Shown here: positions 1 to 64,000 of the stretch, one piece after another
Layout: every line of letters starts with the position of its first letter
Position numbering within the stretch: position 1 is the stretch's first letter
Source of the DNA: a virus
Length of the DNA stretch: 64,000 nt
Virus record (IMG/VR): IMGVR_UViG_3300021960_009431
Direction: 5' to 3' (one strand)
Program-made: the position numbers and the translations under genes
The notes under the pieces: generated by a model
The model's input: only the letters and a program-made list of their open reading frames with translations
Database searches by the model: none
What the model was told of the DNA's origin: nothing

Positions 1-1
1 T

Positions 2-643
2 TCAAATTATTTAACTGATGATCAAGCATTACAAGAAGTAAAAGAATTATTTGGAGAAGATATTACTTCGCCTAGACAATTTTCTTTTGAGGCAGGTAGA
101 TATAAAGAGGTGTGGAAAAATAATTGTATAGCTATAGGACTATCACAAGGCTTTATTGAACCGTTAGAAGCCACATCAATATATGTTTCTTGTGTTTCGT
201 TAATTACCGCACTATCAAACTTCTATAAATTAGAAAAGAGAGATCAACTTTTTATAGATGAATACAATAATATATTTGCAAAAAGAATGCAAGAAATATT
301 AGATTTTATCTATTTTCATTACATAACAGATAGAACTGATACTGATTTTTGGAAACACTTTACTATTAGAAATAAAGTTCCTGACTCATTAAAAGAAAAA
401 TTATCAACATGGCAAAAAAGATTACCAGTTGAATCTGATTTAAATCATAAAGCAATTTTTGGATTACATAGTTGGTTAATGATTGGTACGGGTAATAATT
501 TTATAAACAAAGACCGTTACCAACAAGAAATATTTGACTATAATAACTTTAATATCAATATCGAAGAGTATAATAAAAGAAAAGAACGTGCTGTTAATGA
601 TAGCATATTACACAAAGATTTTTTAAATATATTAAAAAAGTAG
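2..643 (+). CDS. prnA: Tryptophan halogenase-like flavin-dependent halogenase, C-terminal part (5' end outside window)
   Basis: Frame is open from position 2 (SNYLTDDQAL...FEAGRYKEVWKNNCIAIGLSQGFIEPLEATSI...HY.TDRTDTDFW). The GLSxGFxEPLEAT and HY-x3-RxDTxFW motifs are typical of PrnA. Confidence 0.85.
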   Translation, partial: SNYLTDDQALQEVKELFGEDITSPRQFSFEAGRYKEVWKNNCIAIGLSQGFIEPLEATSIYVSCVSLITALSNFYKLEKRDQLFIDEYNNIFAKRMQEILDFIYFHYITDRTDTDFWKHFTIRNKVPDSLKEKLSTWQKRLPVESDLNHKAIFGLHSWLMIGTGNNFINKDRYQQEIFDYNNFNINIEEYNKRKERAVNDSILHKDFLNILKK

Positions 644-672
644 TTGCCTTTTATTTCATTTGTTCCTATAAT
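644..672 (+). promoter_or_regulatory. Sigma70-type (early) promoter TTGCCT-N17-TATAAT
   Basis: TTGCCT 644-649, 17-nt spacer, TATAAT 667-672. Same architecture at 2305, 51314, 53621 and 36771(-). Confidence 0.7.
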
Positions 673-700
673 ATGGTATAAAATGAAATAAGGATTTATT

Positions 701-1270
701 ATGAATAATGTGATATTAACAGATGCCGATGGCGTACTTCTTAACTGGGAGTACGCCTTCGATTGTTGGATGGAAGAGAAAGGTTATACACCTTTAACTC
801 GAGACATCTATGATGTAAATTCTCGATATGGATTAGATAAAGAAGAAAAAGATTTACTAGTGAGGTCTTTTAACGAGTCAGCTGCAATTGGCTTTCTTCC
901 TCCTCTACGTGATGCTATTCATTATGTGCGTAAGCTACATGAAGAGCATGGTTATATTTTTCGAGTAATTACATCGCTTAGTCTCAATAAGCATGCTGGA
1001 CGTCTTCGTCAGAAGAACTTATTTAAGTTGTTTGGTACTGCTATTGATGACGTTCTGTGCTTGGATACAGGTGCAGATAAAGACGAAGCTTTAGCACCTT
1101 ATAAAGATTCAGGTATGATTTGGATCGAAGATAAGCCTGAGAATGCTGATCTTGGTGCTGAGCTTGGTCTTACATCTTATTTGATTGAACATAAACATAA
1201 TATGAATCATGATAACAATGATGTTACTATCGTAAAGAACTGGAAAGAGCTTTATGAGTTGATCTCCTAG
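701..1270 (+). CDS. HAD-superfamily 5'-nucleotidase-like protein (T4 gp30.2-like)
   Basis: N-terminal DxDGVL motif and WIEDK motif IV. Confidence 0.7.
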   Translation: MNNVILTDADGVLLNWEYAFDCWMEEKGYTPLTRDIYDVNSRYGLDKEEKDLLVRSFNESAAIGFLPPLRDAIHYVRKLHEEHGYIFRVITSLSLNKHAGRLRQKNLFKLFGTAIDDVLCLDTGADKDEALAPYKDSGMIWIEDKPENADLGAELGLTSYLIEHKHNMNHDNNDVTIVKNWKELYELIS

Positions 1271-1306
1271 TATGGTAAAAATACCATACTTTTTATTTAT
1301 TTTTTA
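1269..1306 (+). terminator. Intrinsic terminator
   Basis: AGTATGGTA-aaaa-TACCATACT stem followed by a T-rich run. Confidence 0.6.
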
Positions 1307-1350
1307 GTTTCAGGGAAAAAATAAACCTATACTACTAAATAAAATTGTTA

Positions 1351-1608
1351 ACGTTGAAGCAACGTAGACGTATTCTGGACCTGGGGGCGGTACCCAGCAG
1401 CTCCACCAAGTGTACATTTAATGAGTGTATAGTTGATGGGGCTGAAATAGGATCGACAGGTGCGAAAGTGAAGTGGAGTTAACCGGATGACTGCGTTATT
1501 GGTCAACAACTACAAATGCAAACGATAATTTTGCACCATCTGGTTATGCACTAGCTGCATAGGCACAGGGGGAGGCCACTGCCTAGCAACAGAAGTGTGG
1601 CGTTCAAC
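1351..1608 (+). ncRNA. ssrA: Circularly permuted (two-piece) tmRNA, alphaproteobacterial type; tag (A)ANDNFAPSGYALAA
   Basis: Acceptor piece: T-arm CTGGG-GGCGGTA-CCCAG, then CAGCTCC-A-CCA ending at 1408. Intervening spacer 1409-1437. Coding piece begins GGGGCTGAAATAGGATCGAC at 1438 and pairs with CAGCTCC including a G3.U70 pair. Tag ORF 1518-1562 (GCA AAC GAT AAT TTT ... GCT GCA TAG). 3' TAGCAACAGAA motif. Outer ends approximate. Confidence 0.93.
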
Positions 1609-1625
1609 TATAAGAGGAGATCATT

Positions 1626-1859
1626 ATGGAAGTTCTAAACAAAGTAAAATCATGGGCAGGTGCTCTAGCTGAGGTTGGTCTTAGCGTAGCAGCTCTTGCA
1701 ATCATACTAGAAGTCCTAGGTATGGGTAACATGCCATTCATGCCAGAAGGTATGAGCGTAGTAGATAATGTTTCAGCTATGATATCAGGTCTAGGTTCAC
1801 AAGGTGTGATGGGTTTGATCGCTGTTTGGGTTCTATATGAAATCTGGAATCGTAAATAA
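1626..1859 (+). CDS. Small two-helix membrane protein
   Basis: GAGGAG RBS; two hydrophobic segments. Confidence 0.75.
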   Translation: MEVLNKVKSWAGALAEVGLSVAALAIILEVLGMGNMPFMPEGMSVVDNVSAMISGLGSQGVMGLIAVWVLYEIWNRK

Positions 1860-1875
1860 TAAGAAAGAACGATAA

Positions 1876-2250
1876 ATGAAAGTTTTAACTACAGCTGCAG
1901 TTGCAGCTACTTTTTTAACTACTGCAGCTTATGCTGTAGACCTGGGTAACGGATTGACTGTAGGTGGTGAGCTGGATGCTCATTGGGCAGTTGATGCTGA
2001 AGCACTGTCAATGACATTAACACCTGAAATTGGTTATAATGCATGGGGTAATGATTTTACTGCGTCTACAGATTTGGATGTATACAAAAATGAAGATGTA
2101 GTTATTGGTGATGCATTTGACTCACTAGTAGTTGACTTCAAAGTGACACGTCCATGGATGTCAAATATTGAATTGTATGGGGAAACTTCTTGGGATTTCG
2201 ATGCTGAAGAGCGTGGAGAGATTTCAGTAGGTGCAACATTCTCATTTTAA
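1876..2250 (+). CDS. Secreted outer-membrane beta-barrel/porin-like protein
   Basis: Sec signal peptide ending AYA; amphipathic beta strands; C-terminal VGATFSF beta-signal with terminal Phe. Confidence 0.65.
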   Translation: MKVLTTAAVAATFLTTAAYAVDLGNGLTVGGELDAHWAVDAEALSMTLTPEIGYNAWGNDFTASTDLDVYKNEDVVIGDAFDSLVVDFKVTRPWMSNIELYGETSWDFDAEERGEISVGATFSF

Positions 2251-2268
2251 TTTATAGATAAACAAATG

Positions 2269-2293
2269 AAAAGGGGCTCAGGCCCCTTTTTTT
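2269..2293 (+). terminator. Intrinsic terminator
   Basis: AAAAGGGGC-tcag-GCCCCTTTT followed by a T run. Confidence 0.85.
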
Positions 2294-2304
2294 GTATAAA
2301 ACAG

Positions 2305-2333
2305 TTGCCTTCTGTTGTGAATTATATTATTAT
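2305..2333 (+). promoter_or_regulatory. Sigma70-type promoter TTGCCT-N17-TATTAT
   Basis: Preceded by TAAAACAG, exactly as in the uvsY promoter at 51306. Confidence 0.6.
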
Positions 2334-2358
2334 AATATAACGAGCAGGAGAGAAAAAA

Positions 2359-2880
2359 ATGAAATACTTGGTAAAAGTACTTTCAGCTATTTTAATAGCT
2401 GTGTCATCTACTTTTTTATTTGCAACTACTAATATTGTATTAGCAGATGCTGAAAAAAGAGGGATGGATAAAAATGAAATAGAGTGTCTTGCACTTAATA
2501 TCTATTTCGAAACTAGCGCAGTATCTTTAGCAGACGCAATTGCAGTTTCAGATGTTGTAATGAATAGAATCAACTCAACACGTTACCCTGATACTGTTTG
2601 TGAAGTAGTGAAGCAAGGGCATAAACATCCTAACGGTGCAATGAAGAGACATCAATGTCAGTTTAGTTGGTATTGTGATGGTAAATCCGATACACCAAAT
2701 AATTATGAAGCTTGGGAAAGATCTAGAACAGTAGCTTATGATATGTATATAAACAAAACATATATTGGTATTACTGAAGGCTCTACCCATTATCATGCTA
2801 ACTATGTTTCACCAGCTTGGGCTAAGCAATTACAAAGAATTACTCGAGTAGGTTCTCATATCTTTTATAGGCAGAATTAA
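2359..2880 (+). CDS. SleB-like cell wall hydrolase (Hydrolase_2)
   Basis: CLALNIYFE, VVMNR, YPDTVCEVV, CQFSW, THYHANYVSPAW and HIFY motifs; N-terminal signal/anchor. Confidence 0.9.
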   Translation: MKYLVKVLSAILIAVSSTFLFATTNIVLADAEKRGMDKNEIECLALNIYFETSAVSLADAIAVSDVVMNRINSTRYPDTVCEVVKQGHKHPNGAMKRHQCQFSWYCDGKSDTPNNYEAWERSRTVAYDMYINKTYIGITEGSTHYHANYVSPAWAKQLQRITRVGSHIFYRQN

Positions 2881-3659
2881 TGAAGTATGTTTTAGTGACT
2901 GGAGGATTTGATCCTCTGCATTCTGGTCATATTGAATATTTTAAAGCAGCGAAAAATCTAGGACATAAACTTATTGTAGGTTTAAACTCAGATGAATGGT
3001 TAACAAGAAAAAAAGGTAAACCTTTCTTGCCGTTTGAAGAAAGAGCAGCTATAATAAAAGAATTACAGATGGTTGATGAAGTCATCAAGTTCATTGATAA
3101 AGATGATACAGCTTGTAATGCTATCTATAAAGCTCTAACTATAGCAGGAAGTCATAATGATGTTATTTTTGCTAATGGTGGAGATAGAGAAAATAATAAT
3201 ACACCTGAATATAAATTATACAAAAATACATACGGTTTGAAATTTGCTTGGGGTGTTGGTGGTAACGATAAAATTAATTCGTCTAGCTGGATTTTAGATG
3301 AATGGAAAACTCAAAAGACTGAGCGTGATTGGGGTTACTGGAGAGTATTAGACGATAAGCAACCTGATGTAGGTATTAAAGTAAAAGAATTAGTTATTGA
3401 ACCAGGTTGTAACTTAAGTGATCAAAAGCATTACAGTCGTTCAGAGCACTGGTATATTCTTGAAGGCGATTTACAAATCGATTTAGAATATCCAAATGGG
3501 GAATGGCAAATACAGATGTTATCTCAACATACTACATTTGTAATACCTCAAGGCACATGGCATAAAACAACTAATATAGGTAAAACAAAAGCTCACATTC
3601 TCGAAGTTCAATATGGAGAGAAATGTGTAGAGGAGGATATAGAGCGTAGAAATGGTTGA
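2880..3659 (+). CDS. Cytidylyltransferase (RfaE/TagD-like) fused to a mannose-6-phosphate isomerase-type cupin
   Basis: GGFDPLHSGH (HxGH) and ANGGDR; C-terminal ERDWG...Q.H..RSEHW...EVQYG...EEDIER. Confidence 0.85.
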   Translation: MKYVLVTGGFDPLHSGHIEYFKAAKNLGHKLIVGLNSDEWLTRKKGKPFLPFEERAAIIKELQMVDEVIKFIDKDDTACNAIYKALTIAGSHNDVIFANGGDRENNNTPEYKLYKNTYGLKFAWGVGGNDKINSSSWILDEWKTQKTERDWGYWRVLDDKQPDVGIKVKELVIEPGCNLSDQKHYSRSEHWYILEGDLQIDLEYPNGEWQIQMLSQHTTFVIPQGTWHKTTNIGKTKAHILEVQYGEKCVEEDIERRNG

Positions 3660-3876
3660 AATAATGAACACACAAGCTTTTTCAATGAAAATTGAACAAG
3701 TTGTTAAAGATAAAAGAATAGGTTATTTCGATGCTGTATTATGGTATTGTGAGCAAAACGAAATAGAAATTGAAACAGGTGCTAAACTAATTAACACTAT
3801 TATAAAGAAAAAGATAGAAGCAGAAGCTTCTGATGCTAATCTACTAAAAGAAAAGTCAGCTAAGTTGCCTGTATAA
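3652..3876 (+). CDS. gp33: Late-promoter transcription coactivator gp33
   Basis: FS.KIE...YFDAVL.YCEQNEIEIE...KIEAEA...LP pattern; T4 synteny 33-59-32. Confidence 0.85.
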   Translation: MVEIMNTQAFSMKIEQVVKDKRIGYFDAVLWYCEQNEIEIETGAKLINTIIKKKIEAEASDANLLKEKSAKLPV

Positions 3877-4490
3877 TGAATAATATATACGAAGGTCTGA
3901 ATGCTTATAAAACTTATCTAGCGATCAGAAACCACTTCAATACTGATTATGATTATTTTAAATATAAAGGAAAGTTGAAAGTATCAAATGACAGTTTCCT
4001 TAAAAGACGTGACAAATTTTTCTTCGCTAAGCTGGAGCGAAATTATCGCAATAACGAGCTCGTCTATTTCTTTGTCGCTAATTTTCTTGATAATGATAGT
4101 AGTTGGTCTGGTTCTTTGGTTGGATCAGAGAGCGAAAAAAAATATTTAGAATGGCGTAAACGTATTGAAAGTTTGAAGTACATCTTTAAGACGGAGTGTG
4201 AAAAAATACAAAATGAAATCGATTATAAAGATATTAACTTCGACGAGTTTTTTAGAGTTTTGGACTCCAATCATCCTCGTCTTCTTAATTGGCAACTTGG
4301 TAGCCATATTAGTCTTGAGACATTTACTATCATGGATGGGATATTAAATTTCACAAAACAGTGGAACTCTCACCTAAAAGATGATATAATGTATTATACA
4401 GTTAGAGATAAATCTAGCAAGTATAAACCTTTCTTACAAGTTGACCTACAAGCTTATAGAAAGATTATGAAGAATGTATTTACTAGCTAA
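3876..4490 (+). CDS. gp59: Helicase loader gp59
   Basis: YKTYLAIRNHF..YDYFKY.GK, RRDKFFF, ISLET and KYKPFL motifs. Confidence 0.9.
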   Translation: MNNIYEGLNAYKTYLAIRNHFNTDYDYFKYKGKLKVSNDSFLKRRDKFFFAKLERNYRNNELVYFFVANFLDNDSSWSGSLVGSESEKKYLEWRKRIESLKYIFKTECEKIQNEIDYKDINFDEFFRVLDSNHPRLLNWQLGSHISLETFTIMDGILNFTKQWNSHLKDDIMYYTVRDKSSKYKPFLQVDLQAYRKIMKNVFTS

Positions 4491-4552
4491 ATACTATTAT
4501 ATTATGATTATTGTGGATAAGAAACTATACATCGCATATATGGAGAATACAT

Positions 4553-5452
4553 ATGACAAGTTCATTCGCAGAGCTTAAATCAGCTCGAAAGACTTCACTC
4601 GAAGCACTTATTTCAGAAACTAATAAACTAAACAGTAATGAAGGTACTGCACGTTCAGTAGATGATCGCTGGTGGAAACCTGAAGTAGATAAAGCAGGTA
4701 ATGGCTATGCTGTTATTCGTTTTCTACCTGCACCTGAAGGTGAAGATATGCCTTGGGTGCGTATCTTTAATCATGGTTTTCAAGGACCAGGTGGTTGGTA
4801 TATTGAAGACTCTTTAACCACTCTTAATAAAAAAGATCCTGTATCTGAACATAATTCTATGCTTTGGAATTCAGGTATTGAATCTAATAAAGATGTTGTA
4901 CGTAAACAGAAACGTCGATTGAATTATTATGCTAACATTTATGTTGTAAAAGATCCTTCTAATCCAGCTAATGAAGGTAAAGTGTTTCTTTACAAGTTCG
5001 GAAAGAAAATCTTTGACAAGCTTAATGAAGCAATGAACCCTGAGTTTGAAGATGAGTCACCAATGAATCCTTTTGATCTATGGGAAGGTGCTAACTTTAA
5101 GCTTAAAATTCGTCAGGTAGAAGGGTATCGTAATTATGATAAGTCAGAGTTTGACTCATCATCCGCATTACTTGATGATGACGATACTATGGAAAAAGTA
5201 TGGAAGTCAGAAAACTCTCTACAAGAGTTTCTAGATCCTAAAAACTTTAAGTCATATGATGAGCTTAAAGCTAAACTAAATCGCGTACTTGGTCTTGATG
5301 GATCATCTGGTAGTACAACTAAAGCAGATGAAATTGAAATCGAAAGTGCTCCAGCTCAAAAAGCTGCTCCTGCACCTTCATTCACATCTAAGACTGATGA
5401 CGATGATGACGACAGTATGTCTTTCTTTGAAAAGTTAGCTGCTGACGACTAA
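4553..5452 (+). CDS. gp32: Single-stranded DNA binding protein gp32
   Basis: DKAGNGYAVIRFLP, HGFQGPGGWYIE, FGKKIFDK motifs and acidic tail. Start moved to ATG 4553, which follows a GGAG RBS. Confidence 0.95.
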   Translation: MTSSFAELKSARKTSLEALISETNKLNSNEGTARSVDDRWWKPEVDKAGNGYAVIRFLPAPEGEDMPWVRIFNHGFQGPGGWYIEDSLTTLNKKDPVSEHNSMLWNSGIESNKDVVRKQKRRLNYYANIYVVKDPSNPANEGKVFLYKFGKKIFDKLNEAMNPEFEDESPMNPFDLWEGANFKLKIRQVEGYRNYDKSEFDSSSALLDDDDTMEKVWKSENSLQEFLDPKNFKSYDELKAKLNRVLGLDGSSGSTTKADEIEIESAPAQKAAPAPSFTSKTDDDDDDSMSFFEKLAADD

Positions 5453-5549
5453 AAAATCCTATGTATGGAAGTGGCCCTCTAACATAGGTCGGTAAAAGCA
5501 CTGGTACCGGATAACCCAGTCGGTTGCTGCATACGTGAAATGCAGATAG

Positions 5550-5580
5550 AAAGAGGGGCACCTAGGAAGGCCCCTCTTTT
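5550..5580. terminator. Bidirectional intrinsic terminator between convergent genes
   Basis: AAAGAGGGGC...GCCCCTCTTTT. Confidence 0.8.
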
Positions 5581-5583
5581 GAT

Positions 5584-8400
5584 TTATGCAAAACGACTCA
5601 TAGCAGCTGAAGTATAACTTGTATCAACTCTTACATTTCTAGCAGCTGCTGTTCTTGCTGCACCGCTACCTCTACCTGCAATCATTTGACTATTATCAAT
5701 ATTATTAACTACAGTAGTAACTGGTACGTTAATTTGATTTGACATCGTTGCTAAACTCATTGCTGAAGGTGTAACTGTTGGTTTATCTATGGTATCTAAA
5801 GAAGCAATAGCAGGTGCACTAGGTAATGAACCTATCTCAAATTCTCCAGCAGGTAGCGGGGCAGTTCTAAATACAGTACCTCCAAGAGTTACTCCACCGC
5901 CTCTTATCATATCATCCCTATAACCTATATTAGTTCCAGCTCCATAAGCACCAGTAGCTGCAGCTGTAAAGTCTTTCTGATCCCTAGATACTTTTGGTAA
6001 AACATTGATTGCAGCTTCAGCAATATCTGCTTGAGACTCAACACCCGGTCCTTCCAAAAACATTGGACTGGGCTGCCGTCCATTTGCTGATGTTCCAGTG
6101 ACTGCTTGAAATTGATTTTTAGCTACTAAAGCTCCTATAATACTGCCATCTGGGTGATCTTGATATTGAGTACGAGCACGGTTTAATATTGACCCCATAA
6201 TCATACCTTTTTCTACTGTATAATCACCGCCGGTTTGAGCTGAAGATTCAGCATAAACTGCTCTAACCAGATAATTTAATTCAACATCAGATACAGGTCG
6301 TCCTAGATATTGTTCTATAGCTTCACGAGGTGTGAGCTCTGCAGAAGGTATTACATCATCTTGAGGCGTAGCTTGAAGATAATCAGAAATTTCTGATTGT
6401 GGAACAAATGTATCATTAAATGTACCTATAGGGTATTGATCATAATTACCAGTCACTGGTAGATCACCACCACCATATATATAATCTGTATCAGAAATAG
6501 CATCAAGAGCATTGTATTCCATACCAGGTGCTACATTACCTTGCATCCCCGGCAGTCTACCCGATGAAACTTTACCAATTGGGTTACTTCCTGGAGCAAA
6601 TCCTAACTCTCTATTAACAGTAGCATCAATAGCTGGTTGCATATCTATTTGATCTTCAGCATCAAGTGCCCATAATAATAAAGATCTAACTATATAATCT
6701 CCACTAATATATCCAGCAATACCAGCAATTGCACCTGTTAGTGGAGCAAATGGACCACCTATTAATGCTCCAGCAGCTGCAGCTAACACACTTACTGTTA
6801 GTCCGGCAAATTCTCCTGACACCATTGCCACTTTTTGAGTAGTACTAAGCGTATCATCTGTTAAAATATAATATGTAGAACCAGCAGCAAATGCAACACT
6901 CAATCCAGGCACTTTACCTAACAGTTTATTTAATTTTGGGTATTTCGAAAGAGCACTTCTCTTAGCATCATCTATTGAAGCAAACGTGCCAGGTTTTTGT
7001 CCACCTGCTCCTGTTGCACCGGGTGCTACTCTATATCTTTGCATTTTTTTATCAAAGACATATCCAGATTGCCTTAACGGTGTTTTTGCAGCGCTTAGAG
7101 CTAAAGCAGCTGCAGTACCCACAGCAGCACTATCCATCAATTTATTAAATTCACCTTCTATAGATTCATCTAAATTTTCATCAATATTAGTATCAGATTC
7201 ATCTTCATTAAATAAATCTGCTATACCTAATCTATTGAATGTATAAGCTGCTATTGCAGTTGCAGCGGTTGCAATAAGAAGACCTTTACTTCTACCTAAC
7301 AATCTAGGTTTTAAAGCTTTAGCTCCTTTTGGAGCTTTTTCTTTACCAGCATTTGCTGCTCCAGCTGCTAAAGCTAAAGGTGTTAAAGCAACTGTACCCA
7401 TTGCTAATGCACTTGCAATCAATGCTCCATATTCTGATAAGGTTTCACTTTCTAAGAAATCAAATAGTTCATCTTCATTGTCAGGTTCAAAGAAATCATC
7501 TAATCCAAAATAATTAAATGCAAAGTAAGCCATTGCACCTGCTAATGGTATTATTAATTTTCCCTTTACACCTTTTGCTCCAAATAAAGATGTAGCTAAT
7601 CTTGCTCCTAAGAAAAGGCTTGTTGCAGTACCTGCATTTACTAAACCTTCACCGGTTATTTCTACTCCAGTTTTTTCTTTAAATATTTTAAAAAATTCAG
7701 TTTCGAAATCAGTTTCTAAAGTTTTAATTCCTTCATCAATTGCATCCGCTACATCTTGATTAGCTTCAGGATTAAAGAATGCATTTAGTCCTAGATAGCC
7801 TAGCATAAAGGTTGCCATAGCGAGAGGAATTGTTTTAAACTTAGCCCCTCCCATTAAGAATGCAACTAAACCAGCTCCTGCAGCGGCGGATGCTACAGGA
7901 TTATTTTGTATAGCGCCTGCTAAACCACCATTACCATCTTCTCCAAAGATTAATGAATCGAATTTATCTCCGGCACTTTTCTTAAATTCATCATATGCCT
8001 CATCACCAGCTAACTCATCTTTAAAATCATCTAATCCAAAATATCTATAAGCTGCTGTCCCAAGTATACCTAATAAACCAGCAGTAATAAGACCTCTTAA
8101 TAGACCACCTCTTGCTGTTGTATCTAGAGAACCAATAGCAGCAGGTCCCGTTTCACTTTCCATTCTAGCTGAAGCTTGTTGTAAACGGTCTTCTTCTCTT
8201 TGTTGTTCAGTTAATCTTAATTCTTCGTCTTCTTTTGCTAAACTATCTACGCGCATTTGTTCAGCGAGAGTATCTGATTGAACAGTAAGAATATCTACGA
8301 CACTTTCTAAGCGCGTATTAGATTGTATAAGAGTACTTCTTATATCTTCGAGTAATGTGGAATTATTTTCCAAATACTCTCTTACTGCGACGTCAGCCAT
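5584..8400 (-). CDS. Tape-measure/hub-like (gp29-like) protein with C-terminal SleB/Hydrolase_2-type lytic domain
   Basis: Long Ala/Gly-rich helical and hydrophobic stretches; LVRAVYAES...ILNRAR...KNQFQAV hydrolase motif; lies downstream of gp26/gp51. Confidence 0.65.
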   Translation of the reverse strand: MADVAVREYLENNSTLLEDIRSTLIQSNTRLESVVDILTVQSDTLAEQMRVDSLAKEDEELRLTEQQREEDRLQQASARMESETGPAAIGSLDTTARGGLLRGLITAGLLGILGTAAYRYFGLDDFKDELAGDEAYDEFKKSAGDKFDSLIFGEDGNGGLAGAIQNNPVASAAAGAGLVAFLMGGAKFKTIPLAMATFMLGYLGLNAFFNPEANQDVADAIDEGIKTLETDFETEFFKIFKEKTGVEITGEGLVNAGTATSLFLGARLATSLFGAKGVKGKLIIPLAGAMAYFAFNYFGLDDFFEPDNEDELFDFLESETLSEYGALIASALAMGTVALTPLALAAGAANAGKEKAPKGAKALKPRLLGRSKGLLIATAATAIAAYTFNRLGIADLFNEDESDTNIDENLDESIEGEFNKLMDSAAVGTAAALALSAAKTPLRQSGYVFDKKMQRYRVAPGATGAGGQKPGTFASIDDAKRSALSKYPKLNKLLGKVPGLSVAFAAGSTYYILTDDTLSTTQKVAMVSGEFAGLTVSVLAAAAGALIGGPFAPLTGAIAGIAGYISGDYIVRSLLLWALDAEDQIDMQPAIDATVNRELGFAPGSNPIGKVSSGRLPGMQGNVAPGMEYNALDAISDTDYIYGGGDLPVTGNYDQYPIGTFNDTFVPQSEISDYLQATPQDDVIPSAELTPREAIEQYLGRPVSDVELNYLVRAVYAESSAQTGGDYTVEKGMIMGSILNRARTQYQDHPDGSIIGALVAKNQFQAVTGTSANGRQPSPMFLEGPGVESQADIAEAAINVLPKVSRDQKDFTAAATGAYGAGTNIGYRDDMIRGGGVTLGGTVFRTAPLPAGEFEIGSLPSAPAIASLDTIDKPTVTPSAMSLATMSNQINVPVTTVVNNIDNSQMIAGRGSGAARTAAARNVRVDTSYTSAAMSRFA

Positions 8401-8581
8401 TTTGCTCTCTCTGTTTCTCTATTTTTTCTAGATAGGTTTTTAACATATCAATATAAACATCACGCTCAAAAGGTATCATATTTTCTATTTCTTCTAACGA
8501 ATATTTATGATGTTGCATCAAATTAAAATTCGTATAGTACATGTTCGCTAAGCTGTTATGGCTTAGCGCTACATAAAAAAA
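8393..8581 (-). CDS. gp51: Baseplate hub assembly catalyst gp51 (start uncertain: ATG 8542 or entry by -1 frameshift from gp26)
   Basis: TNFNLMQHHKYSLEEIENMIPFERDVY motif. Confidence 0.85.
   Translation of the reverse strand, partial: FFYVALSHNSLANMYYTNFNLMQHHKYSLEEIENMIPFERDVYIDMLKTYLEKIEKQREQNG
8546..8581 (-). promoter_or_regulatory. Putative programmed -1 ribosomal frameshift signal
   Basis: Minus strand: T TTT TTT slippery heptamer, 6-nt spacer ATGTAG, perfect 8-bp hairpin CGCTAAGC-cataaca-GCTTAGCG. Confidence 0.65.
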
Positions 8582-9291
8582 CTGTTCAGACCACGTAAAG
8601 GTATGAACTCCTCCTTCCCACACTCTGCACATGTATAGGTAATGTTATGACCAATGTAAGGCATAGTTTTATAAAAGTCAGCTAATTTATTAAATTGTTT
8701 GCTATTTAACTGCTCAACAAATTCCATTAATTCTTCTTTAGTACTATTTTCATGTACATCATCATTGTCAAAAATTATTGAAATATTTTCAGCAAAAAAA
8801 CGTAAAATATTTTCAACGTTACTATCACTAAGTTTTTCCTGGGCTTTGTTTAAACCTGTAATAGTTGGGTATTTCATTACTACACCTACATCATCTGTAA
8901 GCATAATTTTATTATCGTGCTCTTCAGGAAATATAACTTCTACTTCTTCTAAATTTAATTCATATTCAGTAGTATGTTTACATTCACTTTCACCAGGATG
9001 GCGTAAAGAAAGCTTTACAAGATTATTTACTGATCTTGCTCTAATTTGTAAAAACAAATATTCAATATCAAAATTAGGAAGATTAACAATTCTTTTTTCA
9101 TCTAACTTAACACAGCTAGTTAAAATATTAACTACTGCGTTAGTTATTTCTTCTTGATCATTTCCTTCTAATGCCATTAAAAGAAGCTTTTCTTCTTTCA
9201 CAAGGAAAGGTCTAAAATACACTTCTTCTTTTGTAGACGGTATAATCGCTTTAAATTCAGGCACTGCGATTTTTGGTAAAGCCATATTCAC
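8569..9291 (-). CDS. gp26: Baseplate hub assembly chaperone gp26
   Basis: MALPK...FRPFLVKEEKLLLMA, FDIEYLFLQIRARSV, GVVMKYP, C..C..GL.SFF motifs. Confidence 0.9.
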   Translation of the reverse strand: MNMALPKIAVPEFKAIIPSTKEEVYFRPFLVKEEKLLLMALEGNDQEEITNAVVNILTSCVKLDEKRIVNLPNFDIEYLFLQIRARSVNNLVKLSLRHPGESECKHTTEYELNLEEVEVIFPEEHDNKIMLTDDVGVVMKYPTITGLNKAQEKLSDSNVENILRFFAENISIIFDNDDVHENSTKEELMEFVEQLNSKQFNKLADFYKTMPYIGHNITYTCAECGKEEFIPLRGLNSFFM

Positions 9292-9302
9292 TCCATATTA
9301 TA

Positions 9303-10040
9303 TTAAGTAATAGTAAAACCATTAGTATTAAAAGTTGAAATTCCAGTTAATGTTGTAAAGTCAGGAAGTCCTACATCTCCTAAAAAGTCATCAAATATAT
9401 CTGTAACACCAGATATACCTAAACCACTTCTTGCACCTCCACCCTGTGCACCTCTGCCAAGTGAAGGTTCATTCATATCAGTAAAGTACTTGTAAGAAAA
9501 TTGCACATTAAGTTTATGAAACTCTTCACTGTTCCAATTTAGTGGAAGCGAGTTAATAATGATAGGATATGCTTCTCTTAAAGTTATAGCATATGTAGGT
9601 GTACCTTCCTGATTGTATTGAATAATTAAAACATCAGAAATATAATCACTATAATATCCTATACTTTGATGTCTTCTAATATTTTGTTGTCTATTATGAT
9701 TTCCTACAACTATATTTTGCCAAGAAGTAAATAATTTTTTCTCATTTAAATTGGCATCACAAATCATTGAAATATTTACATCTGGGTAAACTACACCATA
9801 CCCTCTCTTTTCAGACAATCCATAACCAGTCGATTTATAATCTGATGACACAATTGATCTACCAGGAAACTCTGCTGAATCGATTCTAAACCTTAAAGGA
9901 TTCAAAGCTGATTTTGCATCATCAGAAAGTAAAGTTTTGCGCGGCAATGATAACCACATTTCAAAATGACTTTGCTTTGATACTTTATTACTATTTTCAC
10001 CTGTAATATTTGATCTGAATGTATTTACATTGAAAGGCAT
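9303..10040 (-). CDS. gp54: Baseplate tail-tube initiator gp54 (gp19-like fold)
   Basis: SAEFPGR, LREAYP.IINSLPLNW, LNVQFSYKY motifs. Confidence 0.7.
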   Translation of the reverse strand: MPFNVNTFRSNITGENSNKVSKQSHFEMWLSLPRKTLLSDDAKSALNPLRFRIDSAEFPGRSIVSSDYKSTGYGLSEKRGYGVVYPDVNISMICDANLNEKKLFTSWQNIVVGNHNRQQNIRRHQSIGYYSDYISDVLIIQYNQEGTPTYAITLREAYPIIINSLPLNWNSEEFHKLNVQFSYKYFTDMNEPSLGRGAQGGGARSGLGISGVTDIFDDFLGDVGLPDFTTLTGISTFNTNGFTIT

Positions 10041-10630
10041 TATACAACCATCTCCATACTTCTGTTATAGACTTGAGAACTGCTTGCTTTTTGAAATCTC
10101 TGCAAGGGCATAAACAATGCCATATCCCATTCTACGGGATCTATTTTTATTCTTCTTGATTTAATATGAGAGTTTAAATAATGTTTTACACAAGGTTTAA
10201 ATAATTTATATCTAGCTGATCTTTTTAATAATTGATAGCTCAGTTTTAATGTTGTAGATTCATCATAACGTTTATCTGTAGTTAAAGAATATAAAGCATC
10301 CATTAACATTGCTCTTTGTCGTAACGGTAGATAATGTAGGTTGAGCCCTAAGAAGCCACGTTCTCTCGGTTCAATTGGGAAAACTAGAGGAAAGGTATCA
10401 TAGTATGGAAGTTTACGTTTAAACTTAGGGTCATATTGAAATAGCATCATAGATCCTATCTCGTAACCTCTAACTACCTTAGATTGATTTTCTCTCATAA
10501 GCTTAGAAGGTGTCACATCTACTTTTTCTGCCTCTTTACGAAACCAACGTCGTGCAGCTTGAGTACGTGCAGGTACATGTCCTGCTCGAACACCTTTAGT
10601 TATTATATTATCAAATACGTAAGATACCAC
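10040..10630 (-). CDS. gp2: DNA end protector gp2
   Basis: YDPK.K.KLPYYDTFPLVFP, GFLGLNLHYLP, PCVKHYL motifs. Confidence 0.92.
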   Translation of the reverse strand: MVSYVFDNIITKGVRAGHVPARTQAARRWFRKEAEKVDVTPSKLMRENQSKVVRGYEIGSMMLFQYDPKFKRKLPYYDTFPLVFPIEPRERGFLGLNLHYLPLRQRAMLMDALYSLTTDKRYDESTTLKLSYQLLKRSARYKLFKPCVKHYLNSHIKSRRIKIDPVEWDMALFMPLQRFQKASSSQVYNRSMEMVV

Positions 10631-10662
10631 TTTATATTCCTATAGTCTTTTAGTTATTTATC

Positions 10663-11103
10663 TTACTTTCGACCAAGTTCATTCTCAGTTATGATTTGAA
10701 ATTTCCATTTACGATCTTTACAAAACTCTTGAGCAGCTTTCCACTTTGCCTCATTAACTAAATAGGTAGTAACTTCATTAAGAAATCTTCTAGTTTTTCT
10801 TTTTGGAATTTTAGGTTCTTGAGTTTGTTTGAAAGGTTTGACTTCAATTAATGTAGTTTGTACACCGTTATTAGTTTTTGCTTTAATAACAAAGTCTACA
10901 AAATATCTATGTATGCGTCTATCAAGAGGTGATCTATATGGTATTACTATCTCTTCTGATCCCCACTCAAGTATATTAGGATTGTTGTCAAAGTAAACCA
11001 TACACTGTCTTTCCCAGGAACTGCGATAAACAATGTTGGTTGGATCGCCTAAATACTTACTAGGAAACTTAGGTTTATATTTACCTTTATAGGTTTTAGT
11101 CAT
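10663..11103 (-). CDS. gp4: Head completion nuclease gp4 (TnsA-like)
   Basis: YKGKYKP..P.KYLGDPTNIVYRSSWE, HRYFVDF, IEVKP, NEAKW motifs. Confidence 0.92.
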   Translation of the reverse strand: MTKTYKGKYKPKFPSKYLGDPTNIVYRSSWERQCMVYFDNNPNILEWGSEEIVIPYRSPLDRRIHRYFVDFVIKAKTNNGVQTTLIEVKPFKQTQEPKIPKRKTRRFLNEVTTYLVNEAKWKAAQEFCKDRKWKFQIITENELGRK

Positions 11104-11114
11104 AGGAATAACAA

Positions 11115-12128
11115 ATGATTGCAGGTATTGATTTATCGGGAATTACGTCTGGTGGTGGTCCACTTATCAAATTAGATTTAGGTGGCGGTGGTACTTACAA
11201 TGTCAGAAAGTTTCCTGATGACATTGCAGATACACCATACTTCATTGTATTTAGGGCTATTAGCACATCGTTTAGTCCAGCTTCTTTTCTTGGTAAAAAT
11301 GTTTTTAAAAAAGCAAAACCAATCGGTAACAGTTTAGGTTTTAATATTGGTAAAGTTGGTATAAATGTAGGTCTGCCTAGTGCATCTAAAGGCTGGGCTT
11401 TACCTATTCCATCTAACTTAGCAACAAGTTATAATGCAAGATATTCAAATGAGTCATTAGGTGCAGTAGGTAATCTAGGACAAAGATTAGGAAGATCAGG
11501 AAGTATGCCTGAGGACTTTAGTGCTGAATCAATTGAACAGTCAGTTAAAGATGCAATTGATGGCGCAGGTCTTTCTGCGGAAGATGCAAAAGGTGTAGCT
11601 GCTAGTACAGGAATACAAGCGGTACAAAGTGGCGCAGCTGCAGCTGGTATTGCAACTAAAATATTAGGTGGAGGTAACATTTCAGCTCTTGGTGCTGCAG
11701 GTGTTACAAGCGCTTTAACTGGTTTACTTCAAGGTGCAGGTATAGCAAGAAACCCTCATCTAGCAACAGTGTTTACTGGTGTTGATTTTAAAACTCATAC
11801 TTTTCAATACAAACTTATTGCAAAAAATAAGAAAGAAAGTGATACTTTAAGAGATATGATTTTCTCTTTTAAGAAAGCTATGGCACCTAAGTATACTTTA
11901 GGCGATCATGTATTTCAGTATCCAGATCAATTTGATATTTCTCTTGCTGCTGGTCAATACTTATTTAAATTTGGTAGATCAGTTTTAACTCAATTTGATG
12001 TAAACTACACCGGTGAAGGTACTCCAGCATTTTTTGAAGAGACAGGCGCACCTTATAGTATAACATTAAATATGTCATTTCAAGAAACAGAAATTGTTAC
12101 TAAACGAGAAATTAATCAGGGTCGATAA
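11115..12128 (+). CDS. gp48: Baseplate tail-tube cap gp48
   Basis: NP...FTGVDFKTHTFQYKL..KN.KES, YPDQFDI, LNMSFQETEI motifs. Confidence 0.8.
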   Translation: MIAGIDLSGITSGGGPLIKLDLGGGGTYNVRKFPDDIADTPYFIVFRAISTSFSPASFLGKNVFKKAKPIGNSLGFNIGKVGINVGLPSASKGWALPIPSNLATSYNARYSNESLGAVGNLGQRLGRSGSMPEDFSAESIEQSVKDAIDGAGLSAEDAKGVAASTGIQAVQSGAAAAGIATKILGGGNISALGAAGVTSALTGLLQGAGIARNPHLATVFTGVDFKTHTFQYKLIAKNKKESDTLRDMIFSFKKAMAPKYTLGDHVFQYPDQFDISLAAGQYLFKFGRSVLTQFDVNYTGEGTPAFFEETGAPYSITLNMSFQETEIVTKREINQGR

Positions 12129-12698
12129 ATGCCATTCTATTTCGAAAATTTTCCAAAAGTATCTTATGATATAGATAAAACTGGTAATAAAATTGACGTA
12201 ACAAATTTATTTGTTAGGTATAAAATAGTAGATGCTTTTAAAAAGCAACCGGCTGTATATTATGACTATAACATAAAAGATGGAGAGCGTCCAGATGTAA
12301 TCGCTGCAAAATATTATGAAGATGCTTCACTAGACTGGATAATTTTACTAGCTAATAATATTATTGATCCACAATTTGAATGGCCATTAGATAGAAAATC
12401 ATTTGAAAATTATGTAAAAAAGAAATATGGAAGTATAGCTACTGCTAAAGAGCAAACACATCACTACGAGCAAATTACTCAACAACAATCAGTGTTATTT
12501 GATGGTACTATTGTGCCAGAAGAATTTCATGAAATAGATTTAACTACATATGACACTCTTGCTGCTGGAGATAAAAGAATTGTTACTTCGTATGAATATG
12601 AAGATAGAGTTAATGAAGCAAAAAGAAATATAAAATTATTAAGTGAAGACTATGTGTTAATGTTACTAACACAGATAAGAGAGAGTCTTGAAGAATGA
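12129..12698 (+). CDS. gp53: Baseplate wedge subunit gp53
   Basis: YFENFP, IKDGERPDVIA..YY...LDWIILLANNIIDP..EWP, YEYE...NEAKRNIKLL motifs. Confidence 0.9.
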   Translation: MPFYFENFPKVSYDIDKTGNKIDVTNLFVRYKIVDAFKKQPAVYYDYNIKDGERPDVIAAKYYEDASLDWIILLANNIIDPQFEWPLDRKSFENYVKKKYGSIATAKEQTHHYEQITQQQSVLFDGTIVPEEFHEIDLTTYDTLAAGDKRIVTSYEYEDRVNEAKRNIKLLSEDYVLMLLTQIRESLEE

Positions 12699-14293
12699 TT
12701 GGTAATGCAGGTACCCCGTATAGCGGTGGTATAGTACCTAATGTAACTATTATTGCGGACAACGGTAGCAAGACTGTTACTAAAGATATTACACCGTTAG
12801 TTTTAGAATTTAATATTAATCAAAGTATATTTGAAAATTCTATGACTTGTGATATTTCTTTACTTGACGCTGCTGGTACAATTTTTGAAGAACTACAAAT
12901 GTCTGGTCAAGAAATCGTTCGGATAAGCTTATCATCAGGGGGTGGTGGGAAAGCTTATGTATTTAGAATTTATAAAATAAATAAGCCGCAACCATTACAG
13001 GAAAGATCTTACGCTCTAACTTTATATGGTGTTAGTCCTTCGTTTGAAAAAAGTATTAACTCTGCTATATTTAATTACTATACTAATTTAACAGGTGATC
13101 AAATTGTAACTGAAGTAATGAATGAACACATTACTGCAGATTCTAAATTAATTGTAGAGCCAGGTGAAAATGTTCTAACTTATACTGCAGCTGGACACTC
13201 TCCGTTTGAATTCATTAATATGGTAGCAAGGGATACTCAATCAGCACAGTATCCAGATTCTTCTTCTTATCTATTTTTTGAAAATGCTGATGGATATAAT
13301 TTTGTTACAGTAAATTCTTTATTAGATAAAGACCCAGTAGCTGAATTTTACTTTGCTGACCCTGAGACTTCTCAAAGCAACGGTAAAAATTATATTGCTG
13401 GTATCACTTGGCATCATACTGCAGATGCTTTGAAAGGCTTACAAAACGGGTTATATGATAATACAGTAGCTGCTATTGATCCAATAACTAAAACATACAG
13501 AGAGTATACATTTAATTATGCTCAAGAAAATGATAAATTAACTCATATTAAAAGAAGTGGGCGACCATTAGTTAAACCCAAAGCTTTCGGTGGTGCATAT
13601 ATGGGTGACGCTCTTACAGGAGAATCTCATGTTAGGTTTATTGAAACTGATTTTAATACAGAAATTGAAAATCAATCCATTGATGATAGAATAAGTGAAA
13701 CAGTAGATCCTCATAAGTTTCATTCTAGAGTTATTCATAATTATTTACCAGCTCAAGTTGCGCAAATGGCCTCGCTACAACAACATCGCATGGATATAAC
13801 AGCTACCTATGTGCCTAGTATTACAGCTGGTGATCTTATTAATATATTCTTACCTAATAACACAGGTTCAGATAGTAGATATGCCCCCTATTTTTCAATG
13901 TATGGTCAACGCAGCCCTACATTTTTAGTTTTAGAAAATATAATAACTTTTGAAGCTCAGAATGGTAATATATATTCTACACTTAAAACAGCTAAGGAGT
14001 CGTTAGGTGAAAGACTTGCTGGTCCAGGGCCTGCAGGGCTAATAGAAAATTTATTAAGCTCATTGTTCGGTCAAGATAAAAACTCTACACCAAATGCATC
14101 TGGTGAAACTAGAACAGAAAATCAAACTCAAACATATGAAGAAGCAGGTGAGTCTGTTGAGGGGCAGTTATTGACTGATGAAGACGGTAATAAAGGATTA
14201 TCTTATTCTACATTAACGCCTTTAGAAAAACAATATGCATTAGAAAAAGAGTATGCTGATGCTGATACTTACCCAGATGATACATTCGAATAG
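12695..14293 (+). CDS. Putative baseplate hub protein (gp27-like)
   Basis: Position between gp53 and gp5; YLFFENADGYNF..VNSL motif. Confidence 0.55.
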   Translation: MIGNAGTPYSGGIVPNVTIIADNGSKTVTKDITPLVLEFNINQSIFENSMTCDISLLDAAGTIFEELQMSGQEIVRISLSSGGGGKAYVFRIYKINKPQPLQERSYALTLYGVSPSFEKSINSAIFNYYTNLTGDQIVTEVMNEHITADSKLIVEPGENVLTYTAAGHSPFEFINMVARDTQSAQYPDSSSYLFFENADGYNFVTVNSLLDKDPVAEFYFADPETSQSNGKNYIAGITWHHTADALKGLQNGLYDNTVAAIDPITKTYREYTFNYAQENDKLTHIKRSGRPLVKPKAFGGAYMGDALTGESHVRFIETDFNTEIENQSIDDRISETVDPHKFHSRVIHNYLPAQVAQMASLQQHRMDITATYVPSITAGDLINIFLPNNTGSDSRYAPYFSMYGQRSPTFLVLENIITFEAQNGNIYSTLKTAKESLGERLAGPGPAGLIENLLSSLFGQDKNSTPNASGETRTENQTQTYEEAGESVEGQLLTDEDGNKGLSYSTLTPLEKQYALEKEYADADTYPDDTFE

Positions 14294-14300
14294 GTGATAA

Positions 14301-15308
14301 ATGGATTTCTCAAAAGATTTTTTAGGTTATAATTTTATATGGTTTATCGGAGAAGTAGAGGACAGAAATGATCCACTTAGACTTGGTCGTGTAAAGGTAA
14401 GATGTTTTGGTTGGCATTCTACAGATAAAGAATTACAACCTACTAAAAACCTTCCGTGGGCAAGTACAATTCAACCTGTAACAACTCCAGCAAATAGTGC
14501 GTCTGGTTTAACTAAAGGAGTATGGGTATTTGGTTTCTTTTTAGATGGAGATCGAGCACAAAAACCTATGATTATGGGTCATATACCTGGTTATAGATTT
14601 GGATCACCTGGTGAATCAGAATTATCAAGAGCAGCTAGAAATGAAGCTGAATATCTCCCGCCCGGTGATGTATTAAGAGACGGTACTATACTAGAAGAAG
14701 TAATAGTTGACCCTAACGAAGAACAACCAGATGATCCAAAGACTGGTCAAGTAAATAAATGGTCAGAACCAGCTAGACCTACTGATGCTGTTTATCCTAC
14801 TGCTACTGTTAATGCACATGAATCAGGAACTTATACGCAAATTGCTGGGTCAGGTAGATATACTATTCAAACCAATAACGGTAGTTATATTGAAATTGAT
14901 GCAGGTGGTAACGGTAAATGGAAAGTTATTACAGATAATTATGAAATTGTAGGTGGTAGTAAATATGTAGATGTTAGCGGTACAGTTAATATGCATGTTA
15001 AAGGCAATGTGGTAAATAATATTGAAGGTAATTTAGTTGAAAATATTACTGGAAATGTTATTAGAAATATTACAGGTACTTTAACTGAAACTGTTACTGA
15101 AGATGTGACCTACATTAATGAAGCAAAAAGAACTGAACAAATAACAGGTGATGTTAGTATTATAAACGAAGCAAAAAGAACTGAGCAGGTGACTGGTGCA
15201 ATGAAAGAGACATTTGGTGCTGGATTATCTACTAATGTAACTGGTGCATCAACATCATCATCTAGTGGTGCTGTTAAGATCACTGGTTCAACTATTGATT
15301 TGAATTGA
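14301..15308 (+). CDS. gp5: Baseplate hub/central spike gp5 (OB fold plus beta-helix, no lysozyme domain)
   Basis: WFIGEVEDRNDP.RLGRVKVRCFGWH, GVWVFGFFLDG, HESG motifs; VxG beta-helix repeats; GSTIDLN end. Confidence 0.9.
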   Translation: MDFSKDFLGYNFIWFIGEVEDRNDPLRLGRVKVRCFGWHSTDKELQPTKNLPWASTIQPVTTPANSASGLTKGVWVFGFFLDGDRAQKPMIMGHIPGYRFGSPGESELSRAARNEAEYLPPGDVLRDGTILEEVIVDPNEEQPDDPKTGQVNKWSEPARPTDAVYPTATVNAHESGTYTQIAGSGRYTIQTNNGSYIEIDAGGNGKWKVITDNYEIVGGSKYVDVSGTVNMHVKGNVVNNIEGNLVENITGNVIRNITGTLTETVTEDVTYINEAKRTEQITGDVSIINEAKRTEQVTGAMKETFGAGLSTNVTGASTSSSSGAVKITGSTIDLN

Positions 15309-15316
15309 GGTAAAAC

Positions 15317-15607
15317 ATGCCAGCTATAACAAGAGTGGGTGATGCACACGTAGGCCATGCCAGTCCAACACCAAGCCCGTTTCATAAAGGGGCATACAGT
15401 GCAGGATCAGGTAACGTGAAAGTAAACGGTAAAGCAGTAGTACGTGTTGGTGACCCTGTATCCTGTGGAGATGCAGCAGCTGCAGGTAGTGGGACTGTTA
15501 AAGTAAATGGAATACCTGTTCATAGAGTCGGAGACGCTACTACAGGTCATGGAAGCTGGGTACCAAATGCATCTGCTGCTGGTTCCTCTAACGTAAACGC
15601 AGGATAA
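15317..15607 (+). CDS. PAAR spike-tip protein (gp5.4)
   Basis: Repeated RVGD / VKVNG.PV.RVGD units; follows gp5. Confidence 0.9.
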   Translation: MPAITRVGDAHVGHASPTPSPFHKGAYSAGSGNVKVNGKAVVRVGDPVSCGDAAAAGSGTVKVNGIPVHRVGDATTGHGSWVPNASAAGSSNVNAG

Positions 15608-15611
15608 TTAT

Positions 15612-15785
15612 ATGACACATGAAATGATCGTCTCATTATTTGAGACTTATATAAAAGAAAATGAAAAATTTGAAGTTGGTAACAAAGCAGCGGGTACAAG
15701 AGCAAGAAAAGCTTTATCTGAAATAGGTAAACTAGCAAAAAGTAGACGTCAAGAGATCCAAGTTGTAAAAAATAATGATAAATAG
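15612..15785 (+). CDS. Histone H1-like Hc1-family small basic protein (57 aa, not in ORF track)
   Basis: MTHEMIVSLFETYIKENEKFEVGNKAAGTRARKALSEIGKLAKSRRQEIQVVKNNDK*; GNKAAGTRARK signature; AGGA upstream. Confidence 0.8.
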   Translation: MTHEMIVSLFETYIKENEKFEVGNKAAGTRARKALSEIGKLAKSRRQEIQVVKNNDK

Positions 15786-15804
15786 ATAAAAGATAGAGGC
15801 TTAC

Positions 15805-16212
15805 ATGTCTGCAGCAAACCCGCTAACTAATGAAGTAAGATTCAGCGATTTAAGTATTGCGTTTACACCTCACCCGGTGACAGGTCGACCTGTGGTCAAA
15901 AAAAATGCTCAAGCAGTTATTAGCGCATTAAAGAATCTTATCTTAACTAATCAATTTGAACGGCCATACGAGCCAGGTTTTGGCTCTAATATTAGAAACA
16001 GATTATTTGAAAATTTTGATCCTGTAGAAGCGATTAACTTAGAAGAAGATATACGACTTGCAATAGAAAATTTTGAGCCTAGAGTTGAAATAAATGAAAT
16101 AAAAGTTATAAGCAGTCCTGATACTAATACTGTTTCTGTGAATATTAGTTTCTTTGTTGTTAATCAGGCTGATCCAGAAGAACTACAATTAGACATAGAG
16201 AGAGTCCGGTAA
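15805..16212 (+). CDS. gp25: Baseplate wedge subunit gp25
   Basis: FSDL...F..HP, NLILTN.FERPY.PGFGS, IENFEPRV motifs. Confidence 0.92.
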   Translation: MSAANPLTNEVRFSDLSIAFTPHPVTGRPVVKKNAQAVISALKNLILTNQFERPYEPGFGSNIRNRLFENFDPVEAINLEEDIRLAIENFEPRVEINEIKVISSPDTNTVSVNISFFVVNQADPEELQLDIERVR

Positions 16213-18065
16213 TGCCTGCTAATAACGCGCTGTTACTTTCAGATATAAATTTTGATGATATTAAGAGCAATCTTAAAACATTTTTATCTAATCAAACTGA
16301 ACTAGGAGATTATGATTATGAATCTTCTACTATGCAGACACTTATAAATCTGCTATCATATAACACGTATATGAACTCATACTATCTTAATATGGTAGGC
16401 AATGAGATGTTTCTTGATTCTGCACAAATCCGCAGTAATATTGTATCGCGCGCAAAAATGTTGAACTATACACCGCGATCAGCTCAAGGTCCTACAGCTA
16501 CTGTACAAGTAGTAATAACACCTACCGATACACCAGATTTTATTACTTTAAGTAAAGATATTAAATTTAAAACAACTATAGATGGTTCTCAATACATTTT
16601 TGTTGCTACTGATACAAAAACTATAAATGCTGATTCAGGTGTATATTCAACTAATATTAATATAGTAGAGGGTCGGCCTTTTACATTTCGATATACTGTA
16701 AACAATGCTGAACTTACTCGTTATGTTATACCAGCGGATAATGTAGATACAAGAAGTATTGTTGTTAAAGTACAAACTTCTTCTGCAGATTCTACTGTTA
16801 CTACATTTAATAACGCAGACAGTTTAACAACAGTGTCTGGAACCACAGACGCATACTTTTTAAAAGAAAACGAAGACGGTCGTTATGAGCTAGAATTTGG
16901 TGATGGTGTTTTAGGTTCTGCATTAGATGACGGTAATGTAGTGATAATTGATTATAGAATATGTAATGGATCTGGTGCTCAAGGAGCAAATAATTTTACA
17001 TCAGTTGATAATATTGATGGATACAGTAATATTACTGTCAACCATGTATCGAGAGCACAAGGTGGTGGTGATAAAGAAACATTACAGTCTATCAAATTTA
17101 ATGCACCAAAAAATTATGAAGCTCAAAACAGAGCTGTGACTCGTAAAGACTATGAAACATTAGTAAAGAATCAATTTGCAGATATTCAAACTGTATCAGT
17201 ATGGGGAGGTGAAGACAATACTCCACCTATTTACGGTAGAGTCTATGTTTCTGTAAAGCCGCTTTTAGGTACACTATTAGCTGAAGACAGAAAATCAACT
17301 ATAGCAGATTATTTGAAAGAAAAAAATGTACTAACTATTGAGCCTATTATAGTAGATCCAACTTATCTTTATGTTAAACCTGCAATATTGGTAAAGTATA
17401 ATCCTGATTTAACTTCAGATAATGCAGGCGCAATTACTACCTTAATTCAAAATGCAGTAATTCATTATGAAACTAATAAATTAGGGTTATTTGGTCAAAA
17501 TTATATTAATTCTCAATTAGTAAAAGATATCTATGACACTAATACGTCAATAACATCAATTGAGATAGATGTAAAAATAGAGAAAAAATTTAAGCCTAAT
17601 ACAGCAGTAAGAACTACCTATCAAATACCTTTTAGCAACGCTCTTTATAATCCACACTCTGGTCACAAATACGCTATCAGTTCTACTAAATTTACATATG
17701 AAGGTAGTGCTAATAGTTATTTTGATGATGACGGTAATGGAAATTTAAGAATATACACTCTTACTGAGGCAGGAGCGCGCTCTTATTCTAATAATACTGC
17801 AGGTTCAATTAACTATTTGACAGGACTTGTAACCATTAATGATATAATAATTACAGCTTTTGATGGTGATGGTGTTATTATTACAGCTGATCCAGACAGA
17901 GATGATGTTGATGGAATAAGAAACCAACTATTATTAATAAAAGATGCAACAATTAGTTTATATGATGCTAAGCTGCAACAGACAGTATCAACCATATCTT
18001 CAATTAATACTGAGGGTACCACAACAACAATACCTGAAACTGGTGTTATAACAACGGTATACTAA
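16212..18065 (+). CDS. gp6: Baseplate wedge subunit gp6
   Basis: FDDIKSNLKTFL, EMFLDSA, FGDGVLG, QNRAVT..DY, VWGGE motifs. Confidence 0.93.
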   Translation: MPANNALLLSDINFDDIKSNLKTFLSNQTELGDYDYESSTMQTLINLLSYNTYMNSYYLNMVGNEMFLDSAQIRSNIVSRAKMLNYTPRSAQGPTATVQVVITPTDTPDFITLSKDIKFKTTIDGSQYIFVATDTKTINADSGVYSTNINIVEGRPFTFRYTVNNAELTRYVIPADNVDTRSIVVKVQTSSADSTVTTFNNADSLTTVSGTTDAYFLKENEDGRYELEFGDGVLGSALDDGNVVIIDYRICNGSGAQGANNFTSVDNIDGYSNITVNHVSRAQGGGDKETLQSIKFNAPKNYEAQNRAVTRKDYETLVKNQFADIQTVSVWGGEDNTPPIYGRVYVSVKPLLGTLLAEDRKSTIADYLKEKNVLTIEPIIVDPTYLYVKPAILVKYNPDLTSDNAGAITTLIQNAVIHYETNKLGLFGQNYINSQLVKDIYDTNTSITSIEIDVKIEKKFKPNTAVRTTYQIPFSNALYNPHSGHKYAISSTKFTYEGSANSYFDDDGNGNLRIYTLTEAGARSYSNNTAGSINYLTGLVTINDIIITAFDGDGVIITADPDRDDVDGIRNQLLLIKDATISLYDAKLQQTVSTISSINTEGTTTTIPETGVITTVY

Positions 18066-20560
18066 TGGCTACGGATAATAAAACATCAGTACTAGTAAAT
18101 TCTCTACTACCTGAGTTTTTAGATACAGAAGGACCTAAGTTTCAAGCGTTCGTAAAAGCGTATTACGAATGGATGGAAACAACCGGTCAAATGACTGATC
18201 ACTCTAAAAATATATTAAATAATCAAGATATAGATCAAGCCGCAGAAGAATTTTTAAAATATTTTAAAAGAGAAGTATTAACTGATTTTCCAGAAGAGAT
18301 ATTAGCAGATAAAAGGCTTGTATACAAAAAAATTAAAGACTTGTATAGATCTAAAGGTTCAGAAGAATCTTATAAGCTGTTATTTCGTATTCTATATGAT
18401 GAAGAGGTTGATTTTTATTACCCTGGTCAAGATTTATTAAGAGCATCAGATGGACGTTGGATTCAAGAAACTTCTATAAGACTAACAAAACCTTTTAGAG
18501 GTGATCCTGATTTACTAGCAGGTGAAATTAAAGGTAGGACATCTGGAGCGACTGCAAAAGTAGAACGAGTACAAAACATTTTTGTAGATAATATTGAAAC
18601 ATATGAAGTGTTTGTAACTAATATTGAAGGTACTTTTTTAGATGCCGAAGAAGTGGATAACACCGCTAATAATATATCTGGTACACTTATATCAAGATCG
18701 GGTACTTTACAGAATGTAATTATAACTGATGGCGGCTCAGGACATCAAAGAAATGATTTAGTAACTATTACTAGTGCATCAGGTACAGGTGGACGTGGTA
18801 CTATTACTATTACTACAGGTGGAGCAATTAACAAAGTTGCTGTAACTAATACAGGTTCTGGTTTTGTACGTACTGATCCTCTAATAATTAATAACACCAC
18901 TCGTTCTGCTGTTGATGCGACAGCAGCCGGTCTCTTATCAGCACCTATTGAATATACTGGTCGTTATAACGATGTAAAAGGTTTTCTATCATGGAGTAAT
19001 AAGCTTCAAGATAATAGATATTATCAAGAATATTCTTATGTGTTAAGATCATCACAGGTATTAAATACCTATAAAGAGATTGTAAAAGATGTAGTACATC
19101 CAGCTGGTAAAAGACTTTTTGGCGATGTTTTAATAGATGTAAATATTGATAATACAAGCACATTCGGTATTACTAATCAATTTATTAATTATCAGGAATT
19201 TAATTTAGAAGATGCTATATTTATTCCTCAAGTAGTGTCTGCATCTATTGAACAGTATGAGTCTTCTGGAGATGATGGTGCTATTGTACCACGTCCAGAG
19301 ATTGAAATTGAACAAATTGAAACATTCTTTGATATTGATATTCCTGATGCAGGAACTGGTTATCAGGTTGAAATCGAACTACAAGCTGCTCAACAGTCTG
19401 CATTATTAGCAGCAGATGCTATTATTTCTGCTCAAATTATTTTCATTATACAAGACGTTACTCTTAATACAAGAACTGCTAATTTAGCATTAATACAGTT
19501 AAATGAAGTTTGGTCACCAACTGATCCTGAGACAGATCCTCAATTTGCAAATACAGGTGCGCTTTGGTTAACACCTAACGGTGAGTATTTAACCCCTCAA
19601 ACAGCATCTAATATTCAATTGTTAAGTGATGTAGCAGTTGGATTACATACATTTGGTGTACCAGATGCTACACCTACACTCTCGTTAATTTCTGTAAATA
19701 ATGCTATAATGCCATACAGCTCTTTACCAATTTACGCTTTAGAAGATAAATTGCAAGACGGCTGGGGTCTCAATGAATACTCATCGCCAAGAACAAATAT
19801 AGGCACATATAGTGCAAACACATTAAATAATAGTGTTTCTGATTTTGAAACTAATTTCCCAGGTGTGCCTAGCGATTGGACAGTAGGTTATTCACCGCTT
19901 GAAGTTTCTTCTATAACCTCAACAACAAGTGTACCAACAGACAGTACATTTAATTTTGAGTTTAATGCATTTAGATTAATAGGTGATATACCTGTAGATG
20001 AACTAGACGATAATGTTATTGATCCATTCTATACTAATAAGGACTTTAATTTTGAATTAACTATACCTCTTATTAATTCATTTGGTGATTTCCATCACTT
20101 CCAACAAGCTACAGGTACAATTAATACTGTATTTGTAAATGATTTACTTCTAGCTAACAGCACAGCAATTGCTGATTATCAAGATTACCAACTTCAAGTA
20201 GCTGGTACTAATAGAGTAATTGAAGGTATTGGAACACGATTTGATCTAGAAGCAGAAGCTAATAGTCAAGTGATGCTACGTTATAATGCTAACCCAGCAA
20301 CATTTATTTACAACAAAATTGATACATTAATAGATTCTAATACACTTATACTTACATCTAATGTAGCTGTAAATGTAACTGGTGGAGATATTTTCTTTAC
20401 ACCATTTAAGGTGTATGAAGTACTTATAAATACAGGTATAAATAGTACAGATATTCCAAATGATGCACTTATCAGAATTACAAACACGTTCTCATTTGAT
20501 AGCGCAAATACAACGTTTGATAGTGCAAATACAACTTTTGATCAGATAGAGATAAATTGA
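18065..20560 (+). CDS. gp7: Baseplate wedge initiator gp7-like
   Basis: F.KAYYEW, YRSKGS..S..LLFRILY, SDGRW, LQDNRYYQEYSYV, VHPAG motifs; C-terminal TFDSANT repeats. Confidence 0.8.
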   Translation: MATDNKTSVLVNSLLPEFLDTEGPKFQAFVKAYYEWMETTGQMTDHSKNILNNQDIDQAAEEFLKYFKREVLTDFPEEILADKRLVYKKIKDLYRSKGSEESYKLLFRILYDEEVDFYYPGQDLLRASDGRWIQETSIRLTKPFRGDPDLLAGEIKGRTSGATAKVERVQNIFVDNIETYEVFVTNIEGTFLDAEEVDNTANNISGTLISRSGTLQNVIITDGGSGHQRNDLVTITSASGTGGRGTITITTGGAINKVAVTNTGSGFVRTDPLIINNTTRSAVDATAAGLLSAPIEYTGRYNDVKGFLSWSNKLQDNRYYQEYSYVLRSSQVLNTYKEIVKDVVHPAGKRLFGDVLIDVNIDNTSTFGITNQFINYQEFNLEDAIFIPQVVSASIEQYESSGDDGAIVPRPEIEIEQIETFFDIDIPDAGTGYQVEIELQAAQQSALLAADAIISAQIIFIIQDVTLNTRTANLALIQLNEVWSPTDPETDPQFANTGALWLTPNGEYLTPQTASNIQLLSDVAVGLHTFGVPDATPTLSLISVNNAIMPYSSLPIYALEDKLQDGWGLNEYSSPRTNIGTYSANTLNNSVSDFETNFPGVPSDWTVGYSPLEVSSITSTTSVPTDSTFNFEFNAFRLIGDIPVDELDDNVIDPFYTNKDFNFELTIPLINSFGDFHHFQQATGTINTVFVNDLLLANSTAIADYQDYQLQVAGTNRVIEGIGTRFDLEAEANSQVMLRYNANPATFIYNKIDTLIDSNTLILTSNVAVNVTGGDIFFTPFKVYEVLINTGINSTDIPNDALIRITNTFSFDSANTTFDSANTTFDQIEIN

Positions 20561-20567
20561 GGAGCTA

Positions 20568-21872
20568 ATGGCTAAGTCAACAATTTTAGTAGGAAGTTCA
20601 GCTGACGATGGTTCAGGTGACAGCTTACGTAACGGCGGTATTAAAATTAATAATAACTTCACTGAAGTGTATAATGCACTTGGTGACGGTACAAATATTG
20701 TTAATATAGCTTCTAATACCTATGTTAATACAACATTTGAAACTAAAGCTATAGCTCTTGCAGCTAATACTGCACAAAATAGTTTGATTAACGATAGATT
20801 GCAAGTTGCTAATGCAAGCGTATTGTATCAAACTAAAGCTGTAGCTCTTACAACTAACAACGCTGTAGTTAATTTAATTAATGATAGAATGCAAGTTGCT
20901 AATACTGTTAATTTAGTAAATGATAGATTGCAAGTTACTAATGCTAATATTACATTTGAAACAAAAGCAGTTGCGTTAGCAGCTAATACTACACAAAATA
21001 ATTTAATCAATGATAGATTACAAGTAGCTAATGCAGATGTTTTATATCAAACTAAAGCTATTGCATTAAGTACTAACACTACATTAGTTACATTAATTAA
21101 TAATCAAACAAAAACTAGATTACAAGTTGCAAACGCTGCAGTAATTTATGCAACTAAAGCTACTGCTCTTTCATCAAACAACTCATTAATTAATTTAATT
21201 AATGACAGAATGCAAGTTGCAAACGCTGAATCAATAGGTATTAGTTCTGCCACTTGGGTAGATGCAAATGATACTATTACATTTACAAGGCCTGATGGAA
21301 CATCACCCGATGCATTAGATATAAAAATTACAGGGTTTGGTGGAGCAGGAGCTACGCAAAACGTTTATGCTACTATAACAGGTGATTCAGGATCAACCAC
21401 CTCTAATGTTGCTAAAGATACACTAACTATTTCAGGAAATAATGGTATTGAAACTTTTGTATCTGGAGACACTTTAAAAGCCCATCTTCATAGATATGAA
21501 CCTTCTATAGCATCACTAGAAGTATCAGCTAATGGATCAGCAGGATATTTATTTGGAAGTCATTATCCTACAGCTCTTGGAAACAATCCAACAATATTTG
21601 CTATTAGTGGAACTACATTAGCGATTGATACAAGAGGGTTAAGTGCCCACCCGTTTGCTATACAGGATGCTGGTGGCAATAATTATAGTAATAATTTAAT
21701 TTATGTTGCTGGTAACGGTGCAGTTAGTGAAGGTGCAGCTGCTCAAGGTAAATACGGTGGAATTCTTTATTGGAGAATCCCGTACAATGTAACCGGTAAT
21801 TTTAAGTATGTGTGTACCGCTCACCCTGCTATGAACGGCGTAATAACAATAAAAAATATTGCTTCTATTTAA
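20568..21872 (+). CDS. Baseplate/fiber protein: gp9/gp10-like N-terminus, coiled-coil repeats, C-terminal cupredoxin-like domain
   Basis: DDGSGDSLR.GG.KINNNF.EVY N-terminus; LINDRLQVAN repeats; HPF...YVCTAHPAMNG. Confidence 0.65.
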   Translation: MAKSTILVGSSADDGSGDSLRNGGIKINNNFTEVYNALGDGTNIVNIASNTYVNTTFETKAIALAANTAQNSLINDRLQVANASVLYQTKAVALTTNNAVVNLINDRMQVANTVNLVNDRLQVTNANITFETKAVALAANTTQNNLINDRLQVANADVLYQTKAIALSTNTTLVTLINNQTKTRLQVANAAVIYATKATALSSNNSLINLINDRMQVANAESIGISSATWVDANDTITFTRPDGTSPDALDIKITGFGGAGATQNVYATITGDSGSTTSNVAKDTLTISGNNGIETFVSGDTLKAHLHRYEPSIASLEVSANGSAGYLFGSHYPTALGNNPTIFAISGTTLAIDTRGLSAHPFAIQDAGGNNYSNNLIYVAGNGAVSEGAAAQGKYGGILYWRIPYNVTGNFKYVCTAHPAMNGVITIKNIASI

Positions 21873-21908
21873 TATAAATAGATAAAAATATATTCGGAGA
21901 ACAAACAG

Positions 21909-23444
21909 ATGCCAGGTATTGTAACCAAACGATTTAGAATTCATAATGCTGAACAGTTTCAGGAAGCATTTAGTGAAGCTGTAGATACAAAAATGTATCT
22001 TTTTATTGCTCGTGTTAATACATGGGATAATGGAGACACTGAACCCACACCAGTTGATACTATTAGAGAGTCAAGATTTGAGCCGTGGCGGCAGATGATT
22101 GCAGCAAAACGTGTTCAAGAATCTGATGTATCTTTTTGTGTGCCTCGTTATAACTGGACGTCCGGTACTGTATATTCCGAATATAGCGATACTGATAGTG
22201 GTATGTACGGTAATCAGTTTTATGTCATGACCACTGATTTTAATGTGTATAAATGTTTGTTTAATGATAGAGGTGCAGCATCTACAGTAAAGCCAACTGG
22301 TACTAGCACTTCTATATTCCGTACATCTGATGGTTACAAATGGAAATTTATGTATTCTGTGTCAGCAGCTGATGTTCTCAAGTTTGTTACAACATCATTT
22401 ATTCCTGTAAAAACATTGACAGCAGATGATGGTACTACACAATGGGATATTCAGCAAGCTGCTACTAATAATTCTATTGATATTATTGATGTTACTGCTA
22501 ATGGTTCAGGTTATGCATATAGAGCAAATACTTTTGGTAGTGTAACTAACTCGTCTGTAGTTGTTCTTGATTCAAGTGCTAGTGCAGTTGATGAAGCTTA
22601 CACTGGCTCAGCTATCTATATTTCAGCAGGTTTAGGATCAGGTCAGCTTGCTAATGTTTCAGCATATATTGGTTCATCTAAAACATTAACTTTATCACCA
22701 GCATTTACTACTACTCCAAACAGTACAAGCTCCTACCATATTGGTCCAAAAATTCTAATTACTGGAGATGGTGTACCGGATAGTGCAAAAGCTTATGCTA
22801 ATGCAAGTAGTGGTCAAATTTCTCATATCAATATGATAAGTGTAGGATCTGGTTTCTCTAAAGCTAACGTTCAAATTTCTGGCACAGGTGGTACCGGCGG
22901 TAAAGGTGTTGCAAGATTGTCTCCTCCAGGCGGTCATGGATCAGACCCAGTTGGTGAATTAGGTGGCTTTAATGTAATGTTAAATGTACGTTTAGAAGGT
23001 ACAGAGGGTGGTAATTTTCCGACAAATAATGACTTCCGCACAATCGGAATTCTAAAAGACCCGTTAACTGCTAATGATATTGCAGCTAATGCAGCTGCTT
23101 ATGATACTACAACTAAACTCACTGTAACAAGTATAGCAAGTGGGCCGTTCTTCCAAGATGAAATTGTAAGAGGTACTGCTAACGGTGCTATAGGAAGAGT
23201 AGTAGAGTTTGCTAATACTAACGCTGCTGGTACCGCAGGTGTACTTAAAATAACTGATGTGGCTGGTACATTTGAAACAGAAACTATTACTGGTAATACT
23301 ACATCAGCTACTGCTACTATAGCATCAATTACTAGCAGTGAATTAAAAGCTTACTCAGGGGACATAATCTACAGAGAAAATCGGTCAGTGACAAGTAGAT
23401 CATCTGATCAGGTTGAAGATATTAAGATTGTTGTCCGCTACTAA
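21909..23444 (+). CDS. gp8: Baseplate wedge subunit gp8
   Basis: FR..NA, PRYNW.SGT.Y, FYVM...NVYKCL.N, DGYKWKFMY, GHGSDPV.ELG, R..DQ.EDIKIV motifs. Confidence 0.88.
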   Translation: MPGIVTKRFRIHNAEQFQEAFSEAVDTKMYLFIARVNTWDNGDTEPTPVDTIRESRFEPWRQMIAAKRVQESDVSFCVPRYNWTSGTVYSEYSDTDSGMYGNQFYVMTTDFNVYKCLFNDRGAASTVKPTGTSTSIFRTSDGYKWKFMYSVSAADVLKFVTTSFIPVKTLTADDGTTQWDIQQAATNNSIDIIDVTANGSGYAYRANTFGSVTNSSVVVLDSSASAVDEAYTGSAIYISAGLGSGQLANVSAYIGSSKTLTLSPAFTTTPNSTSSYHIGPKILITGDGVPDSAKAYANASSGQISHINMISVGSGFSKANVQISGTGGTGGKGVARLSPPGGHGSDPVGELGGFNVMLNVRLEGTEGGNFPTNNDFRTIGILKDPLTANDIAANAAAYDTTTKLTVTSIASGPFFQDEIVRGTANGAIGRVVEFANTNAAGTAGVLKITDVAGTFETETITGNTTSATATIASITSSELKAYSGDIIYRENRSVTSRSSDQVEDIKIVVRY

Positions 23445-23462
23445 ACTAAAGGTTGAATAATA

Positions 23463-26400
23463 ATGGCACGAGCTAACACTGCCTCTCTAGATACGAATTT
23501 TAATGTAGATCCGTATTACGACGACTTTGATGAAACAAAAAACTTTCACAGAGTTTTATATCGTCCCGGGTTTGCTGTTCAAGCTAGAGAGCTTACACAA
23601 ATGCAAACTATTTTGCAAAATCAAATCGATAGATTTGGTGAGCATATATTTAGAGAAGGAAGTGTAGTATCCGGTTTAGAAGTTAATTATGATGATGAAT
23701 ATAACTTTGTTAAAGTAAGAGACGGTGATAATACAGGTAACACTTTAGTATTATCTGATGGTGTTGGAAAATATATTACTGGTGCTACTTCTAATGTTAC
23801 AGCTATTGTTATTGATACTATTGATGGTTCAGAAGCAGATAGTCCTAATACAAAAACTCTTTATGTAAAATATATTGATACTGGTACTCAAGGTACATCA
23901 GGTAATACTACTTTTTCTTCTGGTGAAAGATTAATTGCTAATAGTGGTAGTTTTACCGCTAATGTTATTAGTTCAGGTGTAACTACTGGTTCAGGTAGTC
24001 ATATTAAAATTGAAGAAGGTATTATCTTTGCAAAAGATCATTTCATAAAAATACCATCAGCTAATCTTTTATTAGGTAGATACTCTTCTAATGTAAGCTA
24101 TAAAATAGGATTTAATATAGCAGAAGAAATAGTAACTTCAGCAGGAGATACTTCTCTTTTAGATCCATCTCAAGGTTCATTTAACTATACAGCACCTGGT
24201 GCAAATAGATTAAAATTAAATCCATCAGTAGCAAAATATGAATTAACTGCTAATACTGGCGATGATTTTGTAGAAATTTACAGAGTACAAGAAGCGCACA
24301 CTGCTCTTAATAATGAAAAACCAAGATATTCAGAAATAAGAGATTATTTTGCACAAAGAACTCATGACATTAACGGTGATTTTATTGTAAAAGGTCTTGG
24401 TGTACGTTTAAGAGAGCATTTAGAGCAAGCTAATAATCAAGGTGTTTATTCTGTTGCAAATGGCGGAGATAGTACAAAATTAGTTGTAGATATTGATCCA
24501 GGTAAAGCTTACGTTGGTGGTTATGATATCGAAAACTTAATTACAGCTCATGTAAATACAACTAAATCAACTGATTTTAATTCTATTGAAGCTTCAACTG
24601 TATCTGCTAACTATGGTAATTATGTGGTAGTAAAAGAAGTTTCCGGTGCATGGGATGTTAACACTCATGACATAGTTAACTTACATAAAGGTTTTGCACG
24701 GTCAGTTTCTAACACACTTTACTCTACATCTGCACCAGCTGGTGATTTATTAGGTACTGCTCGAGTAAGAGCTTTAGAATATGTTTCTGGTACTAAAGGC
24801 GATTCTGAAGCAAAATATAATATGTATTTGTATGACGTCAAAACTACAGCTAATACATTTAGTGAAGTAAGATCAATAAGAATAGATAATTCAGCAGGAA
24901 GTCAAGCTAATGGTATTGCTGATGTTATAGTAAGCTCTGCTAATACTGCTTCGTTTAACGAAAACACTTTTAATAGAGCAGTTTTTAGATTGCCTGCAAA
25001 AGCAGTTAAAAGACTAAGAGATACTACAGGTAATATTGATACTAATTTTCAATTCTTAAAAAGCTTTGATGTTACTATTGCGGCGGATGGTACATTCAGT
25101 GTTGCTACTGGAGCAGCAGATGAGACATATCCATTTTCAGCAGGTGCATTAAATGCAACACAGAAAAACGCAGGTTTTTATGTAGTACTTAATGCTAATA
25201 CAGCTAGTACAAGCACTGTAGATACGGGTTCTATGGCTAATATGGCCAATACTGTAACCGGTCTTACCTCAGCGGCAACTAAATTTAATGTTGGTGATAG
25301 AATTCAACTAGCTGATTATGCTAATAATTTTACTGTATCATCTGTTTCTTCTACATCGTTAACTACTTTAGAACCTGCTCTTGCAGCAATTTCTTCTAAA
25401 GGTGTTGTCAAAAAGTTTAATAAAGGTCAAGTTATTGACATGTCGGGTGTTGGAGGAGATAATGGTTCAAGAACAGTGACGATTGCTTCAGCAACTTCTG
25501 CTACTTTTGATATACAAGAAACTTTGACAGGTACTGCTACTGCTACTGTTATAACGGAATTGACTAAAGTAGATGGTAGAGAGATCGCTAAAAACTTTAA
25601 CTCTAACCGTTTTGTAGAAGTTACAGTTAATGCGTCTGATGGAACAACCAATACAACCGGTCCTTGGAATCTCGGTCTTTCTGATATTCACGAAATAACT
25701 GAAGTAAGAAAACAAACAGGTAATACAGCATTTACTGCAGTAACTCAAGGTACAGATGTGACTGCTAACTTTTTACTCGATAACGGGCAAAAAGATAATA
25801 TGTATGATCATGGTAAATTAAAATTAAAACCAGGTTCGTCAGCATCAGCTGGTGATGTTTATCTAGTAAAATTAAATTACTTTACTCATGATACATCGCA
25901 AGGTGTTGGATACTTTTCTGTAGATTCTTATCCTATTGACGATGTATTAGTTTCTAATACAACTGCAATTACTACACAAGAAATACCTTTATTTGTATCA
26001 CCAGCAAGCGGCAATCTTCTTGATCTAAGAGACTGTATTGATATTAGACCAAGAATTACAGATACAGCTGCAGATGCAACATCTGTAGGTGCAGCAACTA
26101 CAAACCCTGCTACAAGTACTACTATTGTCTCACCTTCAGGTGGTTTGAGATTTATGGCTCCTAATGAAAATCTAACTGCAGATTTAGATTATTATCTAGG
26201 AAGAAATGATAAAATTTCACTATCACCGTCAGGAGATATTAGAGTTACTAAAGGTAAATCATCAATTAACCCAGTAACACCAGAAGAGCCAAGCGGACAT
26301 CTACCTCTTGCAACTGTATATGTGCAACCATTTCCATCTCTTGCACCTGATACAGCTAAAAACTTTAATAGATATGATCTTTCTGCATATATTGAACCGA

Positions 26401-29400
26401 TTAAATCTAGACGATTTACAATGCAAGATATTGGTAACATAAAAACTCGTTTAGATAAAGTAGAATATTATACTAGATTATCTTTAGCAGAGCAAGAAGC
26501 TAAAAATTTAAATTTTGCTGACGGTAATGGTATAGATAGATTTAAAAATGGAATGATAGTTGATACCTTCACTGGTCATAATATTGGTGATGTTGGTAAT
26601 CCAGATTATGCTGCTGCTATTGATAAATTAAAAGGTGAATTGAGACCTCAGTTTAAATTAAATAGTATACAACTTGATTCTCAAACAGCTAATAGTTCTA
26701 ATTTAGTATTAGGACCAAGTGATGCTACTTTAACAGTTAGTGGTACAGCTACTTTTACAGTTGGTGAAACTATTACCGCCGGCGCTGCATCAGGTAAGCT
26801 AGTCTATCAGGTAGGTCGTAAACTTTACTTAGAACAAGTATCTGGTACATTTTCTACATCTACAACAGCATCTGGTGGTTCAAGTTCTTCGAGTGGAGCA
26901 ATATCAGCAGTTTCAACCTCAGGTAATGGTTTACTAGCTACACTACCTTATACTCATTTATCAGTTATTGATCAACCTTCTGCTACAACAACACGAAATG
27001 CCGCTGGTTTATTCTGGTCATTTATTGGTAATATTTCACTTTCTCCAGATACTGATATGTGGGTTGATACTACAACAGCTCCAGATATTCAGCTTAATTT
27101 TGAGTCTAATTTAGATAACTGGCCTGGATTAGAAAACTCCTGGCAAACAGAATGGAATAACTGGCAAACTACAGGTACAGGTGTAAGTTCAAGTTCTTTT
27201 AATTCTACAAGAGAGACAAGAGTACGTAGTGCAACTGGGTTGCCAGCTGGAGGAAATAGAGTAGCTGATGTAGATACTATTTTTCGAGAAACTACAACCA
27301 ACCAAGTGCGTAGTGTAACTACAAGTCAATCTCGTACAGGTATATCAACTGGTATTGAAATTCAATCTCAAACAGAACGCACTGGTCCTAGAGTAATTGA
27401 TACTAATTTAATTCCGTTTATGAGATCTAGAATTGTTCAAGTAACAGGTAGAGGTTTTAAACCTAATACTAAATTATATTCTTTCTTTGATGGTACCGAT
27501 GTTTCAGCATTTGTTACACCAACAACATCTGCATTTGCAAATACTGCAGTTGAAGGAGGAAGCTTATTCTCTAATAGTGAAGGTGATGTTTATGCAGAGT
27601 TTAGAATACCTGCAAGTGGCAATTTAAGATTTAAAGTTGGTGATAGATTATTTCGTTTAACTGATAATGTTACAAATGCTTCTGGTGCCGGTTTAACTAC
27701 AACATCTGGTGAAGCTTTATATTCAGCTAGAGGTTTAAGTCAGACTGTACAAGATACAGTTATATCAACTAGATTGCCTCAGCTAGCAACTAGAACTGTT
27801 TCTGAATCAAGAAGCTTTACTTCAAGCGCTGTAGTTTCAAGTCAATTAACTGCTAGAGAACCTGTAAGAAACGAAGTTACTTGGAGACAAGTTCCTCGAC
27901 CTCGACCACGTGACCCAATTGCGCAAACATTTATTATAGATAATAGTGCAAGAGGTGTTTCATCAAGTGGAGCATTTCTATCTAAAATAGATCTATTCTT
28001 TGGTTCAAAAGATAGTTCCCGTCCAGTTTTTATTGAAATAAGAGAAGTAGATCCTACATCATCATTTATTACTAATAAAATTGTTCCATTTTCTGAAGTT
28101 ATAATAGAAGCAGCTGATATTAATACAAGCTCAGACGGCTCATCACCAACACCAGTTAATTTTAAAACACCTATTCACTTGAAAGATCAAACTGAATATG
28201 CTGTAGTAATTAAACCAGGTGCAGATAATCCTGATACTACTCTTTTTGTATCACGTTTAGGTGGTAATGATTTAATTACAGGGGAAAGAATAGTTAAACA
28301 GCCATATGTTGGTACAATGTATGCTTCTTCTAATAACAAAGCTTGGAATGCTATTCAAGAAGAAGATCTTAAATTTAAACTATATATTGCTCAATTTACT
28401 ACAGGCACAACTGCAGCTACTGTATTTAAAAACAAAGATATTGATTTTATGAAGATCAATAATGGTGCTAATACATTTAATACGATTGGAGAGAGTATTC
28501 ATGGCGAGACAACTCTTACATTAAGTAATGGTATAACAGTAAATTCAAATATGGTTCTTGTTGGTAATACATCTGGAGCAAATTGTGTGGTTACTTCTAA
28601 TAACTCAGGAACAACTTCAATAAGAGTGAAAGATGTATCATTAACTAAATTTACTACAGGTGAGCATATTAATGTAAAAATTAATAATGTAAAACAAGCA
28701 GATTTTGGTACTATTAGCGGACAGTCAACCGCTACAGGTAAGATAGCTTACTATGATAGAGTAAACGAATCTGGTAATACTATTATTCATGTTGATAATG
28801 TTTCTGGAACATTTACTAATGGACATCAAATAAAAGGTCAAACAAATAGTAAAACTGCTACTATTGAAAGTATAGATGTTCTTGAAGTAGATACTTTACA
28901 TCTTAATTCAAGTTATGTATCATTTGATAATACGACAGTATCACCTTTTATAAAATTAAATACTTCAAAAACAGCTAGAGATAGTGCTTTTAGAAGAATT
29001 GAAGATAATGAAAATGAGGAATTTACTACACCTAGATTTGTACTTTCTAAATCAATAGAAAATGCAAATATTAGTGGAGAAAAATCTGCAGAATTTAAAT
29101 ATGAATTTAGTACTACTGATCCTAATTTATCTCCAATGTTTGATATTGAAAGAGTTCAAGCTATTGTAGTAAATAATAAAATTAACAACGATTCTACAGG
29201 TGAAACCTCAGCCTCAGGTGGTAATGCTGAAGCTAGATATATGACAAGAATACTAGAATTAGCAGATGGCCAAGATGCTGAAGATATTAAAGTAAAACTT
29301 AATGCATATAAACCTTCAGGTACTGATGTAAAAGTTTATTATAAAATACTTCATAAGGATGACAGTGACTTTTTTGATGATCGAAGCTGGGTAGCTATGG

Positions 29401-29642
29401 GTCAAGATACTACTTCAACGGTTATATCAAGTAGTGAAAATAACGAAGACTTTAAAGTATATGATTTTAGTATACCTTCAGCTGAATTATCTGGTCCTTT
29501 AAGTCAAGTTCAATATACTAATAGTGACGGTATTATATATACTGGTTTTAAGTATATGTCAATTAAAATAGTTTTAACTTCTTCTAATCAAGGTTTAGTA
29601 CCTAGAGTTAAAGATTTAATGGCAATAGCACTACAAATTTAA
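23463..29642 (+). CDS. Large VrlC-like (DUF4815) virion structural protein
   Basis: PYYDDFD..KNFHRVLYRPG.AVQARELTQ.Q, APGA.RLK, DRFKNG..VD.F, DPIAQTF, EDLKF, PRVKDL.AIAL motifs. Confidence 0.85.
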   Translation: MARANTASLDTNFNVDPYYDDFDETKNFHRVLYRPGFAVQARELTQMQTILQNQIDRFGEHIFREGSVVSGLEVNYDDEYNFVKVRDGDNTGNTLVLSDGVGKYITGATSNVTAIVIDTIDGSEADSPNTKTLYVKYIDTGTQGTSGNTTFSSGERLIANSGSFTANVISSGVTTGSGSHIKIEEGIIFAKDHFIKIPSANLLLGRYSSNVSYKIGFNIAEEIVTSAGDTSLLDPSQGSFNYTAPGANRLKLNPSVAKYELTANTGDDFVEIYRVQEAHTALNNEKPRYSEIRDYFAQRTHDINGDFIVKGLGVRLREHLEQANNQGVYSVANGGDSTKLVVDIDPGKAYVGGYDIENLITAHVNTTKSTDFNSIEASTVSANYGNYVVVKEVSGAWDVNTHDIVNLHKGFARSVSNTLYSTSAPAGDLLGTARVRALEYVSGTKGDSEAKYNMYLYDVKTTANTFSEVRSIRIDNSAGSQANGIADVIVSSANTASFNENTFNRAVFRLPAKAVKRLRDTTGNIDTNFQFLKSFDVTIAADGTFSVATGAADETYPFSAGALNATQKNAGFYVVLNANTASTSTVDTGSMANMANTVTGLTSAATKFNVGDRIQLADYANNFTVSSVSSTSLTTLEPALAAISSKGVVKKFNKGQVIDMSGVGGDNGSRTVTIASATSATFDIQETLTGTATATVITELTKVDGREIAKNFNSNRFVEVTVNASDGTTNTTGPWNLGLSDIHEITEVRKQTGNTAFTAVTQGTDVTANFLLDNGQKDNMYDHGKLKLKPGSSASAGDVYLVKLNYFTHDTSQGVGYFSVDSYPIDDVLVSNTTAITTQEIPLFVSPASGNLLDLRDCIDIRPRITDTAADATSVGAATTNPATSTTIVSPSGGLRFMAPNENLTADLDYYLGRNDKISLSPSGDIRVTKGKSSINPVTPEEPSGHLPLATVYVQPFPSLAPDTAKNFNRYDLSAYIEPIKSRRFTMQDIGNIKTRLDKVEYYTRLSLAEQEAKNLNFADGNGIDRFKNGMIVDTFTGHNIGDVGNPDYAAAIDKLKGELRPQFKLNSIQLDSQTANSSNLVLGPSDATLTVSGTATFTVGETITAGAASGKLVYQVGRKLYLEQVSGTFSTSTTASGGSSSSSGAISAVSTSGNGLLATLPYTHLSVIDQPSATTTRNAAGLFWSFIGNISLSPDTDMWVDTTTAPDIQLNFESNLDNWPGLENSWQTEWNNWQTTGTGVSSSSFNSTRETRVRSATGLPAGGNRVADVDTIFRETTTNQVRSVTTSQSRTGISTGIEIQSQTERTGPRVIDTNLIPFMRSRIVQVTGRGFKPNTKLYSFFDGTDVSAFVTPTTSAFANTAVEGGSLFSNSEGDVYAEFRIPASGNLRFKVGDRLFRLTDNVTNASGAGLTTTSGEALYSARGLSQTVQDTVISTRLPQLATRTVSESRSFTSSAVVSSQLTAREPVRNEVTWRQVPRPRPRDPIAQTFIIDNSARGVSSSGAFLSKIDLFFGSKDSSRPVFIEIREVDPTSSFITNKIVPFSEVIIEAADINTSSDGSSPTPVNFKTPIHLKDQTEYAVVIKPGADNPDTTLFVSRLGGNDLITGERIVKQPYVGTMYASSNNKAWNAIQEEDLKFKLYIAQFTTGTTAATVFKNKDIDFMKINNGANTFNTIGESIHGETTLTLSNGITVNSNMVLVGNTSGANCVVTSNNSGTTSIRVKDVSLTKFTTGEHINVKINNVKQADFGTISGQSTATGKIAYYDRVNESGNTIIHVDNVSGTFTNGHQIKGQTNSKTATIESIDVLEVDTLHLNSSYVSFDNTTVSPFIKLNTSKTARDSAFRRIEDNENEEFTTPRFVLSKSIENANISGEKSAEFKYEFSTTDPNLSPMFDIERVQAIVVNNKINNDSTGETSASGGNAEARYMTRILELADGQDAEDIKVKLNAYKPSGTDVKVYYKILHKDDSDFFDDRSWVAMGQDTTSTVISSSENNEDFKVYDFSIPSAELSGPLSQVQYTNSDGIIYTGFKYMSIKIVLTSSNQGLVPRVKDLMAIALQI

Positions 29643-29643
29643 T

Positions 29644-29865
29644 ATGAAATACACAAAAGTAGAAAATGAACCTAATTTTATTAGAGATAATAGTAGTAGA
29701 GGTATATTAAATACTGACAACAGTGGTTTAATTGCGTATAAAATGCAAAAAAAAACGAGGTTAAATCAAGACAGTAAAATAAATAAATTAACAGAAGATG
29801 TAGATGAGTTAAAAAGTAATATTTCAGAAATCAAAAATCTTTTAGTTTCTCTTTTAGATAAATAA
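29644..29865 (+). CDS. Small conserved coiled-coil protein following VrlC-like gene
   Basis: KVE.EPN.IRD..S.GILN...ELKSNISEIKNLL pattern. Confidence 0.7.
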   Translation: MKYTKVENEPNFIRDNSSRGILNTDNSGLIAYKMQKKTRLNQDSKINKLTEDVDELKSNISEIKNLLVSLLDK

Positions 29866-29907
29866 ATAGGAATATAGCTCTTTAATTAAAAAGATAGGAA
29901 TAGACAT

Positions 29908-31230
29908 ATGCCATTATACAATTCAGGAACACTTATTGCCGACGTGCAATTAACAGACACGTTTAACACCTGGCGTACACGGTTTAACAACGCATTGGCT
30001 GATGCATCAGGTATTACAGCGAATAACACTTTTACTGGTCAATTAAATACATTTACAAAAAATGTAGATATAGACGGGCCATTGAATGCTCCTATTCTCA
30101 CATCTAATAACGCTGTTATTCAGAGCCTTAATGCTTCGTTTTTTGATCTCGATGGAGATATGACAGCTGATGTTATTACAGCAAACAGCGTAGCAGGCAC
30201 TCTCACAACAGCAGCTCAAGGAAATATTACTTCTCTTGGCACACTAACTACACTTACAGTAGACAACGTAATAGTAAATGGTACTACAATAGGTCATACT
30301 AGTGATACTGATCTAATGACTTTAGCTTCTGGTGTAGTAACAGTTGCAGGAGAATTATCTGCTACTACTTTAGATATTGGTGGTACAAATATTTCAGCTA
30401 CAGCAGCTGAAATTAACCAGATTGCAGGTATTACGGATGGTACAGCAGCTGCTAACAAAGCAATGATACCTGATGCTAATATTGATATTACAGCAATTAG
30501 AAATCTTACGACAACAGGTAATATTGTTGTAGGTGGTAACTTTACTGTTAATGGTACAACTTCAACAGTATCTTCAACCAATACAGTAGTTAGCGATAAC
30601 TTAATTGAATTAAATAACGGTGCATCGTCTAACGCAAATGATTCAGGTATTGTTATTGAACGTGGTTCAACTGGTGATAACGCATTTATTGGTTGGGATG
30701 AATCAGCTGATAGATTTATTGTAGGTACAACGACTGCTACTGGAGCTGATACTGGTAACCTTTCGATTACTAAAGGAACACTTAATGCAGATCTTGCTGG
30801 TGATGTAACTGGTACTATTCAAACTGCAGCTCAAGCTAACATTACATCTGTTGGTACATTAACAAGTTTGACTTTAGGTGGTACTTTGAACATGGGAGGC
30901 AATTCTCTTCAAAACGCCACATATACAGATTTACACCCTACTACTCATGTCCTTTCTAACAGTGATTTAGCAATTGACTTTTCTATTCCGCTTAACAAAA
31001 TGGTAATGGATTCTGCTAGAACATTTACAGAAGAAAATAAAGCAGCGGGTAGAATGATTACTATGTTGTTGGATACGTCAACATCAGATCATGACCCAAC
31101 GTTTTCATCTAATATAAAATGGCATGGTGCAGAAACACCGACATGGGATGACTATCGGTATTGGATTATCAGTATGGTTTGTCTAGATTCAACTACTGTA
31201 TTTGCTTCTGCAACAGGTCATGATACTTAA
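29908..31230 (+). CDS. Tail fiber-like structural protein
   Basis: TDTFNTWR N-terminus; TAAQ.NITS.GTLT.L repeats; DNLIELN/GIVIERG/GWDES fiber motifs. Confidence 0.7.
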   Translation: MPLYNSGTLIADVQLTDTFNTWRTRFNNALADASGITANNTFTGQLNTFTKNVDIDGPLNAPILTSNNAVIQSLNASFFDLDGDMTADVITANSVAGTLTTAAQGNITSLGTLTTLTVDNVIVNGTTIGHTSDTDLMTLASGVVTVAGELSATTLDIGGTNISATAAEINQIAGITDGTAAANKAMIPDANIDITAIRNLTTTGNIVVGGNFTVNGTTSTVSSTNTVVSDNLIELNNGASSNANDSGIVIERGSTGDNAFIGWDESADRFIVGTTTATGADTGNLSITKGTLNADLAGDVTGTIQTAAQANITSVGTLTSLTLGGTLNMGGNSLQNATYTDLHPTTHVLSNSDLAIDFSIPLNKMVMDSARTFTEENKAAGRMITMLLDTSTSDHDPTFSSNIKWHGAETPTWDDYRYWIISMVCLDSTTVFASATGHDT

Positions 31231-31245
31231 TAAGGAGAATTAACT

Positions 31246-32070
31246 ATGAGTTTACCGCACTCTTTTTTAGCTGGAAGAACTGGTCTAGGTGGTGTTGATG
31301 TAGTAACAACATCAAATTTTAGCACATATTGGTCCAAAACTCAAGGCGACACTGGCGCCAGTCATGGGCTTACCACATCTAATGGTATAGTTAATCAAAT
31401 CCAGCAGAACGGAGAATACAATGGTGTAGGTGGAACTTGGGATATGGATTCTTCGGTTGCCACGGGCGATAATTTCCGCGTATGGGTTCAAGGTGGAGGT
31501 GGTTCTACTGTTAGTGTTTGGGGTGGCGGCCCAGGTGGCGGCGGTGGCTATATGGATTTTACATATAATGGTGGACAAGCTACATGGAAAGCAGGTGGGG
31601 CTGAAGGTGGCTGGCCAAGTTACAGCGTACCGCAAATAACCGATTCTCAATTCAGTTTAGGTGGTAATTCCTTAACAGCTACCCGGGGTCGAGGCCAAAC
31701 AGGTGGCGCCGGTTCGGCAACAACATCTGGAACAGTTTCTGGTAGCCACGGTGGCGGCGCAACGGTTGGCAGCCAAAGCACTTGGGGTGGCGGAGGAGGG
31801 GGTGGTACCTCTCAGACTGGTGGTCAAGCATTTAATTGGGGCGGCGGTGGCGGCGGTGGCAACTATGGCGCCGGTGGCGGTCAATCTGGTTATGGAGCTG
31901 GCGGTACCGGCGGAGGTGCACCGCGCGGAGGCGGTTCTGGCGGCTATGGAGGTGGTGGCGCTGGTATGGATCTCGGTGGCGGTGGTCCTGGCCGTCTCAT
32001 AATCCAATGGAATCCTTCAGGCGCTCAAGATGCTCGACAGACACCACACAATGTTTCAATTAATGCTTAA
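31246..32070 (+). CDS. Glycine-rich fiber-associated/adhesin-like protein
   Basis: AGGAG RBS; many GGGGG tracts; markedly higher GC than flanks. Confidence 0.65.
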   Translation: MSLPHSFLAGRTGLGGVDVVTTSNFSTYWSKTQGDTGASHGLTTSNGIVNQIQQNGEYNGVGGTWDMDSSVATGDNFRVWVQGGGGSTVSVWGGGPGGGGGYMDFTYNGGQATWKAGGAEGGWPSYSVPQITDSQFSLGGNSLTATRGRGQTGGAGSATTSGTVSGSHGGGATVGSQSTWGGGGGGGTSQTGGQAFNWGGGGGGGNYGAGGGQSGYGAGGTGGGAPRGGGSGGYGGGGAGMDLGGGGPGRLIIQWNPSGAQDARQTPHNVSINA

Positions 32071-32089
32071 AAATATATAATGGTTTATT

Positions 32090-32473
32090 ATGTTACACAA
32101 ACAATATGCTGCGAGAAGTGAAGATTTTTTCACTGAAGTAAAAGTTCAAGATTGTTATAATTTAGTTAATACAAAAAAATATTGTATATTTGTGTTATAT
32201 GATTTTGAACAAGAATGGCACAATTCCACATATCACATAAGAGAAGCATCTGAAGATTATCTTAGTGCTATAGAAAGATTATCTGTAATATTTAATAAAG
32301 ACTGGCATTATTATAAAATTGATTTTAATAAAATAGAAACTGTACTTTTTGAGCCCTTGCATTTACCTGCAGCTTATGCTTTTATAAATGGAGAGCGAAA
32401 AGCCAGTTTTGGCGGACAAATGCCTTCTGATGAATCTATAATTAAATATTTTAAAACTCTTGAAAATGGATAA
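32090..32473 (+). CDS. Thioredoxin-fold-like protein lacking CxxC
   Basis: C-terminal LPAAYAFINGERKASFGG resembles the Trx cis-Pro/beta-hairpin. Confidence 0.45.
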   Translation: MLHKQYAARSEDFFTEVKVQDCYNLVNTKKYCIFVLYDFEQEWHNSTYHIREASEDYLSAIERLSVIFNKDWHYYKIDFNKIETVLFEPLHLPAAYAFINGERKASFGGQMPSDESIIKYFKTLENG

Positions 32474-32478
32474 CCAGA

Positions 32479-33456
32479 GTGAATATATTAGTAAATGGTT
32501 ACAATATTGACAGTGTTGTATTTAATGTTATACTCAATAATGTACATATTGATTTAATTGATAATAAAAATAGAGAGTTAAATGGTTTTGAGATAGTACC
32601 TGACTTTTTATTTAATGAATTCTGTGAAATATCTAATCTAGATAAAAACAAATTTTTTAAACAAGAAAATTTTTATATTATAGATAAATTAGAATTATTT
32701 GAAAAAATAATTAATAATAGTCAATACAACATAGTTAATAATTATGATTTAAATAAATATGATATTCTTGTTGAATGTGAAAATGAAAAAACTATTTTTA
32801 ATATTAGTAGTTCATCTATAAATGAAAAAAATATATTTTTTGATTTTTTAGCATCATATAATGGAGCGATAGATTTAAAGAATCAACTTATCTATGAAAA
32901 AAATATATATGGTATAATTAAAACTATAATATACAATAATAAAATTAATTTAGAGCTTTTCTACAGTAGTTATCTTACTACACCTAAATTAATTAAAAGC
33001 GAAATAAAAAATTATTTAAAAAAACAATTCTCTATTCATATTCAAGATAATGATATAAACTGGTTACACAGTTTGTCTAAAAATACAAGCACAGTTTTTA
33101 ATAATAATATTTTTAAATTAAATAATGATGTTTTATTCACTCCATTCAGTCGTTACAGCAAATTAACATATATTATTATAATTGCATTAAACTTTAAAAA
33201 AATACTTAATGAATTTAAAAACGTAGGGGATATTCGTAAACTAATTAATTTAAGTAATATGAATTTACATTCAAATGTAGATAACTATCATCTTGCTTAT
33301 TTTAAAAATAAAAATTATAACAGTGAATTCTGGAATCTATATGACCAAGTTTCTTTCACTGAATATCTCAATTGTATTAAAACTAAAGAAAATTTTAATT
33401 TTTTAACTAAAAATAACCCGTTATATACATCTGCTGATTTTAAAAATATTATATAA
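32479..33456 (+). CDS. Very AT-rich hypothetical protein, possibly a degenerate halogenase/FAD-oxidoreductase
   Basis: Long ORF; eroded Rossmann-like start MNILVNG; YHLAY...NYNSEFW resembles halogenase HY..RxDTxFW. Confidence 0.45.
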   Translation: MNILVNGYNIDSVVFNVILNNVHIDLIDNKNRELNGFEIVPDFLFNEFCEISNLDKNKFFKQENFYIIDKLELFEKIINNSQYNIVNNYDLNKYDILVECENEKTIFNISSSSINEKNIFFDFLASYNGAIDLKNQLIYEKNIYGIIKTIIYNNKINLELFYSSYLTTPKLIKSEIKNYLKKQFSIHIQDNDINWLHSLSKNTSTVFNNNIFKLNNDVLFTPFSRYSKLTYIIIIALNFKKILNEFKNVGDIRKLINLSNMNLHSNVDNYHLAYFKNKNYNSEFWNLYDQVSFTEYLNCIKTKENFNFLTKNNPLYTSADFKNII

Positions 33457-33459
33457 TTT

Positions 33460-33508
33460 AACCCCTTAGATTGCTTGCTTATAAATATAGGTAAACAACT
33501 AAGGGGTT
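33460..33508 (+). promoter_or_regulatory. T4-type late promoter TATAAATA inside an RBS-sequestering hairpin
   Basis: AACCCCTTAG (33460-69) / CTAAGGGGTT (33499-508) inverted repeat around TATAAATA 33480-87. Confidence 0.75.
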
Positions 33509-33512
33509 TCCT

Positions 33513-34256
33513 ATGGCTCTACCAACTACACGTGAAGAACTAAAATCTTACTGTCTTCGTAATCTCGGTGCCCCAGTCATCGATATTAATGCTGATGCAG
33601 AGCAGCTTGAAGATAGAATAGATGAAGCAATAGAATACTATAGAGACTATCATTTTGATGGTACAGAAAGAATATTCTATAAGCACCAAGCAACAGCAGA
33701 TGATATAGCAAATGGTTATCTAACTGTGCCTGACTCTATATATGGAGTAACGGGCTGTTTTACTCTAGGTGGTACTTACTCAGTAAATAATCTATTTAAT
33801 GTTCGTTATCAGATTCACTTAAACGATTTATACGACATGCTTCAATCATCTATTGTTCCATATCAAATGGCGATGACTCATATTAATATGCTTGAAGAAA
33901 CATTTGTCGGTAAGCAACCAATTCGTTATAACAGACATACTAATAAAGTTTATATTGATACTGATTGGTCAGCTAAGATTCCAGTTGATTCATATATAAT
34001 ATTAGATTCTTATCAAATTATAGACCCTGATATAAATTCAGATATGTATAGAGATAGATGGTTGTTAAGATATACCACTCAGCTTTTTAAACGTCAATGG
34101 GGTGAAAATTTAAAGAAATTTGAAGGTTTACAAATGCCTGGTGGATTAACTTTTAACGGTCAAAAAATCTATGAAGAAGCTATGGAAGAAATTCGTAAAC
34201 TAGAAGATGAAATGATTTCAAGCTACTCACTTCCAGTTCATGACATGATAGGTTAA
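33513..34256 (+). CDS. gp13: Neck protein gp13
   Basis: YCLR.LGAPVIDIN, YHFDG, KRQWGENL.KFEG.QMPGG.TFNG motifs. Confidence 0.93.
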   Translation: MALPTTREELKSYCLRNLGAPVIDINADAEQLEDRIDEAIEYYRDYHFDGTERIFYKHQATADDIANGYLTVPDSIYGVTGCFTLGGTYSVNNLFNVRYQIHLNDLYDMLQSSIVPYQMAMTHINMLEETFVGKQPIRYNRHTNKVYIDTDWSAKIPVDSYIILDSYQIIDPDINSDMYRDRWLLRYTTQLFKRQWGENLKKFEGLQMPGGLTFNGQKIYEEAMEEIRKLEDEMISSYSLPVHDMIG

Positions 34257-34258
34257 CC

Positions 34259-35110
34259 ATGGCTACTAACAAGTATTTTAATAACTTTAGTTATGGTCGA
34301 GAACAAGATTTAGTTGAAGATTTAACGATCGAAGCAATTAAAATTTACGGTCATAATATAAAATATTTACCTCGTACTCGAGTTAACACTGATAATTTAT
34401 TCGGTGAAGATACTTTGTCCTCGTTTGACGAAGGTATCGATATTGAAATGTATATTAAAAATACTGAAGGGTTCGAAGGTGAAGGTGATTTACTTTCACG
34501 TTTTGGTTTAGAGATTAGAGATAGTGTTACATTTACTGTAGCTCGTAAACGTTTCGATCAATCTATTACATCACCTAAAATTTTAACTGAAGTAGGTTAT
34601 AATATGATATTCGAAGATGGTAGTACAACCACTCCATCAAGACAGTATCTATCTGGTTCTCAAGACACCGATGCGTTTATGCTAGAAGGCGATGATTATC
34701 TTAATACTATAAACAGACCTCAAGAAGGAGATTTAATTTACTTTCCTATGGTTGGTAAATTATTTGAGATTAAATTTGTAGAGCATGAACAAATATTTTA
34801 TCAAACTGGTAGACTTCAGACATATGATGTTCGTTGTGAATTATTTGAATACAGTTCAGAACGAATTGATACAGGTGATAGTACAATTGATGCTATAGAA
34901 GATAGATATACTCTTAATACCCTCGGGTACGAGTTCGTCCTGGAAGATCAATCAGGAGTTGTTAATCTTGAAGGCGGTGGTTCATTACTACAAGAATATA
35001 CTATTGAGACAATAGACAAATCAGCTAATAATTCTTACTTCCAACTTGAATCAGAAAGTATTTTAGACTTTAGTGAGACTAATCCGTTCTCAGAGATTGA
35101 TAGGTATTAA
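34259..35110 (+). CDS. gp14: Neck protein gp14
   Basis: EQDL.EDL..EAIKIYG, FGLEIRD, RPQEGDLIYFP, FEIKFVEHE, NPF motifs. Confidence 0.93.
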   Translation: MATNKYFNNFSYGREQDLVEDLTIEAIKIYGHNIKYLPRTRVNTDNLFGEDTLSSFDEGIDIEMYIKNTEGFEGEGDLLSRFGLEIRDSVTFTVARKRFDQSITSPKILTEVGYNMIFEDGSTTTPSRQYLSGSQDTDAFMLEGDDYLNTINRPQEGDLIYFPMVGKLFEIKFVEHEQIFYQTGRLQTYDVRCELFEYSSERIDTGDSTIDAIEDRYTLNTLGYEFVLEDQSGVVNLEGGGSLLQEYTIETIDKSANNSYFQLESESILDFSETNPFSEIDRY

Positions 35111-35112
35111 AC

Positions 35113-35910
35113 ATGTTTGGTAGAACTTTTTATCACGGTACATTAAGAAAGTTTGTAGTAGTATTTGGGAATATGTTCAACGGAATATATGTTCAGAGAT
35201 TTAATTCAAGTAATGAAAGAGTGCAAACTTTAAAAATACCTATCTCATATGGTCCTAAAGAAAAATTTCTTATACGTTTGGCTCAAGATCCCAATTTAGA
35301 TCAAGATGTAGCTATATCTCTCCCAAGAATGGGATTTGAAATGGTAGGGCTAAATTATGCAGCTAATAGAAAATTACCTTCTTCAATAAAACATTCTAAA
35401 GTTAATAGAGAAGATAACAATAATTTAACTACACAACGTATTCCTGTACCTTATGATATTCAATTTACTTTAAGTATATTTGTAAAAAATGCTGATGATG
35501 GTACACAAATATTAGAACAGATATTACCTTATTTTCAACCTGAGTGGACTAATAGCGTAAGACTTCAGCCAGAATTAGATTTAGTTTATGATGTACCTGT
35601 AATACTAAACGATGTAAATGTAGAAGATACTTATGAAGGTGATTTTGCTGCACGGAGAGCATTAATTTGGAATTTAAATTTTACTATGAAAGGTTTTATG
35701 TTTGGTCCTATATCTACTACAGGTGTTATTAGAAGATCTATAATCGACTTAGGTAATTTAAATAACACAACAGCATTAGAAAGAGTAAATTCGCAGCCAG
35801 GTTTAAAAGCTGATGGTACACCTACATCTAATAATGCACTATCAGTACCTATCAGTGATATTGATGCAGATGATGATTATGGAATTTCAACGGATATAAA
35901 TGATGTCTAA
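35113..35910 (+). CDS. gp15: Tail sheath stabilizer/terminator gp15
   Basis: FYH...K.V..FG.MFN, YGPKEKFL, LPRMGFE, QILEQILPYFQP motifs. Confidence 0.93.
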   Translation: MFGRTFYHGTLRKFVVVFGNMFNGIYVQRFNSSNERVQTLKIPISYGPKEKFLIRLAQDPNLDQDVAISLPRMGFEMVGLNYAANRKLPSSIKHSKVNREDNNNLTTQRIPVPYDIQFTLSIFVKNADDGTQILEQILPYFQPEWTNSVRLQPELDLVYDVPVILNDVNVEDTYEGDFAARRALIWNLNFTMKGFMFGPISTTGVIRRSIIDLGNLNNTTALERVNSQPGLKADGTPTSNNALSVPISDIDADDDYGISTDINDV

Positions 35911-36319
35911 AAAATCAAAGTTTGAAAATAATTTCGAAAATATATTTAATTTACCTGATAGTCCACCTTTAGTAAAAGATGTAGAGCTTGTAAAGCCTGA
36001 TACAACTAAAGATGATATTGAAAGCGATTATAAGTATGCAAGAGAAAATCTTTATAATGCTATTGAGAGAGGTTCAGATGCCTTAGAAGAGCTAGTAGAG
36101 TTAGCTAAACAAAGTCAAAGTCCTAGAGCGTTTGAAATTGTTGGTCAGATGATTAAAACTTTAACTGATTCAAATAAAGATTTGTTAGAGATTCAGAAAA
36201 AAGTAAAAGATTTAAAACGTGAAGAGAAATCTAAAGGTCCTAATAATGTAACTAATGCATTATTTGTAGGAAATACAGCTGAGCTTCAAAAAATGTTAAA
36301 GGATAATAGTGATGTATGA
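35900..36319 (+). CDS. gp16: Terminase small subunit gp16
   Basis: DYKYARENLY, SPRAFE, NVTNALFVG.TAELQKML motifs. Confidence 0.92.
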   Translation: MMSKKSKFENNFENIFNLPDSPPLVKDVELVKPDTTKDDIESDYKYARENLYNAIERGSDALEELVELAKQSQSPRAFEIVGQMIKTLTDSNKDLLEIQKKVKDLKREEKSKGPNNVTNALFVGNTAELQKMLKDNSDV

Positions 36320-36722
36320 GTATAGATGTAAATTGAGAAAAGTAGTAGACGGTGATACAGTAGATATTGATGTTGATTTAGGTTTCGGTGTTTGGTTACA
36401 AGATGAAAGAGTTAGATTGTATGGTATTGATACCCCCGAATCAAGAACTCGCGATTTAGAAGAAAAAAAATACGGCTTAGCCGCAAAAGAATATGTTGAG
36501 AATTTTCTGGATGATGAGTGGTTGACTCTTAAAACAAAAGAGTATGACTCTAAGGGTAAGTTTGGTAGAATATTAGGAGAACTGTGGAGAACCTCTAGTT
36601 ATGCTGATAAGTCATTAAACGATTATCTAGTTGAAAAACATCACGCCGTCCCTTATCTAGGACAGTCTAAAGAAGATATCGCTGAGCAGCATTTACTAAA
36701 TAGATCTAAACTAAATCTATAA
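36312..36722 (+). CDS. Thermonuclease (SNase-like)
   Basis: VVDGDTVD.D.DLGF, RVRLYGIDTPESRTR, GKFGRILG motifs. Confidence 0.9.
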   Translation: MYEYRCKLRKVVDGDTVDIDVDLGFGVWLQDERVRLYGIDTPESRTRDLEEKKYGLAAKEYVENFLDDEWLTLKTKEYDSKGKFGRILGELWRTSSYADKSLNDYLVEKHHAVPYLGQSKEDIAEQHLLNRSKLNL

Positions 36723-36732
36723 CCTTAAACAA

Positions 36733-36774
36733 CTACACGTTGATTATAGTATAATATGAAAAGAAGTGCAACTG
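36733..36774 (-). promoter_or_regulatory. Antisense sigma70-type promoter TTGCAC-N17-TATAAT
   Basis: Minus strand reads CAG-TTGCAC-17nt-TATAAT-cAACGTGTAGT, near-identical in key elements to the uvsY promoter. Confidence 0.7.
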
Positions 36775-36778
36775 ATAA

Positions 36779-38401
36779 ATGCCAGAAATTTACTTAGGAA
36801 ATCAAAATTTAAAAGCTGCCGGCGTTCAAGTTGAGTTTACTCAAGATAGCGTTATGGAGTATCTTAAGTGTGCTCGTGATCCTATTTACTTTATAAAAAA
36901 ACATTTACAAATTGTAAGTATTGATGAAGGTCTTGTACCATTTGAGCTCTGGGATTTCCAAGAGACGATGGTAAAAACATTTGAAGATAATCGATTTAGT
37001 ATATGTAAGTTACCTAGACAGGTTGGTAAAACCACAACTGTAGCAGCTTATATTTTATGGAAGGTATTATTTACTGAGCAATACTCAGTTGCTATTCTTG
37101 CGAATAAAATGGCTCAAGCAAGAGAAATACTTGGGCGTATACAATTAATGTATGAGCATCTACCTAAATGGATGCAACAAGGTATCGTAGAATGGAACAA
37201 AGGTAATATTAGATTAGAAAATGGTTCTGAAATACTTGCTTCTGCTACTTCATCAAGTGCTATTCGAGGTACATCTCAAAACTTAATTTATCTTGATGAG
37301 TTTGCATTTGTACCTAATAATTTACAAGAAGAGTTTTTCACATCAGTATTTCCTACTATTTCATCTGGTAAGTCGTCTAAAGTATTAATTACATCTACCC
37401 CAAATGGAATGAATATGTTCTATAAATTATGGGTAGATAGTGAAGAAAATAGAAATGATTATGAAAGGGTAGAAATTCACTGGTCTAATGTTCCAGGTAG
37501 AGATGAAAAATGGCGAGAAGAAACTATTCGAGCCACATCTGAAGAGCAGTTTAGACAAGAGTTTGAGACAGAATTTTTAGGAAGTACTAATACTTTAATT
37601 CATCCTACTGTACTAAAACGGTTAGTATTTAAATCACCTCTATATAAGAAAAATGGGTTTGATTGTTATCATGAACCAGAACCAAAAAGAAATTATATAG
37701 TAGTCTGTGATGTCTCTAGAGGTGTAGGTATGGATTATTCTGCATTTATTGTTTTTGATATTACTGAATATCCATACAGAGCAGTAGGTAAATATAGAAG
37801 TAAAGAAATATCTCCTATGATTTACCCTAATGTAATCTACGACACGGCTCGAAAATATAATAATGCATTTGTATTAGTAGAAGTTAATGATATTGGTGAA
37901 CAAGTTTCTAATATATTATATCAAGATTTAGAATATGAGAATATGTTAAGTACTGTGTATAGAAGTGGAACACAACATATATCAGCTGGTTTTGCTGGAA
38001 GACAGCAAATGGGAGTTAGAACTACAAAAGCTGTTAAGCGCGTAGGGTGTTCAACTCTTAAAGATATGGTAGAACAAGATAAGCTTATAATTGAAGATTA
38101 TGATTATATATTTGAACTGTCTAACTTTGTATCACGTAAAGAAAGTTATGAAGCTGAAGAAGGAATGCATGATGATTTAGTTATGTGTTCAGTTTTATTT
38201 GCTTGGTTAGTTCGTCAAGAATATTTTAAGGATATAACAAATGATGATTTGAGAAAAAGACTTTATGAAGAAAATCAGCGAATGATTGAAGAAGATATAC
38301 TTCCTTTTGGTTTTTATGACGATGGACAAGAAGAAGAAGGTATTATAAATATTGATGAAAGAAGAATCGGCTGGTCTTTGCCAGACAACCGTGATTTGTG
38401 A
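36779..38401 (+). CDS. gp17: Terminase large subunit gp17
   Basis: RQVGKTT Walker A, LDEFAF Walker B, TSTPNG, DVSRG...DYSAF, HDDLVM motifs. Confidence 0.96.
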   Translation: MPEIYLGNQNLKAAGVQVEFTQDSVMEYLKCARDPIYFIKKHLQIVSIDEGLVPFELWDFQETMVKTFEDNRFSICKLPRQVGKTTTVAAYILWKVLFTEQYSVAILANKMAQAREILGRIQLMYEHLPKWMQQGIVEWNKGNIRLENGSEILASATSSSAIRGTSQNLIYLDEFAFVPNNLQEEFFTSVFPTISSGKSSKVLITSTPNGMNMFYKLWVDSEENRNDYERVEIHWSNVPGRDEKWREETIRATSEEQFRQEFETEFLGSTNTLIHPTVLKRLVFKSPLYKKNGFDCYHEPEPKRNYIVVCDVSRGVGMDYSAFIVFDITEYPYRAVGKYRSKEISPMIYPNVIYDTARKYNNAFVLVEVNDIGEQVSNILYQDLEYENMLSTVYRSGTQHISAGFAGRQQMGVRTTKAVKRVGCSTLKDMVEQDKLIIEDYDYIFELSNFVSRKESYEAEEGMHDDLVMCSVLFAWLVRQEYFKDITNDDLRKRLYEENQRMIEEDILPFGFYDDGQEEEGIINIDERRIGWSLPDNRDL

Positions 38402-38413
38402 AAGACATAATAT

Positions 38414-38421
38414 TATAAATA
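38414..38421 (+). promoter_or_regulatory. T4-type late promoter TATAAATA (gp18)
   Basis: Exact consensus; other copies at 21873, 33480, 41428, 46591, 46602, 48071, 49250; gp55 and gp33 are present. Confidence 0.8.
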
Positions 38422-38458
38422 AAAAGAGAATTAAAAGCCTCATTAAAGGAGAATAATC

Positions 38459-40381
38459 ATGCCATTTCAAGTATCACCGGGCATCAATGTCAGTGAAATT
38501 GATCTTACTGCGGTTGTTCCTGCTGTTTCTACAACTACTGCAGGCATCGCTGGTCATTATCGTTGGGGGCCTGTTAATACGGCCACATTGATATCCTCAG
38601 AAGATAACCTGGTTAGTCAATTTGGAAAACCAGTGACAGCGACCGCAACAGACTTTTTTACTGCAGCCAACTTTTTAGCATACGGTAATGCATTGTTTGT
38701 TACACGTGCTGAAAATGCAACAATGTCAAACGCACATTGTAACGCAGCTAATACAGTTGTAACAAGAATAGATAGTGATGAAGATTATGATAATAATCAT
38801 GCGTCAGGAACGTCTAATGTAGGACGATTTATTGCTAAATTCCCAGGTGAGTTAGGTAACTCACTAAAAGTATCAGTGTGTGCTTCAGCTGCTGCATATA
38901 AATCAACATTGACTGGAACATTTAGTGTAACATCGAATACAACTACTATTACATTTTCTGCTAACCAATCATCTGCAATTGCAGCAGGTGATTTGCTAGA
39001 AATTGGTTCATCTACAGGTGCAAAACAAACACGTAAAATTGAATCAGTAGCTGCAAACGGTACCTCAGCAACGCTATCCTCACGCTATACAGGGGATACG
39101 TTGTCAGCTAATACATCACTTACACGTAAGTGGGAATATGCTGTAAATACAGATAGAGCGCCAGGTACATCACAATCAGCGACTAATGCAGGTGCATCTG
39201 CTGATGAACTTCATATTGTAGTTGCAGATGAAGACGGACTATGGACTGGTACTAAAGGTCAAGTGCTGGAAGTATTTCAAAACCTATCTATGGCTTCAGA
39301 TGCAAGAACAGATGAAGGCGCAGGTAACTTTTACAAAACAGTAATTAATAATAATTCTAGATATCTATGGTGGGCTGCACACACCAGTGTAGGTACAAAT
39401 GCAGGTACATCAGTAAATGGTGGAACTACATATACAGGCTCGACTACTCCATTAACTGATTCATTAGTCAATGGCGTCGACGGTTCAGCACCTACTAACG
39501 CAAACCTAATTACAGCTTATGATAACTTTAAATCATCAGAAGATATCGATTTATCCTTTGTACTAGGTTCTGGTAACGGTCAAACAGTAGCAACTCATAT
39601 TATTGATAATATAGCTAACACAAGAAAAGATTTGCTAGCTGTTATTTCACCACCTAGAAGTGCTGTAGTTAATAATAGCACATATGAAGGTAAAGAACAA
39701 GCAGATATTATTGCATATCGCGATACACTAACATCATCTTCTTATGTAACACTGGATTCTGGTTGGAAATATCAATACGACAAATATAATGATGTATACA
39801 GATATGTTCCAGCTAATGGAGATACAGCAGGTCTAATGGTCCGTGCTGATTCAACTAATGATCCATGGTTCTCACCAGCTGGTTTTAGTCGTGGTCAGAT
39901 GAAAAATGTTATTAAACTTGCTTATAACCCGAGTAAAGCTGATAGAGACGAATTGTATAAGAACGGTATTAACCCTGTAGTTACTTTCCCAGGACAAGGT
40001 ACTGTATTGTACGGCGACAAAACAATGCTTGCTGCACCAAGTGCGTTTGATAGAATTAATGTAAGAAGACTATTCATTGTTCTAGAAAAAGCAATTACAC
40101 TTGCATCTCAATCAACCTTATTCGAATTCAATGATGAATTTACAAGATCTCAATTTAGAAATCTGGTAGAACCATTCCTTAGAGAAGTACAAGGACGAAG
40201 AGGTATCTCAGACTTTAAAGTAGTTTGTGATGGTACTAACAACACCGGAGAAGTAATAGATAGAAATGAATTTGTAGGTGATATTTACATTAAACCTGCA
40301 CGTTCTATCAACTTTATCCAATTAAACTTCGTAGCAGTAAGAACTGGGGTAGAATTCTCAGAAATCGTTGGTCAAGTATAA
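38459..40381 (+). CDS. gp18: Tail sheath protein gp18
   Basis: SPGI.V.EIDLT, WFSPAG..RG, AFDRINVRRLF, IYIKPARSINFI.LNFVA motifs. Confidence 0.96.
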   Translation: MPFQVSPGINVSEIDLTAVVPAVSTTTAGIAGHYRWGPVNTATLISSEDNLVSQFGKPVTATATDFFTAANFLAYGNALFVTRAENATMSNAHCNAANTVVTRIDSDEDYDNNHASGTSNVGRFIAKFPGELGNSLKVSVCASAAAYKSTLTGTFSVTSNTTTITFSANQSSAIAAGDLLEIGSSTGAKQTRKIESVAANGTSATLSSRYTGDTLSANTSLTRKWEYAVNTDRAPGTSQSATNAGASADELHIVVADEDGLWTGTKGQVLEVFQNLSMASDARTDEGAGNFYKTVINNNSRYLWWAAHTSVGTNAGTSVNGGTTYTGSTTPLTDSLVNGVDGSAPTNANLITAYDNFKSSEDIDLSFVLGSGNGQTVATHIIDNIANTRKDLLAVISPPRSAVVNNSTYEGKEQADIIAYRDTLTSSSYVTLDSGWKYQYDKYNDVYRYVPANGDTAGLMVRADSTNDPWFSPAGFSRGQMKNVIKLAYNPSKADRDELYKNGINPVVTFPGQGTVLYGDKTMLAAPSAFDRINVRRLFIVLEKAITLASQSTLFEFNDEFTRSQFRNLVEPFLREVQGRRGISDFKVVCDGTNNTGEVIDRNEFVGDIYIKPARSINFIQLNFVAVRTGVEFSEIVGQV

Positions 40382-40412
40382 TAAATACATATAAAGGTTA
40401 AGGAGAAAAACT

Positions 40413-40964
40413 ATGGCTTTTAACATTAACGATTTCAGAGGGGAACTTGAGTTTGGAGGAGCCCGCTCCTCCCTCTTTGAAGTCACAATGACAAATCCGC
40501 TAAACGCGGCTGGGGACAGCAAGTTTAGATTTCTTTGTCGTGCTGCACAAGTTCCAGCGGCTACAGTAGGGGTTGTAACGACCCCTTACTTCGGTCGTCA
40601 GGTAAAGCACGCTGGAAACAGAACTTTCGATCCATGGACAGTAACTATTATTAATGATGAAGATTTTCTTATTCGAAATGCTTTAGAGCAATGGAATACT
40701 GAAATTAACACATTAGAAGGTAACGTAAGAACACCGTCTGCTGGCGTAGCTACATATAAGACAGGCGCTGCTGATGTTATTCAATATAGCAAAGCAGGTG
40801 GTGCAATTAGATCTTATAAGTTTGTAGGTATGTGGTGTTCAGATCTATCAGCGATGGATTTGAGCTGGGATTCTGAAGCAATTCAAGAATTCACTGCTAC
40901 TTTCCAATATGATTATTGGGTTCCAGGAACTATTGGATCTACAACCGCTTCGGCAGTAGTATAA
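40413..40964 (+). CDS. gp19: Tail tube protein gp19
   Basis: GGAR..LFEV, AGNRTF.PWTVTIINDEDF, EFTATFQYDYW motifs. Confidence 0.95.
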   Translation: MAFNINDFRGELEFGGARSSLFEVTMTNPLNAAGDSKFRFLCRAAQVPAATVGVVTTPYFGRQVKHAGNRTFDPWTVTIINDEDFLIRNALEQWNTEINTLEGNVRTPSAGVATYKTGAADVIQYSKAGGAIRSYKFVGMWCSDLSAMDLSWDSEAIQEFTATFQYDYWVPGTIGSTTASAVV

Positions 40965-40984
40965 CAGAAACGAGGTAGTATATT

Positions 40985-41392
40985 ATGGCTAACCAGCTAT
41001 ATCCTAAAGCAAAAGAGGATTTTCTTGCAGGTAATTTGAATTTATCTAGTAATACTGTAACAATTGCATTAATAGATACTGATGTTTACACATTTAGTAG
41101 TGCACATGAGGACAGGGCAGATATTCCTAACTCAGCAGTTGTTTCAACATCAGCTTTAGCTAATAAAGCTATTACTAATGGTGTTTTTGATGCAGATGAC
41201 GCTACTTTTAGCTCAGTATCTGGTGCGAACTGTGAGGCATTAATCCTTTACCATACCGACGCAGAAGGCGGTAATGCAACATCGAGATTAATCGCTTATA
41301 TTGACACTGCTACAGGTCTTCCAATCCTACCTAACGGTGGTGATATTACTGTACGATTCTCGAGTGGTGCAAGTAAAATCTTTGCTCTTTAA
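40985..41392 (+). CDS. Putative minor virion structural protein
   Basis: GAGG RBS; MAN.LY.KAKE.FL.G...GVFDADD...LIAYID...GLP..PNGGDITV pattern seen in tail-associated phage proteins. Confidence 0.55.
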   Translation: MANQLYPKAKEDFLAGNLNLSSNTVTIALIDTDVYTFSSAHEDRADIPNSAVVSTSALANKAITNGVFDADDATFSSVSGANCEALILYHTDAEGGNATSRLIAYIDTATGLPILPNGGDITVRFSSGASKIFAL

Positions 41393-41418
41393 CTGAGTAA
41401 CACCTGAAAACCTAGGAG

Positions 41419-41451
41419 AGGGGGTACTATAAATATAGTATACCCCCTTTT
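41419..41451 (+). terminator. Terminator hairpin containing late promoter TATAAATA (41428-41435)
   Basis: AGGGGGTA...TACCCCCT followed by TTT. Confidence 0.7.
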
Positions 41452-41468
41452 CTATATCGAGGATAAAA

Positions 41469-43106
41469 ATGGAACTATTTGGGTTTGAGATAAAGAGAGC
41501 TGATCAAAACGAAAGAGAGCAGCTCCAAGCTATCGTGCCGCAAACACATGAAGATGGTGCAACTGAGGTTTCTACCAATGCAGCAGGTGTGTTTGGTGGT
41601 ACATATGGAACTTATGTTGATATTGAAGGTAAAGCTAAAGATGAAGCTGACCTTGTTACAAAATATCGACAAATGGCATTACAGCCAGAATGTGATTTTG
41701 CAATTGAAGATATTATCAATGATGCTATTATCATGGATGATAATGTTTACCCGGTTGAACTTGTACTAGATGAGACCGATCTTCCTAATAGAGTAAAAAA
41801 GCTAGTAAGAGAAGAATTTAATAGACTTCTCTACACATTAGATTTTGGTAATAAAGCTTACGAAATTTTCAGACGTTGGTATGTAGATGGCCGTCTATAT
41901 TATCAAATTGTCATAGATGAAAAAGATGTGCGTGACGGAATAAAAGAGTTGCGTTATATTGATCCCCGTAAAATTAAAAAAATTAGAAAACAGAATAAAA
42001 AGAAAGATCCTAAATCAGGAGCAACTTTATATACTAGTACTGATGAATTTTATTTTTATAATCCTAAAGGAATGGCATCACAAGATAAAGGTGTACGAAT
42101 TGCAAAAGATAGTATTTGCCATGTAACATCTGGGCTTGTAGATCCTATGAATAAGCTTACACTAGGACATTTACATAAAGCAATTAAACCTATGAACCAG
42201 TTGCGAATGCTTGAAGATGCAACTGTAATCTATCGTTTATCAAGAGCACCTGAACGTCGAATTTTCTATATTGACGTAGGTAACCTTCCTAAAGCAAAAG
42301 CTGAACAATATCTTCGTGATATGATGGTTAAGCATAAAAATAAATTAGTTTATGATGCTAATACTGGTGAAGTAAGAGATGATAGACGTCATATGACAAT
42401 GCTCGAAGATTTCTGGTTACCACGAAGAGAAGGTGGTAGAGGGACAGAAATTACTACCTTACCTGGCGGACAAAACTTAGGTGAGTTAGATGATGTTTTA
42501 TATTTTCAGAAAAAACTTTATAAGTCATTAAATGTACCTGTTAGTAGACTAGAAGCCGAAGTTAATTTTAATATTGGCAGATCTACTGAAATTTCTAGAG
42601 ATGAAATTAAATTTCAAAAATTTATTAATAGAATAAGAAATAAATTTGCTGTTTTATTTGATAATTTATTAGAAACCCATTTAGTGCTTCGTGGCATTAT
42701 GACTAAAACAGAATGGGAACAAATACGTAATAATATTACATACGATTTTGTTAATGATAACCACTTTGAAGAGCTCAAAGAGGGTGAAATCATGGCAGAG
42801 AGGTTAAGAATTTTAGGTGAAGTAGACCCACTTGTAGGTAAATATTTTTCTTTATCCTGGGTACGTAAAAACGTGCTAAGAATGACAGAAGAAGAAATTG
42901 ATACTATGCAGAGAGAGATTGATTTAGAATCTGAAGAAAATCCAGAAGAAGATATATCAATTGAAGAACCACAAGAGGAAGAAATATTTCCAGAGTATAA
43001 ACCTGAAAAAGACCTAACTGAGGAAGAAAAACGTCTTGTAGAAAGTATGACTAAATTCTATGACTCTTTCTCATCTCAGGAAGACATAGATAATGGATCA
43101 AGTTGA
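41469..43106 (+). CDS. gp20: Portal protein gp20
   Basis: FRRWYVDGR, YRLSRAPERRIFYIDVGNLP, EDFWLPRREGGRGTEI motifs. Confidence 0.96.
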   Translation: MELFGFEIKRADQNEREQLQAIVPQTHEDGATEVSTNAAGVFGGTYGTYVDIEGKAKDEADLVTKYRQMALQPECDFAIEDIINDAIIMDDNVYPVELVLDETDLPNRVKKLVREEFNRLLYTLDFGNKAYEIFRRWYVDGRLYYQIVIDEKDVRDGIKELRYIDPRKIKKIRKQNKKKDPKSGATLYTSTDEFYFYNPKGMASQDKGVRIAKDSICHVTSGLVDPMNKLTLGHLHKAIKPMNQLRMLEDATVIYRLSRAPERRIFYIDVGNLPKAKAEQYLRDMMVKHKNKLVYDANTGEVRDDRRHMTMLEDFWLPRREGGRGTEITTLPGGQNLGELDDVLYFQKKLYKSLNVPVSRLEAEVNFNIGRSTEISRDEIKFQKFINRIRNKFAVLFDNLLETHLVLRGIMTKTEWEQIRNNITYDFVNDNHFEELKEGEIMAERLRILGEVDPLVGKYFSLSWVRKNVLRMTEEEIDTMQREIDLESEENPEEDISIEEPQEEEIFPEYKPEKDLTEEEKRLVESMTKFYDSFSSQEDIDNGSS

Positions 43107-45003
43107 ACACGCTAAATTACTTGCAGCTCTTTTAGGAGTTCTTAAAAAAGAAAGTAGTAAGGTAAAAAGTGCTTTACTCGAAGAACTTCATTCTGAACTA
43201 CAAAAAATTGAACCTCCTGAACCTATTTTAGTAGAAGGGCCTGAGGGTCCTCAAGGTGAGATAGGTCCAGAAGGTCCTCGTGGTTTTATTGGTGAGCAAG
43301 GTATAAAGGGTATACAAGGTCTTGTTGGAGAAACTGGTCCTAAAGGTGAGCAAGGCTTGCCTGGTAAACATATCACAGAAGCACAATTAAACGAAAACGG
43401 TCATTTATTTCTTTATCGTGATGACGGTGTACAATTTCCTATTGGCAACGTTATTGGTGAACAGGGACTAACAGGTCCAATAGGGCCCCAAGGCGAAAAA
43501 GGAGATGTAGGTGAAACCGGGATTCAGGGCGAGCAGGGTATTCCAGGCGAGGTCGGGCCGAAGGGAGATAGAGGAGTGGATGGTCTACAAGGACCAGTCG
43601 GACCTCAAGGTGAAAGTGGAGAAAAAGGTGAACAAGGAATCGTTGGTCCGAAAGGCGATAAAGGCGATACTGGGTTAACCGGACCAAAAGGTGATCGTGG
43701 TGAAACGGGTTTACCAGGTCCAGCTGGTTTACAAGGACCTAAAGGTGATAAAGGTGATCCAGGAGAGCAAGGTCCGCAAGGTGATCCTGGTATGGATGGT
43801 GAAACACCAGATATAGAACCTTATCTTAAAAAAGTAACCGATGAACAGAAAAAATTTCAAGATAATATTAGACGCACTATTACAAGATCTTCATTTGGAA
43901 GTTCATCCGGTGGAGGTGAAGTACGTTTAGAATTTTTAGATGATGTTGATAGAGACACTGCAAAAGTAAATAATAAGTTTTTAAAATATGATAGTGCATC
44001 TGGAAAATGGGTCGGTGCAGATGCTGCTAGTGGCTCCACTGATGCTGACACAGTTTCATTTGCTGTAAAAAATGGTTCTGGAGTAACTCTTGCAAAAGGT
44101 ACACCTGTTTATGCAAATACAGCATTAGGTGCTTCGGGTAAAACTGTAGTAGGTGCAGCTGATGCTGCTATTTCAGGTAGAATGCCTGCTATTGGTGTAT
44201 TATCACAAGAATTAGCTAATAACGGTGAAGGTGATCTTCTCGTAGTTGGTGTCATGGAAAATCTAGACACATCATCATTTAACGTCGGTCAAGTTTTATA
44301 TGTTGCTCCAGGTGGTACAGGACTAACAACTACAAGACCATCTGATCCCAATCATTTAATACAAAACGTAGCAAAGGTTACAAGAAGCCAATCTCATACT
44401 GGGCAAATACTTGTTGAAGGCTCAGGCCGTACAAATGATATTCCAAACGGATTTACTGTCACAGGTAATATTACAGCAAATAACGTAAAAACATTAGTAG
44501 CTGGAGATAATATTACGTTAACCAAAAACTCCTCTTCTATAGTTATTGCTTCTACTGCTTCAGGTGGAGGAGGTGGCAGTGGTTCTGCTAATCTATTAAA
44601 CGTTACAACTAATATAATACCTACATCAAATAATACGCTAGATATAGGTACTACTACTAAAAGATTTCGCGATTTATTTTTGTCTGGCCAGACTATTAAT
44701 CTTGGAGGAGCTACTATTTCCTCAGATGGTACTGGGCAAATAGCTATTTCAGGAACAGGAGCTACTCTACCTGCTAATTCAAGAGTGCAAGTTTCCGGTT
44801 CAGAAAAAACTATTGCTACGGTAAGTGAGACCGGTGTGGTTGAACAATTAGTTCCGTTATTTACACAAGCTAGTGGATTAACTGCTCCTGCTAATACATT
44901 CGTTTTTAGAGCTGATGCTACTACGAGAGTCTTTTCTTCATTTGTCCTAAATAATGGTAGTACAATTGGTGCAACCGATAAAGAAGCACTATTTTTATTT
45001 TAA
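43093..45003 (+). CDS. Collagen-like (Gly-X-Y) fiber protein
   Basis: Two Gly-X-Y tracts (~43237-43365 and ~43455-43805); GGGEVRLEFLDDV motif; C-terminal fiber-like domains. Confidence 0.8.
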   Translation: MDQVEHAKLLAALLGVLKKESSKVKSALLEELHSELQKIEPPEPILVEGPEGPQGEIGPEGPRGFIGEQGIKGIQGLVGETGPKGEQGLPGKHITEAQLNENGHLFLYRDDGVQFPIGNVIGEQGLTGPIGPQGEKGDVGETGIQGEQGIPGEVGPKGDRGVDGLQGPVGPQGESGEKGEQGIVGPKGDKGDTGLTGPKGDRGETGLPGPAGLQGPKGDKGDPGEQGPQGDPGMDGETPDIEPYLKKVTDEQKKFQDNIRRTITRSSFGSSSGGGEVRLEFLDDVDRDTAKVNNKFLKYDSASGKWVGADAASGSTDADTVSFAVKNGSGVTLAKGTPVYANTALGASGKTVVGAADAAISGRMPAIGVLSQELANNGEGDLLVVGVMENLDTSSFNVGQVLYVAPGGTGLTTTRPSDPNHLIQNVAKVTRSQSHTGQILVEGSGRTNDIPNGFTVTGNITANNVKTLVAGDNITLTKNSSSIVIASTASGGGGGSGSANLLNVTTNIIPTSNNTLDIGTTTKRFRDLFLSGQTINLGGATISSDGTGQIAISGTGATLPANSRVQVSGSEKTIATVSETGVVEQLVPLFTQASGLTAPANTFVFRADATTRVFSSFVLNNGSTIGATDKEALFLF

Positions 45004-45012
45004 GGTAATAAA

Positions 45013-46587
45013 ATGGCAATTAAAGTTCCTATAAGAACAGTCTTTGATTCATCTGACAACGCTATTGGTTTGTCTGAGTTTCAACCAGGTGATGCTGTAG
45101 GTACCACACATGGCGGTACTGGACTTACAAGTTTAGGTTCAGCTGGCCAGGTTTTACAGGTAAATTCAGGTGGTAACGGTTTTGAATTTGGTTCTAAAAC
45201 ATTAGTAAACCTTGATCCTTATTTGCAAGTAGCAAATGCTAATGTAAATTTTGTTACTAAAGCTACTGCTTTAACTACTAATAACGCTATAATTAATTTA
45301 ATTAATGATAGAATGCAAGTTGCAAATGTTAGTAGTTTAGTTACTACTGAGGTAAATGCATTAGTAGATAGTGCTCCAGGAGCATTAAATACATTAAATG
45401 AGTTAGCTGCTGCTTTAGGTGATGATGCTAATTTTTCTACTACTATTACAAATAATCTCGCAACTAAAGCTTCAAATACATATGTTAATGCACAAATAGG
45501 TGCTTCTAACACTAGTATAAGAAATTATACAAATACAACATTTGAAACTAAAGCTGTAGCTTTAGCGTCTAATAATGCTTTAATTAGTTTAATTAATGAT
45601 AGACTACAAGTTGCAAATGCTGCAGCATTATATCAAACTATAGCTATTGAAAGAGCTGCTCTTGCCAACACTAATACTAGATTAAATGTTTTAGAAGCAG
45701 GTGGCGCATTAGCGACAAATACATATATTGTTGCAAACTATCTTCAAAAAACAAGTACTGCTTCACAAAGTACGCAAGCTGAATTGAGAATAGATAGTAC
45801 TTCAGATACTACTGGTGTACATATTAACGATGGTTCTATTGAATTATTTACTAATACTGGCTCAGAAGCTTTTGTAGATTTTTATTGTGAAGTAAATAAT
45901 GCTCATAGAACAAGATTAAAATCAGCTGCTCACACAGATTATACAGGAAACATAGATTTAGTCTTACCAGTGACTAACGGTGTGCTAGCTACCCAAGAGT
46001 ATGCAGCGTCTAACTCTTATGTAAACACTACATTTGAAACTAAAGCGGTTGCACTAGCTTCAAATACAGCAATGAAAAATCTTGTTGATGATAGACTACA
46101 AGTAGCGAATGCTGCTATACTTTATGAGACAAAAGCAACCGCATTAACTTCAAATAATAATCTATTATCATTAATTAACGACCGTATTCAAGTTGCAAAC
46201 GTAGCTTCATCTATTAGACCTGGAGTTTCTACCGTTACTTCAAATACAACTGTAGATGCAACTGATCACAACAATGCTATTATAATTAATAGTTCTGACA
46301 CTATAGTAATTACTATAGCCGTGTCAAGCAGCCTAACAGTAGGTGACACATTTAAATTTTATCCAGTTGGATCAGGTGATATTCAGATAAATCTAAATTC
46401 TAGTGATCAATTTCTTGGAACCACTCTATCTACAACTACAATTAGTGCATATTCAGATGTACAAGTAAATGCATTACAAAGCACTGCAATTCAAGATGGA
46501 TCATTTAGAGACTTTGTCTCTACTGGATTATATACAAAAGTAGAATTGTTATATGCTGGTAGTGGAAATTTTGTTCTAACAAAATAA
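45013..46587 (+). CDS. Fiber-like structural protein with LINDRLQVAN repeats
   Basis: APGALNTLNELAAALGDDANF fiber motif; repeats shared with the ORF at 20568. Confidence 0.7.
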   Translation: MAIKVPIRTVFDSSDNAIGLSEFQPGDAVGTTHGGTGLTSLGSAGQVLQVNSGGNGFEFGSKTLVNLDPYLQVANANVNFVTKATALTTNNAIINLINDRMQVANVSSLVTTEVNALVDSAPGALNTLNELAAALGDDANFSTTITNNLATKASNTYVNAQIGASNTSIRNYTNTTFETKAVALASNNALISLINDRLQVANAAALYQTIAIERAALANTNTRLNVLEAGGALATNTYIVANYLQKTSTASQSTQAELRIDSTSDTTGVHINDGSIELFTNTGSEAFVDFYCEVNNAHRTRLKSAAHTDYTGNIDLVLPVTNGVLATQEYAASNSYVNTTFETKAVALASNTAMKNLVDDRLQVANAAILYETKATALTSNNNLLSLINDRIQVANVASSIRPGVSTVTSNTTVDATDHNNAIIINSSDTIVITIAVSSSLTVGDTFKFYPVGSGDIQINLNSSDQFLGTTLSTTTISAYSDVQVNALQSTAIQDGSFRDFVSTGLYTKVELLYAGSGNFVLTK

Positions 46588-46627
46588 AATTATAAATAAT
46601 GTATAAATATATGAAAAGGAGCTTATA

Positions 46628-46855
46628 ATGCCTTATGAAGTTGCAGATGCTATTAGAGCATCAACAGATGATAATACATCTGTATTCCAAGATGCTGTAA
46701 ATAGTATCTTAGCTGATAAATTACGTGAACGTATCGGTGTTGAAAAAGTTGCAGTGTCGCAATCTATGTTTGCAGAACCTGACTTTGAATCTGATGAAGC
46801 TTCAGAAGAAGAATTAGAAACAGAAATAGACGGAGAATCAGATGAAAACATTTAA
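46628..46855 (+). CDS. Prohead core protein (gp67-like)
   Basis: Small and acidic; position upstream of gp21; tandem late promoters. Confidence 0.55.
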   Translation: MPYEVADAIRASTDDNTSVFQDAVNSILADKLRERIGVEKVAVSQSMFAEPDFESDEASEEELETEIDGESDENI

Positions 46856-47171
46856 AGAACTTATGGAAGCTCCGGGCTCACCAGCACAAGATAATAAAGG
46901 TGAAAAAGATGATGAGAAAGAGGTAAAAGGTTATAAACCTCGTTCTAAAGGTGAAGAAGATTTTGCTAAAGCACATACTGTAGATATAACAGGACACCCT
47001 GTTGCTACAGTAGCTCAGTTTAAAGGAACTACTGATGGTGGTGACCCTGAAAAAACTCATAAAGGTGGTAAACAGCATCCAGGAGAAAAAAATCCTGTAA
47101 TGCAAGGCTCGTCAAAAGTTAGAGAAAACTTTTCTAATTTTGTAAAGGTAGAAGATCATGGCGACAATTAA
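46842..47171 (+). CDS. Putative internal head/core protein with capsid-targeting-like N-terminus
   Basis: N-terminus MKTFKELMEA resembles the T4 internal-protein CTS (MKTYQEFIAE). Confidence 0.5.
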   Translation: MKTFKELMEAPGSPAQDNKGEKDDEKEVKGYKPRSKGEEDFAKAHTVDITGHPVATVAQFKGTTDGGDPEKTHKGGKQHPGEKNPVMQGSSKVRENFSNFVKVEDHGDN

Positions 47172-47421
47172 ACTACTAGGAAATTCAACAGCTCTTGGCT
47201 CAGCTACTAATCTTGGCAGCGCTACTATGGTACGCGTTGTTAATACAAACGCTGCTGAGCAAACAGTTACTGTAGCTAATACCGTAGGTCCAGCAAATGG
47301 CGGTGGTATTGGTGGTACTGTAGTAATTGAAGCAGGGCAATCAGAAATAATTGTAAAAGAACCTACCGATACTATTCAATCTGTTGCAACAGTATTAGGT
47401 ACAAAGGTAGCAAGGTACTAA
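47158..47421 (+). CDS. Small conserved head-module protein
   Basis: Coupled ORF between core genes and gp21. Confidence 0.6.
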   Translation: MATIKLLGNSTALGSATNLGSATMVRVVNTNAAEQTVTVANTVGPANGGGIGGTVVIEAGQSEIIVKEPTDTIQSVATVLGTKVARY

Positions 47422-47422
47422 C

Positions 47423-48067
47423 ATGAAACTCATATGCGAAGTAAACGAAGAGCTAGAGTATATTGCTGAAGATGCTAGTGAAGGTAAAACTCACAAGATA
47501 AAAGGTATCTTTATGCAAGGAGATATTACGAACCGTAATGGTCGTAGATACCCTATGCAAACTTTAATTAAAGAAGTAAAAAGATATCAAAAAGAGTATA
47601 TCGATAAAAAGCGTGCTTTCGGCGAGTTGGGTCACCCCCAGGGTCCAACAATCAATTTAGACCGTGTATCGCATATGATTACTAATCTTACACCAGAAGG
47701 ATCTAATATTATTGGTGAAGCTAAAATTTTAGACACGCCAATGGGTAATATTGTAAAGAACCTTATGAATGAAGGAGCTACTATTGGTGTTTCTTCTCGT
47801 GGTATGGGTTCTTTAAAAGAGAAGAACGGTGTAGCAGAAGTACAAAAAGATTTCTATCTAGCAACAGCAGCTGATATTGTTGCAGATCCTTCCGCTCCTA
47901 ATGCATTTGTAGAAGGTATTATGGAAGGTAAAGAATGGGTTTGGGAAAATGGTATTCTTCGTGAGAAGACTATCAACGACTACAAACAAATAATCGAAAA
48001 GACCTCATCTAAAGACTTAGCAGAAACTAAAATGCGTGTCTTTGAGGACTTCATCTCAAAACTTTAA
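47423..48067 (+). CDS. gp21: Prohead protease gp21
   Basis: NRNGR.YP, GELGHP, GVSSRGMGSL, DIVADPSAP.AFV motifs. Confidence 0.95.
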   Translation: MKLICEVNEELEYIAEDASEGKTHKIKGIFMQGDITNRNGRRYPMQTLIKEVKRYQKEYIDKKRAFGELGHPQGPTINLDRVSHMITNLTPEGSNIIGEAKILDTPMGNIVKNLMNEGATIGVSSRGMGSLKEKNGVAEVQKDFYLATAADIVADPSAPNAFVEGIMEGKEWVWENGILREKTINDYKQIIEKTSSKDLAETKMRVFEDFISKL

Positions 48068-48111
48068 TATTATAAATAATAGAGAATAATCCATCAAAGG
48101 AGAAAATAACG

Positions 48112-49245
48112 ATGTCTGATCAAGATCTACAAATGAGAGAAGAAGACCTCGTCGTTGCAGAAGAAGAGCAATTAGATGAGTTCAAAGCTTCTATGGGTGA
48201 TCCATCTGAGGTTCCTGGACCTACTGGTTCAAAAGCCAAAGCGCCTGGAAAATCTAAAAATGTTACAGATGATCCAGCAGATTCACCAACTGCGGTTAAA
48301 CCAGAAAAAGGTCAAGAACCTAAAACTAAAATGGGTATGATCCAAGCAATGGTTGATCGTATGAATGGTATGAAGAAAGCTGATCTTCAAGCTTCATATG
48401 GTAAAATGAATGCTGCTATGATGCATAAAGAAGATTTGGATACTGAAGATACAGTTGAAGAAAATGTAGAAGTAGTTAAAGCTGGTCATAAAATTACAGC
48501 AGATGATATTGATATTCAAGAAGATATCAAAGCTGTATTTTCTAATGACGAAGAGCTTTCAGAAGAGTTTAAAGAAGCTGCTACTACTATTTTCGAAGCC
48601 GCTGTTGTATCAAAAGTAAACGAACAACTAGAAAAATATGTTGTTGACATTGAGTCAGAGCTTAACGAAGAAAAGACAAAACTTGAAGAAGAGATGTCTG
48701 CTAAACTAGACCAGTATTTAGACTACGTAGTAGAAAACTGGATGGAAGAAAATCGTTTAGCTGTTGAATCAGGTGTAAAATCAGAACTAGTAGATGATTT
48801 CATTACTGGACTAAAAGATCTATTTAATGAGCACTATATTGAAATTCCAGACGATAAAGTAGATGTCGTTGAAGAATTAGCTGCTCGTGCTGAAGATCTA
48901 GAAAATCGTCTAGATGAAGAAATTAAAAAGAATGCTGCTTTTAATGCTCAAATTTCAGAGCATGCGAGAGCCGACTTATTCGCAGAAGCTTGCGAATCCT
49001 TGACAGAGACTCAAAAAGAAAAGTTTAAGACTCTGTCTGAAGGTATTGAATTCGTTAATGAAGAAACGTACGTTGAAAAACTAGAAACTCTGAAGAAAAG
49101 CTATTTTAGCGAATCAGTTGAGTCAACAGCATCAACAAGTGACTTTGATGACGCTGAGCCCCTTGAAGAGGAAGCTAAAGAGCCTCGAATTGAGCCAGAA
49201 ATGTCCGCTTATGTCAATGCCATTTCAAGATCACTGAAAAAATAA
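48112..49245 (+). CDS. gp22: Prohead scaffold gp22
   Basis: LSEEFK..A.TIFEAAV, YLDYVVENWM.EN, LKKSYF, MSAY motifs. Confidence 0.93.
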   Translation: MSDQDLQMREEDLVVAEEEQLDEFKASMGDPSEVPGPTGSKAKAPGKSKNVTDDPADSPTAVKPEKGQEPKTKMGMIQAMVDRMNGMKKADLQASYGKMNAAMMHKEDLDTEDTVEENVEVVKAGHKITADDIDIQEDIKAVFSNDEELSEEFKEAATTIFEAAVVSKVNEQLEKYVVDIESELNEEKTKLEEEMSAKLDQYLDYVVENWMEENRLAVESGVKSELVDDFITGLKDLFNEHYIEIPDDKVDVVEELAARAEDLENRLDEEIKKNAAFNAQISEHARADLFAEACESLTETQKEKFKTLSEGIEFVNEETYVEKLETLKKSYFSESVESTASTSDFDDAEPLEEEAKEPRIEPEMSAYVNAISRSLKK

Positions 49246-49292
49246 AAATTATAAATAATATTAGATTTGGAAAACCTTAAAGGAGAAATCAA

Positions 49293-50687
49293 ATGCAATA
49301 TGTATCTGAAGAACTAATGCAGAAGTGGCAACCGGTTCTTGAGCATAACGATCTTCCAGAGATCAAAGACGCTCATCGTCGTTCTGTCACAGCTACATTG
49401 TTAGAAAACCAAACCCGTGCTTCAAGAGAAGCTGCACAGGGTTCAGGTGGCTACTCAATGCCATCGCTCTTGGGCGAGGCAGCACCTACAAACGCAATGG
49501 GTGCATCATCTTCTACAGCCGGAGACGGTAGCGTAGATATTTTTGACCCAGTACTGATCTCACTAGTACGTAGATCAATGCCAAACCTTATCGCTTATGA
49601 TATTGCTGGTGTTCAGCCTATGACTGGACCAACTGGTCTTATTTTTGCGATGCGTGCACGTTACTCAGGTCAAGCTGGTACCGAAGCAATGTACAACGAA
49701 GCAGACACAGACTTTTCTAAGTCAGCTGCTGGTAACACACTATCTGGTTTTGCTCTTGATGAGTCAACTGGTGACGGTGTAACAACTGGTCAGACAGGTT
49801 CTGATCCAACAGCTCGCGCATCTGCTAACGGCTACACAGTAGCACAAGGTATGTCAACAGCACAAGCAGAAGCCATGGGTGATGCAGGTAACAATGCATT
49901 CCAAGAGATGGCCTTCTCAATTGAGAAAGTATCTGTAACAGCAGTTTCACGTGCTCTTAAAGCTGAGTACACAATGGAACTTGCACAAGATCTTAGAGCA
50001 GTACACGGCCTTGATGCTGAAACTGAACTAGCAAATATCTTGTCAGCTGAAATTCTTGCTGAGATCAACAGAGAAGTAGTTAGAACTATTAACTATACTG
50101 CTACTGCTGGTGCACAAGACAACACAGCAACTGCTGGTACATTTAACCTTGACGTTGATTCAAACGGCCGTTGGTCAGTTGAAAGATTTAAAGGTATGAT
50201 TTTCCAAATCGAGCGTGAAGCGAATCAAATCGCAAAAGACACTCGTAGAGGGAAAGGTAACATGCTAATTTGTTCTTCAGACGTTGCGTCTGCTTTGCAA
50301 ATGGCTGGTGTACTAGATTATACTCCTGCTCTATCTGCTAGCTTGAATGTAGATGATACAGGTAATACATTTGCAGGTATCTTGAACGGTCGTATTAGAG
50401 TATACATCGATCCATACTTCTCAAGTGCATCTGGTAACCATTACATGACAGTAGGTTATAAAGGTTCTAGCGCATTCGATGCTGGTCTTTTCTACTGCCC
50501 ATATGTACCACTACAGATGGTAAGAGCCGTTGGCGAAAATACTTTCCAACCAAAAATCGGGTTTAAAACTCGTTACGGTATGGTTGCTAATCCATTCGCT
50601 AAAGGTGCTTCTGCTGGTAACGGTTCTATCGCATTTGCTGATAAGAACGTATACTACAGATTGGTTTCAGTCGCAAACCTAATGTAA
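49293..50687 (+). CDS. gp23: Major capsid protein gp23
   Basis: LISLVRRSMPNLIAYD..GVQPM.GPTGLIFAMR, ALKAEYTMELAQDL, FQPKIGFKTRYG motifs. Confidence 0.97.
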   Translation: MQYVSEELMQKWQPVLEHNDLPEIKDAHRRSVTATLLENQTRASREAAQGSGGYSMPSLLGEAAPTNAMGASSSTAGDGSVDIFDPVLISLVRRSMPNLIAYDIAGVQPMTGPTGLIFAMRARYSGQAGTEAMYNEADTDFSKSAAGNTLSGFALDESTGDGVTTGQTGSDPTARASANGYTVAQGMSTAQAEAMGDAGNNAFQEMAFSIEKVSVTAVSRALKAEYTMELAQDLRAVHGLDAETELANILSAEILAEINREVVRTINYTATAGAQDNTATAGTFNLDVDSNGRWSVERFKGMIFQIEREANQIAKDTRRGKGNMLICSSDVASALQMAGVLDYTPALSASLNVDDTGNTFAGILNGRIRVYIDPYFSSASGNHYMTVGYKGSSAFDAGLFYCPYVPLQMVRAVGENTFQPKIGFKTRYGMVANPFAKGASAGNGSIAFADKNVYYRLVSVANLM

Positions 50688-50716
50688 TAATAAGAGTAGG
50701 GTTAACCTACCTCCAC

Positions 50717-50743
50717 AAGGGCCTCTTCGGAGGCCCTTTTTTT
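50717..50743 (+). terminator. Intrinsic terminator with cUUCGg tetraloop
   Basis: AAGGGCCTC-TTCG-GAGGCCCTT followed by a T run. Confidence 0.92.
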
Positions 50744-50777
50744 ATGCCTAAATATACAAAACAACTGAGGTATTAAA

Positions 50778-51308
50778 ATGGCTGAACAAGGCGCATTATA
50801 TCAACAACCTGATAATAAAAATTTATTATCACCTACAGGTTTTAGATTTCAATTAAACCGTACTCCTAATGTAAACTATTTTACATATAGTGTACCTATA
50901 CCTACTCTAACCCTTGGAGAGATCGATACTGAGAACCCTAACGTTAGATTACCATTTCCTGGTGATAAGATACGTTTTGAACCTTTGTCTATTAGATTTA
51001 GAGTAGATGAAGATTTAGAAAATTACTTAGAAATACATAATTGGTTAATAAGTTTAGGTTACCCAGAAGATATTTCCAACTCTGGTTATGGTAAGGGAGC
51101 TTATAATACTAGTGGTGCAGTTTTTTCAGATGGTAGTTTGTTAATTCTCTCTAGTCATCAAAATACTAATTTAAGAATTAATTTTAAAAACTTATTTCCT
51201 ATTTCTTTAACTGAGTTGAACTTTGATGCCTCTTTAACTGATATAGAATATTTAGAAGCTACTGCTACTTTTAGATATGGTTTATATGAAATAGAAAAAG
51301 TACAATAA
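50778..51308 (+). CDS. gp3: Tail tube terminator/completion protein gp3
   Basis: LSP.GF.F, PGDKI.FEPL..RF.VDEDLENY.EIHNW, FP.SL motifs. Confidence 0.88.
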   Translation: MAEQGALYQQPDNKNLLSPTGFRFQLNRTPNVNYFTYSVPIPTLTLGEIDTENPNVRLPFPGDKIRFEPLSIRFRVDEDLENYLEIHNWLISLGYPEDISNSGYGKGAYNTSGAVFSDGSLLILSSHQNTNLRINFKNLFPISLTELNFDASLTDIEYLEATATFRYGLYEIEKVQ

Positions 51309-51313
51309 AACAG

Positions 51314-51352
51314 TTGCACTACCGGGATTTTAAGCCTATAATAAACGTGTAG
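51314..51352 (+). promoter_or_regulatory. uvsY promoter TTGCAC-N17-TATAAT
   Basis: TTGCAC 51314-19, TATAAT 51337-42, followed by AAACGTGTAGT. Confidence 0.75.
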
Positions 51353-51379
51353 TGTTTTTAAGACTGGATAATATATATT

Positions 51380-51820
51380 ATGAATATTGAAGAGATCATG
51401 GATATGTGGACTCAAGATGCTAGGATCGATGATGTTGATCTAGATCGTGAAAGTTTAGGAGTACCTAACCTCCATGCCAAGTACTTAAAGGTACTTTATC
51501 AACAGAAGCTTAAGCTTCGTAAATTAAACATTCAGAAAAAAACGTTAGTGAAGGTACTCGGTGAGTACTATAAGGGTGATCTTAATAACCCTGAGGATCT
51601 TAAGGACATCCAGCGAGAACCATGGTCTCGCACCATTCTTAAGGCAGATATAAATAGTTATGTAGATAGTGATGAAGAAATGATTAAACTCCTTACTAAG
51701 CTTGCTTATCAAGAGGAGGTGGTGTTGTTATTGGAAGATATAATGAAGAATATTAATAATAGGACCTTCCATATAAAAAATGCAATCGAGTGGAGAAAGC
51801 TTACCAACTTCGGTATTTAG
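51380..51820 (+). CDS. uvsY: Recombination mediator UvsY
   Basis: W..D..ID...L..ES..VP.LHAKY, INNR.F.IKNAIEW motifs. Confidence 0.92.
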   Translation: MNIEEIMDMWTQDARIDDVDLDRESLGVPNLHAKYLKVLYQQKLKLRKLNIQKKTLVKVLGEYYKGDLNNPEDLKDIQREPWSRTILKADINSYVDSDEEMIKLLTKLAYQEEVVLLLEDIMKNINNRTFHIKNAIEWRKLTNFGI

Positions 51821-53270
51821 AGAATTGATTACATTATCCAAAGTGAATGAAACATATTTAAGAGTTGAAGGCTCTGGCGGCGTACGACGTGAATTGAATG
51901 AATTCTTTTCTTTCTATGCTCCAGGGTATAAATTTATGCCTGCTTATCGTAACAAATTTTGGGATGGTAAGATAAGGTTATTTGATGGTAATAAAAATAC
52001 AACATATCTCGGTCTACTACCTTATATAAAAGCTTTTTGTAAAGATAGAGATTATGATATAGAGTTTGATGAAGAGTTAGAATATTGTAATGAATGCTCT
52101 CTTTCTGAAGTAGATGAATTTGCATCTACATTAAATTTACCTTTCCAGCCTAGAGAATATCAAACAGAAGCGGTTGCTCACTGTATTCGTGAGAATAGAG
52201 CAATGATACTATCACCTACAGCTTCTGGTAAGTCTCTTATTATATACTTACTTACACAATTTTATCAAGAACATAAAACATTAATTATTGTACCAACTGT
52301 ATCTCTTGTTACACAGATGGCTGGAGACTTTAAAGACTATGGTTATAAAGGTAATTGTAAGTTAATTACAGCTGGTGTTGATAAACATAATATAGACGAA
52401 CGTATTACTGTTACTACTTGGCAGTCAATATATAAAATGCCTAAAGCTTGGTTTGATCAATTTGAAGTAGTTGTAGGTGATGAAGCTCATTTATTTAAAG
52501 CTAAATCTCTTACCTCTATTATGACTAAGCTTACAGACTGTAAATATCGTTTTGGATTTACAGGTACATTAGATGGTACTGAAACTCATAAATTAGTATT
52601 AGAAGGTTTATTTGGTACTGTAAAAAGCTTTGTAAAAACAAAAGATCTAATTGAATCTGGTACAGTAGCAGATTTAAAAATTAAAATTTTAGTCTTGAAA
52701 TATGCTGAAGAAACAGCTAAAATTAATAAAGATAATAAATTTCAAGATGAAATGGATTTTATTGTAAGAAATGAAAAACGTAATAAATTTATTACTAATC
52801 TAGCTAAATCATTAAACGGTAATACTCTTATACTATTTCAATACGTTGAGAAGCATGGTAAGGAATTATATGCACAGATTGAGAGATCCCTAAATACTAG
52901 TAGAAAAGTATTTTTTGTTTTTGGTGGTGTTGATGCTGAGACACGAGAAAGTGTTAGACAAATCGCAGAACGTGAAGACGATGCAGTCATTATTGCATCT
53001 TATGGAACGTTTAGTACCGGTGTCAACATTAAAAATTTACACAATGTTATATTTGCGTCCCCGTCCAAATCTCGAATTAGAAATTTACAATCTATTGGTC
53101 GAGGCCTCAGAAAATCCGAAACAAAAGAGGCAATGACATTATATGATATTGCTGATGATTTGCAATATAAGAAAAAAGTAAATTATACTCTCAGACATCT
53201 ATATGAGAGAGTAAAAATATATAACGAAGAACAATTCCAATATAAAATTTATAAAATAAAATTGGAGTAG
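51780..53270 (+). CDS. uvsW: RNA-DNA/DNA helicase UvsW (true start may be TTG 51825)
   Basis: WDGKIRLF, SPTASGKS, DEAH, QSIGRGLR motifs. Confidence 0.95.
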   Translation: MQSSGESLPTSVFRELITLSKVNETYLRVEGSGGVRRELNEFFSFYAPGYKFMPAYRNKFWDGKIRLFDGNKNTTYLGLLPYIKAFCKDRDYDIEFDEELEYCNECSLSEVDEFASTLNLPFQPREYQTEAVAHCIRENRAMILSPTASGKSLIIYLLTQFYQEHKTLIIVPTVSLVTQMAGDFKDYGYKGNCKLITAGVDKHNIDERITVTTWQSIYKMPKAWFDQFEVVVGDEAHLFKAKSLTSIMTKLTDCKYRFGFTGTLDGTETHKLVLEGLFGTVKSFVKTKDLIESGTVADLKIKILVLKYAEETAKINKDNKFQDEMDFIVRNEKRNKFITNLAKSLNGNTLILFQYVEKHGKELYAQIERSLNTSRKVFFVFGGVDAETRESVRQIAEREDDAVIIASYGTFSTGVNIKNLHNVIFASPSKSRIRNLQSIGRGLRKSETKEAMTLYDIADDLQYKKKVNYTLRHLYERVKIYNEEQFQYKIYKIKLE

Positions 53271-53272
53271 AT

Positions 53273-53620
53273 ATGCATCAAGGTCTCAAAGTACTAAAAT
53301 TAACTTCCGGTGATACTATCGTAGGTCATTGCACTACAAGAAAATCAAGCTCTATCATACAGGTAAATGATCCTGTACAGTTCACAATGATGTATAGAGG
53401 AGATAGTTCAGGCACATTAGTAGCTCAACAATGGTTAGAAACTGATGAGAAATCTTTTTCTATACATAAAATGCAAATTGTAGCAGTTGCTGAACCTAAT
53501 GATATGTTAAAAGAGTATTATTTAAATAGTTTAGAAGATCTATCACAAATATATGAAGAAGATTATGAAGATATAGAAGAACTAGTTAACTTCGATATAG
53601 ATAAACAAACTATTCATTAG
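53273..53620 (+). CDS. Conserved hypothetical (Sm-like) protein between uvsW and gp55
   Basis: VLKLTSGDTIVG start; conserved synteny in marine T4-likes. Confidence 0.55.
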   Translation: MHQGLKVLKLTSGDTIVGHCTTRKSSSIIQVNDPVQFTMMYRGDSSGTLVAQQWLETDEKSFSIHKMQIVAVAEPNDMLKEYYLNSLEDLSQIYEEDYEDIEELVNFDIDKQTIH

Positions 53621-53649
53621 TTGCATTTTAATAAAAAGTATTATATAAT
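53621..53649 (+). promoter_or_regulatory. Sigma70-type promoter TTGCAT-N17-TATAAT for the gp55-47-46 operon
   Basis: TTGCAT 53621-26, TATAAT 53644-49. Confidence 0.7.
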
Positions 53650-53677
53650 ATAATTGTATTCTTAACAAGGTATAATA

Positions 53678-54241
53678 ATGGCTAAACGTAAAAGAAATGA
53701 ATATGTAAATAATAAAGATTTTTTAGCAGCATTAATTAAGTACCGTGATGATGTAAGGGAAGCAGAAGCTTCTAATAAATCTAGACCACGCGTCCCTAAT
53801 TATGTAGGTGAGTGTATAATGAAAATTGCAACTCATTTAGCACGCAAACCTAACTTTATAAATTATACATTTAAAGATGATATGATATCAGACGGTATTG
53901 AAAATTGTTTGCAGTACATCGATAATTTTAATCCAGATAAATCAAATAACCCGTTTGCTTATTTTACTCAAATTATATGGTTTGCATTTTTACGTAGAAT
54001 TCAGAAAGAGAAAAAATTATTATATGTAAAATATAAAATGACTGAAAACGTAAATATGATGGAGATGACGTCAGATCGACAAGGCCATGATATTGGTGGT
54101 AACTTTAATGATAGTATTAAAATGAGTGAATGGTCAACCGAGTATATGAGTAATTTTATAAATGACTTCGAAGAGACAAAGCGTCGCAAAGTCAATAAAC
54201 GTGAGCAGAAAAAAATAGATGAAAATAGCGCTAGTAACTGA
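53678..54241 (+). CDS. gp55: Late sigma factor gp55
   Basis: YVNNKDF, PNFINYTFKDDMISDGIENC, NPFAYFTQI...AFLRRI.KEKK motifs. Confidence 0.95.
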   Translation: MAKRKRNEYVNNKDFLAALIKYRDDVREAEASNKSRPRVPNYVGECIMKIATHLARKPNFINYTFKDDMISDGIENCLQYIDNFNPDKSNNPFAYFTQIIWFAFLRRIQKEKKLLYVKYKMTENVNMMEMTSDRQGHDIGGNFNDSIKMSEWSTEYMSNFINDFEETKRRKVNKREQKKIDENSASN

Positions 54242-55289
54242 TACGCACTTTGGTGCTCGTAATGATAATACAGCGTTTGCAGACTATTTCGGAAAATTTT
54301 ATACAGATATTTTCTTTCCATATCTAAAAGAGAATAATATTGATACTATTATTCATCTAGGCGATATCGTAGATAGACGCAAATATATTAATTACCAAAC
54401 CCAAGCTCATATGCAAAAAGCTTTCATTGATCCTGTCATTGAAAACAATTACACTATGCATGTGATTATTGGTAATCATGATACGTATTATAAAAATACT
54501 AATGAAATAAACTCAATGCAGCAGTTATATGGTACTACTGGGTATGAGAAAATTAAATGGTATGATAATAATCCAGCAGTAATAAATTTTGACGGTTGTG
54601 ATATTATGCTTCTACCTTGGTTGTGTAGTAATAATATTGAGCCTTTTATGAAAGAAGTAGATAAAACTACAGCTCAAGTATTATTCGGTCATCTTGAGCT
54701 TAAAGGTTTTGAGATGTATAGAGGTGCAATTAATGATCACGGTTTTGATAGTTCTCTTTTCAATAAGTTTGATATTGTATGCTCTGGACATTTTCACCAT
54801 AAAAGTACAGTCGGCAATATTAACTATCTCGGCTCTCCTTACGAAATTACTTGGTCGGACTTTGATGATCCTCGCGGCTTTCATATTTTTGATACTGATA
54901 GTAGGGCAATAGAGTTCGTTAAAAATCCATATACAATGTTTAATAAAATATTCTATGATGATGAAAATCAGACTATGGAATATGTTGTTAATCAAAACTA
55001 TGAGCGTTTAGCAAATAGTTATGTTAAAGTGATTATTAAGAATAAAACTAATCCTTATTGGTTTGACATGTTTATGGAGAAGCTTGAAAAAGTAAATCCT
55101 ATTCATATTCAAGTTGTAGAAGATCATTTGAATCTCGATCTAGAATCAGATGATGATATTGTAAGTGAAGCAGAAGATACTATGACTATTCTGCACAAGT
55201 ATATTGATAATCTAGAAGTTAATGTAAATAAGACACAACTAGAGACAACAATAAAAGATTTATATTCTGAAGCACTATCGGTGAGTTAA
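54219..55289 (+). CDS. gp47: Recombination endonuclease subunit gp47 (Mre11-like)
   Basis: DTHFG, HLGD, GNHD, GHLE, SGHFH motifs. Confidence 0.95.
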   Translation: MKIALVTDTHFGARNDNTAFADYFGKFYTDIFFPYLKENNIDTIIHLGDIVDRRKYINYQTQAHMQKAFIDPVIENNYTMHVIIGNHDTYYKNTNEINSMQQLYGTTGYEKIKWYDNNPAVINFDGCDIMLLPWLCSNNIEPFMKEVDKTTAQVLFGHLELKGFEMYRGAINDHGFDSSLFNKFDIVCSGHFHHKSTVGNINYLGSPYEITWSDFDDPRGFHIFDTDSRAIEFVKNPYTMFNKIFYDDENQTMEYVVNQNYERLANSYVKVIIKNKTNPYWFDMFMEKLEKVNPIHIQVVEDHLNLDLESDDDIVSEAEDTMTILHKYIDNLEVNVNKTQLETTIKDLYSEALSVS

Positions 55290-57004
55290 TGATCTATTTT
55301 AAATATCTTCGTTGGAAGAATTTTCTTTCAACTGGAAATGTATTTACTGAATTAAAATTAGATAAAGCAAAATCTACTCTTGTAGTAGGTGAAAATGGTG
55401 CTGGTAAAAGTACTATGCTCGACGCTTTGTCCTTTGCTCTGTATGGTAAACCGTTTCGTAAAATTAATAAACCTCAACTTATGAATACTATTAACCAAAA
55501 AGGTTTAGAAGTGCAAGTTGAGTTTCGTGTTGGTAAAAAAGAATATATGATCGTACGAGGTGTCAAACCTAATAAGTTTGAGATTTATGAGAACGATAAA
55601 ATTATTAATCAAGATGCAGCAGCTAGAGATTATCAAGAAGTCTTAGAAAAAAATATTCTTAAACTTAATCATAAATCCTTTAGTCAGATTGTTGTACTAG
55701 GTAGTAGTACGTTTGTTCCTTTTATGCAACTTCCTTCAATGCATCGTAGAGAAGTTATTGAAGACTTACTTGATATTCAAATTTTCTCTACGATGAACAC
55801 TCTTTTAAAAGATAAAGTAAATAATAATAAATCTGAAATTCTTGATAACGACTATAATATTAATCTTGCTGAAGAAAAGATTAAAATGCAGCACCAGTAT
55901 ATTAATGAGTTAAAGCAAAACACTGAGAAGCGCGTTAATGAAGCTAAGGTAAAAGTAGTCAAAGCAGAAAAAGAAAAACAAGAATATAATACGTTAATAG
56001 ATACTCTTCAAGATCAAGTTAATATATTACAAGAAAGTATTTCTGATTTTGAAAGCTTAACTAAAAAGAAATCTAAGGTAGAGCAGCTAGAATATAAACT
56101 TCAAGAAAAAATTAAAAAGCTTGAACATGATATTGAGTTCTATCAAGATCATGATAACTGTCCTGTGTGTAAGCAAGACATCGAAGAAGACTTTAAAGAT
56201 CAGACGATTGAAGAAAAAGAAACTTCATTAAATGAGACTGTAAATGGTTTTAATCAGTTAAGAGAAGAATGGCAATCGATTAATAATCGTATACAAGAAA
56301 TCTCTGAAGTACAGTTAGATATTTCGTCTAAGCAGAATGAAATTAGCAGTAACAATTCTCACATCAATGCTTTAAATAAACTTATTGACAGTATTAATGA
56401 AGATATTACCAGTATTGATGATAGCGATAAATCAGATAAGTCAGATAAAAAGAAATTAGAGACATTAGAAAAAGCTTTAGTTAAACTACAATCTTATAAA
56501 GAAGAAATAATAAATGAGCGATCTGTTTTAGATATTGCATCGATGATTCTTAAAGATTCTGGTATTAAAACTCGTATTATTAAACAATATATTCCAGTAA
56601 TGAATAAACTTATTAATAAGTATCTTGCTGCAATGGATTTCTTTGTTGACTTTCAGCTTGATGAAAACTTTAATGAAACTATAAAGAGTAGGTTCCGAGA
56701 TGTATTTTCCTATGCTTCCTTCTCAGAAGGTGAAAAGATGCGTATTGATCTTGCGTTATTGTTTACTTGGAGAGCTGTATCAAAGTTACGTAACTCAGTA
56801 AGTACTAATCTTCTTATTATGGATGAAGTATTTGACTCATCTTTAGATAATACTGGTACAGAAGAGTTTTTAAAGATACTAAATGACTTGACTTCTGATA
56901 CAAATGTCTTTATAATAAGTCATAAAGGTGATCAACTCTATGATAAATTTCATAGTGTTATTCGTTTTGAGAAGCATAAAAACTTTAGTAGGGTTGCAGC
57001 ATGA
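55289..57004 (+). CDS. gp46: Recombination endonuclease subunit gp46 (Rad50-like)
   Basis: GENGAGKST, CPVC hook, FSEGEKMRID, DEVFDSSLD motifs. Confidence 0.95.
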   Translation: MIYFKYLRWKNFLSTGNVFTELKLDKAKSTLVVGENGAGKSTMLDALSFALYGKPFRKINKPQLMNTINQKGLEVQVEFRVGKKEYMIVRGVKPNKFEIYENDKIINQDAAARDYQEVLEKNILKLNHKSFSQIVVLGSSTFVPFMQLPSMHRREVIEDLLDIQIFSTMNTLLKDKVNNNKSEILDNDYNINLAEEKIKMQHQYINELKQNTEKRVNEAKVKVVKAEKEKQEYNTLIDTLQDQVNILQESISDFESLTKKKSKVEQLEYKLQEKIKKLEHDIEFYQDHDNCPVCKQDIEEDFKDQTIEEKETSLNETVNGFNQLREEWQSINNRIQEISEVQLDISSKQNEISSNNSHINALNKLIDSINEDITSIDDSDKSDKSDKKKLETLEKALVKLQSYKEEIINERSVLDIASMILKDSGIKTRIIKQYIPVMNKLINKYLAAMDFFVDFQLDENFNETIKSRFRDVFSYASFSEGEKMRIDLALLFTWRAVSKLRNSVSTNLLIMDEVFDSSLDNTGTEEFLKILNDLTSDTNVFIISHKGDQLYDKFHSVIRFEKHKNFSRVAA

Positions 57005-57537
57005 TAATGAATTTAGTGAAATCAAATGATCCAATATTAAAACAGAAATGTGAAATGTTTGATTTTGATAATCCACCGATGGATCCATTAAAATTAGCGC
57101 TTGACTTAAGAGAGAGTATGATATATCATAAGGGTATTGGTTTATCTGCTTGTCAGGTTGGTATACCATATAGAGTATTTGTTGCTGGTGATCCAGGTGA
57201 TATTGATAATATTAAAGTATTTTTTAATCCGAGAGTAGTTGATGCATCGGATCAAAAAGTTTTGATAGAGGAAGGATGCTTATCTTTCCCTGGTTTGTTT
57301 ATGAAGGTAAAACGTCCAGCCACAGTACGACTTCGATTTGCTGATCCTAGAGGTACAATAGCTACAGAGACATATGAAGGTGTACCAGCACGAGCTATTC
57401 TACATGAATATGATCATATGGATGGTATATTGTTTCATAATCGTGCTAATTCATATCATAGAGATCAAGCAAAAAAACAGAAAAAAAAGTTAGATAGGCT
57501 TCGCGAAGCTAATAAAAAGAAGCTAAGTAAAGTATAA
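57001..57537 (+). CDS. def: Peptide deformylase
   Basis: GIGLSACQVG, EGCLSFPG, HEYDH motifs. Confidence 0.93.
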   Translation: MIMNLVKSNDPILKQKCEMFDFDNPPMDPLKLALDLRESMIYHKGIGLSACQVGIPYRVFVAGDPGDIDNIKVFFNPRVVDASDQKVLIEEGCLSFPGLFMKVKRPATVRLRFADPRGTIATETYEGVPARAILHEYDHMDGILFHNRANSYHRDQAKKQKKKLDRLREANKKKLSKV

Positions 57538-57539
57538 TC

Positions 57540-57575
57540 AGTAGTGCCCTTCCACTGCTTAACTAAAACTAGGAG
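57540..57575 (+). promoter_or_regulatory. Riboswitch-like stem-loop/pseudoknot leader of queE
   Basis: AGTAGTG/CACTGCT stem; loop CCCTTC complementary to SD GGAG; A-rich linker TAACTAAAACTA. Confidence 0.4.
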
Positions 57576-57581
57576 TTCTAA

Positions 57582-58523
57582 ATGTCCCCGAAAGAATATA
57601 CGTATTCTGAGATCTTTCATTCTATTCAAGGTGAAGGTCATTATACCGGTGTTCCAACTGCATGGATAAGATTTTTCTTATGTAATTTACAGTGCGATGG
57701 ATTCGGTCAAGATCATCCAACTAAACCAGAAACCTGGGATCTACCATATAAAGATTTTGATTCTCACTCTGTAACAAGAGTAGAGGATTTACCGGTATGG
57801 TCAAAGGGTTGTGATTCTTCTTATACCTGGTCTAAAAAGTTTAGACATTTAATGGGTAAAGCTACAGGAGCTGAACTAGCTCAAAAGCTAGTCAATATTA
57901 TGAAGAATGAGCATAACCCTGAAGGTTGGTTCTTACACCCGTTATCTAAACAGCATAACCATTTATGTATTACAGGTGGTGAACCTCTAATGCGTCATGC
58001 TCAATTGGCGTTTATAGACATATATAAAACTTTAGAAGAAATGCCAGGTGGTCCATTACCTGATACTCATTTTTACTCTCCTAATAATTTACCTGCAAGT
58101 ATAACTTGGGAAACTAATGGTACTCAACCATTAACAGAAGATTTCAAAAATCTTGTAGATAGTCCTTTATTTAGACCTGAAGCTTTCTTTTCCGTATCTC
58201 CTAAACTCTGGACTGTAGCAGGAGAACAACGAAAGAAAGCAATTAAACCTGAAACTGTAAAAGAATATTATGATATTTCTAAAAACGGTCAGCTTAAATT
58301 TGTAGTAGGTCAAACTAAAGAAGAGTGGGAAGAGTTAGACGAAGTAGTTAATTTGTTTAGAGACGCAGGAGTTAAATATCCTGTATGGATCATGCCTGTA
58401 GGAGCAAGATCAGAAGAGCAAGAAGCCACTGCTGGTGATGTAGCTAAAATGGCATTCGAAAGAGGTTATAATGTCTCTGGAAGAATGCATGTTTATTTAT
58501 TTGGAAACGCAATAGGAACATAA
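57582..58523 (+). CDS. queE: 7-carboxy-7-deazaguanine synthase (radical SAM)
   Basis: SEIFHSIQGEG, CNLQC...GCDS, ITGGEP, ETNGT, SVSPKL motifs. Confidence 0.92.
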   Translation: MSPKEYTYSEIFHSIQGEGHYTGVPTAWIRFFLCNLQCDGFGQDHPTKPETWDLPYKDFDSHSVTRVEDLPVWSKGCDSSYTWSKKFRHLMGKATGAELAQKLVNIMKNEHNPEGWFLHPLSKQHNHLCITGGEPLMRHAQLAFIDIYKTLEEMPGGPLPDTHFYSPNNLPASITWETNGTQPLTEDFKNLVDSPLFRPEAFFSVSPKLWTVAGEQRKKAIKPETVKEYYDISKNGQLKFVVGQTKEEWEELDEVVNLFRDAGVKYPVWIMPVGARSEEQEATAGDVAKMAFERGYNVSGRMHVYLFGNAIGT

Positions 58524-58524
58524 C

Positions 58525-58968
58525 ATGGCATATTATAGTACAAAAACTTACGGACATAATATCGGGCTTTCTGCTGTCTTTAGACAACCTAAAGCTCATT
58601 CTCATTGTAAATTTTTACATGGGTATAGCTTAGCATTTAAGTTTACTTTTGGTGCTAGTAATTTAGACGAAAGAAACTGGGTAGTAGATTTTGGAGGTTT
58701 AAAAACTCTAAAAAAATGGCTAGAAGACAGCTTTGATCATAAACTAGTATTAGATAGAGATGATCCAATGATGTATAAGTTTGCTGAATTAGAAAATGCT
58801 GGTCTAGCTGAGATTACTGTTTTAGATGGTGTGGGTGTAGAAAGGTTTGCTGAGCATGCATGGAAGTTTGCAGACGATCTTGTAACAGAAGCTTCCGATG
58901 GTAGATGTTGGTGTGAGTCAGTAGAATGTTCAGAACATGGCGCTAATAGTGGAATATATAGGAGATAA
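58525..58968 (+). CDS. queD: 6-carboxytetrahydropterin synthase
   Basis: HCKFLHGY, WVVDFG, FDH motifs. Confidence 0.9.
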   Translation: MAYYSTKTYGHNIGLSAVFRQPKAHSHCKFLHGYSLAFKFTFGASNLDERNWVVDFGGLKTLKKWLEDSFDHKLVLDRDDPMMYKFAELENAGLAEITVLDGVGVERFAEHAWKFADDLVTEASDGRCWCESVECSEHGANSGIYRR

Positions 58969-58970
58969 AA

Positions 58971-59654
58971 ATGAAGCACAGCGAAGTTATTAAACAACGT
59001 ATTGAAGAAGCTGGTATTAGATATTGGGCTGGTGATAACATTAGTGATGTATTACAAGATGGTGATAAAGAATTAATTATTGAAGAAGCTACAAAAGCTT
59101 TCGAAAATGTGCTTGACTCTTTACTAATAGATCGTTATAATGATCCTAATAGTATGGATACAGGTAGACGGTTAGCTAAGATGTATGTAAATGAAGTCAT
59201 GAGCGGAAGATATAATATAATGCCTAAAGTATCAGCTTTTCCTAATGAAGGAGAAGATCGATATACAGGTATGCTAGTTATACGTTCTGAAGTAAAAAGT
59301 ATGTGTTCTCACCATCATCAACCAGTTACAGGGGTTGCTTATATTGGTGTTATACCTGGTCAAAAAGTAATAGGACTTTCTAAGTATACTCGTATTGCTC
59401 AATGGTGTGCACGTAGAGGTACATTGCAGGAAGAACTATGTAATGACATTGCTCGTGAGATCCGTAAAGCTACTGACAGTGAAGATGTAGCTGTTTATGT
59501 ACAAGCTACTCACGGGTGCTGTGAGAATAGAGGTATTATGGCTCATAGTTCTCTAACTCAAACTACTGTATTACATGGAGAATTTAATAACGGAGATGTT
59601 AAAAAAGAGTTTTTTGATAATATAAAATTACAGCAGGAGTTTGCTCCAAGATGA
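58971..59654 (+). CDS. folE: GTP cyclohydrolase I
   Basis: SMCSHH, GLSKY.R, LQEE, HGC...RG motifs. Confidence 0.95.
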   Translation: MKHSEVIKQRIEEAGIRYWAGDNISDVLQDGDKELIIEEATKAFENVLDSLLIDRYNDPNSMDTGRRLAKMYVNEVMSGRYNIMPKVSAFPNEGEDRYTGMLVIRSEVKSMCSHHHQPVTGVAYIGVIPGQKVIGLSKYTRIAQWCARRGTLQEELCNDIAREIRKATDSEDVAVYVQATHGCCENRGIMAHSSLTQTTVLHGEFNNGDVKKEFFDNIKLQQEFAPR

Positions 59655-59812
59655 ATCATATGAATGTATCTTTTGTAAAAAGTGGTATACGAATAGGAGC
59701 TTGTATTTTAGGAATAACACTTCAAAGTATAACAGCGTTATGTTTTTTCTTGCTATTTGCCGAAATATTAGGTATAATAGAAGAAGTTGTAGATAAACGT
59801 GAGGAGAAATAA
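59651..59812 (+). CDS. 53-aa membrane protein (not in ORF track)
   Basis: MNHMNVSFVKSGIRIGACILGITLQSITALCFFLLFAEILGIIEEVVDKREEK*; coupled by ATGA and TAATG overlaps on both sides. Confidence 0.75.
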   Translation: MNHMNVSFVKSGIRIGACILGITLQSITALCFFLLFAEILGIIEEVVDKREEK

Positions 59813-60594
59813 TGAAAATAGCGCATGAAGCTCCATTAAGTATCTTTGATCAAGTACAGGAGTTAACTGATTATGATTATGCTCTTGTACATCTATTTGA
59901 AGAGAATGATGATTATTTTAATAAATTTATAGAAGCAAGAGATAAAGGTAGAGAGATCATTCTTGATAATTCTATCTTTGAACTCGGTACAGCATGGGAT
60001 AGTGATAGATTTGCTTACTGGGTAGAGAAACTAAAACCTGATTGGTATATTGTACCTGATGTATTAGATAATAAAGACGCTACAATTGATAGCTTTGATG
60101 CGTTCATAGAAAAGTATCCTAACTTACCTGGAAAACGTATTGCTGTCGCTCAAGGTACTACTTATGAAGAGTTAGTTGATTGCTACGAATATCTTGCATA
60201 TCATAATAAAGTAGATAAGATTGGTTTATCATTTAACCATCCGTTTTTTCAAGAATTAAATTTGCATAACAAATACTTTAATATGATGTTTGGAAGACAG
60301 ATGACTCTAACATCAATGCTAGAAGATAAAATTATTAATAAAGATAAACCGCATCATCTATTAGGATGTGGTCTACCTCAGGAGTTTAGAGACTATGTAG
60401 ACTATAAATGGATTGATTCTATTGATACATCTAATCCTGTTATGCACGGTATTAAAAATGTACGTTACTTAGAGCATGGTTTAGAAGATAAAGAATCAGT
60501 AAAAATGTTTACTATAATGGACGATAATGTTCTTGCATCTTGGGACGATATAGCTTATAATATAGAGAAGTTTAGAGGTTTCTGTAGTGGATAG
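59812..60594 (+). CDS. Divergent TGT-fold 7-deazaguanine transglycosylase (DpdA3-like)
   Basis: ILDNSIFELG, PDVL, VAQG, HLLG and SIDTS align with TGT/DpdA DSG-F, PD, VQG, HxxG and D-S motifs; embedded in the que cluster. Confidence 0.65.
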   Translation: MKIAHEAPLSIFDQVQELTDYDYALVHLFEENDDYFNKFIEARDKGREIILDNSIFELGTAWDSDRFAYWVEKLKPDWYIVPDVLDNKDATIDSFDAFIEKYPNLPGKRIAVAQGTTYEELVDCYEYLAYHNKVDKIGLSFNHPFFQELNLHNKYFNMMFGRQMTLTSMLEDKIINKDKPHHLLGCGLPQEFRDYVDYKWIDSIDTSNPVMHGIKNVRYLEHGLEDKESVKMFTIMDDNVLASWDDIAYNIEKFRGFCSG

Positions 60595-61117
60595 ATGGAT
60601 TGCTTTATTTTCTCAAACTGGTTCTGAAATAGTAGATATAGCAAATCAGCTGGGAGTTTGGCCAGATCGTATTTTTACTGATAATAAAAATATAGAAGAT
60701 ATAAACGTTAAGCTTAAAAATAAAATAGTGGTAATGTCTCATAATGGTATAGAAGAGACACTACAATATACAAGTGATATGACAGGTAATACTTTAGTTA
60801 CTCTTCATGGTTATCTACGTATATTAAGTCCTAAAACATGTAATGTAGGTCTATCAATTTATAACGGTCATCCAGCTTATATCTCTAAACATCCAGAACT
60901 TAAAGGAAAAGATCCTCAAGAGATGATTTGGAGTGATAGAGATAATTATGATTTTATTGGCTCTACGGTTCATAGAGTGATTGCTGACGTAGATGCTGGA
61001 GCTATTGAAGAAGAAAGTATAAGGAAAAATACTTGCAATTCTAAAGAAGAGCTGTATAATACATTAAGAAAAACATCTTTAGATGCTTGGATTAATTTTT
61101 TAAAGGATAAATTATGA
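60587..61117 (+). CDS. PurN-like formyltransferase (putative preQ1 formyltransferase, DpdN-like)
   Basis: ALFSQTGS, LHGYLRIL, NGHPA, GSTVH.V...VDAG formyl-THF transferase motifs. Confidence 0.8.
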   Translation: MDRWIALFSQTGSEIVDIANQLGVWPDRIFTDNKNIEDINVKLKNKIVVMSHNGIEETLQYTSDMTGNTLVTLHGYLRILSPKTCNVGLSIYNGHPAYISKHPELKGKDPQEMIWSDRDNYDFIGSTVHRVIADVDAGAIEEESIRKNTCNSKEELYNTLRKTSLDAWINFLKDKL

Positions 61118-61449
61118 GTAAAAAAGATAAAAGCTTTTTTGAAACGTTGACTGTGTCTGTAGATAATACTGATGTTGAACCTACAATTACTTTAGGTGAA
61201 ATTGATGAAGATGGTGAGCCTCGTCCTAATCATTATAGTCAAGATCCTAATTCTATAGAATGTATTGAAGTTATTAAGCAGTTGTGTAAGGAACATCAGA
61301 ACGATCCTTTTACTGACTATAATAGATATCAAGCGTTCAAATATCTTTGGCGTATGGGTAAGAAAGATGATGTATTGTTTGATTTAAATAAAGCTATTAC
61401 ATTTTTGGAGTTTGCAAGGAAAGCATTAGAGGATGAACGTAATGGATGA
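61114..61449 (+). CDS. DUF3310 / T7 gp1.7-like nucleotide kinase domain protein
   Basis: PNHY...IECIEVI...KYLWR.GKK...DLNKA..FL motif. Confidence 0.8.
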   Translation: MSKKDKSFFETLTVSVDNTDVEPTITLGEIDEDGEPRPNHYSQDPNSIECIEVIKQLCKEHQNDPFTDYNRYQAFKYLWRMGKKDDVLFDLNKAITFLEFARKALEDERNG

Positions 61450-62374
61450 AATTGAAAAAATTGCTAGTAAGGTATTAGGTAAAACGTCTGACGGATCTAC
61501 TATGATGCGTTATGAAACACCAGATGATATAGATGCTTCTTTACTCGTAGGCGTACCTAGACATCTCAATCGCACTGGTTACGGTATTAGTAATGACGGT
61601 TCAGAGTTATTTCATGGTATTGATGCTTGGAACGGTTATGAGTTTAGTTGTTTATTAGATAATGGATTTCCTGTTTCAGGTCTTCTTAAATGGAACTACC
61701 CTTCAGATTCAGAATGTATTGTTGAATCTAAATCTGCTAAGTTATATCTCAACTCTTTTAATATGGTTAAGATGGGGAAAACAGTTGAAGAAGCTATAGC
61801 TAATGTAGAACAGAAAATTGATGAAGATATGGCACCTGTACTTGGTATTAGTGATGAATGGGACTTAAATGTATGTCTACATATGAATGAGGATCATACA
61901 TCACGTCCTATTTCAGGAACATTTATTCCACTTGAAGAAATTGTAGATGTAGCATCTATTGAATTTGATCATTATAATGAAGATCCAGAAATTATTAAAT
62001 TAGAAGTAAATGAAGATTATAGAGATATTAAATATCAATCTAAATCTCTTCGCTCTAATTGTCGAGTAACTAACCAGCCTGACTGGGGTGATATCTTTAT
62101 TCATATAAAAGGTGATCGTATTCCTACACCTGAATCTTTATTGCAATATATTGTAAGTATGCGTAAAGAAAATCATTTCCATGAGGAAATATGTGAGTGT
62201 GTTTATAAACGTTTACATGATCTTTGTGGTCCAGAAGAATTAGTGGTTGCATGTCTATATACACGTCGTGGTGGTATTGATATTAATCCAGTAAGAGCAA
62301 GTAGTCCTCAATTACTTACTCAACATCCGATCACCGACGCATTTAATATGTGTGATAAAACTATGCGTCAGTAA
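61433..62374 (+). CDS. queF: NADPH-dependent preQ0 reductase QueF, bimodular type (start may be 61442)
   Basis: IVESKS.KLYLNSF, LRSNCRVTNQPDWG, FHEE, YTRRGGIDINP.R motifs. Confidence 0.93.
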   Translation: MNVMDEIEKIASKVLGKTSDGSTMMRYETPDDIDASLLVGVPRHLNRTGYGISNDGSELFHGIDAWNGYEFSCLLDNGFPVSGLLKWNYPSDSECIVESKSAKLYLNSFNMVKMGKTVEEAIANVEQKIDEDMAPVLGISDEWDLNVCLHMNEDHTSRPISGTFIPLEEIVDVASIEFDHYNEDPEIIKLEVNEDYRDIKYQSKSLRSNCRVTNQPDWGDIFIHIKGDRIPTPESLLQYIVSMRKENHFHEEICECVYKRLHDLCGPEELVVACLYTRRGGIDINPVRASSPQLLTQHPITDAFNMCDKTMRQ

Positions 62375-62419
62375 GTGGTTCATGAAAGCTAACCACTTTA
62401 AAAAACATACCGCTTTCAT
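62373..62419 (+). promoter_or_regulatory. preQ1-I-like riboswitch / H-type pseudoknot upstream of queC
   Basis: AGTGG-TTCATGAAAGCTAA-CCACT-TTAAAAAACAT; loop ATGAAAGC pairs with GCTTTCAT next to the GGAG RBS. Confidence 0.55.
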
Positions 62420-62432
62420 ATTGGAGAACTAA

Positions 62433-63248
62433 ATGAAAAATATCGTTGTATCATTATCTGGAGGAATGGACTCCTCTACTCTACTGTTGCGCGCTATCAA
62501 AGAGGTAGGTGCAAGTAATGTAACAGCTTTGTCATTTGATTATGGACAGAAGCACGTTTGTGAATTAGAACGTGCTAAAGAAATAGTAAACTATCTTGCA
62601 GTACATGGGCATACAATCAGGTATCAAGTTATTAAACTTGATGGTATTACTGAGTTGTTATCTTCAGCCCTTGTATCTGGAGGTGCAGATGTGCCTGAAG
62701 GTCATTATGCAGAAGATAATATGAAGCAGACGGTTGTACCTAATCGTAATAAAATCTTTGCTTCATTAGTTCAAGCTGTTGCTTTATCTGTAGTAAAAAA
62801 TACTGAACAAGAAACAGCTATTGCATTAGGTATTCATGCCGGTGATCATGCAATTTACCCTGATTGTCGTCAAGAGTTTCGTGATGCAGATGATGAAGCA
62901 TTTCGAATTGGTAACTGGGATGCTGATAAAGTAACTTATTTTACTCCTTATCTTGAAGGTGATAAGTTCGATATTCTAAAAGACGGTGAAGTACTTTGCG
63001 AGCAGCTAGGTTTAGACTTTGATGAAGTTTATTCTCGTACAAACACCTCATACAAACCTTTACAGATTGATGGAGTGTGGTTCTCTGATTATAAGAGTTC
63101 TTCTTCTGTCGAACGTCTGGAAGCGTTTATTAAACTAGGACGTCCTGATCCTGTCGCATATGCTGACGAAACAGGTCCTGTTCCTTATGAGATAGCTAGA
63201 GCACATGCTCAGCTAGTACTCAAGGAATATCAAAGTAACGCAGCATGA
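62433..63248 (+). CDS. queC: 7-cyano-7-deazaguanine synthase
   Basis: SLSGGMDS PP-loop, FDYGQKH, VPNRN, YPDCR motifs. Confidence 0.93.
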   Translation: MKNIVVSLSGGMDSSTLLLRAIKEVGASNVTALSFDYGQKHVCELERAKEIVNYLAVHGHTIRYQVIKLDGITELLSSALVSGGADVPEGHYAEDNMKQTVVPNRNKIFASLVQAVALSVVKNTEQETAIALGIHAGDHAIYPDCRQEFRDADDEAFRIGNWDADKVTYFTPYLEGDKFDILKDGEVLCEQLGLDFDEVYSRTNTSYKPLQIDGVWFSDYKSSSSVERLEAFIKLGRPDPVAYADETGPVPYEIARAHAQLVLKEYQSNAA

Positions 63249-63259
63249 AAGGATAATAA

Positions 63260-63868
63260 ATGCTGAAACAAATGTTTAATCTCGAAGCAGTAGATCGATC
63301 TCTATTGTGGAAACTGGTACTTACACATCTAGTAATCATTGCTGCTTCAAACTATATTGTTCAATTTAGTGGTATGATTTTTGGTTACCACTTTACATGG
63401 GCAATGTTTATCTTCCCACTTGTAGTGATTGCTACTGACTTAACTATCCGATTAACTAATAAGTATCAAGCTCGAATGGTAGTAGCTATTGCTTTTATTC
63501 CAGCTATTTTTATTAGCTCTTATATTGCTACTCCAATGATTGGATTAGCTAGTGCTCTTGCATATCTAGTAGGTCAGTTATTTGATGTATCTGTCTTTCA
63601 GAAAATTAGAGAAGCATTTACAGAACGTTGGTGGGTAGCACCTGCAGTATCAACGTTTGTTGCTAATATTGTTGATACCTATCTATTCTTCTGGGCAGCA
63701 TTCGCATATGGCAATGATGAGTTTATGGCAGCTAATTGGTTAGAAATTGCTACTGTAGATGTAATCTTTAAAATTATCGTATCATTTGTAATGTTCTTAC
63801 CTATATACGGTGTACTACTTCGATATCTACGTACACGTATGGAAGTAGGTACAGGTGGAACTTATTAA
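63260..63868 (+). CDS. yhhQ: preQ0/preQ1 transporter (VUT/YhhQ family)
   Basis: IIAASNYIVQ, TWAMFIFP...ATDLT.R, ASALAYL.GQ.FDV.VF, DTY.FF motifs; multiple TM helices. Confidence 0.9.
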   Translation: MLKQMFNLEAVDRSLLWKLVLTHLVIIAASNYIVQFSGMIFGYHFTWAMFIFPLVVIATDLTIRLTNKYQARMVVAIAFIPAIFISSYIATPMIGLASALAYLVGQLFDVSVFQKIREAFTERWWVAPAVSTFVANIVDTYLFFWAAFAYGNDEFMAANWLEIATVDVIFKIIVSFVMFLPIYGVLLRYLRTRMEVGTGGTY

Positions 63869-63883
63869 AAATAAGGTTATATA

Positions 63884-64000
63884 ATGACAATGATTAATAT
63901 CGGAGGCAGTAATGCTGCCTCCTCTTTAACTAACGTTCAAGAAAAAGACGTTCAACCTAATGCAGTTGATTTGCGGGTTGATAAAATTCTAAAGATTCTC
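63884..64000 (+). CDS. dCTP deaminase/dUTPase-family protein, N-terminus (truncated by window)
   Basis: MTMINIGGSNAASSLTNVQEKDVQPNAVDLRVDKI; QPxxxDLR motif. Confidence 0.65.
   Translation, partial: MTMINIGGSNAASSLTNVQEKDVQPNAVDLRVDKILKIL

Follow-up and report, generated by a model that had tools for sequence, protein, structure and literature searches.

Melnitz, a phage of Methylophilales, and the pelagimyophages possess their own alphaproteobacterial-type two-piece tmRNA gene near the gene for the gp33 "transcription coactivator"; in Melnitz, the tmRNA gene is directly upstream of the coactivator gene and a glutamine riboswitch is present in the 3′ part (accessible text of PMC9004378). In cyanophages, a family of small proteins called DUF680 or PhCOG173 (Pfam Phage_OMP, PF24653) has been linked to the phosphate-stress response, and one DUF680 protein was found in a virion proteome (accessible text of PMC6224464 and PMC9146016 for the former, and of PMC9146016 for the latter). 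For this family, the accessible text of a preprint (bioRxiv 10.64898/2026.10.24.761521) already predicts a dimeric barrel, to which two chains contribute six strands each (2x6), and calls the dimer "flattened"; the preprint's IPR056410 is equated here with PF24653 by matching description only.

In this study, we analyzed a stretch of 64,000 nucleotides (the window) from an uncultured T4-like marine myophage, which is kin of the pelagimyophages. In the window, a phage tmRNA gene is followed by two small genes, ORF77 and ORF124. Our main reading is that the three genes form one unit and that ORF124 builds a 2x6 outer-membrane barrel, with a channel as the role that we consider most likely; we give this reading a probability of about 0.5. 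ORF124 resembles lambda Lom of the OmpX/Ail type (OMP_b-brl) in being a predicted small outer-membrane protein that is made by a phage, would be inserted by the host and is terminated by Phe. However, proteins of the Lom/OmpX/Ail type are closed monomeric 8-stranded barrels of approximately 150–170 residues, whereas ORF124 is predicted to have six strands in 104 residues. Barrels assembled from several identical chains, each supplying a sheet, are known from trimeric autotransporter anchors and from TolC (3x4 strands). ORF124 would differ from them in using two chains of six strands, and it has no passenger or periplasmic domain. To our knowledge, no 2x6 barrel has been solved; if the homodimeric outer-membrane barrel is real, it poses a new problem for BAM assembly and offers a minimal scaffold for pore engineering.

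Organization of the tmRNA-linked unit

The features of the locus are as follows (positions are those of the window).

1269–1290, + strand: intrinsic terminator with a 9-bp stem and a T run, which closes the upstream gene (701–1270)
1301–1604, + strand: permuted two-piece alphaproteobacterial-type tmRNA gene, core 1347–1562 (Rfam, ARAGORN)
1335–1341, + strand: CTAAATA, a possible T4-late-type promoter element (tentative), 5 nt 5′ of the tmRNA model start
1613–1621, + strand: Shine-Dalgarno-like AAGAGGAGA of ORF77, 9 nt past the conserved tmRNA 3′ end (read from the sequence)
1626–1859, + strand: ORF77, a predicted two-helix membrane hairpin of 77 aa (ORF list, AF2, hydropathy)
1876–2250, + strand: ORF124, 124 aa (ORF list)
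1876–1935, + strand: predicted signal peptide of ORF124, residues 1–20, cleavage after A-Y-A (read from the sequence)
1936–2250, + strand: mature ORF124, 104 aa and stop codon (AF2, fold matches, hhalign, dimer model)
2268–2295, + strand: intrinsic terminator with a hairpin and a U7 tail, end of the unit
2305–2333: early-type promoter-like site of the hydrolase gene, TTGCCT-17-TATTAT (promoter scan)
2359–2880, + strand: secreted SleB-type cell-wall hydrolase, a neighbour outside the unit (Pfam Hydrolase_2, 3.4e-21; phrog_938 endolysin)

As in the ssrA locus of Melnitz and the pelagimyophages, the window has an alpha-type two-piece tmRNA gene, and gp33, gp59 and gp32 follow at 3652–5452. Unlike in Melnitz, four genes are inserted between the tmRNA gene and the coactivator gene, and no glutamine riboswitch was detected within positions 1–6000 (Rfam, E≤1). 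Two Rfam models score the tmRNA gene above their gathering cut-offs: RF04321 reaches 123.5 bits at 1347–1562 against a cut-off of 47, and RF01849 reaches 117.9 bits at 1301–1604 against one of 50. The tag frame ends in ..ALAA. ARAGORN called the gene at 1315–1653 with the tag peptide ANDNFAPSGYALAA; this call overlaps ORF77 at its 3′ limit, where it probably extends too far. The window lacks the two-hairpin 3′ RNA motif of related loci (best score 12 bits, E 0.84). Given its alphaproteobacterial-type tmRNA, the phage may have a SAR11-like host.

The tmRNA gene, ORF77 and ORF124 lie within approximately 1 kb that has a terminator at each end. The hairpin at 1269–1290 has a free energy of −10.3 kcal/mol and none of 200 shuffled sequences was equally stable; because this second terminator lies 5′ of the tmRNA gene, the unit is insulated at both ends. 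We confirmed the strong terminator that the first-pass annotation had reported after ORF124: the hairpin at 2268–2295, which the terminator scan had placed on the minus strand, has a free energy of −17.3 kcal/mol, equaled by one of 200 shuffles. A candidate SraG RNA at 2186–2291 (Rfam, 24.6 bits against a cut-off of 50) was rejected as being this terminator. The earlier observation that no terminator separates the tmRNA gene from the two genes also holds, since the scan found none in the tmRNA-ORF77 interval and folding of 1563–1640 gave no significant structure (z −0.68). Within the unit, only one site resembles a terminator, a weak hairpin of 6 bp at 1893–1908 in the signal-peptide codons of ORF124 (−9.3 kcal/mol; equally stable in 5 of 200 shuffles), which we read as chance.

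In related loci, the distance from the stop codon of the tag to the next ORF was always 61–86 nt (22/22), and a hairpin was present in this gap in one locus, L038, where it is weak. Furthermore, a terminator-like hairpin was found 3′ of the ORF124 homologue in 18 of the 21 loci having downstream sequence. The arrangement of the tmRNA-linked mini-operon proposed from the first inspection is kept in relatives. The tmRNA gene, ORF77 and ORF124 make up a single conserved unit, most simply interpreted as being transcribed together.

The promoter of this unit was not assigned with confidence, and there are candidates only. Of 18 loci (the window counted), 14 have an NNTAAATA element no more than 15 nt away from the start of the tmRNA, and in the remaining four 7 of 8 positions agree with TATAAATA. 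Within the window, TATAAATA is found 5′ of structural genes 12 times on the + strand and 0 times on the − strand; the shorter CTAAATA is not enriched (17 found against 27.9 expected). The total of the promoter scan was at the level of shuffled sequences (11 sites against 9.5), and one weak promoter-like site lies inside the tmRNA gene (1500–1529; 9/12 matches). There is no convincing promoter between the tmRNA gene and ORF77/ORF124. Therefore, the two genes are most likely transcribed as a 3′ extension of the tmRNA, the trailer of its precursor.

RNA-library contigs bear on this idea as weak evidence, since transcript ends cannot be inferred from them and DNA carry-over is possible. Among the matches listed, a 308-nt contig spans ORF77 and ORF124 (1634–1941), contigs from four runs reach 2237 over these genes, zero contigs cover 2242–2600, and none crosses the tmRNA/ORF77 junction at 1601–1628.

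ORF77 and the distribution of the two families

ORF77 starts 22 nt past the conserved 3′ end of the tmRNA, and AAGGAG-like boxes are present at the position equivalent to its Shine-Dalgarno-like sequence in related loci. Judged from their relatives, both ORF77 and ORF124 are real genes; in ORF77, codon changes relative to its relatives are mainly synonymous (for example, 26/37 and 33/47). The AF2 model of ORF77 (pLDDT 83.1) has helices at residues 2–30 and 45–76, and Kyte-Doolittle 19-residue windows of at least 1.6 cover residues 9–39 and 52–70. E29, G18, S20, N48, G57/G60/G63, W68 and W74 are invariant in our alignment (A4), and the cytoplasmic tail consists of N-R-K only. This predicted two-helix hairpin of the inner membrane agrees with the small inner-membrane protein of the first-pass annotation.

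In Pfam, PHROGs and NCBIfam, no family was found for ORF77 below E 0.6 (none at E≤1 in Pfam; best in PHROGs, phrog_32365 with E 0.63), a Protein Atlas search returned unnamed viral clusters only, the fold search was uninformative (best Z 4.9), and no PDB sequence was matched at E≤1 in a profile search. The relatives of ORF77 amount to 361 protein clusters at 50% identity. ORF77 retains 64–100% identity across very different phage contexts and is among the most conserved small membrane proteins in the viral loci that we fetched.

Gene orders were compared in IMG/VR loci (L001–L063), and an ORF124 alignment (A1) served to find loci with ORF124 relatives. Of 37 loci that have an ORF124 relative, 29 show a tmRNA gene directly 5′ of it; ORF77 is between them in 19 of these 29 loci and absent in 10. 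In the other 8 of the 37 loci, the ORF124 relative has no adjacent tmRNA gene. Among 26 loci with ORF77, 17 have no ORF124 and 17 have no tmRNA gene, and in two genomes ORF77 and the ORF124 relative are approximately 30 kb apart. The first inspection had treated the two proteins as a pair. The pair is not obligate, given that ORF77 stands alone in 17/26 loci and that ORF124 relatives follow the tmRNA gene without ORF77 in 10/37.

ORF77 and ORF124 are known so far from phages only. A tblastn search with ORF77, ORF124 and the L019 homologue gave no match in 50,697 phage records, where the low-complexity filter may mask weak matches. A "distant" blastn search with 1300–2300 found short pieces of tmRNA in three records only, and pattern scans of 185,579 prokaryote species genomes found no relative at the sensitivity of the patterns used. 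Neither family is present in HTVC008M and Mosig (positive controls were run). Because both families are absent from these two cultured pelagimyophages, their biology is known so far from metagenomes only. In the pelagimyophage survey PMC7029224, the words tmRNA, ssrA, porin, holin and lysis are all absent. In literature searches, we found no account of the ORF124 family or of a tmRNA-OMP linkage, although Supplementary Figure 5 and Table 7 of the preprint on cyanophage proteins may list overlapping marine six-stranded proteins.

Sequence and predicted fold of ORF124

ORF124 begins with a Sec-type signal peptide, MKVLTTAAVAATFLTTAAYA|VD, with an A-x-A cleavage site. The cleavage-site residue A20 is invariant in alignment A1 and present in at least 90% of a wider alignment (A2). 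The signal peptides of some ORF124 relatives (L001–L005) contain an L-(T/A)-A-C box. The C terminus, ...VGATFSF, contains a β-signal, G119-x-x-F122-x-F124; these three residues are nearly invariant, and the last residue is F in 97 of 98 members and W in one. ORF124 thus has the two sequence features of a BAM substrate, a Sec signal peptide and a C-terminal β-signal ending in Phe or Trp. As the first-pass annotation stated, the 124-aa protein has a signal peptide, a terminal Phe and 104 mature residues. The mature part is acidic in all 98 members (net charge −8 to −22; median −15). The relatives of ORF124 form 141 clusters (50% identity, E≤1e-3), nearly all of 105–136 aa.

In Pfam, ORF124 of the window matched 0 families at E≤1. 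Among the 98 members, weak matches were mostly to families of outer-membrane proteins (OMP_b-brl, 10; Phage_OMP, 9; Porin_4, 6), with YadA_anchor weakly matching one member of A2 (E 0.0038), and the single NCBIfam match for ORF77 and ORF124 had E 0.88. A profile search of PDB sequences gave nothing below E 0.06. P0234, P0249 and similar long proteins in the profile search are repetitive Ig-like or β-repeat proteins; therefore, these matches were read as compositional and rejected.

The closest family is that of the cyanophages. An hhalign comparison of A2 with the cyanophage Phage_OMP alignment (A3) gave a probability of 90% (E 1.7e-6) for an alignment of 113 columns that runs from end to end, a score to which the signal peptide and the C-terminal motif may add. 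ORF124 does not reach the PF24653 cut-off (27 bits), and 9 of the 98 members match weakly (best E 5e-5); genes of Syn9 and P-SSM2, used as controls, scored 110–172 bits. A PF24653 search of two records carrying ORF124 relatives or ORF77 found nothing. Both families consist of proteins of approximately 120 aa with a Sec signal peptide, a mature part of approximately 100 residues with six amphipathic strands, and an aromatic-x-Phe end; in the cyanophage alignment, F123 is invariant and the layout is equal to that of ORF124. Both are also confined to phages, acidic in the mature part and predicted to form a 2x6 barrel. However, the ORF124 family is far more acidic than the cyanophage family, for which the median charge of the mature part is −7. 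In P-SSM2, two PF24653 copies adjoin pstS, whereas ORF124 lies behind a tmRNA gene and ORF77. No phosphate-module context (pstS/phoA) was found in the window, where the neighbours are the tmRNA gene, ORF77 and the SleB-type hydrolase gene. A Na/Pi-cotransporter-like gene lies upstream in only four related loci. By profile comparison, the ORF124 family appears to be a new family and distant kin of cyanophage DUF680/PhCOG173, a relation that the first-pass annotation had not noted. It would carry the "DUF680" idea into phages of marine heterotrophs, in a defined and testable context in which its mRNA would be attached to a phage tmRNA.

The AF2 model of ORF124 (pLDDT 81.4, pTM 0.63) has strands at residues 27–38, 43–56, 59–71, 85–93, 98–107 and 117–122, joined by turns of 2–13 residues. 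All six strands alternate family-wide: the hydrophobic face has a mean Kyte-Doolittle value of +1.5 to +3.0, and 20–40% of the residues on the opposite face of the first five strands are acidic. The closest fold in Foldseek was part of the 12-strand porin KdgM (TMq 0.57, rmsd 2.9 Å), with no match at E≤1e-3. A second comparison gave Z 9.3 for the BrkA β-domain and 8.3 for KdgM, with soluble DUF3836 proteins close to these outer-membrane matches (Z 7.9 and 7.5); these scores are middling. The minimal OmpA barrel (2jmm) fits less well (TMq 0.42, rmsd 5.8 Å) than parts of 10–16-stranded barrels. With six strands, the mature part falls below the eight strands of a single-chain barrel, and in the model it is too short for closure and corresponds to half a barrel.

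We modeled the homodimer. The score was 0.52, and the best of three controls was 0.00. In the calibration of the tool, which holds only roughly here because the model was built on our own alignment, 20 of 30 solved homodimers and 1 of 23 solved single chains attained the dimer mark. Three runs shared 100% of the contacts, and the pLDDT of the partner was at least 86. The interface is symmetric and antiparallel, and residues 30–41 (strand 1) face residues 114–124 (strand 6) of the other copy. Such a first-to-last-strand interface would close a 12-stranded barrel. Thus, ORF124 is probably half of a homodimeric 12-stranded outer-membrane barrel. The doubt raised in the first-pass annotation about a monomeric barrel of so few residues was well founded, and the monomer and multimer modeling that it suggested favoured an outer-membrane-type half-barrel and a 2x6 dimer over a soluble non-barrel fold. 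Because the related cyanophage dimer is called "flattened" (accessible text of bioRxiv 10.64898/2026.10.24.761521), an open pore in the ORF124 dimer is not assured.

Possible roles of the unit

We propose the following mechanism. The two-piece tmRNA gene would open a transcription unit, with ORF77 and ORF124 carried behind it, most likely on the trailer of the precursor. ORF77, whose predicted inner-membrane hairpin has a Gly stripe and an invariant Glu within the membrane, would be a frequent yet dispensable companion. ORF124 would be exported through its Sec signal peptide and recognized at its end by BAM through the β-signal G-A-T-F-S-F, and two copies would close into a 12-stranded barrel of the outer membrane, strongly acidic on its inward side. 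This barrel may be a channel that alters the permeability of the envelope to cations or small solutes during infection. Phosphate, the nutrient tied to the cyanophage relatives, does not fit the acidic lumen well as a cargo. The roles suggested in the first-pass annotation, namely superinfection exclusion, receptor masking and nutrient uptake, gain no support from the present analysis.

The neighbouring hydrolase gene, a conserved neighbour that the first-pass annotation had not noted, raises the possibility of a lysis or egress module, in which the SleB-type hydrolase is an endolysin exported by the Sec or SAR route, ORF77 is its pinholin-like trigger, and ORF124, late in infection, weakens the outer membrane or shields released progeny. 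We regard this explanation as possible but rather unlikely. The hydrolase has a signal or SAR-like segment at its N terminus and matches phrog_938 "endolysin", and its homologues adjoin the tmRNA block in 34 of 63 IMG/VR loci (L001–L063) as well as in the window, in at least four gene orders. In related loci the hydrolase gene is 0.2–2.3 kb upstream of the block; in the window, it is downstream and starts 500 nt past ORF77, beyond ORF124 and the terminator. The late-promoter-like NNTAAATA element before the tmRNA gene in 14/18 loci is in line with this module. L015, L016 and L026 encode membrane-anchored coiled-coil proteins after ORF77, one of which is weakly XhlA- or "hemolysin"-like (Pfam E 0.0021; phrog_937 E 5e-4). 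No counterpart of the XhlA-like gene or of other genes that neighbour the related loci (phrog_20984, phrog_20531, DUF1289, DUF3310 and DUF6356) was found in the window (E≤1e-2). The pinholin S21-68 has two TMDs, the first weakly hydrophobic and the second Gly-rich, and is encoded near a Sec/SAR-type exported muralytic enzyme. ORF77, with a weakly hydrophobic and charged TMD1, a TMD2 with a Gly stripe and a putative exported muralytic enzyme nearby, would be comparable in layout. However, ORF77 shares no sequence or profile similarity with S21-68, and neither Pfam nor PHROGs gave a holin match for it; its N-R-K tail is not the charged C-terminal tail expected of a holin, and its extreme conservation (64–100% identity across contexts) is unusual for holins. 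Moreover, between ORF124 and the hydrolase gene of the window lie a strong terminator and an early-type promoter-like site, ORF77 and the ORF124 relative are approximately 30 kb apart in two genomes, and the hydrolase gene is absent nearby in L058–L063. ORF124 has no spanin features: it contains no Cys, and hence no lipobox, and has β-strands instead of a coiled coil. We know of no outer-membrane β-barrel that acts in phage lysis.

It is also unlikely that the linkage to tmRNA is meaningless, that is, that insertions are simply tolerated between tmRNA and terminator and that ORF77 and ORF124 may even be served by a promoter within the tmRNA gene, such as the weak site at 1500–1529. The 17/26 loci with ORF77 that have no tmRNA gene and the 8/37 with an ORF124 relative that have no adjacent one would fit this explanation. 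Against it, the link is kept in 29/37 loci at a fixed spacing of 61–86 nt even though the proteins are only 28–47% identical, and the number of promoter sites is at the level of shuffled sequences (11 against 9.5). A role of ORF124 in superinfection exclusion or receptor masking, in which it binds or crowds a host receptor so that later phages, or progeny released by lysis, fail to adsorb, seems doubtful to us. The signal peptide, the β-signal and the outer-membrane-type fold are compatible with such a role, and there is a precedent in lambda Lom, which blocks LamB, a role proposed for phage OMPs in the accessible text of bioRxiv 10.64898/2026.10.24.761521. However, nothing specific points to it: ORF124 has no known receptor and, with turns of 2–13 residues, no long surface loops, and the conserved acidic inward face suggests a lumen rather than a binding surface. 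The idea that ORF124 is not a membrane barrel but a secreted soluble periplasmic β-sandwich or small β-barrel, or a virion-associated protein, is very improbable. Soluble DUF3836 proteins do score close to the outer-membrane matches, and amphipathic strands suit sandwiches as well. A cyanophage DUF680 protein occurs in a virion proteome (accessible text of PMC9146016). Nevertheless, the terminal Phe and G-x-x-F-x-F are retained in 97/98 members, the weak Pfam matches are chiefly to outer-membrane-protein families, and the dimer model shuts the barrel via the edge strands with controls at 0.00. Outer-membrane proteins are also common contaminants of virion preparations.

The channel reading of the ORF124 dimer may be extended across the envelope. 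In this bolder form, which we consider improbable, ORF124 would be a two-chain, 12-stranded, acid-lined and cation-selective pore stitched together by BAM and made from the tmRNA trailer, and ORF77 would be an inner-membrane channel, so that the two form a trans-envelope conduit. Because the ORF124 mRNA would be the trailer of the tmRNA precursor, ribosome rescue and envelope remodeling would start together.

Conservation of the tmRNA, ORF77 and ORF124 unit

The first-pass annotation had proposed a mini-operon in which a tmRNA is followed, with no terminator between, by genes for a small inner-membrane protein (ORF77) and a very short outer-membrane-like protein (ORF124). The coordinates of both genes and the 3′ terminator were borne out, and the tmRNA proved to be real and of the permuted type.

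Features of the unit
1269-1290, second terminator, upstream of the tmRNA (-10.3 kcal/mol)
1347-1562, tmRNA, Rfam RF04321 (123.5 bits); 1301-1604 by RF01849 (117.9 bits)
1626-1859, ORF77
1876-2250, ORF124
1893-1908, weak hairpin within the ORF124 signal-peptide codons, probably there by chance
2268-2295, terminator 3′ of ORF124, GC-rich hairpin with U7 tail (-17.3 kcal/mol)

The tmRNA-ORF77 interval contains no terminator, as had been claimed, and no significant RNA structure was found at this junction (z -0.68). The tmRNA tag is ANDNFAPSGYALAA (ARAGORN), and a AAGAGGAGA ribosome-binding site is located 9 nt past the conserved 3′ end of the tmRNA.

Sequence comparisons show that ORF77 and ORF124 are genuine genes under conservation, and both have turned up to date in phages only. 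ORF77 has 361 related protein clusters, most at 74-100% identity, and the majority of its codon differences from relatives are synonymous. ORF124 has 15 close clusters, and a profile search gave 141 clusters (50% identity), nearly all of 105-136 aa. A pattern scan of 185,579 prokaryote species (one genome each), the sensitivity of which is limited by the patterns, detected no relative of either protein. Neither was found by tblastn in 50,697 deposited phage records, and the family profiles had no match in HTVC008M, Mosig, P-SSM2 or Syn9. As positive controls, the same searches recovered known IMG/VR carriers (4/5 and 5/5).

Among 26 IMG/VR loci retrieved with ORF77, nine encode directly downstream a signal-peptide protein of 121-134 aa ending in FSF, which is alignable with ORF124 (alignment A1, ORF124 and its close relatives); in the remaining 17, ORF77 occurs in other contexts. 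ARAGORN found a tmRNA directly upstream in just one locus of this set, and Rfam found a permuted tmRNA there in eight of the nine loci that carry both genes as a pair, the exception being L001. A second set was retrieved with the ORF124 alignment.

Arrangements upstream of ORF124 relatives (n = 37; counts are not independent, since several loci are near-identical or from contigs of the ORF77 set)
tmRNA directly upstream, ORF77 between: 19 loci
tmRNA directly upstream, without ORF77: 10 loci
ORF77 upstream, tmRNA match absent: 2 loci
neither tmRNA nor ORF77: 6 loci

Therefore, the tightest linkage is that of the tmRNA with an ORF124 relative, and ORF77 is a frequent, dispensable insert. The tag stop codon and the next start codon are 61-86 nt apart in 22 of 22 loci, and 18 of 21 loci have a terminator-like hairpin 3′ of the ORF124 homologue. 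The unit is real, and it is conserved. Two large records contain both families, but at a distance of about 30 kb from each other.

In another phage context (L015:4379-5290, L016, L026 and L003:3773-4391), three small proteins are encoded after ORF77: one of 133 aa that combines a TM segment at its N terminus with a coiled coil (phrog_20984), one of 71-77 aa (phrog_24646) and a tail-anchored coiled coil of 92-97 aa with weak XhlA/'hemolysin' matches. These three have no counterpart in the window.

Predicted structures of ORF77 and ORF124

AlphaFold2 modelled ORF77 as helices 2-30 and 45-76 with a 14-residue loop between (pLDDT 83.1). Hydropathy favours two membrane segments, in agreement with the earlier description of a small membrane protein. 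Among the invariant positions are E29 (first helix), N48, G57/G60/G63 (second helix), W68 and W74. Family-library and PDB-profile searches with ORF77 gave neither a family nor a solved relative, and its fold search gave no informative match.

We propose that ORF124 most likely forms a homodimeric barrel of 12 strands whose lumen is acidic, and that the protein is expressed from the trailer of the phage tmRNA transcript. The last residues of the signal peptide are A-Y-A, of which A20 is conserved, and the AlphaFold2 monomer (98-sequence alignment; pLDDT 81.4, pTM 0.63) presents the mature part as a six-stranded β-meander. Family-wide, all six strands alternate hydrophobic and polar faces, and acidic residues make up 20-40% of the polar face in strands one to five. 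The C-terminal Phe is present in 97 of 98 members and the mature part is acidic in all 98 (median -15). The fold searches matched portions of outer-membrane barrels of larger size rather than small closed barrels: KdgM (TMq 0.57, rmsd 2.9 Å; Z 8.3 in the other fold search), BrkA (Z 9.3) and PapC (Z 8.4). Soluble DUF3836 proteins came next (Z 7.9), scores being middling overall; such model-based matches do not by themselves settle the location of ORF124. Weak Pfam matches among the 98 members were mostly to outer-membrane-protein families (OMP_b-brl 10, Phage_OMP 9, Porin_4 6).

Two copies of mature ORF124 (residues 21-124) were folded with a custom alignment (A2, the wider 98-member family alignment). 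The dimer score was 0.52, as compared with 0.00 for the best of three controls; among proteins of solved structure, 20 of 30 one-chain pairs attained the mark for this score, as did 1 of 23 single chains. Contact agreement between runs was 100%, and partner pLDDT was at least 86. In the modelled interface, residues 30-41 pair antiparallel with residues 114-124 of the other copy on both sides, and this predicted geometry is that which closes a 12-stranded barrel.

Some ORF124 relatives (L001:4249-4632, L002:4258-4650, L003, L005) have a longer signal region that contains a lipobox-like L-(T/A)-A-C with AEAEAAE after it, and may, on this motif, be lipid-anchored. Unlike these relatives, ORF124 of the window has no Cys.

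Relation to cyanophage proteins and possible role

PF24653 ('Cyanophage outer membrane protein like beta barrel domain') is a very large family (6,257 clusters), represented by a single gene in Syn9 and by two genes in P-SSM2; the latter are annotated 'DUF680 domain-containing protein' and stand immediately before pstS. Profile-profile comparison aligned the ORF124 family with the cyanophage family collinearly over 113 columns (probability 90%, E 1.7e-6); ORF124 of the window itself falls short of the Pfam PF24653 model. As modelled, ORF124 founds a new family of putative phage half-barrel outer-membrane proteins, distant kin of cyanophage DUF680/Phage_OMP. In the literature, DUF680/PhCOG173 is described as frequent among cyanomyophages; it has been linked to phosphate limitation, and on some hosts the phage can do without it (PMC6224464). 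It was detected in a virion proteome (PMC9146016) and has been classed as a six-stranded, incomplete barrel, closed by AlphaFold-Multimer as a 12-stranded dimer (2026 preprint, 10.64898/2026.10.24.761521). A 12-stranded dimer is predicted for both proteins, the cyanophage one being described as flattened in the preprint. In four loci (L001:2796-3269, L023:3162-3635, L054, L056), a Na+/Pi-cotransporter-family membrane protein of 158 aa (PF02690, E 3.8e-16) is encoded just upstream of the unit, which is faintly reminiscent of the phosphate context in cyanophages.

For the role of ORF124, we favour a pore or changed envelope permeability, with a probability of about 0.35-0.4. A role in lysis or egress is a more doubtful candidate. 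Its best argument is a recurrent neighbour: in the window, as in 34 related loci, the unit adjoins the gene of a secreted cell-wall hydrolase of the SleB type (Pfam Hydrolase_2; phrog_938 'endolysin'), several gene orders being represented, and ORF124 and the hydrolase might act together. However, in the window a strong terminator and an early-type promoter lie between ORF124 and the hydrolase gene, and ORF77 has no holin hallmarks except its size and two helices. Superinfection exclusion is unlikely, and we give still less weight to the idea that ORF124 is not a membrane barrel.

Phage context, transcription and RNA elements

PHROG matches identify the window phage as a T4-like myophage.

PHROG matches in the window
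3652-3873, gp33-like late-transcription factor
4511-5449, gp32
gp59 helicase loader
baseplate, sheath, portal, scaffold and major head proteins
large terminase

In the gp32 region, DNA identity to Pelagibacter phage Mosig and to two virus records from marine single cells is about 75%. Metabolic genes flank the unit: a C-terminal fragment similar to tryptophan halogenase, at the edge of the window (2-643; Pfam 2.4e-35), and a cytidylyltransferase fused to a cupin/mannose-6-phosphate-isomerase-like protein (2880-3659; Pfam 1.9e-14 and 2e-18). A 938-aa ORF (5584-8400, - strand), directly downstream of a gp26/51-like tail-assembly gene (8393-9285), has no PHROG family at E<=1e-5.

RNA-library contigs from four libraries (four studies) cover ORF77 and ORF124, and one 308-nt contig bridges them; among the matches listed, none bridges the tmRNA/ORF77 junction and none extends past 2237. 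Because contigs reveal no transcript ends and cannot exclude DNA, this support for expression is weak.

TATAAATA occurs 12 times on the + strand of the window (33480-33487, 38414-38421, 41428-41435, 48071-48078, 49250-49257 and others) and not on the - strand. It lies 33-45 nt upstream of structural genes (sheath, portal, scaffold, major head protein), as expected of T4-type late promoters. Early-type sites, GTTGC(C/A)-N17-TATAAT, are at 644-672, 2305-2333 and before 51380 and 53678; those with GTTGCC precede, for example, 701 and 2359. In 14 of 18 loci, NNTAAATA is found upstream of the tmRNA, within 15 nt of its start, and its window counterpart, ACTAAATA, ends 5 nt upstream of 1347, which hints at late-type transcription of the unit. 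CTAAATA is not enriched over the window as a whole, and the promoter of the unit is uncertain.

A conserved two-hairpin RNA motif lies directly 3′ of ORF124 homologues, one copy per locus, in 27 loci outside the window (L002:4654-4730, L019:4610-4686, L036:1415-1500 and 24 further loci); a search of the window found it absent. The motif is composed of GGGT-stem1-ACNTAATA-stem1'-CG-stem2-CCAYGGTTAG-stem2', and a T run often comes next. It has compensatory changes at 7 of 11 pairs and matches no Rfam family at E<=5. A scan of IMG/VR with the 15-nt motif core led to 80 fetched loci, 16 with an ORF124-family ORF upstream. About 27 more, judged by eye, carry the full motif without such an ORF, and therefore the motif is wider than the operon.

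In L003 (2598-2786), and at the same place in L001, L002, L004 and L005, the permuted tmRNA gene has a DUF6356 ORF (63-69 aa, Pfam E 5.1e-12) within its intervening segment. At these loci the Rfam tmRNA match is stretched to about 367 nt, against 213 positions in the model.

Follow-up and report, generated by a model that had tools for sequence, protein, structure and literature searches.

A T4 gp26-like phage gene probably encodes proteins of 238 and 297 residues through a -1 frameshift on a run of T

Genetic organisation of the locus

The window, which is the whole stretch of viral DNA analysed (64,000 nucleotides, from a marine T4-like phage), contains on its minus strand and in this order: a tube-like gene, a gp26-like gene, a tail in the -1 frame relative to gp26, and a large gene. 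The features of this region are:

9303..10040, minus strand: tail-tube-like gene directly upstream of gp26 (PF23849 Phage_TTP_2, E 2.7e-10; phrog_45 tail tube, E 1.6e-23)
8569..9285, minus strand: gp26-like gene, short product of 238 aa, from ATG 9285 up to and including the stop TAG 8571-8569
8575..8581, minus strand: slippery heptamer T TTT TTT (U UUU UUU), in the X XXY YYZ phase of the gp26 frame
8569..8574, minus strand: 6-nt spacer ATG TAG, made up of the final codon of gp26 and the stop of the 0 frame
8546..8568, minus strand: hairpin, candidate frameshift stimulator, with an 8-bp stem and a 7-nt loop, 6 nt past the heptamer
8540..8542, minus strand: internal ATG, -1-frame codon 14 (first TTT as codon 1), the start that annotators would use for a 49-aa gp51
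8393..8581, minus strand: -1-frame 'gp51' tail, FF followed by 60 codons and TGA
5584..8400, minus strand: gene encoding 938 aa, whose ATG overlaps the tail stop (ATGGCTGA), tape-measure-like by position only

The open reading frame list places the gp26 start at GTG 9291, and the alignment consensus MxLPK begins at ATG 9285, which shows a GGAG 7 nt upstream. The 0-frame 3' end of gp26 reads ...GGT CTG AAC AGT TTT TTT ATG TAG, with the heptamer (8581-8575) 3 nt ahead of the stop (8571-8569). The -1 frame reads FFYVALSHNSLANMYYTNFNLMQHHKYSL... and is open through to the TGA at 8395-8393. The predicted long product contains gp26 residues 1-237 and 60 tail residues (297 aa), with the predicted junction peptide ...GLNSFFYVALSHNSLAN... 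A preliminary description, made from the sequence alone, had proposed here a programmed -1 frameshift fusing gp26 to gp51, and its heptamer, 6-nt spacer, frames and coordinates are correct to the base. The 8-bp hairpin that it placed at 8568-8546 was also recovered as a perfect stem: its arms, CGCTAAGC (8568-8561) and GCTTAGCG (8553-8546), flank the loop CATAACA (8560-8554), and it folds at -13.2 kcal/mol versus -6.8 +/- 2.1 in 200 dinucleotide shuffles (z -3.0). Its distance of 6 nt from the heptamer falls within the 5-9 nt at which a stimulating RNA structure is expected in G/GT-type frameshifts. No Rfam family was matched in a scan of 8300-8750 (E <= 1).

Relatives of the tube-like gene are annotated as gp54 baseplate tail tube initiator (S13, RHph_I9 and Ah1). 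The large gene had been taken for the tape measure, and its position and size fit, but homology searches do not bear this out: the 938-aa protein shows no match in Pfam (whole protein and thirds) or PHROGs (whole protein), by BLASTP against T4 gp29 and the HTVC008M 'tape measure', by tblastn against 50,697 phage records or by phmmer against PDB, and in the atlas it shows only leads below 0.9, to tail lysozyme-like clusters. The HTVC008M record gives the label 'putative tail tape measure' to the large gene that lies two genes after gp51. The gene of the window is here called tape-measure-like, on synteny, position and size only.

The gp26 family and its predicted fold

The gp26 protein matches PF12322 T4_baseplate (E 6.5e-58; 196.4 bits versus a curated cut-off of 24.5), which is its sole Pfam match at E <= 0.01, and phrog_150 (E 9e-64). 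It does not match any curated Pfam tail-chaperone (TAC) family, and a sequence search of PDB gives no match. Two independent gp26 models were compared: an AlphaFold2 model of the window protein (pLDDT 92.6) and a model of a relative at 25% identity (pLDDT 95.5). The structure search with the window model, over 48,161 chains, shows 3fgx (Z 7.7), 3klu (Z 7.2) and 2ob9 (Z 7.1) in ranks 1-3, and the same three chains are on top with the model of the relative (Z 6.5-6.7). These chains correspond to Rbstp2171, YqbN and HK97 gp13, respectively, all named tail assembly chaperones (PMC9603447). The match is limited to the N-terminal ~90 residues of gp26, with Z computed over about 80-88 residues. Foldseek returns nothing at E <= 0.001 with either model, its best hit being 2ob9 with the window model (prob 0.80, E 0.4). 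All Z values are below 8, where the tool warns of a possible common arrangement, and therefore the models give direct evidence of a fold resemblance and do not prove homology; the N-terminal domain of gp26, as modelled, has a tail-assembly-chaperone-like fold in this sense. The tail, residues 238-296 of a model of the fused protein, gives only generic helical structural matches.

Conservation of the slippery heptamer

Conservation was counted over 70 non-redundant representatives, each below 90% nucleotide identity. All 70 show six T's in the same phase and the tail in the -1 frame. The in-phase slippery heptamer followed by a -1-frame tail is found in 84 of 84 metagenomic loci and, as T TTT TTN, in nine isolates: S-PM2, HTVC008M, phiM7, ACP17, Ps15, V05, Ah1, RHph_I9 and S13. 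These isolates span Kyanoviridae, Straboviridae (Schizotequatrovirus, Cinqassovirus and S13), Pootjesviridae, Emdodecavirus, Busanvirus and Menderavirus. The gp26 stop is 0-24 nt past the heptamer in the 84 loci and nine isolates, and in 61/70 representatives it lies 0-3 nt beyond. A gp51 out of the -1 frame in relatives had been named as a finding that would refute the frameshift, and none of these loci or isolates shows it.

Within the heptamer, all 70 representatives have T at X, although its codon stands for S, D, A, N or G and would be expected to carry T in 34-78% of cases; all 70 also write the first Phe codon as TTT, a spelling used for 70% of Phe codons elsewhere in gp26. The sole variable position is Z (T in 33, C in 33 and A in 4), and other FF pairs inside gp26 are written TTTTTY in just 23 of 57 cases. 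Signal, phase and conservation are direct observations; amino-acid conservation does not explain the T run, and the constraint at the nucleotide level is that of an X XXY YYZ site.

Natural in-frame gp26-tail fusions of 293-315 aa were also found. In a related clade with T10, the fused reading frame is the default and the -1 frame stops right after the run; a sister contig of this clade has T9 and the gene is split. The same two proteins would be obtained from the window if RNA polymerase inserted an extra U at the T run, leaving the fusion in a single frame in some mRNAs. This transcriptional slippage agrees with the homopolymeric site (T7 in the window, T8-T9 in some relatives) and with the T10 clade, fused by default, beside its split T9 sister, a pattern typical of polymerase slippage. 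Genes with transcriptional slippage on long A/T runs are known (PMC5009743), and they share the homopolymer with the window and resemble the T9/T10 clade, but the window has T7 and relatives commonly have six T's and then C. The run is only T6 followed by C in 33/70 and T6 followed by A in 4/70 relatives. A rigid codon phase, an unconstrained Z position and, in many relatives, hairpins downstream or SD-like elements upstream are traits of ribosomal -1 frameshifting. Efficient polymerase slippage requires longer runs than T6: its usual site is a homopolymer of about 8-9 or more, and both the T7 of the window and the T6 of these 37/70 relatives are below that length. Transcriptional slippage is thus considered unlikely, and the ribosomal nature of the event remains inferred.

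Homopolymers are error-prone and one clade has in-frame versions, and a sequencing error or a recent frameshift mutation could in principle have split a single 297-aa gene. Such an artefact or decay is hardly credible against the same -1 offset and nearby 0-frame stop in 84 independent contigs and nine isolate genomes from different laboratories and platforms.

Coding constraint and possible starts in the -1 tail

The tail matches phrog_634 (E 5e-25), in a match that begins upstream of ATG 8542, and aligns to T4 gp51 residues 200-244, from the F of the junction. Codons 3-21 of the -1 frame show entropies of 0.93, 0.72 and 1.52 at positions 1, 2 and 3, respectively (three-periodic conservation), with L6, H8, L11, N13, F19 and L21 near-invariant and third positions free. 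No ATG is present before codon 20 in 40/70 relatives, no ATG, GTG or TTG before codon 19 in 25/70, and no ATG before codon 36 in 4/70; an ATG at codon 14 is found in only 6/70. The constraint on this start-less part of the tail is directly observed: the stretch from the slip site to the earliest potential start evolves as coding sequence.

ATG 8542 sits 3 nt past the hairpin. No purine-rich Shine-Dalgarno was found upstream of it, as the preliminary description had remarked of gp51; in contrast, GGAG, AGGA or GAGAG is present 6-12 nt ahead of each of gp26, the tube-like gene, gp2 and the downstream gene. Its statement that annotation normally treats gp26 and gp51 as two genes also agrees with the database records, where 'gp51' is a separate, start-dubious gene of 45-60 aa or is missed (ACP17, Ah1, S13, several ACG-2014 and S-CAM4 records); none of the 13 records inspected shows a frameshift annotation.

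These annotations correspond to two independent proteins: gp26 ending at TAG, and a free 49-aa gp51 starting at ATG 8542, de novo or by re-initiation 27 nt after the stop, with the T run as merely the codons for a conserved Phe-Phe. ATG 8542 is also present in the closest relatives (L002, L003, L006 and L007), some relatives show a TAATG or TGATG stop-start overlap, and FF is kept in T4 gp26 as well. However, T4 gp26 writes its FF as TTC TTT, and codon usage does not account for how firmly X and the first Phe codon are fixed in the family. The coding constraint extends upstream of any start, including in the 40/70 and 4/70 relatives without ATG before codons 20 and 36, the homologous tail is covalently joined to a gp26-like body in T4 and in the natural fusions, and ATG 8542 lacks a Shine-Dalgarno and abuts the hairpin. 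Two independent proteins are regarded as improbable, although a free 49-aa gp51 as an additional product is not excluded, because the window has the ATG at -1-frame codon 14.

Candidate stimulators

Stem pairs are kept 8/8 in L002 and L006, via G-U changes, and 7/8 in L047/L048, with two double changes. A family-wide conserved hairpin was rejected: the stem is intact in 3/70 representatives, with a mean pairing of 3.59 versus 2.6-3.2 in slid controls. Downstream folding across relatives has a mean z of -0.97. The hairpin is specific to the small clade of the window and not a family feature; of the check suggested across T4-like genomes, slippery site and frame offset proved conserved in the 70 representatives, but the hairpin did not. 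About half of the relatives show an SD-like element 10-14 nt upstream of the slip site (mean duplex -6.2 versus -1.5 kcal/mol; GAG in 63% versus 31%). As a stimulator in the window this element was discarded, being missing at the 10-14 nt spacing (-2.2 kcal/mol); the strong GGAAGGAGGAG located 26 nt upstream of the slip site is probably too far to stimulate.

Proposed mechanism

The gp26-like gene likely makes both the 238-aa and the 297-aa protein via a -1 frameshift on the T run, and the interpretation as a programmed frameshift fusing gp26 to gp51 is supported. Most ribosomes would read AGU UUU UUU AUG UAG and release the 238-aa protein, and a minority, with two tRNA-Phe on UUU UUU, would slip one base back on U UUU UUU and go on in the -1 frame, UAU GUA GCG..., giving the 297-aa protein with its 60-residue 'gp51' tail. 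The likely stimulator in this phage is the 8-bp hairpin that lies 6 nt past the heptamer. Slipping itself and its efficiency are inferred, without protein, ribosome-profiling or reporter evidence. A literature search found no paper reporting a gp26/gp51 frameshift, which is weak evidence, most subscription papers being outside its reach; the papers that matched dealt with unrelated gp numbers.

T4 and other two-gene phages

To our knowledge, T4 gp26 and gp51 are essential hub-assembly factors whose function has been unknown since the 1970s. Genes 26 and 51 of T4 are separate, divergently transcribed and without slip site. Both products match PF12322, and T4 gp51 is observed to contain, in a single frame, PF12322 over residues 1-201 (E 4e-52) and a tail homologous to that of the window. 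Berthold (MN709128.1), an Acinetobacter phage, likewise has two PF12322 genes, and the gp26 ends of both phages are non-slippery (TTC TTT for the C-terminal FF of T4; TTT GTT in Berthold). T4 has two separate genes and no slip site, and therefore the frameshift belongs to single-gene lineages and not to T4. The single-copy isolate genomes checked show a -1 tail in 10/10 and a slip site in 9/10; the one without it is Vibrio phage VP-1 (Ackermannviridae), whose homologous tail lies behind GTTTTTC, a non-canonical heptamer, with a TAATG overlap. No second PF12322 copy was found inside the 64-kb window; a copy outside it is not excluded. In the tree, T4 gp26 clusters with Ah1, S13 and V05 (88/79). 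Dating the T4 duplication by tree was abandoned, with the gp51 N-domain on a 5.4-substitution branch and not placeable.

The short and long forms of the window would be the single-gene counterparts of T4 gp26 and T4 gp51. The short form resembles T4 gp26, including the ...RGL.xFF C-terminus, and the predicted, unobserved long form resembles T4 gp51, with a PF12322 body and a ...Y(S/T)L.E(I/L)E.M.P.ER... tail, joined at the homologous point only via the predicted frameshift. Where the window has a single gene with recoding, T4 has two paralogues that start independently, and genes 27 and 28 lie between its gene 51 and the tape measure gene 29. Leiman et al. (2010, PMC3004832, Table 2) count T4 gp26 (208 aa) and gp51 (249 aa) among the hub assembly chaperones, and gp51 is needed for assembly yet absent from the particle (PMC3004832). 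In Berthold, a two-gene phage like T4 with no frameshift annotated, gp26, gp51 and gp28 are annotated 'tape measure protein assembly chaperone', which is the function proposed here; no paper using this phrase was found.

Relation to the gpG/gpGT tail chaperones

The frameshift of tail-chaperone genes is textbook programmed recoding. In the G/GT system, the two proteins are made in a constant, low proportion and neither is present in virions; G binds the tape measure and T the tube protein. The -1 frameshift is conserved in tail assembly chaperone genes, such as lambda gpG/gpGT (Levin, 1993; Xu, Hendrix and Duda, 2004; reviewed in Atkins et al., 2016, PMC5009743), and the review calls it conserved in long-tailed phages 'except T4' (PMC5009743). 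As in lambda gpG/gpGT, the two predicted products of the window begin with one and the same N-terminal part, the first reading frame has an X XXY YYZ heptamer shortly ahead of its stop, the -1 reading frame is short and start-less, and the locus lies between a tube-family gene and a very large gene; the gp26 N-terminal domain has, as modelled, the fold of HK97 gp13, YqbN and Rbstp2171. However, gp26 is ~100 residues longer than gpG-type chaperones, with an extra ~140-residue domain before the slip site, and, unlike lambda, the heptamer is U UUU UUY and not G GGA AAG, and there is no Pfam TAC match. By fold, gene order and logic, the pair would be the T4-superfamily version of gpG/gpGT, the binding partners of each form being inferred. 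The earlier equation of gp26 and gp26-51 with G and GT across the T4 superfamily would hold for single-gene lineages, but not for T4 itself, which has no slip site.

If the frameshift is real, the T4 exception is gone, and T4 would arrive at the same result through a gene pair; the device would be in use in most of the T4 superfamily, abundant marine cyanophages and pelagiphages among them; T4 gp26 and gp51 would gain a mechanistic role; and gp51 annotation would be corrected in hundreds of genomes. It remains quite possible, though we would not call it probable, that gp26/gp51 are true, very diverged gpG/gpGT homologues and that the frameshift is ancestral to all long-tailed phages, secondarily hard-wired in T4 and its close relatives by duplication with one copy fixed long, and with the T10 clade as a third state. 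In that case, the job of T4 gp26 and gp51 would be to load the hub with the tape measure gp29 and to initiate the tube. Frameshift, two genes and the in-frame T10 form make a three-state natural series for studying gain and loss of recoding sites. In the T10 clade, under an ancestral frameshift, the long form would be the default and slippage would make the short form.

Gene organization and proposed slip site of the gp26/gp51 region

The window comes from a T4-like phage and shows the following genes around the gp26/gp51 junction.

Genes of the gp26/gp51 region in the window
11103-10663, minus strand, gp4-like head closure protein (phrog_218)
10630-10040, minus strand, gp2
10040-9303, minus strand, tail-tube-family gene
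9285-8569, minus strand, gp26, matching PF12322 "T4_baseplate" (E 6.5e-58)
ending at TGA 8395-8393, minus strand, 79-codon ORF in the -1 frame, gp51, matching PHROG 634 "baseplate hub assembly catalyst" (E 5e-25)
5584-8400, minus strand, gene encoding a 938-aa protein, whose own ATG overlaps the gp51 stop
nearby, plus strand, gp32 and gp48

The gp4-like protein (10663-11103, minus strand) also matches PF08722, the TnsA endonuclease N-terminal domain (E 2e-23).

Each element of the preliminary description is confirmed: gp26 ends AGT TTT TTT ATG TAG and contains the heptamer T TTT TTT at 8581-8575 in the X XXY YYZ phase, followed by a 6-nt spacer and a hairpin, CGCTAAGC-CATAACA-GCTTAGCG, at 8568-8546. 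The hairpin has a folding energy of -13.2 kcal/mol, with z -3.0 relative to dinucleotide shuffles; the -1 frame, FFYVALSHNSLANMYYTNF..., is open as far as the TGA at 8395-8393. A slip would give a 297-aa protein formed by gp26 residues 1-237 and 60 further residues, alongside the normal 238-aa product, and the expected junction peptide has the general form ...SFF(Y/R)(V/I)AL..., which in the window is GLNSFFYVALSHNSLANMYYTNFNLMQHHK. There are no experimental data; from the sequence, we consider it quite probable that a ribosomal -1 frameshift yields a short and a long chaperone form, and the window site joins the known class of tail-chaperone frameshifts. The literature search, which did not cover most subscription journals, found no paper or annotation reporting a gp26/gp51 frameshift.

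A strong Shine-Dalgarno-like sequence, GGGAAGGAGGAG, lies inside gp26 at 8608-8619 (minus strand), 26 nt 5' of the heptamer (duplex -11.7 kcal/mol); in Stenotrophomonas phage Ps15, the corresponding codons, CG(K/R)KEEF, contain GGAAGGAGGAG.

Conservation of the proposed slip site and of the -1 frame

Related loci were fetched by tail peptide (80) and by gp26 (4) and thinned to 70 representatives with less than 90% nucleotide identity. All 70 show six T's in the same phase and the tail in the -1 frame, so that the frame offset holds in relatives, and the gp26 stop is 0, 3, 9 or 24 nt after the heptamer. The X base, which precedes the Phe-Phe pair, is a T in all 70 representatives and ends a codon for S, D, A, N or G; elsewhere in gp26, codons for these residues end in T in 34-78% of cases. 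The first Phe codon is also TTT in every representative, against 70% elsewhere in gp26, and other Phe-Phe pairs within gp26 are TTTTTY in only 23 of 57. The final base of the heptamer is unconstrained (T in 33, C in 33 and A in 4). A fixed X, a fixed first Phe codon and a free last base are the pattern that the simultaneous-slippage rule would predict. Since the sequences are kin, the slip-site probabilities are not independent; nearby third positions, however, are near saturation.

From the sequence alone, ribosomal and transcriptional slippage at the T run cannot be told apart. Ribosomal slippage is favoured by the large number of sites with T6 followed by C and by the strict phase.

The start-less segment of the tail shows coding constraint: between the heptamer and the LMQHHKY motif (-1-frame codons 3-21), column entropy is 0.93, 0.72 and 1.52 bits at codon positions 1, 2 and 3, respectively, and L6, H8, L11, N13, F19 and L21 are near-invariant with third positions free to vary. 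There is no ATG before codon 20 in 40 of the 70 representatives, no ATG, GTG or TTG before codon 19 in 25, and no ATG before codon 36 in four. In the window, gp51 was described as lacking an evident ribosome-binding site of its own, and indeed ATG 8542 (codon 14), 3 nt past the hairpin, has no Shine-Dalgarno, unlike gp26, the tube-like gene, gp2 and the 938-aa gene. Free gp51 started at this ATG is possible as an additional product.

The hairpin did not prove to be a family feature: it is restricted to the window's own small clade, and mean pairing in the family is near that of slid controls. It is intact in the window and, with G-U changes, in two relatives (L002 and L006). Another pair of loci, L047 and L048, has a hairpin in the window's register (positions 1214-1236) with a different sequence, CTCTAGCT...GTCTAGAG, which keeps 7/8 pairs, two of them altered on both sides by double substitutions. 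The window lacks the Shine-Dalgarno-like element that half of the family carries 10-14 nt upstream.

In-frame fusions and isolate phages

A search for longer tail-containing proteins found two 296-aa in-frame fusions. In their clade, loci L102-L111, a single ORF of 293-315 aa joins gp26 to the gp51 tail through AAT TTT TTT TTT, with ten consecutive T's (L102:3696-3705, and L103, L105 and L107-L111); in the sister contig L106 the run has nine T's (1347-1355) and the ORF is split. The ten-T clade shows a -1-frame stop directly after the run and, in the larger contigs checked, only one PF12322 gene. Its default product appears inverted, the long form being the one predicted by default, and polymerase slippage is the likelier source of a second product.

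The heptamer and -1 tail are also found in nine isolate phages: S-PM2 and HTVC008M (Kyanoviridae), phiM7 (Emdodecavirus), ACP17 (Busanvirus), Ps15 (Menderavirus), V05 (Schizotequatrovirus), Ah1 (Cinqassovirus), S13 (Straboviridae) and RHph_I9 (Pootjesviridae), the last with T TTT TTG. Their gp26 proteins are only about 25% identical to that of the window. The tail is unannotated in ACP17 (L090 2262-2416), Ah1 (L093 2217-2384) and S13 (L095 2169-2333), where it lies in the gap after gp26 without an ATG near its start. Vibrio phage VP-1 (Ackermannviridae; L089 1501-2429) shows a PF12322 gene followed by a homologous 58-aa tail ORF, but the junction, with only GTTTTTC and with stop and start overlapping as TAATG, departs from the canonical arrangement: the tail there would depend either on a non-canonical slip (T TTT) or on genuine re-initiation. 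The nine isolates, VP-1 and an 87%-complete IMG/VR genome each have one PF12322 copy.

Two-gene phages

T4 and Acinetobacter phage Berthold have two PF12322 copies. Genes 26 and 51 of T4 are neighbours with divergent orientation, which rules out a fusion. Residues 1-201 of T4 gp51 (249 aa) match PF12322 (E 4e-52), and residues 200-244 align with the window tail from the junction F onward; T4 gp51 thus corresponds, in a single frame, to the predicted long form. T4 gp26 (208 aa, ending ...RGLKEFFELL), with its Phe-Phe spelled TTC TTT and unable to slip, is the equivalent of the short form; the gp26 of Berthold ends ...EFVEVL. Some 1,375 records of Escherichia, Klebsiella, Acinetobacter and related phages contain full-length gp51. 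In the tree, T4 gp26 clusters with single-gene Straboviridae (88/79); the gp51 N-domain was too divergent to be placed.

The proposal that gp26 and its fusion to gp51 are equivalents of the lambda chaperones gpG and gpGT is supported overall, corrected in that T4 itself is the two-gene exception. G-T frameshifting has been described as conserved in long-tailed phages "except T4" (Atkins et al., 2016; PMC5009743). Both gp26 and gp51 are listed as hub assembly chaperones, and gp51 is described as an essential protein whose function is unknown and which is not found in the particle (Leiman et al., 2010; PMC3004832). In the Berthold record (L129, MN709128.1, 2789-6386), the label "tape measure protein assembly chaperone" is given to gp26, gp51 and gp28, and gp29 is annotated as tape measure protein; given this annotation, the functional idea already exists among specialists, and no paper using the phrase was found.

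Resemblance to the tail assembly chaperone fold

Window gp26 was modelled with AlphaFold2 (66-sequence alignment, pLDDT 92.6) and compared with 48,161 PDB representatives. The top three matches, all over residues 1-97, are Rbstp2171 (3fgx, Z 7.7), YqbN (3klu, Z 7.2) and the HK97 tail assembly chaperone (2ob9, Z 7.1), all described as phage tail assembly chaperones (PMC9603447); the best Foldseek match is 2ob9 (prob 0.80, E 0.4). The model of an in-frame gp26-tail fusion, P0001 (25% identical to the window, pLDDT 95.5), again places 3fgx, 3klu and 2ob9 on top (Z 6.5-6.7), and its tail is helical and confidently predicted. With Z below 8, homology is not proven; still, three chaperones at ranks 1-3, twice over, are unlikely to be chance. 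No sequence match of gp26 to curated tail assembly chaperone families was found, and gp26 has an additional domain of about 140 residues.

The downstream 938-aa gene

The next gene had been taken for the tape-measure gene: a large gene does adjoin the tail, but sequence searches did not tie it to any tape measure, and 50,697 phage records gave no match to the 938-aa protein. This protein contains several hydrophobic segments and a recurring motif, GL(N/D/A)(A/D)(F/L)F with an acidic stretch after it, at residues 204, 299 and 392 (a spacing of about 94 aa); inspection by eye shows a sequence resembling it, YFGLDDFKDE, around residue 120.

Follow-up and report, generated by a model that had tools for sequence, protein, structure and literature searches.

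A predicted fdPreQ1 DNA module in a T4-like phage, with a kinase-type gene in the DpdA3 neighbourhood

Judged by its sequence, the 64,000-nucleotide (nt) stretch of viral DNA analysed here (the window) is a new member of a known guanine-replacement system of phage DNA, in which the replacing base is a formylated 7-deazaguanine. In the virion DNA, most or all G is very probably replaced by fdPreQ1. The kinase-type neighbour of the base-exchange enzyme DpdA3 suggests that guanine is exchanged in free nucleosides or nucleotides, ahead of DNA replication. For this reading, an fdPreQ1 module of a T4-like phage with exchange before replication, we estimate a probability of roughly 0.5.

The module consists of queE, queD, folE, a gene for a 53-aa membrane protein, the genes of TGT-like, PurN-like and DUF3310 proteins, queF, queC, yhhQ and the start of a DCD/dUTPase-like gene, tightly packed at 57582-64000. 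All eleven genes lie on the + strand, exactly where the preliminary description had placed them. The spacers from queE onward are 1, 2, -4, -1, -8, -4, -17, 58, 11 and 15 nt. Since they are mostly near zero or negative, most junctions in the cluster abut or overlap, in line with the earlier picture of translational coupling. In the rest of the window, the genes for sheath, portal, scaffold, major capsid, helicase and gp46/47 proteins are of T4 type. The putative label of an alphaproteobacterial host derives only from a tmRNA of alpha type that lies outside the cluster. The features are as follows.

57540..57575, + strand: queE leader RNA, candidate compact preQ1-I-like pseudoknot (covariation; 7-bp stem 57540-57546 / 57553-57559)
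57582..58523, + strand: QueE-like radical SAM enzyme (7-carboxy-7-deazaguanine synthase), 313 aa (PHROG 2076, full length, E 1.8e-51)
58525..58968, + strand: QueD (6-carboxytetrahydropterin synthase), 147 aa (PTPS PF01242, E 1.3e-15; PHROG 2389, E 3.4e-41)
58971..59654, + strand: FolE (GTP cyclohydrolase I), 227 aa (PF01227, E 9.6e-39; NF006824, E 1.9e-41)
59651..59812, + strand: 53-aa hydrophobic protein of a conserved family (translation; motif SF[VI]KS..RI ... AEI.GI.EE)
59812..60594, + strand: DpdA3, 260 aa, minimal TGT-superfamily TIM barrel, predicted base-exchange enzyme (immuto_2-6A DpdA match)
60587..61117, + strand: DpdN, predicted PurN-type formyltransferase, 176 aa (immuto_2-6A DpdN match; PF00551, 31.1 bits, cut-off 26.1)
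61114..61449, + strand: stand-alone DUF3310 protein, 111 aa, in the "kinase slot" between DpdN and QueF (PF11753, 36.8 bits, cut-off 24)
61433..62374, + strand: QueF, two-domain NADPH-dependent preQ0 reductase, 313 aa (TIGR03138, E 1.6e-65; PF14819 and PF14489)
62374..62417, + strand: queC leader RNA, H-type pseudoknot, preQ1-I-like (sub-threshold RF00522 match and covariation)
62433..63248, + strand: QueC (7-cyano-7-deazaguanine synthase), 271 aa (PF06508, E 2.1e-36)
63260..63868, + strand: YhhQ/Vut_1 queuosine-precursor transporter, 202 aa (PF02592; TIGR00697, 110.5 bits, cut-off 50.95; NF008406, E 1.9e-57)
63884..64000, + strand: DCD/dUTPase-fold protein, first 39 codons, truncated where the window ends (aligns with the N-terminal part of ~165-aa proteins from 24 related loci)

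QueE was recognised over its full length by PHROG 2076 only; the NCBIfam QueE models cover the N-terminus, and Pfam Radical_SAM stays under its cut-off. QueF carries the ESKSAK motif at residue 98, and QueC the PP-loop SGGMDS at residue 9. A full-length relative of the truncated last ORF (L010:4865-5362) matches PF22769, "dCTP deaminase-like", with E 5.4e-16. The 53-aa family comprises 28 ORFs at varying positions in related DpdA3 clusters, with no member found in the close relative L005. YhhQ also occurs in other phage que clusters: one Vibrio phage record lists it, and 15 ORFs of related loci match it.

The 260-aa TGT-like protein gave no match in Pfam or NCBIfam. It is 53.6% identical over 260 aa (E 1e-83) to DpdA3 of the Flavobacterium phage immuto_2-6A, ~41% identical to the CP220 group and 26% to phiST. 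Its AF2 model reached a pLDDT of 97.8, all of the top 50 Foldseek matches were TGTs, and VIA-align placed it on archaeosine TGT with Z 17.8 and an rmsd of 2.9 A over 231 residues. The invariant residues D52 and D205 align to the general-acid and nucleophile Asp of DpdA. By sequence and predicted structure, the protein is DpdA3 with a TGT-type TIM barrel, as the initial TGT-like call had supposed. The lack of a Zn site had been read as a sign that the enzyme does not act on DNA. This argument fails, because DpdA1 of phage 9g modifies DNA, lacks the CxCxxC motif as well and is similarly acidic. Small size, acidity and the missing Zn motif are common to both proteins and are thus uninformative about the substrate.

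The window PurN-like protein is 41% identical over its full length (E 3e-42) to DpdN of immuto_2-6A, and its catalytic motif (N-x-H and D) can be aligned to a formyl-THF enzyme. In DNA of immuto_2-6A, fdPreQ1 was identified by LC-UV-MS/MS against a synthetic standard, and dG was undetectable (Cui et al. 2023, PMC10516641). The pairing of DpdN with DpdA3 in a Flavobacterium phage, cited in the preliminary description, is correct (PMC10516641). The full-length orthology of DpdA3 and DpdN and the shared order DpdA3-DpdN-kinase-QueF back the earlier prediction and make fdPreQ1 DNA the likely product. The PurN-like enzyme might instead transfer a non-formyl group or use another acceptor, and the DNA would then contain dPreQ1 or another N-acyl derivative. 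The activity of DpdN is itself predicted, and other enzymes replace it in related loci (in L006, a GNAT gene and an amidoligase-like one). However, the formyltransferase motif is kept, and the identity of 41% is to DpdN of the sole phage with proven fdPreQ1; we consider a different product improbable.

We give hardly any credence to the idea that the module leaves DNA unmodified and boosts the supply of queuosine precursors or modifies host or phage tRNA, tuning translation in infection. The que genes and YhhQ form the normal queuosine-precursor pathway and transporter, and the TGT relatives are tRNA enzymes, but queuosine synthesis has no role for DpdN or the kinase slot. Moreover, the nearest characterised DpdA3 relatives belong to phages for which full modification was demonstrated in DNA rather than tRNA, and DpdA3 is devoid of ~90 residues of TGT insertions, with 231 of its 260 residues aligned over TGT residues 40-360.

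According to the established pathway and the family assignments, FolE, QueD, QueE and QueC would convert GTP to the preQ0 base, QueF would convert preQ0 to preQ1, and YhhQ would import preQ0 or preQ1 from outside the cell. DpdA3 would swap guanine for the 7-deazaguanine base, and DpdN would formylate the 7-aminomethyl group from 10-formyl-tetrahydrofolate. In a pre-replicative scheme, DpdA3 would use deoxyguanosine or dGMP, not DNA. DpdN would then act on the resulting nucleoside or nucleotide, which is similar to the PurN substrate GAR (an amine on ribose 5-phosphate). The product would be phosphorylated by the DUF3310 protein, or by the deoxynucleoside-kinase-fold protein that substitutes for it in other lineages, and host kinases would complete the triphosphate, which the phage DNA polymerase would place opposite C. 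Competing dGTP may be held down by a dNTP-pool enzyme, which would be the DCD/dUTPase-like protein here and MazG-like or HD proteins elsewhere; the window DCD/dUTPase-like gene may be limited to pyrimidine metabolism.

A kinase-type gene adjoins DpdA3 in 56 of 57 evaluable loci, with AAA_28 in 35 and DUF3310 in 21 (the survey was non-redundant at 95% identity, and the 80 loci compared were those closest to the query, hence phylogenetically related samples). DpdN and QueF are each present in 55 of the 57 loci and MazG-like genes in 31; no MazG-like gene was seen in the window. AAA_28 and DUF3310 are mutually unrelated, and their use of the same slot is a non-orthologous displacement. Structural matches of the AAA_28 (P-loop) model are deoxynucleoside kinases, thymidylate kinase and the NadR riboside kinase. 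The window DUF3310 protein is 34% identical (E 3e-5) to residues 120-189 of the nucleotide kinase T7 gp1.7 and spans only its last ~70 residues; gp1.7 is a dTMP/dGMP kinase (PMC11897194). In CP220, an AAA_28 kinase homologue (32% identity, E 9e-20) comes after DpdA3 and an HD and P-loop fusion protein before it, and the phiST cluster contains a MazG-like gene.

Gene fusions tie these functions together. DpdA3 is fused to DpdN in P0205, P0238 and P0276, fusions to QueF also occur, and in P0260 it is probably fused to DUF3310 (hhalign probability 75%, E 2.4e-5). A predicted DpdA3-DUF3310 complex scored 0.48 against 0.01 for the best control, which lends weak support: in the benchmark, 58 of the 80 solved complexes reached this mark, as did 2 of the 110 mismatched pairs, with only 7 of the 80 solved complexes and both mismatches at 0.60 or below. 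The runs shared at least 30% of contacts, and partner pLDDT was at least 55.

The nucleotide-level route put forward in the preliminary description thus gains comparative support from the kinase slot, the fusions and the DpdA1 controls given below; the published proposal is post-replicative, and the route itself is what we infer. According to that proposal, which Cui et al. made for all 7-deazaguanine DNA modifications (PMC10516641), the phage would replicate with dGTP, DpdA3 would exchange every G in DNA for preQ1, and DpdN would formylate dPreQ1 in DNA. The slot protein would then be a travelling general dNMP/deoxynucleoside kinase, or would use NTP to assist DpdA3 on DNA, as DpdB does for bacterial DpdA. 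All characterised TGT/DpdA superfamily members act on polynucleotides (PMC10164549). Bacterial DpdA needs the ATPase partner DpdB for action on DNA (PMC10164549), so an NTP-using neighbour alone is no evidence for the nucleotide route, and the DpdA3-DUF3310 fusion and predicted contact suit a helper role equally well as a metabolic one. However, we know of no demonstration that DpdA3 acts on DNA, and the attempt of Cui et al. to test the enzyme in their E. coli model was unsuccessful (PMC10516641). The fold of the slot protein is that of small-molecule kinases (deoxynucleoside kinases, TMPK, NadR), not of a ParB-like or DNA-dependent ATPase. In four DNA-type DpdA1 clusters (9g, Vibrio CA8, Rhizobium RHEph04 and Mycobacterium Calamitous), no kinase-type or MazG-like gene was found by annotation or profile search; one has a ParB-like gene instead. 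A hitch-hiking general kinase would leave unexplained why, in CP220 and in 56 of 57 loci, one position is occupied by either of two unrelated kinase-type families. Replacement was complete in all three tested DpdA3 phages, compared with 0.1-30% for other DpdA subfamilies (Cui et al., PMC10516641). We take exchange in DNA seriously while doubting it, and prefer exchange before replication.

The RNA regulators that had been proposed were recovered as two conserved, covarying leader structures, neither of which reaches the Rfam preQ1-I threshold. In the queE leader, the loop CCCUUC is invariant and the tail is UUAACUAAAACUAGGAG; the CCU of the loop could form base pairs with AGG in the Shine-Dalgarno sequence (57571-57575). 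In alignment A3 (11 loci), 99% of cells are paired and three pairs of the stem show changes on both sides; the covariation score was attained by 0 of 500 shuffles. All three pairs of P2 are invariant, so covariation says nothing on P2. Eighteen loci contain the motif GTGCCCTTCCAC..AACTAGGAG, 17 of them directly before a called QueE; in L043, no called gene lies within 40 nt downstream. In the queC leader, P1 (62374-62380 / 62391-62397) and P2 (62384-62389 / 62412-62417) are connected by an A-rich linker. This leader scores 21.4 bits with RF00522 (gathering score 39; E 0.012 in 121 nt), and the equivalent sites in L003 and L005 also score. Alignment A2 (15 loci) has 98.5% of cells paired and four pairs that change on both sides, matched by 0 of 500 shuffles. 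An accumulating 7-deazaguanine intermediate would probably make both leaders stop translation of queE and queC. Both resemble the preQ1-I riboswitch (RF00522) in combining a short P1 hairpin with an A-rich tail and, close to the ribosome binding site, a pseudoknot, and in preceding que genes. In contrast to it, the scores obtained (21-24 bits) are below the gathering score of 39; in addition, the queC leader has a longer P1 and a 6-bp P2 far downstream, and the queE leader has a loop of only 6 nt and no Rfam match at E<=1.

Pre-replicative replacement has precedents in T4 hydroxymethyl-dC (dCTPase, dCMP hydroxymethylase and dNMP kinase) and in Z genomes of the S-2L type (PurZ, MazZ and DatZ). 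Like the DpdA3 family, these systems combine a modifying enzyme, a nucleotide or nucleoside kinase and an NTP pyrophosphatase or phosphohydrolase with complete replacement. In contrast to these, the modifier proposed here would be a transglycosylase with a TGT fold that uses a nucleoside or nucleotide as its substrate. This is without precedent: the characterised enzymes of the TGT superfamily all act on polynucleotides, and we know of none that acts on a nucleoside or nucleotide.

Bacterial DpdA/DpdB and phage DpdA1 and DpdA2, which insert preQ0, G+ or preQ1 after replication, share with the window DpdA3 the TGT-type barrel, two catalytic Asp and co-encoded preQ0 genes (PMC10164549). In contrast to DpdA3, they modify 0.1-30% of G, some at defined motifs, and bacterial DpdA has a Zn site, four insertions and a requirement for the ParB-like ATPase DpdB. 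Campylobacter phage CP220 (dADG) and Cellulophaga phage phiST (dDG) use the same DpdA3 subfamily as the window, with complete G replacement reported (Cui et al., PMC10516641) and a nucleotide enzyme beside or near DpdA3 (an AAA_28 kinase and the HD/P-loop fusion in CP220, a MazG-like protein in phiST). Unlike the window, both are without QueF and DpdN; their pathway ends earlier or branches, and the final base differs.

The order DpdA3, DpdN, kinase-type gene and QueF, together with a full co-encoded preQ1 pathway, is shared with immuto_2-6A. The backbones differ, since the window is from a T4-like myovirus and the immuto_2-6A module adjoins a family A polymerase. The kinase slot is filled by an AAA_28 P-loop kinase there and by DUF3310 here, and neither a MazG-like nor a phosphoribosyltransferase gene was seen in the window. 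Compared with immuto_2-6A, the window, whose product is predicted, additionally has YhhQ, the DCD/dUTPase-like gene and two structured leader RNAs.

The window is part of a T4-like myovirus genome. Upstream of the cluster, PHROG matches identified genes for tail sheath, portal, scaffold, major capsid protein, a helicase and a gp46/47-type nuclease pair, and the G+C content of the window is about 34%. The nearest cultured relatives of the capsid protein are found in Stenotrophomonas phage DLP_6 (68%), Methylophilales phage Melnitz and Pelagibacter phage Mosig (65%), and Synechococcus myoviruses. DpdA3 matches were obtained in 30 cultured-phage records, which include none of these nearest relatives. 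Positions 1301-1604 on the + strand hold a tmRNA gene of the permuted (two-piece) alphaproteobacterial type (RF01849, 117.9 bits; RF04321, 123.5 bits).

From position 57582 to the window end, eleven consecutive genes lie on the + strand, with intergenic spacers, in order, of 1, 2, -4, -1, -8, -4, -17, 58, 11, and 15 nt. Family searches bore out the gene list of the preliminary description for 57582-64000.

Genes of the cluster, in order
QueE, + strand
QueD, + strand
FolE, + strand
59651-59812, + strand, 53-aa hydrophobic protein
59812-60594, + strand, 260-aa TGT-like protein (DpdA3)
60587-61117, + strand, 176-aa PurN-like protein (DpdN)
61114-61449, + strand, DUF3310 protein
QueF, two-domain, + strand
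QueC, + strand
YhhQ, + strand
Last gene (39 codons), + strand

All five families of the preQ1 pathway (FolE, QueD, QueE, and QueC, plus QueF) are present and intact. Pfam scores of FolE, QueD, QueC, and QueF exceed the cut-off, and QueE was identified by PHROG 2076 (E 1.8e-51); all five are under the NCBIfam equivalog cut-offs, as expected of diverged phage copies. The YhhQ/Vut_1 transporter was recognized by TIGR00697 (110.5 bits vs. a cut-off of 50.95) and PF02592 (80.1 vs. 27.2 bits). The last gene, with 39 codons in the window, matches the N terminus of proteins of ~165 aa that 24 related loci encode; one of these proteins scores as "dCTP deaminase-like" (E 5.4e-16). The 53-aa protein and 27 other ORFs of related loci form a conserved small hydrophobic family (motif H..[IV]SF[IV]KS..RI, a hydrophobic stretch, and C-terminal AE[IV].GI.EELV), which varies in position among DpdA3 clusters and has no match in Pfam, NCBIfam, or PHROG. 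A scan of 56900-64000 for sigma-70 promoters and terminators gave results at chance level. A peptide deformylase gene (57001-57537) is located directly 5' of the queE leader. Related loci contain PDF-family ORFs in 19 cases, mostly directly upstream of QueE; the gene was weighed as a possible part of the formyl-transfer pathway and then set aside.

When 50,697 phage records were searched in translation, 30 of them contained relatives of the TGT-like protein. The protein annotated as DNA guanine transglycosylase in vB_FspM_immuto isolates (immuto26A_65) matched best, over all 260 aa (53.6%, E 1e-83). The group of Campylobacter phage CP220 (CP220 gp056) matched at ~41% (E about 1e-48), and CGPG_00065 of Cellulophaga phage phiST at 26% (E 3e-6). 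The protein also matches PHROG 19058 (E 9.8e-54) and nothing in Pfam or NCBIfam. The DpdA3 subfamily was defined by Cui, Hutinet et al. in the immuto, CP220, and phiST phages (PMC10516641), and by homology the window protein is a DpdA3 of the TGT/DpdA superfamily.

A fold check on 59812-60594, proposed in the preliminary description, supported a predicted TGT-type (beta/alpha)8 barrel by AlphaFold2, Foldseek, and VIA-align. The AlphaFold2 model, with 65 diverse relatives as input, reaches a mean pLDDT of 97.8, and its strands and helices follow the pattern expected of an eight-fold barrel. Its best 50 Foldseek matches in the PDB were all tRNA-guanine transglycosylases (E about 1e-7). VIA-align gave Z 17.8 against archaeosine TGT (1j2b_A; rmsd 2.9 A, 231 residues) and Z 17.6 against the Zymomonas enzyme. 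Sequence searches against solved structures were non-significant (7ui4, E 0.37 for the protein alone, E 0.064 for the profile), and the 7ui4 alignment was used solely for motif alignment. Residue D205 in DTSNP, invariant in the DpdA3 family, aligned to IDSTTP of Salmonella DpdA (7UI4), and the likewise invariant D52 in LDNS aligned to LDSG of phage 9g DpdA1, the general acid/base position; the catalytic assignment of both Asp residues is a motif alignment and not a superposition of active sites. The IDSTTP Asp (7UI4 chain position 276) is taken, mainly on the basis of the motif, as the reported nucleophile Asp256, assuming a 20-residue tag; the Salmonella DpdA paper (7UI4) gives a tag of 22 residues including the linker. 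The 65 family members have no conserved Cys cluster, the structural Zn site CxCx2Cx22H is absent, and ~90 TGT residues are without counterpart in DpdA3. Some family proteins are enlarged: P0275 (634 aa), P0137 (475 aa), and P0125 (586 aa) carry an intein/LAGLIDADG insertion (PF03161, PF14890) or a NUMOD3 tail, and P0125 has an unassigned N-terminal extension of 317 aa.

The PurN-like protein matches the formyltransferase of vB_FspM_immuto_2-6A, a Flavobacterium phage, over its full length (41% over 176 aa, E 3e-42) and scores above the cut-off with Formyl_trans_N (PF00551, 31.1 vs. 26.1 bits). The Asn-x-His and Asp catalytic residues are retained, with YNGHP and DVDAG aligned to INIHH and ELDQG of 3w7b. 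This protein is DpdN, a putative formyltransferase of the 7-aminomethyl group; formyl transfer by DpdN is a prediction in the source paper also (PMC10516641). The DNA of immuto_2-6A contains formylated dPreQ1 (fdPreQ1), and dG was undetectable by LC-UV-MS/MS with a synthetic standard (PMC10516641). Because of the DpdA3/DpdN orthology and synteny with immuto, the DNA of the window phage very probably carries fdPreQ1 (probability roughly 0.85).

Relatives of DpdA3 comprised 3,897 proteins at E<=0.001 (90% clustering). An exhaustive profile-free search of 1.84 billion representatives (50% identity clusters) returned 1,739 clusters with E<=0.001, of which 261 reached E<=1e-30, and DpdA3 relatives are encoded on at least 571 IMG/VR stretches. 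The family is far commoner than was apparent in 2023, when four DpdN phages had been described (PMC10516641). Formyl-preQ1 DNA is possibly widespread in aquatic phages, which would matter for restriction evasion, for sequencing or cloning viral DNA from the environment, and for what infection costs the GTP and folate pools of the host.

For a survey of gene neighborhoods, ORFs were called in 84 loci and labeled by iterated HMM searches seeded by the window, immuto, and two metagenomic loci. After DpdA3 was collapsed at 95% identity, 57 loci with enough downstream sequence were evaluable.

Gene content of the evaluable DpdA3 loci
DpdN, adjoining DpdA3: 55/57
QueF: 55/57
Kinase-type gene beside DpdA3: 56/57
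AAA_28 P-loop protein in the kinase position: 35 of 56
DUF3310 protein in the kinase position: 21 of 56
MazG-like gene in the locus: 31/57 (lower bound)
Small phosphoribosyltransferase in the locus: 19/57

The MazG counts are lower bounds because the MazG profile missed the annotated MazG-like gene present in the phiST cluster. The AAA_28 and DUF3310 families are unrelated by sequence, and the window DUF3310 protein is not homologous to the immuto kinase. Two unrelated kinase-type families in one position represent non-orthologous displacement, an argument that what is needed is the function rather than a particular gene. The pairing is not confined to fdPreQ1 phages. In CP220, whose DNA is fully modified with dADG (PMC10516641), an HD-domain and P-loop fusion precedes DpdA3, and the gene after DpdA3 encodes a protein homologous to the AAA_28 kinase (32% identity, E 9e-20; E 3e-44 with the profile). 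Four DpdA1-type clusters (Escherichia, Vibrio, Rhizobium, and Mycobacterium phages) contain no kinase or NTP pyrophosphatase detectable by annotation or by three profiles. The mycobacteriophage cluster (Calamitous, L091 1-1829) instead has a gene for a protein with a ParB-like nuclease domain, which overlaps the DpdA-like gene at its start.

Several loci deviate in composition. In L081 (6952-8838), the sole evaluable locus without a kinase-type neighbor, DpdA3 is followed directly by a DCD/dUTPase-like protein and an unassigned 211-aa protein, and DpdN, kinase, and QueF are missing. The DpdA3 locus L006 (1913-5766; IMGVR_UViG_3300010348_000788; 48% identity) has no DpdN; a 337-aa amidoligase-like protein, an AAA_28 kinase, and a GNAT acetyltransferase are encoded between DpdA3 and QueF, and this phage may make a different, undescribed N-acyl derivative of dPreQ1. 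A lineage from sample 3300045988 (L039, L040, L041, L044, L061, L062, L065) carries DUF3310, DpdA3, and DpdN directly 5' of a family A DNA polymerase and an SNF2 helicase, with no que genes within 7 kb. In L043 (7381-8725) and L078 (6874-8227), QueF and QueC are separated by an inserted TauD-family dioxygenase (314-318 aa), which is accompanied by the small membrane protein and another of 79 aa; the dioxygenase may catalyze a further modification step.

The proteins beside DpdA3 were analyzed individually. The window DUF3310 protein (PF11753, 36.8 bits vs. a cut-off of 24) is 34% identical to residues 120-189 of T7 gp1.7, which phosphorylates dTMP and dGMP (PMC11897194, citing Tran et al. 2012). 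It covers ~70 C-terminal residues of the 196-aa gp1.7, is 111 aa long (relatives, 77-122 aa), and has no solved relative. A model of the AAA_28 protein (pLDDT 89) matched deoxynucleoside kinases, thymidylate kinase, and the NadR riboside kinase domain, with no DNA-dependent ATPase among the listed top structural matches. DpdA3 is fused with DpdN in P0205, P0238, and P0276 and with QueF in P0273 and P0274. P0260 is probably a DpdA3-DUF3310 fusion: the link came from profile comparison only (hhalign probability 75%, E 2.4e-5), and the DUF3310 protein had no pairwise BLAST match to the C terminus of P0260 or P0252. A predicted complex of DpdA3 and DUF3310 scored 0.48, vs. 0.01 for the best control, a mark attained by 58/80 solved complexes and 2/110 mismatched pairs; scores from that mark up to 0.60 were obtained for only 7/80 solved complexes and for both mismatches. 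At least 30% of contacts agreed between runs, and the partner pLDDT was at least 55. The model weakly supports a physical association of the two proteins.

The fixed kinase position, the fusions, and the contrast to DpdA1 bear on whether complete G replacement precedes or follows replication. If it precedes replication, DpdA3 and DpdN would constitute, with a kinase dedicated to them (DUF3310 or dNK-fold), a metabolic unit making fdPreQ1 nucleotides for the polymerase. We give such a route at the nucleoside or nucleotide level about even odds; it is favored because of the kinase position with its NTP-hydrolase companions and because of the contrast with DpdA1 clusters. Three further points were counted for it. 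Replacement of G was complete in all three tested DpdA3 phages, vs. 0.1-30% in other subfamilies, and DpdA3 did not work in the authors' E. coli model (PMC10516641). In addition, a preQ1 nucleotide would resemble the natural substrate of PurN, an amine on ribose 5-phosphate.

The discoverers of DpdA3 proposed insertion into DNA after replication (PMC10516641), to which we assign a chance somewhat below one half; the remaining probability goes to other readings. Bacterial DpdA requires the ATPase DpdB on DNA (PMC10164549), so that an NTP-using partner alone is not diagnostic. Further points against a nucleotide-level route are that the window DUF3310 protein represents only the C-terminal third of gp1.7 and that a MazG-like gene was not seen in the window. 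No TGT-superfamily enzyme is known to act on a non-polynucleotide substrate, and this was counted against exchange before replication. Exchange of guanine for a 7-deazaguanine is the predicted reaction of DpdA3, with DNA, a nucleotide, a nucleoside, or tRNA as candidate substrates. Charge and lack of Zn were rejected as evidence on the substrate: the DNA-modifying 9g DpdA1 has a pI of 5.6 (DpdA3, 4.7) and likewise no CxCxxC. The preliminary description had taken the missing Zn site to speak against DNA as the substrate; this argument failed the control, since 9g DpdA1 is also small, acidic, and without a Zn motif. The interpretation in that description is borne out in part.

Just short of an even chance is the broader proposal that DpdA3 is no DNA transglycosylase but the first TGT-fold enzyme to carry out base exchange on free deoxynucleosides or deoxynucleotides, working in a DpdA3-DpdN-kinase unit, and that all complete-replacement phages (the immuto, CP220, and phiST types, together with hundreds of related viral metagenome contigs) are pre-replicative with feedback from phage-specific preQ1-like riboswitches. 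If replacement is indeed pre-replicative, nucleosides or nucleotides would be substrates of a TGT-fold enzyme, a novel chemistry that would also offer a way to 7-deaza-dGTP analogues.

RNA regulators had also been suggested for the cluster. Two conserved, covarying leaders were found, both of which remain below the preQ1-I gathering threshold. The queE leader, in the 44-nt spacer before the gene, has a 7-bp hairpin, whose CCCUUC loop is invariant, and the tail UUAACUAAAACUAGGAG; the CCU of the loop is complementary to AGG of the ribosome binding site. In an alignment of 11 loci, pairing holds in 99% of cells, three pairs of the stem differ on both sides, and the covariation score was reached by no shuffle; P2 is invariant, so covariation gives no test of this helix. 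The motif was detected in 18 loci, directly 5' of a called QueE in 17; L043 has no called gene within 40 nt downstream. The queE leader had no Rfam hit at E<=1.

The queC leader, in the 58-nt spacer before the gene, scored 21.4 bits with Rfam preQ1-I RF00522 (gathering threshold 39; E 0.012 with the spacer alone searched), and at gathering thresholds Rfam detected no riboswitch in the cluster. The same place also scores with the preQ1-I model in two relatives. The leader folds into a pseudoknot in which P1 has 7 bp and P2 has 6 bp; in an alignment of 15 loci, pairing holds in 98.5% of cells, with both sides changed in four pairs. In the divergent leader of L068, both helices differ in sequence yet can pair by eye, with P2 one column off the alignment register and part of it scored as unpaired by the count tool. 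All these counts come from related sequences, from which the structures were also read. They are suggestive of conserved H-type pseudoknots with an A-rich tail, putatively preQ1-I-like, and point to regulation of DNA modification in phages by riboswitch-like elements that current models miss. In AAA_28 loci, the place between QueF and QueC, where the window lineage has the queC leader, is occupied by a gene for a 64-86-aa protein with the core KYGVTTERTDIDL.GWLQHLQEEL.DA.VY (L022 4608-4802, L046 9762-10022, L068 3175-3369, and others); it has no credible Pfam match (a spurious HOOK coiled-coil hit reached 17.5 bits vs. a cut-off of 35).

Bacterial DpdA and TGT proper have the Zn site and their own family insertions, and the window DpdA3 lacks both; phage 9g DpdA1 resembles DpdA3 in having no CxCxxC, and thus the Zn site is not defining for phage subfamilies. 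The ParB-like gene of Calamitous recalls DpdB, the partner of bacterial DpdA. The full 196-aa architecture of T7 gp1.7 is not matched by the window DUF3310 protein, a C-terminal third. In immuto, the order is MazG-like, small ORF, DpdA3, small ORF, DpdN, "thymidylate kinase", QueF; in the window it is DpdA3, DpdN, DUF3310, QueF. The window module is an additional member of the published DpdA3/DpdN fdPreQ1 system.
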